NCBI GenBank assembly: GCA_964363165.1
Contig: CAYIHB010000001.1
Location: 1-27,580 of the forward strand
DNA from: an uncultured Candidatus Saccharibacteria bacterium
GTDB lineage: Bacteria > Patescibacteriota > Minisyncoccia > Phycocordibacterales > UBA9973
DNA length: 27,580 nt
Reading direction: 5' to 3'
Within the stretch, counting starts at the first letter, position 1. Every line of letters begins with the position of its first letter. The notes beneath the pieces are model-generated. The model saw only the letters and a list, made by a program, of their open reading frames with translations. It was not told the origin of the DNA and ran no database searches. Below, piece after piece: positions 1 through 27,580 of this stretch. Position numbers and translations under genes: made by a program.

Positions 1-19
1 AAAAAAGTTTCTACAGAAT

Positions 20-38
20 ACAGAGGTTTAACCTATGT
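20..38. repeat. REP-like imperfect palindrome (acagAGGTTTAACCTatgt) next to the tRNA 3' end
   Basis: Core AGGT-TTA-ACCT at 24-34 with outer aca/tgt pairing. Same AGGY-nnn-RCCT form as the RAYT terminal hairpins at 20428 and 21132. Confidence 0.5.
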
Positions 39-50
39 AAAATAATTACC

Positions 51-137
51 GGCGGAGGGTAGGAGATTCGAACTCCTGGTGGATTTCTCCACACACGCTT
101 TCCAAGCGTGCGCACTAGACCGCTATGCGAACCCTCC
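51..137 (-). tRNA. tRNA-Ser (anticodon GGA)
   Basis: Reverse complement folds into a cloverleaf: acceptor GGAGGGT/ACCCTCC, anticodon arm CACGC-TTGGAAA-GCGTG, long variable arm GTGGA-GAAA-TCCAC, T arm AGGAG-TTCGAAT-CTCCT. Discriminator G followed by CCG, so CCA is not fully encoded. Confidence 0.97.
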
Positions 138-183
138 TCTTACCCCTTAATTTACCTTATTTAGATAAAAAAGAAAACTGTAG

Positions 184-189
184 TATAAT
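184..189 (+). promoter_or_regulatory. -10 box TATAAT, 7 nt before the ATG at 197
   Basis: Perfect TATAAT; no SD motif before the start codon. Confidence 0.6.
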
Positions 190-196
190 CATAGTT

Positions 197-754
197 ATGA
201 AACCCAAAAATTGGCTAGTCTTAGTTGTGGTAGTATTGGTTGTTATTTTGTTTTTCAAAGTTTTAATTACGAAAAATAAAGCAGTTGATATTAAAAATAT
301 AAATGAGCAAAGTTATATGAAAATAGAAAGCGATGTTTTTCCAAACGACGGAATGATTCCGGTTCAGTACACTTGTTACGGAGATAAAACTCAGATACCG
401 CTTAAAATATCCGGTGTGCCCCAAAACGCGAAGAGTCTGGGATTAATCGTAGACGATCCGGATGCGCCCAACGGAGATTTCGTGCATTGGGTAGTCTGGA
501 ATATTGAGCCAGAGACTTCAATTATTGAAAACAATAACTTGCCCGGAGCGGTGGAAGGGAATACAAGTCTGAATAAACCGGGTTGGGTCCCGCCTTGTCC
601 CCCGTCCGGCACTCATCATTACAACTTCAAGCTCTATGCCTTGGACACTCTTCTTTCCATTCCAAAATCCTCCAATAAGGTGGATTTTATTCAGGCCACC
701 AAAGGACACGTTATTGATTATAAAGTGCTTATCGGATTGTATGGGCGGAAATAA
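197..754 (+). CDS. YbhB/YbcL family (PEBP, Raf kinase inhibitor-like) protein with N-terminal membrane anchor or signal, 185 aa
   Basis: Motifs DDPDAP..FVHWVVWNI, GNTS...GW.PPCPPSGTHHYNFKLYALD. The track start at 125 overlaps the tRNA; MKPKNW plus a hydrophobic stretch at 197 is the likely start. Confidence 0.9.
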   Translation: MKPKNWLVLVVVVLVVILFFKVLITKNKAVDIKNINEQSYMKIESDVFPNDGMIPVQYTCYGDKTQIPLKISGVPQNAKSLGLIVDDPDAPNGDFVHWVVWNIEPETSIIENNNLPGAVEGNTSLNKPGWVPPCPPSGTHHYNFKLYALDTLLSIPKSSNKVDFIQATKGHVIDYKVLIGLYGRK

Positions 755-766
755 AATGTGGTAAAT

Positions 767-1390
767 ATGGACAAAGAAAGGCTTATTGAAAAACTTAGGG
801 AAGAGGGAATCAAGGAGGAAATATTGGAAGCCATAGAAAAAATTGACAGAGTGAATTTTGTTCCGGAAAGTCATTTGGCCGAGGCCTATGAAGACCATCC
901 TCTTTCCATCGGATACGGACAAACCATAAGCCAGCCCTATACCGTGGCTTTCATGCTGCAGGAACTTGAACTCAAGAAAAACGATAAAGTTCTGGAAATT
1001 GGAACAGGCAGCGGGTGGAACGCCGCGCTGGTTTCTTATCTCATTGGGGAGGAGGGAAAAGTTTATACTGCGGAGGTGGTGGACGAGCTTGCCAGAAAGG
1101 CAAAGGAGAAATTAAAAAGTTATAAAAACGTGACTGTCTTGAATGGAGATGCTTCGCACGGACTTCCTGAACATGCTCCATATAATAAAATAATTTTGAC
1201 CGCCGCTCCGAAGAAAATTGCCGAGGAATTTAAAGAACAGTTGGCTGATAATGGAATCTTGCTGGCGCCGGTGGGGGAATATACCCAAAAACTCATAAAA
1301 TTAGTGAAAAAAGGAAAAAATTTTTTGGAAACAGAAAAAGGAGATTTTATTTTCGTTCCATTGGTGAGTAAGGCAAAAAATTCTATGTAA
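767..1390 (+). CDS. pcm: Protein-L-isoaspartate O-methyltransferase
   Basis: IGYGQTISQPYTVAFM and SAM motif VLEIGTGSGWNAA, PYNKIILTAA. Start is ATG 767 or GTG 758. Confidence 0.93.
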   Translation: MDKERLIEKLREEGIKEEILEAIEKIDRVNFVPESHLAEAYEDHPLSIGYGQTISQPYTVAFMLQELELKKNDKVLEIGTGSGWNAALVSYLIGEEGKVYTAEVVDELARKAKEKLKSYKNVTVLNGDASHGLPEHAPYNKIILTAAPKKIAEEFKEQLADNGILLAPVGEYTQKLIKLVKKGKNFLETEKGDFIFVPLVSKAKNSM

Positions 1391-1441
1391 AACAAAAAAG
1401 CCGTTTCGAAATAGGCAAAAATGACTGGTTTTTGTTATTTA

Positions 1442-1450
1442 TGCTAAAAT
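1442..1450 (+). promoter_or_regulatory. Extended -10 (TG-C-TAAAAT) of the DoxX gene
   Basis: TGn + TAAAAT 10 nt before ATG 1461; ATGACT at 1421-1426 is a possible -35. Confidence 0.5.
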
Positions 1451-1460
1451 TATATCTATT

Positions 1461-1955
1461 ATGGAACAAAATAAAACACAACATATTTTGGGATTGTTAA
1501 GATTAGTGATGGGCTGGATTTTTCTTTGGGCGTTTTTCGATAAATTATTCGGACTGGGTTTTTCGACGGCGGCCGGCAAATCCTGGCTAGTCGGTGTTTC
1601 TCCGACCGCCGGATTTTTGCAATTCGGGGTTCACGGTCCTTTGGCGGGATTTTTTCACTCCCTGGCCGGGGTTCAGCTGGTAGACTGGCTGTTTATGCTC
1701 GGCCTGCTTTTTGTCGGTCTTACCCTTATGACCGGTATTTTCATGAAACTAGGGAGTTTTTTCGGAAAAATAATGTTGCTTCTCATGTATCTGGCCGTTG
1801 GAGTATCGCCAACAACCAATCCATTCATAGACGAACATATCGTGTATATACTGATCATTATGATTCTGGTGTTGACAGACTCGGGACAATATTTGGGTTT
1901 GGGTAGTTGGTGGGCAAGAACTTCTTTTGTCCAAAAATATCCGTTTTTCAAATAG
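1461..1955 (+). CDS. DoxX/DoxD family membrane protein
   Basis: LLRLVMGWIFLWAFFDKLFG start and about four hydrophobic helices typical of DoxX. Confidence 0.8.
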   Translation: MEQNKTQHILGLLRLVMGWIFLWAFFDKLFGLGFSTAAGKSWLVGVSPTAGFLQFGVHGPLAGFFHSLAGVQLVDWLFMLGLLFVGLTLMTGIFMKLGSFFGKIMLLLMYLAVGVSPTTNPFIDEHIVYILIIMILVLTDSGQYLGLGSWWARTSFVQKYPFFK

Positions 1956-1986
1956 TTGAAATTATCAATTTAACAAAAATAAAGTT

Positions 1987-2145
1987 ATGAAGGGATTTAA
2001 CGCGAATATAGAAAAAGAAACTTTGGAAAATAAAAATTTCCGCAAAGTTTTATACACTGGCCACCACAAGGACGGCATAGTCAGGGCTACCAAAGCGGAA
2101 GCCGAAGCTGATGGACCCGAGTTTGATGGAAAAACTACGGAATAA
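1987..2145 (+). pseudogene. Cupin-domain gene with in-frame internal deletion (52-aa remnant)
   Basis: Reads MKGFNANIEKETLENKNFRKVLYTG fused to HHKDGIVRATKAEAEADGPEFDGKTTE*. These match the recalled N- and C-termini of a widespread ~130-aa cupin family; the barrel between them is missing. Confidence 0.75.
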
Positions 2146-2146
2146 T

Positions 2147-2893
2147 ATGTCCGAATATTACAAGGCCAACAGGATAAGAAATGTCTATGACCCGAAAAGT
2201 TCGGAGCCTTTTAAACTGTCGCGCTCAAAAATCGAACTTTTTACCGAATGCTCGAAATGTTTCTATCTGGACCGCAGGTTGGGAATAGGAAGACCGCCGG
2301 GGTTTCCTTTCAATTTAAACACGGCGGTCGATACGCTTTTGAAAAAAGAATTCGATATTCACCGGTCCAACAAAACCGCTCATCCGCTGATGAAAGCGTA
2401 TAAAATTAACGCTATTCCTTTCGATCATGAAATGATAGACGAATGGAGGCGAAACTTCGGCGGGATACAATATAACCACCAGCCCGCTAATTTTATAATT
2501 ACCGGAGCGGTGGATGATTTATGGATTAACACGAAAGGAGAACTTATTGTCGTGGATTACAAATCGACCAGCAAGCAGGAAAAAGTAACGCTTGACGCCG
2601 AATGGCAGATGGGATACAAGAGACAGATGGAAATATATCAATGGCTTCTTCGGCAGCTCGGATTCAAAGTTTCTGACACCGGCTATTTTGTTTACTGCAA
2701 CGGAAAAACGGATCGCAAAGCGTTTGACGGAAAATTGGAATTCGATATCGACCTAATTTCGTACACCGGCGATGATTCGTGGGTGGAAGATGTCCTGCTA
2801 AAGATAAAAAAATGTTTGAACGGAAAAATGCCGAAAGCCAGCCCCCAATGCGATTATTGCAATTACCGGGAGGCCGTACAAAAAGTTAAGTAA
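2147..2893 (+). CDS. PD-(D/E)XK RecB-like nuclease with two CxxC pairs, 248 aa
   Basis: GAVDDLW, IVVDYKST, QMEIY motifs; CSKC near the N-terminus and CDYC near the C-terminus. ATG 2147 follows the cupin stop by 1 nt; the track start at 2111 lies inside the cupin remnant. Confidence 0.85.
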   Translation: MSEYYKANRIRNVYDPKSSEPFKLSRSKIELFTECSKCFYLDRRLGIGRPPGFPFNLNTAVDTLLKKEFDIHRSNKTAHPLMKAYKINAIPFDHEMIDEWRRNFGGIQYNHQPANFIITGAVDDLWINTKGELIVVDYKSTSKQEKVTLDAEWQMGYKRQMEIYQWLLRQLGFKVSDTGYFVYCNGKTDRKAFDGKLEFDIDLISYTGDDSWVEDVLLKIKKCLNGKMPKASPQCDYCNYREAVQKVK

Positions 2894-2897
2894 AAAT

Positions 2898-2999
2898 TTA
2901 AAAAAGCGGCCTTGGCCCGTTGTCCAGCCAACCGAGATAAAAACCTAAAGCAAGAAAAATAATTATTAAAATGGCTAGAATCCAATAGGTTTTTTTCAC
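2898..2999 (-). CDS. Small single-pass membrane protein, 33 aa (MKKTYWILAILIIIFLALGFYLGWLDNGPRPLF)
   Basis: GTG at 2999, TAA at 2900-2898. Basic N-terminus plus hydrophobic helix. TG-C-TATACT lies 6 nt upstream, and the ORF fills the intergenic gap. Confidence 0.6.
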   Translation of the reverse strand: MKKTYWILAILIIIFLALGFYLGWLDNGPRPLF

Positions 3000-3005
3000 C
3001 CGTAA

Positions 3006-3014
3006 AGTATAGCA
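3006..3014 (-). promoter_or_regulatory. Extended -10 (TG-C-TATACT) for the small membrane protein
   Basis: Near-consensus TGn-TATAAT 6 nt before the GTG. Confidence 0.6.
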
Positions 3015-3039
3015 AATATTGGGAAAAAACTCACAAATA

Positions 3040-3048
3040 TGATATATT
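3040..3048 (+). promoter_or_regulatory. Extended -10 (TG-A-TATATT) of pheST
   Basis: 7 nt before ATG 3056; back-to-back with the small-ORF promoter. Confidence 0.55.
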
Positions 3049-3055
3049 TTTCTTA

Positions 3056-3760
3056 ATGGATAATAATCGAAAGGGAAAAGAACATCCGCTTTCTATTCTG
3101 GCCGAAGAAGCCTACAAGGTTTTTTCCGATATGGGTTTTGAAATTGCGACCGGTCCGGAGCTGGAAAGCGAATGGTACAATTTCGATGCACTGAACGTTT
3201 CCAAAGATCATCCAGCCAGGGATATGCAGGATACTTTCTTTATCAAGAATCAAAAAGAAAAAGTCTTACGCACCCATACGACCAATGTCACGGCCCGGGC
3301 CATAGAAAAAGCGGGGAAGGAGGGCAGATTGCCTTGCGCTTTCATCTCTATCGGAAAAGTGTTCAGAAATGAAGCGACAGATTCTACGCATGAAATGCAA
3401 TTTTTCCAGACAGACGGGACAATGGTCGGAGAAGATATTTCCATTGCGGACTTAAAAGGCGTTCTGACTCATTTTTATAAAAAAATGCTGGGAGATGATG
3501 TTCAAATGGAATTTCGCCCGAGTTTTTTCCCTTTCGTCGAGCCGGGCCTTGAAGTTTGGCTTAGATTCGGGAATAAATGGCTGGAAGTTATGGGAGCCGG
3601 TATGCTTCATCCGAATGTGCTGAAAAATTTAGGGCTTGACCCCAGAAAAGTCCAAGGTTTTGCCTTCGGCGGAGGACTTGATCGCGTGGCCATAGTCAAA
3701 TGGGGTATTTCCGATATCAGATTTTTCTATCAAGGAGATTTAAGACTCAATCAGTTTTAA
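3056..3760 (+). CDS. pheS: Phenylalanine-tRNA ligase alpha subunit, N-terminally short (234 aa)
   Basis: GKEHPL, NFDALN...HPARDMQDTFF, LRTHTT, FRNE, FFPFVEP, GFAFGGGLDR. Confidence 0.96.
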   Translation: MDNNRKGKEHPLSILAEEAYKVFSDMGFEIATGPELESEWYNFDALNVSKDHPARDMQDTFFIKNQKEKVLRTHTTNVTARAIEKAGKEGRLPCAFISIGKVFRNEATDSTHEMQFFQTDGTMVGEDISIADLKGVLTHFYKKMLGDDVQMEFRPSFFPFVEPGLEVWLRFGNKWLEVMGAGMLHPNVLKNLGLDPRKVQGFAFGGGLDRVAIVKWGISDIRFFYQGDLRLNQF

Positions 3761-3763
3761 AAA

Positions 3764-5566
3764 ATGAAAATTTCTTACAATTGGCTAAAATGGTATATTC
3801 CGGAAATTCCCAAAACCGAAAAACTGGCGGATATTTTCAACTGCCATCTTTGCGAAGTGGAAAGTGTTGAGAAAAAAACGGACGATATTATTTTTGATTT
3901 GAATATTTTGCCGAACCGGGCCCATGATTTGCTCAGTCACCAAGGTATTGCACGTGAACTTGCCGGCCAGCTCGGTATTGATTTCAAAGATCCTACGGAA
4001 ATGTATAAAATTCCGGAACCGGGATCCACCAACTTGAAAATAGAAATAAAAACGGACAAATGCCGCCGTTATATGGGACGGATTGTCAGAAATGTGAAAG
4101 TCGGATCTTCACCCGATTGGGTAGTAAAGCATCTCGAATCCATAGGGCAAAGAAGCATAAGTAATATTGTGGATGCGACCAATATCGTTATGTACGACTC
4201 CGGACAACCCTGCCATGCTTTCGATCTGGATAAATTAGAAGGCGAGAAAATAATCATCAGACTTGCGAAAGAAGGGGAAATAATGATGACTCTGGATGGG
4301 AAAGAGGTAAAACTTTCATCGGTTGATATGGTAATAGCGGATGAAAAAAATGTTCTAGCGGTCGCCGGAGTCAAGGGAGGCAAAATTGCCGAAGTGAACG
4401 ATAACACAAAAAATATTCTGATAGAAGTGGCGAATTTTGATCCTGTTTCCGTGCGTGGGACTTCAAAAAGATTGGGAATCATAACCGATTCGTCAAAAAG
4501 GTTCGAGAATGATTTGTCTCCCGAACTTTGTTCATACGCGATGAGGGAAATTTCCGGACTTTTGGTGGAATACGGCGGGTTTAAATTTGAAGAAGTAATT
4601 GATGTCTATCCCGGCAAGCAGGAAATAAGTAAACTTTCTTTTTCGGCGGGCAAGATTTCAAAAATTTTGGGTTTAAATGTTTCCGTAAAAGAAATTGAAG
4701 ATATTTTGAAGAGGTATAATTTTAAGTACAAAAATACTGCCAATAAATTTGAAATTACTGTGCCGCCTATGCGCCTTGATTTAACCATAGAGGAAGATAT
4801 GGCCGAAGAAATAGGCAGAATCTTGGGGTACGACAAGATAAAACCCAAAATCCCAAGTATTGATTTCAAACCGAAAGAAAATGAAATCTATTCTAAAATC
4901 GGTCAGGCTAGAAATAAATTGTTGAATGAGGGTTATAGTGAGGTCATGACTTATGCTTTCAGGGACGAAGGGGAAGTGGAAGTTATGGCTTCCGCGTCGG
5001 ATAAGAAATTTTTGAGAACGAATTTAACTGACAGATTGAAAGAGAGCTTAAAATTAAATCAACTTAATGCACCCTTGCTTGAAATGGATGAGATAAAAAT
5101 TTTTGAAATTGGAACGGTATTTAAGAAAGATAAAGAAGAAATAAATGTCGCTTATGGCGACAAAAAGGGAATAAAAGAAATGAGTTTGGATGAATTTTGT
5201 AAAAGTGCCTCGCCTGAGTTTCTGCAGGAAAAGGTCTTGCCTTTAGGGGATTTAAGGCAAGACCTTATAGAGCAGAAGTTCAAAATGTGGTCTATTTACC
5301 CATTTATCGTCCGCGATATTGCCGTCTGGGTGCCAGAAAATGTTTCAAGCAAAGATGTGGAAAAAATAATAAAAGACAATATGGGAGAGCTTGTGGTGCG
5401 AGGTCCGAGACTATTTGACCAGTTCAAAAAAGACGGCAAAAACTCCTATGCTTTCCGGCTTGTTTTTCAGTCTTATGAAAGAACCCTCAAAGACGAGGAA
5501 GTTAATGAAATTATGGTCAAAATAGGCCATAAAATAAGCGAAAATTCAAGCTGGCAAATAAGATAA
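3764..5566 (+). CDS. pheT: Phenylalanine-tRNA ligase beta subunit, compact (600 aa)
   Basis: MKISYNWLK, PNRAHDLLSHQGIARE, B3/4 (ISNIVDATN...GQPCHAFD), B5 (RLDLTIEEDMAEEIGRILGY) and a C-terminal anticodon-binding domain (VRDIAV...SYAFRLVFQ). Confidence 0.95.
   Translation: MKISYNWLKWYIPEIPKTEKLADIFNCHLCEVESVEKKTDDIIFDLNILPNRAHDLLSHQGIARELAGQLGIDFKDPTEMYKIPEPGSTNLKIEIKTDKCRRYMGRIVRNVKVGSSPDWVVKHLESIGQRSISNIVDATNIVMYDSGQPCHAFDLDKLEGEKIIIRLAKEGEIMMTLDGKEVKLSSVDMVIADEKNVLAVAGVKGGKIAEVNDNTKNILIEVANFDPVSVRGTSKRLGIITDSSKRFENDLSPELCSYAMREISGLLVEYGGFKFEEVIDVYPGKQEISKLSFSAGKISKILGLNVSVKEIEDILKRYNFKYKNTANKFEITVPPMRLDLTIEEDMAEEIGRILGYDKIKPKIPSIDFKPKENEIYSKIGQARNKLLNEGYSEVMTYAFRDEGEVEVMASASDKKFLRTNLTDRLKESLKLNQLNAPLLEMDEIKIFEIGTVFKKDKEEINVAYGDKKGIKEMSLDEFCKSASPEFLQEKVLPLGDLRQDLIEQKFKMWSIYPFIVRDIAVWVPENVSSKDVEKIIKDNMGELVVRGPRLFDQFKKDGKNSYAFRLVFQSYERTLKDEEVNEIMVKIGHKISENSSWQIR
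5231..5266. repeat. Intragenic REP-doublet-like inverted repeat in pheT
   Basis: AAGGTCTTGCCTT (5231-5243) and AAGGCAAGACCTT (5254-5266) form a perfect 13-bp IR with a 10-nt spacer. Cores match the RAYT terminal cores at 10 of 11 positions. Confidence 0.75.
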
Positions 5567-5591
5567 AATACTAGTTTTTTGTGTTGTTTTT

Positions 5592-5629
5592 TGCTATAAT
5601 GTAAAAAGCAAAAATAGATTTTTGCTTTT
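5592..5629 (+). promoter_or_regulatory. gyrB extended -10 (TG-C-TATAAT) followed by an 11-bp hairpin
   Basis: TG 5592-5593, TATAAT 5595-5600; AAAAGCAAAAA (5604-5614) / TTTTTGCTTTT (5619-5629), loop TAGA. Confidence 0.65.
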
Positions 5630-5655
5630 GTTTTCTGAGCTTAATTCGAGATTAA

Positions 5656-7734
5656 ATGGCTAAAGAAAAGGAGAAAAAGGATGTAAAAAACGTGCAAAGA
5701 AACGGGCATCATTATGATGCTTCGGATATTTCGGTTCTGGAAGGCCTGGAGCCGGTCAGACGACGTCCGGGAATGTATATCGGTACCACCGGGCCCGAGG
5801 GACTCCACCATTTGGTTTGGGAAATTTTTGACAATTCGCGTGATGAAGCCATGGGGGAATTTTGTAATGATATTGAAGTCGTATTATTGCCGAGTAACCG
5901 CGTGCGCATCACGGACAATGGCCGGGGCATACCCGTCGATATACATAAAAAGACAAAAGTATCGGCTTTGGAAACTGTAATGACGACACTTCATGCCGGG
6001 GGAAAATTCGGAGGAGAAAACAGCGGATATAAAGTTTCCGGGGGGTTGCACGGCGTGGGGGCCTCCGTGGTGAATGCGCTCTCAATTTATTGCAAGGTGG
6101 AAGTGCACAAGGACAGTGGAAAATATGTTCAGGAATATTCCCAGGGAAAGAAAAAATCCTCCGTCAAGAAAGTCGCTTCTTCCAAGTTAAACGGGACAAT
6201 AGTCACCTTTGAGCCGGATCGGGAAGTCTTCAAAGATATAAAATTCGACTGGAATACGATTGTAAATCATATCCGCCAGCAGGCCTATCTGGTGAGGGGT
6301 TTGAAGGTTTTAATAATTGATGCGCGGGATTATGCCGGTAAAATCGACGATTCCGGCATCTTTTATTTTAGAGAACTGGGACTTGAACTGCCATCCATCT
6401 CTTTTTATTTCGAGGGAGGTCTTGTTTCTCTCGTAAAATATTACAATAAATTTCAAAAACCATTGCATAGTAATATTTTTTATGTTGAAAAAGAACTGGA
6501 TAATGTGGGTGTTGAAATAGCCCTCCAATACGTGGATGACATAGTAGATCACGTCGTTCCTTTTGCCAATAATATCTACACGGGAGAGGGTGGGACGCAT
6601 GTGACCGGTTTCAAGACCGCGTTGACCAGAACCTTGAATACTTATTGCAGGAAAAACGAACTGATGAAAGAATCCGAAGGCGGATTTACCGGGGAAGACG
6701 TTTTGGAGGGACTTACCGCTGTCATCTCGGTAAAACTTCAGGAGATTCAGTTTGAGGGCCAGACCAAGGCAAAACTGGGCTCTATGGAAGCCCAAAGCGC
6801 CGTTGGAACCGTCTTTGGGGAGGCTTTTGCCAGCTTTTTGGAAGAAAATCCGGATGATGCAAAAACCATAATTAACAAGTCTGTTCTGGCCTTAAAAGCC
6901 CGAAAAGCGGCTAAAGCAGCCAAAGATTCAGTGCTTCGCAAGGGGGCGCTTGAAGGTATGACCCTTCCTGGAAAACTGGCGGACTGCCAGAGCAAAAGTG
7001 CTGAGGAATCGGAATTGTTCCTGGTGGAAGGAGATTCAGCCGGCGGTTCGGCCAAACAGGGCAGAGACAGACGCATACAAGCAGTGCTTCCTCTGCGCGG
7101 AAAAATTTTAAATGTCGAACGCGCGCGCATAGACAAAATGCTTGCTTCCAAAGAAATAAGAGCTTTGGTTATTGCTATGGGAACTTCCATTGGGGACACT
7201 TTTGATTTGGAAAAAATGCGTTACCACAAAATAATTATCGCCACGGATGCCGATGTTGATGGCGCGCATATACGCACGCTCTTGCTTACGCTTTTTTACA
7301 GATACTTCAGACCGGTTGTCGAGTCAGGGTATATTTATATTGCCCAGCCTCCGCTTTATAAAATAAAAAAAGGCAAAGAAATAAGTTATGCTTATTCTGA
7401 TGAAGAAAAAATAAAAATTATCGGCAAAGAAACGGATGTGAGTGAAATACAGGCCGTGGAAACGGATGTTGAGATTCCCGCAGAAGAAACAGAAGAAGAA
7501 ATAAAAACGAAATCGAATAAAATCCACATTCAACGCTACAAAGGTCTGGGAGAAATGAATCCGGGGGAACTTTGGGAAACTACGATGGACCCGACACATC
7601 GCGTGCTTAAGAAAGTGGATATAGAAGATGCCGAAGAAGCGGACAAAACTTTTGAAGTTCTGATGGGCAACGAAGTTCCGCCCAGAAAATCTTTTATCCA
7701 ATCCAACGCCAAGCTCGCCGAGATAGATATTTAG
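5656..7734 (+). CDS. gyrB: DNA gyrase subunit B (type IIA topoisomerase B subunit)
   Basis: EPVRRRPGMYIG, DNGRGIP, LHAGGKF, GGLHGVGASVVNALS, TOPRIM EGDSAGG, DADVDGAHI, QRYKGLGEM. Confidence 0.95.
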   Translation: MAKEKEKKDVKNVQRNGHHYDASDISVLEGLEPVRRRPGMYIGTTGPEGLHHLVWEIFDNSRDEAMGEFCNDIEVVLLPSNRVRITDNGRGIPVDIHKKTKVSALETVMTTLHAGGKFGGENSGYKVSGGLHGVGASVVNALSIYCKVEVHKDSGKYVQEYSQGKKKSSVKKVASSKLNGTIVTFEPDREVFKDIKFDWNTIVNHIRQQAYLVRGLKVLIIDARDYAGKIDDSGIFYFRELGLELPSISFYFEGGLVSLVKYYNKFQKPLHSNIFYVEKELDNVGVEIALQYVDDIVDHVVPFANNIYTGEGGTHVTGFKTALTRTLNTYCRKNELMKESEGGFTGEDVLEGLTAVISVKLQEIQFEGQTKAKLGSMEAQSAVGTVFGEAFASFLEENPDDAKTIINKSVLALKARKAAKAAKDSVLRKGALEGMTLPGKLADCQSKSAEESELFLVEGDSAGGSAKQGRDRRIQAVLPLRGKILNVERARIDKMLASKEIRALVIAMGTSIGDTFDLEKMRYHKIIIATDADVDGAHIRTLLLTLFYRYFRPVVESGYIYIAQPPLYKIKKGKEISYAYSDEEKIKIIGKETDVSEIQAVETDVEIPAEETEEEIKTKSNKIHIQRYKGLGEMNPGELWETTMDPTHRVLKKVDIEDAEEADKTFEVLMGNEVPPRKSFIQSNAKLAEIDI

Positions 7735-7769
7735 ATCCTTTTGTTTTGTTAAATTTTTTGTAGTTGATT

Positions 7770-7795
7770 TATAGGTTAACATATGTTAACCTATA
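7770..7795. promoter_or_regulatory. 26-bp perfect palindromic operator overlapping the TA promoter
   Basis: TATAGGTTAACATATGTTAACCTATA. Overlaps the spacer after TTGATT (7764-7769) and TG-T-TAACCT (7784-7792), and ends 3 nt before ATG 7799. Confidence 0.8.
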
Positions 7796-7798
7796 TAT

Positions 7799-8083
7799 AT
7801 GTTGAAAAATAAGCATATTTTAGAAAAAGAGGATAAAAAGTATTTTTCTGCTCCCGAAGTAGCCAGATTACTTGGTGTTTCTCGTACCGCTATTTTTAAA
7901 AAAATTAGATCCGGTCAAATACATGCTGAAAAAATTGGCAGAAATTACATTATTCCAAGAGAAGAATATGAAGCTATTTTAGGTCTTTTTGTTCCAGAAC
8001 ATAGAAAAAAAGATATAGAAAATACAGTTGAACGTGTATTTAAAAAATATGGCCCTGCATTACGCAAACTCGGGAGAGAATAA
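7799..8083 (+). CDS. Excisionase-type (HTH_17) DNA-binding protein, probable antitoxin/repressor
   Basis: YFSAPEVARLLGVSRTAIFKKIRSGQIHAEKIGRNYIIP, plus a short charged C-terminal helix; directly upstream of a Doc toxin. Confidence 0.8.
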   Translation: MLKNKHILEKEDKKYFSAPEVARLLGVSRTAIFKKIRSGQIHAEKIGRNYIIPREEYEAILGLFVPEHRKKDIENTVERVFKKYGPALRKLGRE

Positions 8084-8091
8084 AAATTCTT

Positions 8092-8535
8092 ATGGCTCGT
8101 AAAACGACTAAACGTATTAATTTAGCAGATGTAGAGTATATTGCTTTTCAGCTTGCTAAAAAATTTATGGAATGGAATGAACCTATCCCTGATTTTGATA
8201 CGCGTTTTCCAGATAAATTAGAAAGTTGTATTGAAACGCCATTCCAAACTTTTGATAGAAAAAGTTTATATAAGGGTCTTACGGGGAAATCAGCAATTTT
8301 ATTTTACTTAATGATAAAAAATCATCCATTTCAAAATGGCAATAAAAGAATTGCAGTTACGACCCTGCTCTTTTTTCTTGTTCAAAATGGAAAATGGCTT
8401 TCAATCTCTAATGAAGATATTTACAAATTTGCTTGCAAAGTTGCTGAAAGCACACCAGAGGAAAGGTCTTTCATAATGGATATCATTAACTCCTTTATTG
8501 AGAAAAATATTGAAGAATTTGATACAAACAAGTAA
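8092..8535 (+). CDS. Fic/Doc family toxin (Doc-type)
   Basis: KSAILFYLMIKNHPFQNGNKRIA fits the Doc motif HxFx(D/N)GNKR; 8 nt after the HTH gene. Confidence 0.88.
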   Translation: MARKTTKRINLADVEYIAFQLAKKFMEWNEPIPDFDTRFPDKLESCIETPFQTFDRKSLYKGLTGKSAILFYLMIKNHPFQNGNKRIAVTTLLFFLVQNGKWLSISNEDIYKFACKVAESTPEERSFIMDIINSFIEKNIEEFDTNK

Positions 8536-8550
8536 TATAATTTTTTTTAA

Positions 8551-9024
8551 TTAATCCCAAAGATCTTTAATAGGTTCATATGGATGTGGATACAGATCTT
8601 TAATAAAATATTTTTCTATTTTTGGAAAAATCCAGTCATTTTTGCGCTGTATATATTGAATACAGATAACTGATGTTTTAGGTGTACCAAATTCCCCAAT
8701 AAGATGTCTGCAAGTTCCGCAAGGAAAAGAACTACTTTCTCGGATTTTGGGCACTGGATCTGCAACAACAATACTTTTTATTTTTGCCTTATATGACTCC
8801 TTTAAAACCATATTTGTTATTGCATGTCTTTCACCGCAAATAGTTGCCTGTGCAATATTTGGTTCAAAGCACGCACCATCATAAATTTTTCCACTATCTG
8901 ATATCAAAAATGAATATAAAGTATCTATACCCCCTCTTTTATGGCGTATTTTATTGTATTTAACTACTGCTCTTTTAGTATAATTAATTAATTTTTTTTC
9001 TTCAGATGTTAATTTAATAGACAT
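8551..9024 (-). CDS. Cytidine deaminase-like Zn-dependent deaminase
   Basis: TICGERHAI (C-x-E) and FPCGTCRHLIGEFG (PCxxC), as in homotetrameric CDA / blasticidin S deaminase. Confidence 0.8.
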   Translation of the reverse strand: MSIKLTSEEKKLINYTKRAVVKYNKIRHKRGGIDTLYSFLISDSGKIYDGACFEPNIAQATICGERHAITNMVLKESYKAKIKSIVVADPVPKIRESSSFPCGTCRHLIGEFGTPKTSVICIQYIQRKNDWIFPKIEKYFIKDLYPHPYEPIKDLWD

Positions 9025-9028
9025 GATT

Positions 9029-10762
9029 TTATTTTTTCTCTTCTATTTCTTTTTTGAGTTTTACGATAAATTCTTCTGAAGCAATGTTTTCAATCTTTTC
9101 ATTATTTCTTCCTTCCACGGTTAGTTTCTCTGATTCTTTTTCTTTGTCCCCGATAATGACCAAATACGGAATTTTTTCCATTTTAGCATTGCGGATTTTT
9201 TTGCTCAAAGATTCGTTTGATTCATCCAGTTCCGCGCGTATATTATTTTCCTTTAATGATTTGAAAATTTTATCCGCATAATCCAAATGCTTATCTCCGG
9301 AAATCGGAATAACTCTTACCTGGATTGGCGATAACCAAAGAGGGAATGCACCTGCATAATGTTCGATCAAAATGCCAATAAATCTCTCAAGTGAACCATA
9401 AATTACACGATGTATTACCACCGGCGTTTTTTTCTTTCCATCCTTGTCTGTGTATTCAAGGTCGAAACGATGTGGCTGTTGAAAATCCAGTTGCATTGTA
9501 CCCATTTGCCATTCTCGACCGATCGCATCTTTCATAATTATATCTATTTTAGGTCCATAAAAAGCGCCATCACCTTCGGCAACAGTATATTCCTTGCCGG
9601 ATTTTTTAAGAACACCGCGAAGAACTTTTTCAGCCTTGTTCCAAGTTTCAATATCGCCCAAAAATCCTTCTGGTCTGGTGCCAAGACGGAATTTATATTT
9701 TAAATCAAAAATCCCATAGAATTCCTTGCATATTTTCATAATTTCTTCGTACTCGTTTTCTATCATTTCTTCGGTTATAAAATTATGTGAGTCGTCTTGC
9801 TGGAATGATCTGCATCGGAAAAGGCCATTTAAAACTCCTGATCGTTCATAGCGATGCAGACGATCTGTATCGGAAAAACGGAGAGGCAGATCTTTATAAC
9901 TAACTTGCATCGATTTGAAAACAATCATTGCATTCGGACAATTCATTGGCTTGATGCCATAGACTTCATTTTCTCCCATATCCGCGATGAACATATCGTC
10001 TTTATAATGTTCCCAGTGTCCGGAAATTTTCCAAAGTTCCGCTTTATTTACGAGTGGACTGGCAATTTCCAAATATCCCAGCTCCACGTGTTTTTCGCGC
10101 CAATAATTTTCAAGTTCCTTGTAAAGAATCAAACCTTTTGGCAGCCAATAGGGCATTCCCGGTGCAGTTTCGTGGAACATTAAAAGTCCCAATTCTTTCC
10201 CTAATTTTTTATGGTCTCTTTTTTCGGCTTCTTCGCGCATTTTGATATATTCCTCCAGTTTTTCTTTTGTTTCAAAAGCCAGTCCGTAAATGCGGGTGAG
10301 CATTTTATTTTTTTCGTCTCCGCGCCAATAGGCCCCGGCCATCCGATCCAGCTTGAACGAGTCCGGTTTTATTTCCTTACTCGGATTTTCCAAATGTCCT
10401 CCGCGGCAAAGATCGGCGAACTTACCGCAAGTATAAAAGGTTATCTTCTCTTTTTTGCCGACTATCTCATCTATCAATTCTATTTTGTATTCGTTTTTTT
10501 TGAAATGCTCCTTCGCTTCTTTTATGGTTTTTTCCTGACTGCTGAATCCCTTCCAGGATTTCAAAATATCCTTCATTTTCTTCTCTATTTTCGGTAGATC
10601 TTTGTCCGAAATGGGATTTTTGAAGTCAAAATCGTAATAAAAACCATCTTCTATAGAAGGACCGATTGTGTTCTTTGTGTCTGGATATATCTCCAAAACA
10701 GCCGCGGCCAAGAGATGAGCCAGAGAATGCCTTAAATTATGTAATTTTTCAGTTTCCGCCAT
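9029..10762 (-). CDS. thrS: Threonine-tRNA ligase lacking the N-terminal TGS domain
   Basis: RHSLAH, DLCRGGH, GAYWRGD, RDHKKLG, KPMNCP, HRYE, GAFYGPKID, QLDF, HRVIYGSLERF. Start moved from 10780 to 10762 because 10780 lies in the promoter. Confidence 0.96.
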   Translation of the reverse strand: MAETEKLHNLRHSLAHLLAAAVLEIYPDTKNTIGPSIEDGFYYDFDFKNPISDKDLPKIEKKMKDILKSWKGFSSQEKTIKEAKEHFKKNEYKIELIDEIVGKKEKITFYTCGKFADLCRGGHLENPSKEIKPDSFKLDRMAGAYWRGDEKNKMLTRIYGLAFETKEKLEEYIKMREEAEKRDHKKLGKELGLLMFHETAPGMPYWLPKGLILYKELENYWREKHVELGYLEIASPLVNKAELWKISGHWEHYKDDMFIADMGENEVYGIKPMNCPNAMIVFKSMQVSYKDLPLRFSDTDRLHRYERSGVLNGLFRCRSFQQDDSHNFITEEMIENEYEEIMKICKEFYGIFDLKYKFRLGTRPEGFLGDIETWNKAEKVLRGVLKKSGKEYTVAEGDGAFYGPKIDIIMKDAIGREWQMGTMQLDFQQPHRFDLEYTDKDGKKKTPVVIHRVIYGSLERFIGILIEHYAGAFPLWLSPIQVRVIPISGDKHLDYADKIFKSLKENNIRAELDESNESLSKKIRNAKMEKIPYLVIIGDKEKESEKLTVEGRNNEKIENIASEEFIVKLKKEIEEKK

Positions 10763-10770
10763 ATACTTCA

Positions 10771-10779
10771 ATAGTATCA
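10771..10779 (-). promoter_or_regulatory. Extended -10 (TG-A-TACTAT) of thrS
   Basis: 8 nt before the ATG at 10762. Confidence 0.5.
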
Positions 10780-10809
10780 TATTTTATTGTTTCGCAAAAA
10801 TTGTTTATT

Positions 10810-10837
10810 TTGCTTTTAGTTTTTGATATGCTAGTAT
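10810..10837 (+). promoter_or_regulatory. rpmF-nusB-rnc promoter (TTGCTT, 16 nt, TG-C-TAGTAT)
   Basis: -10 ends 10 nt before ATG 10848; divergent from thrS. Confidence 0.5.
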
Positions 10838-10847
10838 AAAATACATT

Positions 10848-11075
10848 ATGGTAGTACGAATGAGAAGCACAAAATCACATACCAGAAACAGACGTTCCCA
10901 TCACGCGTTGATGAGCACGGGTCTGGTCAAGTGTGAGAATTGTTCAAATCCAAAGAAGCGCCATACGGTTTGTTCGTCTTGCGGATTTTATCGTGGGATG
11001 AAAGTGTTGGATTTGGTTAAAAAGATGGAAAAGAAGCAGAAAAAAGAAAAAGCGAAAAAAGCGGAAGCGAAGTAA
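10848..11075 (+). CDS. rpmF: 50S ribosomal protein L32 (Zn-ribbon form)
   Basis: RNRRSHHAL, CENC...RHTVCSSCGFYRG. Confidence 0.95.
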   Translation: MVVRMRSTKSHTRNRRSHHALMSTGLVKCENCSNPKKRHTVCSSCGFYRGMKVLDLVKKMEKKQKKEKAKKAEAK

Positions 11076-11081
11076 TAGCAG

Positions 11082-11152
11082 TTAGGCTTTAGGCCTTAGG
11101 CACTAGCAAATTCAAAAAAGCTAAAGCCTAGCGCCTAGCGCCTAGCGCCTAA
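11082..11152. repeat. Inverted arrays of 7-nt tandem repeats
   Basis: (TTAGGCN)x3 at 11082-11102 faces (GCCTAGC)x3 + GCCTAA at 11126-11152. Confidence 0.85.
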
Positions 11153-11156
11153 ATTT

Positions 11157-12116
11157 ATGGCAAACAGGCACCTTTCAAGATCAATAGTTCTACAAACGCT
11201 TTTTGAGTGGGATTTTATGTCCAACTTGGAAAAGGGTAATGCTTGGACCGATAAAAAAATAAAAGAAGCTTTAAATAATAACCTCAGAGAATTTGCTGCC
11301 GGACTGGAGGACGATCTTTTCGTATTTTCCCTGACCAAAGAAGTGTTGAAAAAATGTGGAGTAGTCGATGAAATAATCAGAAAAGCCGCACCGGACTGGC
11401 CTTTGGATAAAATTTCTATTGTCGATAGGAATATTTTGAGAATCGGCCTGACGGAACTTCTTTTTGGCGACAGGAATCAAGTACCGCCTAAAGTGGCGAT
11501 AAATGAGGCTATAGAATTGGCCAAAACTTTCGGCGGGGAAAACTCCGGCAAGTTCGTAAATGGCGTATTGGGCGCGGTCTATAAAGAAATCGGCGAACCT
11601 GGTAAAGAACAGGTAAGTAAAAGGAAAAAATCGGATGAGCCGCTGGACATTACAAAATTACCAGTTGAGAAATTAGGAGGAGCGCTGGTATACGCGAAAA
11701 AAGGTGGCGACATCTTATTCGCATTGGTACACGATGTTTTTGGTTATTGGACCTTGTCCAAAGGTAGTATCGAAAAAGGCGAAGACATAGAAACGAATAC
11801 AATTAAGAAAATAAAAGAAGAAATCGGCCTTGATATTTCCATCAAAGAAAAAATAGGAGAAAACGAATATGTGGCGACACACCCGGAGAAAGGCAAAACT
11901 TTGAAGAAAGTGGTTTATTTTTTGGCCGAAAGTAAATACCAAAAACTGAAGCTTGGTAGTTCTGGCGGACTGGACGGAGCCAAGTGGTTTCATCTCAAAG
12001 AACTGCCGGAACTCCGCATTTACAACGATATTATTCCACTTATTGCCAAAGCGATCGAAATTATCAGCTCTGACGCGAAGTCGGAGTCCTGGCCTAGTGC
12101 GTCGGGACAAAAATAA
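11157..12116 (+). CDS. nusB: NusB fused to a C-terminal Nudix-fold domain
   Basis: NusB: RHLSRSIVLQTLF, DRNILR, VPPKVAINEAIELAKTFGG, KFVNGVLG. Then WTLSKGSIEKGE...KIKEEIGL, a Nudix box. Confidence 0.9.
   Translation: MANRHLSRSIVLQTLFEWDFMSNLEKGNAWTDKKIKEALNNNLREFAAGLEDDLFVFSLTKEVLKKCGVVDEIIRKAAPDWPLDKISIVDRNILRIGLTELLFGDRNQVPPKVAINEAIELAKTFGGENSGKFVNGVLGAVYKEIGEPGKEQVSKRKKSDEPLDITKLPVEKLGGALVYAKKGGDILFALVHDVFGYWTLSKGSIEKGEDIETNTIKKIKEEIGLDISIKEKIGENEYVATHPEKGKTLKKVVYFLAESKYQKLKLGSSGGLDGAKWFHLKELPELRIYNDIIPLIAKAIEIISSDAKSESWPSASGQK
12068..12107. repeat. Decayed REP-like double hairpin forming the nusB 3' tail
   Basis: CTCTGAC-GCGAA-GTCGGAG followed by TCCTGGC-CTAGTGC-GTCGGGA; encodes SDAKSESWPSASG. 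Confidence 0.45.
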
Positions 12117-12117
12117 T

Positions 12118-12813
12118 ATGATCAACTTTTCGGATTTTGAGAAAAATACCAAGATAGTTTTTAAAGACAAAAATCTTCTCAAGCAGGCCTTTGTTCACCG
12201 TTCCTATATAAACGAAAACTCGGGTTCTTTTCTTTTACACAACGAACGGTTGGAATTTTTAGGCGACGCGGTACTTGAGCTCATCGTCACCGATTTTCTT
12301 TACAAAAAATACCCGAATTACACCGAGGGGGAATTGACCGCAATCCGTTCGGCTTTGGTAAATGCCATTATCATTTCCGAAGTTGCCTTAAAAATCGGGA
12401 TGAATAATTATTTGCTCTTATCTAAAGGCGAGGCTAAAGACAACGGCAAAGCAAGACAATACATTCTGGCCAATACTTACGAAGCCTATGTCGGGGCGGT
12501 TTATCTGGATCAAGGATACAATATTGCGAGTAAATTCGTGACGACATCCCTCTTGCCTCATACGGAAGAAATAGTTTCCAAAAAACTTTGGCGCGATGCA
12601 AAAAGCCTGGTGCAGGAAAAAGCGCAGGAATTCGTCGGCGTGACGCCGGTTTATAAGGTTTTGCACGAATCAGGCCCCGACCACGACAAGCATTTTACGG
12701 TAGGTATTTTCTTCGATTCCGACCTGATCGCCGAAGGCAAAGGCCAGTCAAAGCAGGAGGCGGAACAGAAGGCAGCCGAAATGTCCTTAAAAATAAAAAA
12801 TTGGATGGAATAA
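12118..12813 (+). CDS. rnc: Ribonuclease III
   Basis: HNERLEFLGDAVL, ANTYEAYVGAVYLD and a C-terminal dsRBD (AKSLVQE...GPDHDKHF...KQEAEQKAA). ATG is 1 nt after the nusB stop. Confidence 0.97.
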   Translation: MINFSDFEKNTKIVFKDKNLLKQAFVHRSYINENSGSFLLHNERLEFLGDAVLELIVTDFLYKKYPNYTEGELTAIRSALVNAIIISEVALKIGMNNYLLLSKGEAKDNGKARQYILANTYEAYVGAVYLDQGYNIASKFVTTSLLPHTEEIVSKKLWRDAKSLVQEKAQEFVGVTPVYKVLHESGPDHDKHFTVGIFFDSDLIAEGKGQSKQEAEQKAAEMSLKIKNWME

Positions 12814-12883
12814 TACTTGTCCCGTCAAAAATTCAACATACGGGAATCAATTATGAAAATTATTATTAAAATTTTTTAATGGG

Positions 12884-15115
12884 ATGCGGCTCAAGAATCT
12901 TGAAATAAGCGGTTTCAAATCTTTTTCCAAAAAAACGGTTTTGGAGTTCCAAAATCCAATTGTTTCTATCGTAGGTCCGAACGGATCCGGCAAATCGAAC
13001 GTGGTGGAAGCAATTCGTTTTGTTTTGGGCGAACAATCAATGAAATCAATGCGCGGATTGCTGGGATCCGATTTGATTTTTAAGGGATCGAAAAATTTAC
13101 CCAAAAGTTCGCGCGCGGTCGTTACGATATATTTCAATAACTCCGATAAAATTTTTAAGCTCTCAAACGAAACAGGCGGAAACATCAACTTAAATTACGA
13201 TGTTATTTCAATTTCCCGCGAAGTTTATTCCGACGGACTGAACAAATATATTTTGAACGGTTCGGAGGTCAGATTGAAAGACATAAATAATCTTTTGGCA
13301 TCGGTTAATATCGGTTCTTCCGGACACCATATTATTTCCCAGGGCGAGGCGGACAGAATTTTAAACGCGTCGGCCAGGGACAGGAGGGAAATGGTGGAAG
13401 ATGCTCTTGGACTTAAAATTTATCAATATAAAATAAAGGAAGCGCAGCGCAAACTGGAAAGAACTGCCGGTAACATGAAAGAAGTCTCGCTCCTGCGTCG
13501 GGAAAACGCTCCGCACCTGAATTTCCTGAAAAAACAGGTGGATAAATTTGAGAAAGCGAAAGAAATGCAGGTATCGTTGCTGTCTTTATATAAGGAATAT
13601 TTAAAGAAAGAAAGTATCTGTCTGGAAAAGGAACAATCCGACTTACTTGTTGAAAAAAATAAAATTTCCGCCGAATTGGAAAATATCAAAGAAAAAATTT
13701 CCAATATTGATAAAATGGATAAGAGAGAAGAGGGTGAAAAAGAAAGAGAATTGAAAGTATTGGAAAAAAAGGCCGGTGAAGTTCGTGCAATTAAAAGCGA
13801 AATAGAGCGAAAACTGGGAAGAATTGAGGGCATGATGGAAATGGAAGAACGCAGGAAGGAAAAAACGCCGGAAATTGCGGTCAAAAACTCCGAGGAAATA
13901 AAAACGATATTTGACGAGATTAATTCCGAGATAGAAGAAGCCATTACGGAGGAAAATATCACGGAAATCAAGATTATTCTTTTGAGAATCAAAGATATCC
14001 TGAGTAAATTCAATCAGCGCGAGGATAGCACGGAAAATCTTCCTTTGAATTCGGAAATAGAAGGTCTCAAAAATAAGCAACAGGAAATTTTGGTTGAAAT
14101 GCGGAATATCGAAAATGAAGAAGAGAAAATATTCAAAAAGATGGAAACATTGAAGAAAGAGATCGCGAAAGACAACGAAACTTTGCATACAAAAGAGAAA
14201 GAGAAGTTTAACTTCAGGGTCAGGTATCAGGAATTATCCTCCTCCCTGGGACTTATATCCATAAAAGAAGAAAGTTTATCGAAAGAAACTGAATCTTTCA
14301 GAAATGAAATAAGGGAAGGCTCGGTCTTGGTCGGCGATGGAATTTTATCCTATAAAGATTTTGAGATAAATGGACCCATAGACAGAAATGCGCAGGAGGA
14401 TCTAAAACGCAGAATAGAACGCATTAAAATGAAATTGGAAGATGTCGGAGCAGGAGGAGGATCCGAGGTGATTAAAGAATTCGAAGAAGTTTCACAAAGG
14501 GACGCTTTTCTGGCCAAAGAAATGGAAGATTTGGCGACAAGCATAGAATCGCTTCATAAACTTATGGTCGACCTGAAAGAAAAAATCGACCTGGAGTTCA
14601 AAGAGGGGATCAAGAGGATAAACGTCGAATTCGACAAGTTTTTCTCTTTAATGTTCGGCGGTGGAACGGGCTTCCTTTCTGTTATAACTGAAAATAAGAA
14701 GAAAAGGGAAGATGAAGAATCAGAGGAAAATAAGGAAGATGAAGAGGAAGTTATTCCCGAGCAAGGCATAGAAATAAACGTTTCGCTTCCGCATAAAAAA
14801 GTAAAAGAATTAAATGCGCTTTCGGGAGGGGAAAGATCTCTCACATCTATAGCTCTTCTTTTTGCTATGTCGCAAGTGAACCCGCCGCCATTTCTGGTTT
14901 TGGACGAAACAGATGCCGCGCTTGATGAAGCGAACTCCAGAAAATACGGAGATATGTTGGAAAAACTCTCCGGTAATTCTCAGCTGATCGTTGTTACCCA
15001 TAATAGGGAAACAATGTCCCGAGCCAGCATCTTATACGGCGTTACCATCGGCGCCGACGGCGCTTCCAAGCTTCTTTCCGTCAAACTGGACGAAGCCGCC
15101 GCCATTGCAAGATAG
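12884..15115 (+). CDS. smc: Short SMC-family ATPase (743 aa, no recognisable hinge)
   Basis: LEISGFKSF, Walker A GPNGSGKSN, IISQGE, signature LSGGE, Walker B/D-loop LDETDAALD, VVTH; sits after rnc. Confidence 0.85.
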   Translation: MRLKNLEISGFKSFSKKTVLEFQNPIVSIVGPNGSGKSNVVEAIRFVLGEQSMKSMRGLLGSDLIFKGSKNLPKSSRAVVTIYFNNSDKIFKLSNETGGNINLNYDVISISREVYSDGLNKYILNGSEVRLKDINNLLASVNIGSSGHHIISQGEADRILNASARDRREMVEDALGLKIYQYKIKEAQRKLERTAGNMKEVSLLRRENAPHLNFLKKQVDKFEKAKEMQVSLLSLYKEYLKKESICLEKEQSDLLVEKNKISAELENIKEKISNIDKMDKREEGEKERELKVLEKKAGEVRAIKSEIERKLGRIEGMMEMEERRKEKTPEIAVKNSEEIKTIFDEINSEIEEAITEENITEIKIILLRIKDILSKFNQREDSTENLPLNSEIEGLKNKQQEILVEMRNIENEEEKIFKKMETLKKEIAKDNETLHTKEKEKFNFRVRYQELSSSLGLISIKEESLSKETESFRNEIREGSVLVGDGILSYKDFEINGPIDRNAQEDLKRRIERIKMKLEDVGAGGGSEVIKEFEEVSQRDAFLAKEMEDLATSIESLHKLMVDLKEKIDLEFKEGIKRINVEFDKFFSLMFGGGTGFLSVITENKKKREDEESEENKEDEEEVIPEQGIEINVSLPHKKVKELNALSGGERSLTSIALLFAMSQVNPPPFLVLDETDAALDEANSRKYGDMLEKLSGNSQLIVVTHNRETMSRASILYGVTIGADGASKLLSVKLDEAAAIAR

Positions 15116-15119
15116 TTTT

Positions 15120-17003
15120 TTATTTGAATTTTACCTTCTCTTCTTTAGCCGTTATTATTTTGTCCGGCTGGAAAAATTTGTTCAGTCTTACGGTATTTTT
15201 CTTGACAGCCATACTTCCATCTCTTCCCAATTTGATTTCCAGAAGCATACCCTGCATCGTATCGGCGGAAAAACTCTGGTCAAAAATGAAGTTGCCGAGG
15301 GAATAAGCGATAAAGCCGTTTTTGTAAACTTCCGTGTCTTCAGCTACATGCGGATGCGTACCGATTATAATTTTTGCCCCGTCATCTATCGCTTTATGGG
15401 CCAAATATTCTTGTCTCACATTGTGTTCTGTTTTATATTCTTCTCCAAAATGAAAAGATACAATTAGAAAATCCACTTGTTTTGAGGCATTTTGCACTAT
15501 TTCATCGAAACGCGAATTATTGGCAAGGAGCACGCCGGCACTATTTGCTTTTGCTTCCATCCAGTCCGGTCCCACGTCCGAGAATCCCAAATAGCCTATT
15601 TTCATTCCATATTTTTCAATAACGACCGGCTGTTCGGCTTCATTTTCATTATTTCCTCCTCCGGTGTAAGATATTTCATTTTCTTTCAGATTAGATAAGG
15701 TATCGGCGTATGCATCACGGCCCCAATCTCCGATATGATTATTGGCGACGGAGACTATGGACAATCCTCCTCCCGCAAGCGCGGGTATGACTGAAGGATC
15801 CATTCTGAATGAATATAGATTCCGCATATCTTTACCCGCATCGGATACCGGACCTTCCAAGTTGGCAAAAACGATATCGGATTTTTTCAACATTCCCAGT
15901 TTTTCGAAGAGTGTAGAGTAATCTCCTCCGAAATTTTTATTGACGGAATTTTTTACCCCGCGATCAAGCATTATGTCTCCGCCGAAAGTGAGGGTTACAA
16001 AATCCTGGTCGTATACCAGAGGCACGTCAGTTCTCTCTTTTACCCAGGCAGTATTGGCATCGGCTTCTCCGCCATAATATATGTTTTTGCTCAAATATCT
16101 TAAAATATTTTCCACGTCCTTGAAACGATCCTTGCTTTGCAAAAGTGTGATAGCTATATGGCGGTCTCCGGTTTCCGAAAGGGGAACCGAGAAAAGGGAA
16201 ACAACTGTCTGCAGAGCGGGATCCGTGAATCCGCTCTTGCCGCCCAAATATCCGTCTTCAAGCAGAAATTGATTGGTGCTGGACCAATTATGTTTTTTGT
16301 CGGAATAACTGCGCTTTGTGGTGATTTTGAACAAATCCGGCTGTTTTTGGTTAAGATACCCAGCAAATTTAAACATATCCAAAACCGTCGACTGATTCTT
16401 GGGGGACAGCCCGCTTGGATCCTCGAATGTGGTTTTGGACAATTCCAGTTTTATAGCTTCCTGGTTCATCCTTTTTATGAAGATATCCCGGCCGAAATAC
16501 TCGGCTATTGCCTCCGCGGCATCGTTGCTTGATTCCAAAAGCAGGGGGTAAATAAGATCCGTGAGTTTTATTTTTTCTCCCGCTTTTAAATTTCCGTTTC
16601 TTCCGTATGTGGCCAGTGCCTTCTTAGAAATCTTGGTTGTATCTTCTGAACCCGTCAATTCCTCTGCTATGGATGCGGTCATAAGTTTGGAAACCGAAGC
16701 CAGCGGGAATTGCTTGTCCTGATTTTTTGCCAAAATAATTTCTCCGGTGCCCAAATCGCCGACAAGATACGCCGCCGCGGAAATTTTTACTTTTTGATTC
16801 GGATCTTTTACGAAGTAAGAATATTGTGGGATTGCTTCTTCTGATGCCAGAGATCCTATTACCGTTGCCGTATTTCCATAAGGTTCCATTATTTTTTTGT
16901 GCTCATTATCCCTTAAAAAAACGGACACAAAAAACACACCGGCGACAACAATAAATATTGTCCAAAATACGGATTTTATTTTTTGTTCAAGGGTTGGTTT
17001 CAT
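15120..17003 (-). CDS. Membrane-anchored D-Ala-D-Ala carboxypeptidase (S11) fused to a CapA/PGA_cap domain
   Basis: N-terminal TM; SVSK, SSN, KSG; then GDIMLDR, ANLEGP, ANNH, HFG.EY, GTHPHV, YSLGNFIFDQ. Confidence 0.88.
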   Translation of the reverse strand: MKPTLEQKIKSVFWTIFIVVAGVFFVSVFLRDNEHKKIMEPYGNTATVIGSLASEEAIPQYSYFVKDPNQKVKISAAAYLVGDLGTGEIILAKNQDKQFPLASVSKLMTASIAEELTGSEDTTKISKKALATYGRNGNLKAGEKIKLTDLIYPLLLESSNDAAEAIAEYFGRDIFIKRMNQEAIKLELSKTTFEDPSGLSPKNQSTVLDMFKFAGYLNQKQPDLFKITTKRSYSDKKHNWSSTNQFLLEDGYLGGKSGFTDPALQTVVSLFSVPLSETGDRHIAITLLQSKDRFKDVENILRYLSKNIYYGGEADANTAWVKERTDVPLVYDQDFVTLTFGGDIMLDRGVKNSVNKNFGGDYSTLFEKLGMLKKSDIVFANLEGPVSDAGKDMRNLYSFRMDPSVIPALAGGGLSIVSVANNHIGDWGRDAYADTLSNLKENEISYTGGGNNENEAEQPVVIEKYGMKIGYLGFSDVGPDWMEAKANSAGVLLANNSRFDEIVQNASKQVDFLIVSFHFGEEYKTEHNVRQEYLAHKAIDDGAKIIIGTHPHVAEDTEVYKNGFIAYSLGNFIFDQSFSADTMQGMLLEIKLGRDGSMAVKKNTVRLNKFFQPDKIITAKEEKVKFK

Positions 17004-18925
17004 ACCAATGTGTAATCTATTGTTTTTCTTTCCAAATCAACGCTTTTTACTTTTATTCTGACACGATCGCCTAGGTGATACTTTTTCTTTCTTTTTTGCC
17101 CGACCAGTTCCAGTCTCTTTTCATTAAAAACATAAAAATCATCTTCCATATCCCGTACCCGCACCAGTCCCTCGCATTTTGTTTCCACCTCTTCCACATA
17201 GATGCCCCATTCCGTTATTCCGCTTATTATTCCTTCAAATACTTTGCCTATGCGATAAGACATATACTCAACCTGCTTGTATTTGACAGAGGCCCGTTCG
17301 GCATCCGACGCATACTTTTCCCGTTCCGATGTTTTTCTGGAAATCTCTTCATAGATGCTCAATTTTTCTTTTCCAACCTTTAACCCCCTTAAATAATCCG
17401 TTAAAAGCCTATGTACCACCATATCCGGATACCGTCTGATGGGAGAAGTGAAATGAGTGTAATATTCAAAAGCCAAACCGTAATGCCCGACATTTTTTGT
17501 TGAATAAATCGCTTTTGCCATGGAACGTATGACTGCGCGATGCACCGTATCTTTTTCGTTCTTTTCCGACAGACTATCTAAAAGGTTGTTTAGCTCATGC
17601 GTTGGTATAACTCCATCTATCAAAGATACCTTATGTCCCAAGCTTCTTAGAAAGAAGGCCAGATCTTTCATTTTTTCTTTGCTGGGATTGTCATGTATGC
17701 GGTAGACGAATACGCCGCTTTCTTTTTTCATACCTTTTGAAATAGTTTCCGCGATTTTTTTATTTGCCAGAAGCATGAATTCCTCGATTAGTTTATTGGA
17801 ATCGCCCCGTTCCTTTTTTATTACTTTTATCGGCACTCCGTTTTTGTCCAAAACGAATTTTACTTCCTCCTGTTCAAGCGAGATTGCTCCTTTTGCGAAT
17901 CTTTCCTTGGTTAATTTTTTTGCCAAATTATTTAAAATAGAAAGTTCCCTGTGCAATGGTGCCGAGATCTTTTTAATTGATTCTTCCGCCTGCTCATAAG
18001 TGAATCTTTTTTGAGAATGTATTACGGTGCGTCCATACCATTCCTTTTTGACATGTGCGTTTTTGTCCATGGTAAAAACCGCGCTCATAGTAAGTCTATC
18101 CTTGTTGGGTAGAAGGGAACACAAATCATTTGAAAGTGTTTCTGGAAGCATTGGTATTGTTCTGTCGACTAAATAGACGGAAGTTCCTCTACCTCTGGCC
18201 TCTTTATCGAGCTCGCTTCCGACTTTTACATAGTGAGTGACGTCGGCTATATGTATGCCTATTTCATATTCGTCCTTTGTGATTTCCTTGAATGATATTG
18301 CATCGTCGAAATCTTTAGCGTCTTCGGGATCAACGGTGAAGGTTAGGGTTTTTCTAAAGTCTCGGCGGTTTTTAAAATCTTCATTTTTTATGCCTAGATT
18401 CTTTATTTTCTTTGCCTCTTCTTCTACTTTGCCAGGCAGGTCGCTATTGAAACCCTTCTCTATCGCAATGGCATACATTTCCGCGTTATTGTCGCCCGGT
18501 CGGCCCAAAATTTTTACTATTTTCCCTTCTGGCGCTTTTAACGGATCTTTCCAGGAAATTATCTCCGCGTAAACTTTTTGTTCCGCTCTTGCTCCGTTTA
18601 ACATTTTCTCCGGGATCAGAATATCGGTGTATATTTTGGTATCATCCGGTTTCAAGAAATATATACCTTTTTCTTTTTCCAAAACTCCGGAAAAACCGAT
18701 TTTTGCCCGAGAAACTATTTTTGATATTTCCCCGGTAATGCGTCCGTGTTCTTTTCCGCGCAAAAAGAGCTCTACCGTATCGCCGTGCAGCGCCGTATTT
18801 AAATGTCTGAAATCAATTTCAACATCCTCTTCATAATCTGGGATTTTGACATATCCGATACCTTTCGAGGAAATAGATATGATACCCCGAGTCGTCTTTT
18901 GAATTTTCTTCGCTTTATTTTTCAC
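17000..18925 (-). CDS. rnr: Ribonuclease R (RNB family)
   Basis: TVDPEDAKDFDDAIS, HIADV, IEEFMLLAN, HFTSPIRRYPD and a C-terminal S1 domain. GTG start; ATGA overlap with the downstream gene. Confidence 0.93.
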   Translation of the reverse strand: MKNKAKKIQKTTRGIISISSKGIGYVKIPDYEEDVEIDFRHLNTALHGDTVELFLRGKEHGRITGEISKIVSRAKIGFSGVLEKEKGIYFLKPDDTKIYTDILIPEKMLNGARAEQKVYAEIISWKDPLKAPEGKIVKILGRPGDNNAEMYAIAIEKGFNSDLPGKVEEEAKKIKNLGIKNEDFKNRRDFRKTLTFTVDPEDAKDFDDAISFKEITKDEYEIGIHIADVTHYVKVGSELDKEARGRGTSVYLVDRTIPMLPETLSNDLCSLLPNKDRLTMSAVFTMDKNAHVKKEWYGRTVIHSQKRFTYEQAEESIKKISAPLHRELSILNNLAKKLTKERFAKGAISLEQEEVKFVLDKNGVPIKVIKKERGDSNKLIEEFMLLANKKIAETISKGMKKESGVFVYRIHDNPSKEKMKDLAFFLRSLGHKVSLIDGVIPTHELNNLLDSLSEKNEKDTVHRAVIRSMAKAIYSTKNVGHYGLAFEYYTHFTSPIRRYPDMVVHRLLTDYLRGLKVGKEKLSIYEEISRKTSEREKYASDAERASVKYKQVEYMSYRIGKVFEGIISGITEWGIYVEEVETKCEGLVRVRDMEDDFYVFNEKRLELVGQKRKKKYHLGDRVRIKVKSVDLERKTIDYTLV

Positions 18926-18931
18926 TCTTTT

Positions 18932-18940
18932 AATATAACA
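18932..18940 (-). promoter_or_regulatory. Extended -10 (TG-T-TATATT) of rnr
   Basis: 6 nt before the GTG at 18925. Confidence 0.55.
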
Positions 18941-18953
18941 TAATTCTTCTCAT

Positions 18954-18981
18954 TTGCCTTTTCCGCAAGTTATGTTAGACT
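18954..18981 (+). promoter_or_regulatory. rpsP promoter (TTGCCT, 16 nt, TG-T-TAGACT)
   Basis: -10 ends 7 nt before ATG 18989. Confidence 0.6.
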
Positions 18982-18988
18982 GTCTCTA

Positions 18989-19297
18989 ATGTTAAAAATA
19001 AGACTGCAAAGAATTGGCAGAAAAAATGATCCGTCCTTTCGGGCGGTTTTGACCGATTCGAAAAACAGCACCAAAAGCGGAAAGTTCTTGGAAGTAGTTG
19101 GCACTTACAACCCGAAAGCGGGGGAGACCAGTTTTAAAATAGACAGAATACAATATTGGATTTCAAAAGGCGCCAAGCTTTCCGACACGATGCATAATTT
19201 TTTGGTTCAGCAAAAGGCGATAGAAGGCAAGAAAATAAACGTTTTGCCGAGAAAAAAACCGACACAGAAAAGAAAGGAGTTGAAAGCCAAAAAATAG
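18989..19297 (+). CDS. rpsP: 30S ribosomal protein S16
   Basis: MLKIRLQRIGRKNDPSFR...GKFLEVVGTYNP...YWISKGAKLSDT. Confidence 0.96.
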   Translation: MLKIRLQRIGRKNDPSFRAVLTDSKNSTKSGKFLEVVGTYNPKAGETSFKIDRIQYWISKGAKLSDTMHNFLVQQKAIEGKKINVLPRKKPTQKRKELKAKK

Positions 19298-19308
19298 TCG
19301 TGTATAAT
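19280..19308 (+). promoter_or_regulatory. Sigma70-type promoter for the KH-domain gene (TTGAAA-17-TATAAT)
   Basis: TTGAAA 19280-19285, TATAAT 19303-19308. Confidence 0.7.
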
Positions 19309-19384
19309 TATGAAAAGCAGTGATAATTAATTTCTAAGGTCGTAACGCTGCCAAACATTAAAAATAAAATATTTCCGAACACAT

Positions 19385-19708
19385 ATGCAAGACGCCGACA
19401 AAGTATTTCTGGAATATGTAGTCAAAGCTCTAGTTGATAATCCGAACGATGTAAAACTCGATCGTACTGTCGATGAAATGGGCGTGCTTATCAGTCTGAC
19501 GGTAAATCCCGCTGATATGGGCAAGATTATCGGAAGAATGGGAAACACAGCCAAAGCCATCCGCACCTTGTTGCGAATCATAGGCATGAAAAATAATGCC
19601 CGCGTGAATTTGAAGATCAACGAACCGGAAGGAAGCACCAGGCCGGCAAGCACAGGAAGTGCAACCAAGACCGTTGATCAGGCCATGGAGGACTTGAAAG
19701 GAATATAA
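19385..19708 (+). CDS. khpA: KH-domain RNA-binding protein (KhpA/YlqC)
   Basis: LVDNPNDV...DMGKIIGRMGNTAKAIRTLL (KH GxxG), located after rpsP. Confidence 0.9.
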   Translation: MQDADKVFLEYVVKALVDNPNDVKLDRTVDEMGVLISLTVNPADMGKIIGRMGNTAKAIRTLLRIIGMKNNARVNLKINEPEGSTRPASTGSATKTVDQAMEDLKGI

Positions 19709-19716
19709 AGTGAAAG

Positions 19717-19758
19717 AAAATAAAAACCGTGATATAGTGATATCACGGTTTTTATTTT
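19717..19758 (+). terminator. 19-bp perfect hairpin (probable intrinsic terminator) abutting the trmD start
   Basis: AAAATAAAAACCGTGATAT-AGTG-ATATCACGGTTTTTATTTT, followed immediately by ATG 19759. Confidence 0.7.
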
Positions 19759-20415
19759 ATGCGTTTTCACATTATTACAATTTTCCCGGATATTTTCAGC
19801 TCATATTTGAATGAGTCCATTATCGGGCGGGCGGTTGAAAACAAGTTTATTTCGGTGAAGTTTTACAACCCTAGAGATTTTGTTAAAGATAAAAATAAAA
19901 ATGGCTACAAACCAGTCGACGATAAGCCCTATGGTGGAGGGCCGGGTATGGTTATGCGGGCGGAACCGGTAATTAAAACCATAGAAAAAGTTTTAAGCAA
20001 AACCAAAGGAAAAACGAAGATAATACTTTTTTCTCCGTCCGGAAAGAAATTTGAAACCGCGTATGCGAAAAAACTGGTTAAACAGAAATATACCGACATC
20101 ATTTTAATTTCCGGAAGATATGAAGGAATTGACGCACGGGTAAAAAAAATATTCAAGACGGAAGACATTTCAATAGGGAATTATGTTTTGACCGGCGGAG
20201 AATTACCAGCCATGGTTTTGATTGATTGTGTTTCCCGCCAGATTCCAGGAGTTTTGGGAAAATACGAATCTTTGGAAGAAAAAAGAGTATCCAGCAGCGA
20301 AGTTTATACCCGTCCGGAAAAATTAGTTTATAAAGGAAAAAGTTATAAAGTTCCTAAAGTCCTGCTTTCCGGCCACCGGGCTAAGATAGAAGAATGGAAG
20401 AAAAGAAAGGCCTAG
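19759..20415 (+). CDS. trmD: tRNA (guanine37-N1)-methyltransferase
   Basis: ITIFP, VDDKPYGGGPGMVM, SGRYEGIDARV, SIGNYVLTGGELPAM, YTRP, VPKVLLSG. Confidence 0.97.
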   Translation: MRFHIITIFPDIFSSYLNESIIGRAVENKFISVKFYNPRDFVKDKNKNGYKPVDDKPYGGGPGMVMRAEPVIKTIEKVLSKTKGKTKIILFSPSGKKFETAYAKKLVKQKYTDIILISGRYEGIDARVKKIFKTEDISIGNYVLTGGELPAMVLIDCVSRQIPGVLGKYESLEEKRVSSSEVYTRPEKLVYKGKSYKVPKVLLSGHRAKIEEWKKRKA

Positions 20416-20432
20416 CTAGTTTTAGCTAGGCC

Positions 20433-20461
20433 TTGCCTAGCTGGAGAGTTTTTGATATCAT
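20433..20461 (+). promoter_or_regulatory. RAYT promoter with its -35 inside the left repeat (TTGCCT-17-TG-A-TATCAT)
   Basis: TTGCCT 20433-20438, TATCAT 20456-20461, ATG 6 nt later. Confidence 0.6.
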
Positions 20462-20467
20462 GAATTT

Positions 20468-21133
20468 ATGTCTATACGAAAAGTGGAATTGGTTTCCTAT
20501 GAATATTATCACGTATATAATCGCGGTAATAGCAAACAAAAGATTTTTCTTGACAAAAAAGATTATTTGCGTTTTATAGGTCTCTTATATGCCTGCAACC
20601 AAAAAGATAGTTTGAAAATTGGTAATTTAAATAAAGGGCAAACTCTATTTGATATTGAACGCAAAGAATCATTGGTCAGCATTGGTGCATATTGTCTAAT
20701 GCCCAATCATTTTCATTTATTAATCACTCAATCTGGAGACGATAACATAAGCAATTTTATGCAAAAATTAAGTACAGCATATTGTATGTATTTTAATAAA
20801 AAATACAAAAGGGCCGGTAGTTTATTTGAAGGAAAATTTAAAGCACAGCATCTAAATACAGATCGCTATCTTAAATATTTACTTTCATACATTCATTTAA
20901 ATCCAGTAAAACTTACACAAAAGGACTGGAAAGAAAAGGGGGTTAAAAACGAAAAAGAGGCAGTTGAATATTTGCATAAATATCCTTATTCGAGTTTTTT
21001 AGATTATATAAATACAACAAGAATAGAAGGTAAAATATTAGACAAAAAACCATTCCCAAGATATTTTCGAGACACTAAGTCTTTTTTGTCAGAGATTTTT
21101 GAATGGTTAAGTTATAATGATGCCCTTAGCTAG
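20468..21133 (+). CDS. REP-associated tyrosine transposase (RAYT, IS200-like Y1/HUH)
   Basis: YYHVYNRGN, AYCLMPNHFHLL (HUH), FMQKLSTAYCMYFNKKYKRAGSLFEGKFK, YIHLNP, YPYSS. The stop codon lies inside the right repeat; the gene is visibly AT-rich. Confidence 0.9.
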   Translation: MSIRKVELVSYEYYHVYNRGNSKQKIFLDKKDYLRFIGLLYACNQKDSLKIGNLNKGQTLFDIERKESLVSIGAYCLMPNHFHLLITQSGDDNISNFMQKLSTAYCMYFNKKYKRAGSLFEGKFKAQHLNTDRYLKYLLSYIHLNPVKLTQKDWKEKGVKNEKEAVEYLHKYPYSSFLDYINTTRIEGKILDKKPFPRYFRDTKSFLSEIFEWLSYNDALS

Positions 21134-21152
21134 GCAAGGCCTAGATAGGTCT

Positions 21153-21242
21153 GTTCTGAAGGTTCTGCTTTCCGGGGATCACAAAAAAATAGAGGAGTGG
21201 AAAAAAACTAACCCCGGTGATTTGACAAAAAATAGGATATGA
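21153..21242 (+). pseudogene. Second, diverged copy of the trmD 3' end
   Basis: Reads VLKVLLSGDHKKIEEWKK versus VPKVLLSGHRAKIEEWKK at 20350-20403; 38/54 nt identical by hand count, with a shared core CTGCTTTCCGG. Confidence 0.85.
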
Positions 21243-21249
21243 GTATACT
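21222..21249 (+). promoter_or_regulatory. rpoBC promoter (TTGACA-16-TATACT)
   Basis: Consensus -35 at 21222-21227 and -10 at 21244-21249. Confidence 0.75.
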
Positions 21250-21260
21250 TCTATATAAGA

Positions 21261-21321
21261 GATTGATTGAGTTATGGATGATATCTCAAGTTGATATTAT
21301 AAGGTTTTAGCTTAATCAATC
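21261..21321 (+). promoter_or_regulatory. Long stem-loop occupying the rpoB 5' leader
   Basis: 21261-21274 pairs with 21308-21321 (14 bp, two G-U); inner helix 21279-21285 / 21293-21299. Confidence 0.55.
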
Positions 21322-21325
21322 ATAC

Positions 21326-24300
21326 ATGCTAACAGAAAAGCGTCCGAAGAAATATTTTTCCAAGTACAAGGATCCTCTGATAAAATTTCCGAATCTGATA
21401 GAAGCTCAGACCAAATCTTTCAAGTGGTTGGTGGAAGAAGGGGTCAAGGAAGTCTTTAAAGAATTTTCTCCGATTATCGATTATTCCGGAAAAAAATTCG
21501 AGCTTGAGTTCTCGTCCTTTTCACTGAGCGAACCGAATTGCGAAGAAAATGATGCGAAAATAAATAAACTTTCGTATCAAGGCCTCCTAAAGACCCGGGT
21601 AAAACTGACCAATAGAATTTTGGGTACTGTTAAAGAGCAGGAGATTTTCATGTCGGAGTTTCCTTTGATGACTCCGCACGGAACCTTTATTATAAATGGT
21701 GTGGAACGCACTATCGTGCCACAACTTGCCAGGAGTTTCGGGGTCTTTTTTACTGAATCGGAAAACAAAGGAAAAAGATATTTCGGCGCGAAAATTATTC
21801 CGGCTCGCGGAGTTTGGATTGAAATAGAATCGGAATCCGACGGGGCAATTTACGTGAGAATAGATAAGAAAAGAAAATTTCCCGTTACCGCGCTGCTCCG
21901 CGTTATGGGTTATAACACCAATGAATCCATATTAAAAGCATTTGAAAAAGTTCCTGCTTATAAAGAAACTATTGAATCTTGTTTGGCTAAGGATATAGCC
22001 AAGACACTAAATGACGCATATGTTGAGATATACAAACGTTTGAGAGATGGCGATATGGCAACAGCCGAAAATGCCAAGGAATTTATTAATTCTTTATTTA
22101 CCCCGGAGAGGTACGACCTTTCTCCGGTCGGACGGTATAGATTTAATAAGCGTTTTGAAAAAGGATTAAATGAGGAAGAACTCACTCGCCGAACTATCTC
22201 CAAGGAAGATCTGATGACGGTAATCGCAAATATTATCCTTTTAAATAACACCCCCGGTGCCAAATCCGATGACATAGACCACTTGGGTCAGCGACGCGTT
22301 CGACTTGTCGGAGAAATGCTTCAACAAAAAGTACGAACCGGCATGATGCAGATTAAAAGAAATATACAGGACAGAATGTCCATTATTGATGTTAACACCG
22401 CAATGCCGATCCACATAATAAACCAGCGCCCACTGCAAGCCCGCATCAAAGAATTTTTCACTACTAACCAACTCTCGCAATTCATGGCGCAAGAAAATGT
22501 ACTTTGTGAAATGGAACATCTGCGCACTCTTTCGGCTCTTGGTCCCGGAGGACTCACTCGTGAAAGAGCGGGACTGGAAGTTCGAGATGTGCATCCTTCC
22601 CACTATGGGAGAGCTTGCCCCATTCATACTCCGGAAGGCCCGAACATCGGGCTTATCCTTCATCTTTCCACCTACGCCAAGATAAATGATTTTGGAATTA
22701 TTGAAACTCCTTATATAAAAGTAAAAAACGGCAAAATTACCGGGGAGGTACAATATTTGAACGCTCTGGAAGAAGAAAAATATAATATTGCGCATGCCGG
22801 GATTTCTTACGATGAAAATGGAAAAATAACGGAAGAAAAGGTGGCAGCCAGGCTAAAGACCAATCCGGGCATGATTCATCGTGAAGAAGTCGATTTCATA
22901 GATGTTGCCGCCAATCAAGGTTTTTCCATAGCAACTTCCATGATTCCTTTCCTGGAACATAACGATGCCAACCGCGCGCTTATGGGGTCCAACATGCAGA
23001 AACAAGCCGTGCCTTGCGTGCTTCCCGAGGCGCCCTTGGTTGCGACGGGCATTGAAATGCTCGCCTCTCGCGATACCGGAAGAATGGTTATTGCCTTGGA
23101 AGACGGCGTTGTTTCTTATTTGGACGCGAAAAAAATAACAGTAAAAGGAAAATCCGAAAAAACTTACTTTCTTGTCAATTTTTTGAGAAATAATAATTTT
23201 TCCGTATTTCATCAGCGTCCCGCGGTTTCTGTCGGTCAGAAAGTAAAAAAAGGGGAAATCTTGGCTGATACGACAAGCACGGTAGACGGACAAATTTCAA
23301 TTGGGCAGAATGTTTTTATAGCTTTCTTGTCTTGGTCCGGATCGAACTATGAAGATGCGATAATTATTTCCGAGCGGCTTGTGAAAAAGAGCAAGTTTAC
23401 CTCCGTTTACGTTGAAGAGTTCGTTTGTACGGTTCGTGACACCAAGCTTGGACCTGAAATTACCACCCGCGACATACCGAATGTCGGAGAATTAAAACTG
23501 AAAGATTTGGACGAAGACGGCATCGTGCGTATTGGAGCCGAAGTCAGGGAAAATGATATTTTAATCGGCAAAATTACGCCAAAGGGCGAAACCGAACTGA
23601 CCCCGGAAGAAAGGTTGCTTCGTTCGATTTTTGCCGAGAAAGCGCGCGATGTCAAAGACACGTCGCTCCGTATGGAACATGGCAAGCGCGGACGCATTAT
23701 CGGGATTAAAATTTTCTCTCGTGATCTAGGTCATACTCTTGAAGCGGGGATTATTAAAAAGATTGTAATTGAAGTTGCTCAGGTCAGAAATATTTCAGTC
23801 GGAGACAAACTTTCCGGACGACACGGGAATAAAGGGGTCATTTCAAGAATTCTTCCAGAAGAGGACATGCCTTATACGGCGGATGGCACGCCGGTTGATA
23901 TAATACTTTCCCCATTGGGTGTTCCTTCCCGTATGAACCTGGGGCAAATTTTGGAAATGCATCTGGGCATGGCGGCCAATACATTGGGCTATCAAGCTGT
24001 CGTTCCTCCATTTTTAGGCGCAAGTCACGAAGAAATAAGAGAGGAATTAAAAAAGGCCGGATTTCCGGAAAATGGTAAATTAAAACTTTTTGACGGACGA
24101 ACGGGGGAGCCTTTCGACCAGGATGTTGCCGTTGGATACATGTACATCCTGAAACTCCATCACATGGTGGAAGACAAGATTCATATGCGTTCCATCGGAC
24201 CTTACTCGCTTATTACCCAGCAACCTTTGGGGGGAAAGGCTCAAGGTGGAGGACAGAGATTCGGAGAGATGGAAGTCTGGGCCTTGGAAGGATACGGCGC

Positions 24301-24493
24301 GGCCTATACCTTGCGGGAAATGCTGACTATTAAATCCGATGACATTCTGGGTCGATCTGCCACCTTTGATTCTATTATTAAAAATGAAATCATTAAACCG
24401 CCGAATTCTCCGGCATCATTCAATGTTTTGCTTAATTATTTACGGGGACTCGCGCTTGATGTTAACTTGAAAAAATATGAAAACTTTAAATAA
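21326..24493 (+). CDS. rpoB: RNA polymerase beta subunit (compact, 1055 aa)
   Basis: DDIDHLGQRR, QLSQFM, SALGPGGL, RDVHPSHYGRACP, ANRALMGSNMQKQAVP, GDKLSGRHGNKGV, GQRFGEMEVWALE. Confidence 0.98.
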   Translation: MLTEKRPKKYFSKYKDPLIKFPNLIEAQTKSFKWLVEEGVKEVFKEFSPIIDYSGKKFELEFSSFSLSEPNCEENDAKINKLSYQGLLKTRVKLTNRILGTVKEQEIFMSEFPLMTPHGTFIINGVERTIVPQLARSFGVFFTESENKGKRYFGAKIIPARGVWIEIESESDGAIYVRIDKKRKFPVTALLRVMGYNTNESILKAFEKVPAYKETIESCLAKDIAKTLNDAYVEIYKRLRDGDMATAENAKEFINSLFTPERYDLSPVGRYRFNKRFEKGLNEEELTRRTISKEDLMTVIANIILLNNTPGAKSDDIDHLGQRRVRLVGEMLQQKVRTGMMQIKRNIQDRMSIIDVNTAMPIHIINQRPLQARIKEFFTTNQLSQFMAQENVLCEMEHLRTLSALGPGGLTRERAGLEVRDVHPSHYGRACPIHTPEGPNIGLILHLSTYAKINDFGIIETPYIKVKNGKITGEVQYLNALEEEKYNIAHAGISYDENGKITEEKVAARLKTNPGMIHREEVDFIDVAANQGFSIATSMIPFLEHNDANRALMGSNMQKQAVPCVLPEAPLVATGIEMLASRDTGRMVIALEDGVVSYLDAKKITVKGKSEKTYFLVNFLRNNNFSVFHQRPAVSVGQKVKKGEILADTTSTVDGQISIGQNVFIAFLSWSGSNYEDAIIISERLVKKSKFTSVYVEEFVCTVRDTKLGPEITTRDIPNVGELKLKDLDEDGIVRIGAEVRENDILIGKITPKGETELTPEERLLRSIFAEKARDVKDTSLRMEHGKRGRIIGIKIFSRDLGHTLEAGIIKKIVIEVAQVRNISVGDKLSGRHGNKGVISRILPEEDMPYTADGTPVDIILSPLGVPSRMNLGQILEMHLGMAANTLGYQAVVPPFLGASHEEIREELKKAGFPENGKLKLFDGRTGEPFDQDVAVGYMYILKLHHMVEDKIHMRSIGPYSLITQQPLGGKAQGGGQRFGEMEVWALEGYGAAYTLREMLTIKSDDILGRSATFDSIIKNEIIKPPNSPASFNVLLNYLRGLALDVNLKKYENFK

Positions 24494-27400
24494 AACCGAT
24501 TTTGATTATATTTCACTCAAGCTCGCATCACCCGAGCAAATAAAAGACTGGTCCTATGGAGAAGTCACCAAACCTGAGACTATAAATTATCGCACGGGCA
24601 GAAGTGAACGCGGCGGCCTTTTTGATGAAAAAATATTCGGACCGGAGAAAGATTATGAGTGTTATTGCGGGAAATATCGCCGGATTCGTTATAAAGATAT
24701 CATTTGCGAAAAATGCGGAGTGGAAGTGACTCGTTCCATCGTCAGACGGGAAAGAATGGGGCATATAGAACTTTCGACACCCGTCGCCCATATCTGGTTT
24801 TTACGGGGAGTGCCTTCTCGAATGAGCATACTCCTTAATATTTCCGTATCCGATCTTGAGAAAGTGATATATTTTGCCGGATACATAATAACAAAAGTCC
24901 ACGAGGATGAAAAGAAAATGATCGTGGAAAATCTGGAAAAAGAATATAAAACCAAATTGAAAAACGCGGCCGACGATGATACTCGTGAAAAATTAAAAAA
25001 TTTGTTTTCCAGCACCAAAAAAGAGATTTTAGAAATTTACGAGGGAAAAGTTTTGAATGAAATCTCCTTTCATCATTACTCTTTGAAATACGGCACTTGC
25101 TTTGAGGCAAATATCGGCGCTGAGGCCATCTATTTAATCTTTAAAAATCTTGACCTGAATAAATTGAAGATTCATACCGAGAAAATGGCTGAAAAAGCAA
25201 GTACAATCGAAAAAGAAAAATTGCAAAAGAGACTTTCGCTTATTCGCGCCATGACTTATGCCGGAATACGTCCGGAATGGATGTTTTTGACCGTTATTCC
25301 GGTTATTCCTCCGGTTTTACGTCCCATGGTCGCGCTGGATGGCGGTCGTCATGCGACCTCGGATCTGAACGATCTCTATCGCCGAGTGATAAACAGAAAT
25401 AACCGTTTGAAGAAATTAAAGGAAATAAACGCGCCAGACGTAATATTAAGAAATGAAAAAAGAATTATTCAGGAAGCAGTAGACGCGCTTATAGACAATT
25501 CAATCGCCAAACAAAATGACAGTGCCGCAATGAGCCAATCGCAAAAACGTCCCTTAAAATCTTTATCCGATAATTTAAAATCAAAACAGGGCTTGTTTCG
25601 TCAAAACTTGCTTGGTAAGCGAGTGGATTATTCAGGTCGCAGTGTTATTGTGGTCGGTCCGGAACTTAAGCTCAATCAATGCGGATTGCCGAAACATATG
25701 GCTCTGGAGCTTTTCAGACCCTTCGTTATTTCCAGGATTTTACAGGCAGAACTCGCTTTCAACATTCGCGGAGCAAACAAACTTATAGAAGAACGCACGC
25801 CGGAGGTTTGGGCCATGCTGGAAGAGGTCATTCAAGGTAAATATGTTCTGCTGAACCGCGCCCCGACGCTTCACCGTTTGGGTATCCAGGCTTTTAATCC
25901 AATTCTGATTGAAGGAAATGCCATTCAAGTGCATCCGCTTGTTTGTCAGGCTTTTAACGCGGATTTTGACGGAGACCAAATGGCTGTTTATGTCCCTCTT
26001 CTGGAAGAAGCTCAATCCGAAGCGAGAGAATTAATGGCCGCCAATAAAAACTTGCTTAAGCCTCAAAATGGCGATCCGATTGTTCATCCCAGTAAAGATA
26101 TTGTGCTGGGAGCTTATTGGATGACGAAATCCGTTGAGGGTGAACCTGGAGAGGGAAAGTACTTCTCAAGCCCTAATACCGCCATAACCGCTTATGAACA
26201 CGGAATAGTCTCTCTCCGAGCCAAAATAAAAGTTTTGGCGACGGAAAATCGTAAATACAAAAAATTTAATAGAGAGCTTTTCGACACCTCCGTCGGCAAA
26301 CTTCTTTTCAACAGCGTGTTGCCGAACGATTTTTCCTACGTGAACGATGAAATGACCCAGAAAAGACTGTCTTCGCTTGTTGATGAGCTTATCATACATT
26401 ATGGCGTGGATGACACTCCCCCTATTCTGGATAAGATAAAAAGTTTTGGTTTCAAATACTCGACATTTTCCGGTACAACTTGGGGTTTTGACAATATTAA
26501 AGTCCCTCCGGAGAAGGCAAAAATCGTGGCGGAAGGGAAAAAGTTGGAAGAAAAAATAATTTCAGAGTGGAATGATGGGCTTCTTTCCGAGGAAGAAAGG
26601 TATCAAAAAATTATTGAGATCTGGACATATGCCAAAAAGGAATTGGAAAAAGTTCTTCCCAAGACGCTTGATAAAAACGGTTCAACATTCGATCTGTTTA
26701 CTTCCGGAGCCAGGGGCACCATGACTTCCTTAATTCAGATGATTGGCATGAAAGGTCTCATCCAGAACAACCAGGGGAGGACTTTGGAGTTTCCGATCAT
26801 ACCTTCTTATCACGAAGGACTTTCCCCGATAGAATATTTCGTTACCACCCACGGGGCCAGAAAGGGTGCTTCGGACACGGCCTTGAATACCGCCAAAGCC
26901 GGATATTTAACCCGCAGATTGGTTGATGTCGCGCAGGATGTGGTTATAACCGAAGAAGATTGCGGTACGAAAGAGGGTAAAATAGTAAGAAGAGAAAATA
27001 TTTCCGGAATTGAAATTCCTCTTTCAAAAAATATTCGCGGACGCATATTGGCAAGTGATTTGAAAGATAAAAATGGAAAGGTGGTTTATAAAAAAGGGTT
27101 CTTAATTACCAAAGAGGAAGCGCATAATATTGAAGGAATAGGTTTTGAGGAAGTATTTGTCCGGTCTCCCTTAACGTGTCGCACTATTCATGGCCTTTGT
27201 CAGATGTGTTATGGATTAGATTTGGGACGAAACCGTCTTGTTGGTTTGGGGGAAGCGGTCGGTATTATCGCAGCTCAAGCGATAGGAGAACCGGGTACTC
27301 AACTTACACTGCGTACCTTTCACGCCGGAGGTGTTGCCGGCACGGACATAACCACCGGTTTACCGCGTATTGAAGAAATTTTTGAAAGAAGAATTCCTAA

Positions 27401-27580
27401 AAACCCTGCGATAATTTCGGAAATTGACGGGGAAGTATATGAAATAAAAGATAAAGACGGAAAATCCATCCCCTCCGGTCAAGGCGGGGAAAAAATAATT
27501 AAGGTGCTTTCCGATTCGTCCAATGGCAAAATAGGCGTCAAAGGCAGTAAATCCAACGAAGTAGAATATACAATACCGTT
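24477..27580 (+). CDS. rpoC: RNA polymerase beta' subunit (partial, runs off the window end)
   Basis: ATG 24477 overlaps the rpoB end. SYGEVTKPETINYRT, FRQNLLGKRVDYSGR, NADFDGDQM (25956) and QLTLRTFH...GLPRIEE (27300) are all in the same frame. Confidence 0.97.
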   Translation, partial: MKTLNKTDFDYISLKLASPEQIKDWSYGEVTKPETINYRTGRSERGGLFDEKIFGPEKDYECYCGKYRRIRYKDIICEKCGVEVTRSIVRRERMGHIELSTPVAHIWFLRGVPSRMSILLNISVSDLEKVIYFAGYIITKVHEDEKKMIVENLEKEYKTKLKNAADDDTREKLKNLFSSTKKEILEIYEGKVLNEISFHHYSLKYGTCFEANIGAEAIYLIFKNLDLNKLKIHTEKMAEKASTIEKEKLQKRLSLIRAMTYAGIRPEWMFLTVIPVIPPVLRPMVALDGGRHATSDLNDLYRRVINRNNRLKKLKEINAPDVILRNEKRIIQEAVDALIDNSIAKQNDSAAMSQSQKRPLKSLSDNLKSKQGLFRQNLLGKRVDYSGRSVIVVGPELKLNQCGLPKHMALELFRPFVISRILQAELAFNIRGANKLIEERTPEVWAMLEEVIQGKYVLLNRAPTLHRLGIQAFNPILIEGNAIQVHPLVCQAFNADFDGDQMAVYVPLLEEAQSEARELMAANKNLLKPQNGDPIVHPSKDIVLGAYWMTKSVEGEPGEGKYFSSPNTAITAYEHGIVSLRAKIKVLATENRKYKKFNRELFDTSVGKLLFNSVLPNDFSYVNDEMTQKRLSSLVDELIIHYGVDDTPPILDKIKSFGFKYSTFSGTTWGFDNIKVPPEKAKIVAEGKKLEEKIISEWNDGLLSEEERYQKIIEIWTYAKKELEKVLPKTLDKNGSTFDLFTSGARGTMTSLIQMIGMKGLIQNNQGRTLEFPIIPSYHEGLSPIEYFVTTHGARKGASDTALNTAKAGYLTRRLVDVAQDVVITEEDCGTKEGKIVRRENISGIEIPLSKNIRGRILASDLKDKNGKVVYKKGFLITKEEAHNIEGIGFEEVFVRSPLTCRTIHGLCQMCYGLDLGRNRLVGLGEAVGIIAAQAIGEPGTQLTLRTFHAGGVAGTDITTGLPRIEEIFERRIPKNPAIISEIDGEVYEIKDKDGKSIPSGQGGEKIIKVLSDSSNGKIGVKGSKSNEVEYTIP

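Follow-up and report, generated by a model that had tools for sequence, protein, structure and literature searches.

The duplicated trmD 3' end described here is best explained, and in our assessment probably arose, by an import through homology-facilitated illegitimate recombination (HFIR), in which the 3' part of a trmD allele from another lineage, together with a REP-RAYT-REP cassette, would have overwritten the resident sequence, leaving the old resident tail as an orphan further downstream. The foreign DNA would amount to ~1.2 kb and would probably comprise the back two-thirds of trmD plus the cassette, rather than the tail alone. Coordinates are those of the window, i.e., the whole stretch of 27,580 nucleotides that was analysed. 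G000 is the label of the genome under study, and G, L, P and X numbers denote other genomes or contigs. The host is a small groundwater bacterium.

By pairwise comparison, the last 18 codons of trmD (20350-20403) are found again at 21153-21206, with 38 of 54 nucleotides and 14 of 18 amino acids identical. Seven of the codon differences are synonymous and 4 are non-synonymous, and by codon position the nucleotide differences fall 2/3/11. The coordinates, the degree of identity and the excess of synonymous differences given in the original prediction all hold. The same pair is the top direct repeat in a repeat search (55 nt, 71%), with the expressed copy at 20350-20404 (+ strand). The orphan copy lies at 21153-21242 (+ strand) and would represent the last ~29 codons of the resident trmD (VLKVLLSGDHKKIEEWKKTNPGDLTKNRI, then stop), its frame being open until the TGA at 21240-21242. 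It occupies positions 164-185 of the Pfam profile, the same as the true trmD end. When the entire 512-kb genome was searched in six frames with a profile built from 30 native trmD tails, the orphan matched with E=2e-9 and the next match had E=0.49.

The duplicated-tail arrangement is no artefact of assembly. In three separate ENA assemblies the RAYT ORF begins behind trmD, and in one of these three a 7.9-kb contig covers S16-KH-trmD-RAYT-rpoB with 4 differences over 4517 nt. Among Logan contigs, those of the likely source run and of one run from another study include the left junction, and the right junction was seen in three samples from one study. A chimeric assembly of two strains, the misassembly against which the original prediction had cautioned, would fit the origin of the sequence as a metagenome-assembled genome and the slight depth gap between the Logan contigs (left 5.9, right 9.1), but with the junctions recurring in this manner it is almost certainly not the cause.

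Direct repeats on either side of an insert could also stem from duplication in place, either as a long target-site or as a tandem duplication, with later divergence. But the copies are only 70% identical, and over 11 pairs of copies the differences by codon position are 37/20/116 (p=2e-20), those in G000 being 2/3/11. A freely decaying copy would not spare codon positions 1 and 2, and duplication in place is therefore contradicted and scarcely credible. As had been supposed from the outset, the repeat is no simple target-site duplication; the two tails appear to be diverged functional alleles. An 11-nt core is common to both copies, and joining the copies there does keep the frame. The special meaning attached to this core is rejected: it is merely a common LLSG codon string, and the identical string is present in the native tails of many relatives. 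Among the 118 nearest TrmDs, the tail residues are NH in 94, DH in 12 and HR in 3. The DH of the orphan is thus commoner than the expressed HR and nearer the consensus, as was claimed, but there are other lineages in which HR is the only native tail.

As to which tail is native, a comparison of the junction with those of relatives points to the orphan. Its homology to G015 is contiguous through the native trmD end, the spacer and rpoB, and, likewise as in G015, its reading frame leads on into the rpoB promoter (TTGACA, 16 nt, TATACT; 11/12; 21222-21249, + strand), which lies within its open frame. This promoter and its leader are of the type of the genome's own clade. The adjoining rpoB (21326-24493, + strand) is resident by its tree, in which G000 falls into a starred 7-row clade with G158, G143, G010, G006, G191 and G015. 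The in-frame passage into a clade-type promoter argues that the orphan is a relic of the resident trmD tail. It carries a P-to-L change at an otherwise invariant position.

The expressed trmD is a mosaic. Its 5' part (19759-19923, + strand) is preceded by a terminator-like 19-bp perfect hairpin with a T run, found by repeat search between the KH-domain gene and the trmD start (19717-19758, + strand). This part is clade-like and would be the resident portion that served as homologous anchor, with 7 clade and 1 donor informative sites and a tree of aa 1-65 that keeps G000 with its own clade (AU p=0.60). The 3' part (20015-20415, + strand), whose expressed tail ends in SGHRAKIEEWKKRKA followed by the stop, appears to be an imported allele, with 10 clade and 25 donor sites, so that ~10 of 35 sites in this "foreign" part still match the clade. 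For aa 66-197, clade membership is rejected (AU p=0.0034, dlnL 75, at a partition boundary chosen after the sliding window had been seen), and G000 is placed by G005/G135/G129. A maximum chi-square analysis puts the breakpoint between 19923 and 20015 with modest support (permutation p=0.022), and in the sliding window the nearest relative changes at 19924-20014 (+ strand), the interval that would contain the left, homologous crossover.

By RNase R and rpoB, G000 groups with G158/G006/G010/G143/G191. The trmD identities among these five are 82-91%, whereas G000 is only 73-76% identical to them and is nearest to G129. The mosaic signal emerged only after the genome's own clade had been set by RNase R and rpoB; segment identities of the protein against 119 TrmD homologues gave no clear mosaic signal. 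The foreign tract begins ~330-430 nt upstream of the tail, within trmD, and the earlier claim that just a tail was replaced finds no support. A mirror-image model, with the orphan and rpoB imported and rpoB as the anchor, was rejected, as clade-type DNA bounds the foreign tract on both sides.

The last 53 aa of the expressed TrmD are 87% identical to the TrmD encoded beside the nearest RAYT, which is the best match found. This nearest RAYT (81%, among 5.8 billion proteins) lies directly behind an HR-tailed trmD, with the same REP and without an orphan; in another organism, then, the HR tail is linked with this RAYT type. The RAYT of G000 is donor-like along its full length, and a right-hand crossover inside it was rejected, since the affinity of the protein stays the same from end to end. 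Two HR-tail contigs (P0088 and P0014) were rejected as donors: they encode the same peptide, but with synonymous-site differences and without REP and RAYT. It counts against the import model that no donor or empty-site genome is closer than ~80% (nearest TrmD 82%, nearest RAYT 81% identical), and that both junctions are deduced from distant relatives.

The space between the two tails is filled by the RAYT ORF and two REPs. The left REP doublet (20407-20442, by repeat search and folding) has a hairpin at 20407-20434 overlapping a hairpin at 20424-20442, AGCTAGGC-CTT-GCCTAGCT, and folds with a dG of -13.1 kcal/mol (z -3.5); the trmD stop TAG (20413-20415) falls inside it. The following gene (20468-21133, + strand) is predicted to encode a RAYT-like Y1 HUH transposase of 221 aa, scoring 35.3 bits with Pfam PF01797 (cut-off 23) and 49.5 bits with NCBIfam REP_Tyr_transpos (NF047646; below the equivalog cut-off of 80), and its translation reads HFH at aa 81-83 (20708-20716) and YIHLNP at aa 141-146 (20888-20905). 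The stop of this gene falls inside the right REP hairpin (21128-21146, by repeat search; AGCTAGGC-AAG-GCCTAGAT), which is inverted relative to the left REP, the arms of the pair being 95% complementary. As a stable hairpin alone, the right REP was rejected, its fold being weak (z -1.0). From its outer foot, the sequence AGGTCT (21147-21152, read from the sequence) leads to the trmD remnant. At this putative non-homologous right joint, no homology is visible either to trmD or to what follows the right REP in G129, G210, G158 or L094 (ENA ERZ27247850, contig k141_2892699).

An inverted REP layout is found at all 26 other surveyed RAYT loci, each with its own stem variant. The REP with the AGCTAGG arm has three more copies, on C4, C7 and C26 (5 of this arm type in total), and the 512 kb hold 21 REP cores; these numbers are low. 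G000 carries two diverged RAYT copies (59% aa identity), and relatives have up to 14 RAYTs per genome. The arrangement resembles REP/RAYT systems (REPINs; PMC3116915, PMC5581495) in its Y1 HUH protein bearing both the HUH and the Tyr motif, its inverted REP flanks, the scattering of the same REP type through the genome and a position that is syntenic across species. It differs from them in its score below the equivalog threshold, its few REPs, a family that is multi-copy and diverged in the genus, and a cassette that would be the passenger cargo of a recombination event. RAYTs in general typically occur once per genome and are inherited vertically (PMC5581495).

The original prediction had seen the RAYT as the vehicle. 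It would have moved as a transposon with a captured trmD tail at its left end, and insertion at the matching resident trmD sequence would have replaced the tail, which we judge improbable. IS200/IS605-type HUH enzymes do pick targets that match their own left flank, the right REP adjoins the orphan in G000, and L096 is a second RAYT locus of the same layout, with an orphan start only 3 codons away. But the foreign tract reaches far upstream of the tail, the junction nucleotides vary between loci, 12 other genomes have this duplication, with cargo of other kinds or with none at all, and duplicated flanks are absent at all 26 other surveyed RAYT loci. The flanking REPs are inverted in the style of domesticated RAYTs, unlike IS200/IS605 ends, and the two RAYT copies in the genome are too diverged to be the near-identical copies of an IS200/IS605 element. 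Moreover, 11 of the 12 nearest RAYT homologues examined lie between trmD and rpoB and look locus-resident, not mobile.

Of 212 genomes of the genus, 13 including G000 (about 6% of species-level genomes) have an intact trmD with an orphaned piece of a trmD 3' end behind it, as does L096, with at most one orphan seen per genome. At the 12 other loci the cargo is a toxin-antitoxin, PaaX-like, APH or MFS gene or, as in G150, none; the orphan pattern is not RAYT-specific. The trmD-rpoB junction, which in the genus also carries a sigma-like factor, transporters and locus-bound RAYTs, is a hot spot. The 5' limits of the orphans are at trmD aa 92, 173, ~175, 191-198 and 205, most of them within codons 189-198, and since the start positions vary, no fixed core or crossover position is seen. 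Other orphans likewise have defects at invariant positions, i.e., a stop in G117 and a frameshift in G058. A Pfam scan of 14 main cargo ORFs from 10 other orphan loci (six ORFs without a match; the G196 cargo and smaller ORFs outside the scan) revealed no recombinase.

These observations also bear on the site-specific or Campbell-type integration of a circle carrying a trmD 3' fragment, which would have yielded the excisable cassette with two alternative TrmD C-termini that had been proposed. Its layout of intact gene, cargo and 5'-truncated copy is that of an insertion-duplication product, and in E. coli true HFIR was rarer than single crossovers of circles, which gave duplications of 109-950 bp (PMC3240628). 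Nevertheless, we consider such an integration very improbable: a crossover near aa 65-85 would leave an orphan of ~150 aa, not 29, the orphan limits vary, the main cargo ORFs scanned include no integrase or recombinase (six without a match), and the orphans of G000, G117 and G058 are defective at invariant positions. In four runs no contig joins the two cores; contigs drop rare variants, however. A contig that joins 20360 to 21171 (X4) was rejected as an excision product: its 7 intervening letters match neither copy, and it represents another allele, the uninterrupted trmD of another organism. Integrase-driven islands in tRNA, tmRNA and some protein-coding targets share the order of parts: an intact gene whose end comes from the element, the cargo, and behind it a truncated native copy. 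They differ in that here no recombinase was identified in the main cargo ORFs, the crossover point is not fixed, and the foreign tract reaches far into the body of the gene.

A history in two steps is possible, though unlikely. In it, a REP-bounded cassette would have inserted at the trmD end, duplicating the 3' end, and a later two-sided homologous recombination would have overwritten aa 66 to the end along with the cassette, with the older orphan left in place. In L102, REP-APH-REP-RAYT-REP is flanked by a perfect direct repeat of 31 nt, made up of the last 5 codons, the stop and 15 nt, and G196 has a perfect 29-nt repeat pair; both are consistent with such an insertion, as are the RAYT cassettes resident at the trmD locus of three clade members (G158, G008 and L096), and the five loci (G000, L096, G197, G143 and L102) at which an orphan or repeat lies within ~1-6 nt of a REP foot. 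But two events are required, the RAYT does not shift to clade affinity toward its 3' end, and orphans also occur with REP-less cargo and without cargo (G150). Furthermore, we know of no REP/RAYT or IS200/IS605 mechanism that makes 30-90-nt target duplications.

Under the preferred import by HFIR, the ancestor of this Nomurabacteria-like genome would have had a trmD ending in SGDHKKIEEWKKTNPGDLTKNRI, with its last codons over the rpoB promoter, and the incoming DNA, whose source would be a different lineage within the genus, would have carried a trmD ending in SGHRAKIEEWKKRK, directly followed by a locus-resident REP-RAYT-REP. One end would have been joined by homologous recombination within the first third of trmD (crossover at ~19924-20014). 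At the other end, the right REP would have been linked by its outer foot, without homology, to codon ~198 of the resident trmD. Judging from the breakpoint and the orphan coordinates, ~1.2 kb of donor DNA (trmD aa ~66-218 and the cassette) would have taken the place of ~390 nt of the resident gene. The resident tail would have remained as a non-functional orphan because its loss would damage the rpoB promoter. Homology-assisted recombination is the better of the two options in the original prediction. What the data show are the mosaic trmD, the tie between the HR tail and this RAYT type in another organism, the native nature of orphan and promoter, and the recurrence with other cargo; we infer the order of events, the route by which the DNA entered and the reason for a joint at the REP foot. 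The genome encodes ComEC (174.6 bits), DprA (225.9 bits) and RecA (459 bits), a gene content from which competence can at most be predicted, and natural transformation may be a candidate entry route in these bacteria. The REP-foot adjacency at five loci and the orphan starts in codons 189-198 are more regular than random illegitimate joining predicts, which counts against the model.

HFIR has been described in Acinetobacter, Pseudomonas stutzeri and Streptococcus pneumoniae, and in E. coli conjugation (PMC3240628). The present case is alike in its single homologous anchor (5' trmD), its linked foreign DNA and the replacement of anchor-adjacent recipient DNA, and its putative second joint without homology would match as well. 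The difference is that HFIR was established there by experiment and is deduced here by comparative genomics of an uncultured CPR bacterium, and that the illegitimate joint would here lie upstream of the end of homology, at the foot of a REP hairpin, thus leaving a short duplication. The same logic, with HFIR as the proposed mechanism, has been put forward for the orphan arrays in T6SS, Rhs and CDI loci (PMC5361080). In the C-terminal displacement of Rhs/CdiA/T6SS effector-immunity genes (PMC5361080), too, a new 3' end is brought in and the old one is pushed downstream as an orphan, recurrently across strains and with no integrase. Those loci hold polymorphic toxin genes under diversifying selection and multi-orphan arrays, whereas trmD is an essential housekeeping methyltransferase gene whose two tails specify almost identical peptides, and its cargo bears no relation to it. 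With an intact gene followed by the 5'-truncated 3' end of another allele, and with recurrence in relatives, this is a known kind of event, i.e., 3'-end displacement leaving orphans, here in an essential CPR gene.

Because a REP foot lies 1-6 nt from an orphan or repeat at five loci, and because L102 has its perfect 31-nt repeat, we also entertain, as a tentative and rather doubtful reading, that the right joint may be non-random, in that REP hairpins nicked or strand-transferred by RAYT could set the end of the incoming DNA. On the same doubtful footing, REP-bounded modules could spread in a hybrid manner, one end by RecA homology and the other by HUH chemistry, and, equally tentatively, the trmD tail by the rpoB promoter could be a reusable landing pad on which modules stack.

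If the import model is correct, an essential single-copy gene in a reduced CPR genome has been partly overwritten by alleles of other lineages, leaving relics that can be dated by sequence, and accessory genes would be carried in on such overwriting events. Orphan footprints may then allow one-sided recombination events in uncultured bacteria to be counted and oriented. They call for caution in annotation, too, as short in-frame "extra" gene ends may be relics and not alternative exons. For REP/RAYT biology, the locus would be a case of a cassette travelling as passenger cargo, with a hint that REP feet may be preferred joints.

The trmD gene (19759-20415; Pfam tRNA_m1G_MT, E=4.5e-41) has its stop codon inside a left REP doublet (20407-20442), which is followed by a Y1 HUH gene of 221 aa (20468-21133; Pfam Y1_Tnp, 35.3 bits; NCBIfam REP_Tyr_transpos, 49.5 bits, cut-off 80; HFH and YIHLNP motifs) and an inverted right REP (21128-21146). 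The last codons of trmD appear again 6 bases past the right REP, from 21153, in a frame open to 21242 (...KKTNPGDLTKNRI, then stop). This recurrence, noted in the original prediction, is borne out: the second copy (the orphan) and the expressed tail (20350-20403) agree at 38/54 nt and 14/18 aa, the codons that differ being synonymous in 7 cases and non-synonymous in 4, and a six-frame scan of the whole genome with a profile of 30 native tails gave E=2e-9 for the orphan and 0.49 for the next match. The region's top promoter match, a predicted rpoB promoter (21222-21249; TTGACA, 16 nt, TATACT) 77 nt 5' of the rpoB start, lies within the orphan.

The arrangement of trmD, RAYT and orphan is no artefact. 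trmD followed by the RAYT ORF start is present in 3 separate ENA assemblies from a single groundwater well, one of which holds a 7.9-kb contig covering S16-KH-trmD-RAYT-rpoB with 4 differences in 4517 nt. Among Logan contigs, the left junction was found in the likely source run and in one run of a second study, and the right junction in 3 samples of one study. No Logan contig joins the two tail copies at their shared core, and the suggested excisable cassette is not supported. The apparent empty site, a low-depth contig passing from 20360 to 21171, has 7 intervening letters unlike either copy and is therefore the uninterrupted trmD of another organism rather than an excision product.

The order of trmD and rpoB is kept across the whole order. 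In G015, the native trmD end and the region upstream of rpoB match the orphan and the spacer downstream of it in one contiguous alignment, and there too the trmD frame passes through the promoter. The rpoB promoter and leader fall into two types, one shared by the genome under study (G000) with G006, G158 and G191, and the other found in G129, G210, G013 and G135. Together, the contiguous alignment and the promoter type show the orphan to be resident DNA. The resident trmD frame (ending LTKNRI, then stop; 21207-21249) crossed the rpoB promoter's -35 box and entered its -10 box, and a coding end likewise lies over the neighbour's promoter in G015 (locus L007) and in the database match P0049.

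The intact trmD has a different affinity over most of its length. G000 groups with G158, G006, G010, G143 and G191 by RNase R (79-86% identity) and rpoB residues 1-500 (89-95%), and the rpoB tree places it in a starred clade. Over TrmD aa 1-197, identity within this set of five is 82-91%, whereas G000 is only 73-76% identical to them and nearest to G129 (78%). In a nucleotide sliding window G000 is clade-like to ~19920 and donor-like from ~20000; at sites splitting the clade and donor-group consensus, it sides 7:1 with the clade to 19923 and 10:25 (clade:donor) from 20015 (maximum chi-square 9.46, permutation p=0.022). With a partition boundary at aa 65/66, picked after the sliding window had been viewed, G000 stays in the clade for aa 1-65 (AU p=0.60) and stands beside G005, G135 and G129 for aa 66-197, where clade membership fails the AU test (dlnL 75, p=0.0034). 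The prediction of a foreign trmD allele brought in by homology-assisted recombination is supported, but replacement of the tail alone is not: the donor-like tract begins within trmD, at ~20000, and is far longer than the tail.

The cassette probably arrived with this foreign tract. Within the genus, the four RAYTs most similar to its own (G129, 78%; G210, 74%; G158, 73%; G008, 68%) all lie in the trmD-rpoB interval, 5' of rpoB and between the same inverted REPs, with trmD upstream on the same contig in the first three (the G008 contig stops short of trmD) and with the trmD frame entering the left REP in G129 and G158. The trmD-rpoB interval is the site of 11 of the 12 nearest homologues examined. 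The nearest database-wide, P0122 (81%), sits directly behind a trmD ending SGHRAKIEEWKKRK and stop, and the same REP comes next; over its last 53 aa that TrmD is the top match to G000 (87%), and no orphan lies behind the right REP at that locus. The affinity of the G000 RAYT to the loci L094 and L095 and to G129 is constant over all four quarters of the protein, which places the right end of the import at or past the right REP.

Its domain, motifs, inverted REPs and dispersed REP copies make the gene RAYT-like; its score is under the equivalog cut-off, and its family is multi-copy in the genus. Unlike the usual one RAYT per genome, this family occurs in 157/212 genus genomes (all 212-genome tallies take in three unpublished genomes, G098, G099 and G100, on which no individual claim here depends), and genomes of <1 Mb carry as many as 14 diverged copies. 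The REPs have a GG(C/T)CTTGCC core in common, and each copy surveyed (27 loci: L013, L053-L081) has a stem variant of its own. A second copy in G000 (C11:7492-8145; 59% aa identity) has one in-frame TAA, and its REP type, with GTTAGG arms, recurs on contigs C3, C5, C27, C35 and C38. In the window, a REP-like inverted doublet at 5229-5266 (AAGGTCTTGCCTT, 10 nt, AAGGCAAGACCTT), one base different from the RAYT REP core, lies apparently in frame within a 600-aa ORF (3764-5566).

In a search with a tail profile, 13/212 genus genomes had an intact trmD and, further downstream on that contig, another trmD 3' fragment. What the copies enclose varies: PemK/Phd toxin-antitoxin pairs, PaaX-like genes that have inverted repeats of their own, an APH phosphotransferase flanked by REPs, a sigma-70-like gene and an MFS transporter, several unknown ORFs or, in G150, only a 45-nt hairpin; Pfam found no recombinase among the 14 main cargo ORFs (6 without a match; G196 cargo and smaller ORFs left out). 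Orphans start at TrmD aa 92, 173, about 175, 191-198 or 205, and the copies of a pair are 65-100% identical. Differences in 11 pairs fall 37/20/116 at codon positions 1/2/3 (chi-square p=2e-20), so both tails of a pair diverged in separate lineages, each as part of a working gene. Early decay of orphans is seen as a P-to-L change at an invariant site in G000, a stop in G117 and a frameshift in G058. The rpoB promoter adjoins the orphan in G000, G057 and G191; other orphans have older cargo downstream, which suggests stacking. The metagenomic contig L096 (RAYT 76%) has the same order of trmD, REP-RAYT-REP, orphan and rpoB promoter, with a junction 3 codons off that of G000 and an orphan 70% identical to it (manual count), and we interpret it as an independent event. 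The phenomenon is general rather than specific to RAYTs. The RAYT-driven event originally proposed is not supported, given the orphans with other cargo or a hairpin only and the other RAYT loci, where inverted REPs border every gene and duplicated flanks beyond them occur at 0/26.

Although the genes on either side are essential, the trmD-rpoB gap is a hot spot for accessory genes. Its length in L002-L034, L039 and L040 runs from 94 nt to 3.7 kb, and its cargo is unrelated from case to case: ORFs that by eye resemble Nudix and glyoxalase genes, PaaX_M and PemK-like genes (Pfam/motif), membrane proteins and GC-rich ORFs. TTTCCGCATATGCTAGAAT inverted repeats bound PaaX_M-domain genes in L043 (G058), L050 (G191), L051 (G196) and L039, one adjoining the orphan in G191; these repeats may serve as operators or mark another type of module boundary. 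A GC-rich hairpin of ~33-45 nt (GCATGCCCCGTAG...GGGG) is in frame within trmD of G143 (L047), just 5' of VPKVLLSG, and the same hairpin is at the orphan start in G150 (L048), just past the trmD stop. In L008 (G021) and L025 (G001), the trmD stop is overlapped or adjoined by a solo REP hairpin that has no RAYT, and in G001 the last TrmD residues and stop come from the REP. In L102, a perfect 31-nt direct repeat (880-1000 and 2690-2760), made of the last 5 trmD codons, the stop and 15 nt, flanks a REP-APH-REP-RAYT-REP block; no REP/RAYT mechanism is known to give such a duplication. In G192, two contigs (C36, C18) each carry a full-length trmD, which may reflect a strain mix or contamination, and in L100 (1186-1962) trmD is split into ORFs of 120 and 75 aa by a frameshift or an assembly error.

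The trmD mosaic, cassette and orphan fit a single event. The left crossover would have been homologous, inside trmD at ~19924-20014, and the right joint would have formed without homology between the outer foot of the right REP and resident codon ~198, so that, judging by where the breakpoint and the orphan lie, ~1.2 kb of donor DNA would have come in for ~390 nt of the resident gene. A single Campbell-type crossover of a circle does make duplications (PMC3240628), but near aa 65-85 it would leave an orphan of ~150 aa, and the observed one has 29. The pattern instead looks like the signature of homology-facilitated illegitimate recombination, which has been proposed for the orphan arrays of V. 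cholerae T6SS, Rhs and CDI (PMC5361080). The genome encodes ComEC, DprA and RecA, which is compatible with uptake and recombination and proof of neither. The clustering of joints just 5' of the rpoB promoter would reflect both the formation of illegitimate joints near the end of homology and the lethality of promoter-damaging events; long orphans, as direct repeats, would be unstable. In G000, L096, G197, G143 and L102, the distance from the joint to a REP foot is 1-6 nt. REPs are join-points of rearrangements, and RAYT nicking could supply the DNA end for the joint; these points, with the L102 repeat, are the basis for a less likely reading in which the joints would be set by REP/RAYT. Events in which a gene's 3' end is displaced and an orphan stays behind as a relic are already known; this one affects an essential housekeeping gene of a CPR bacterium.
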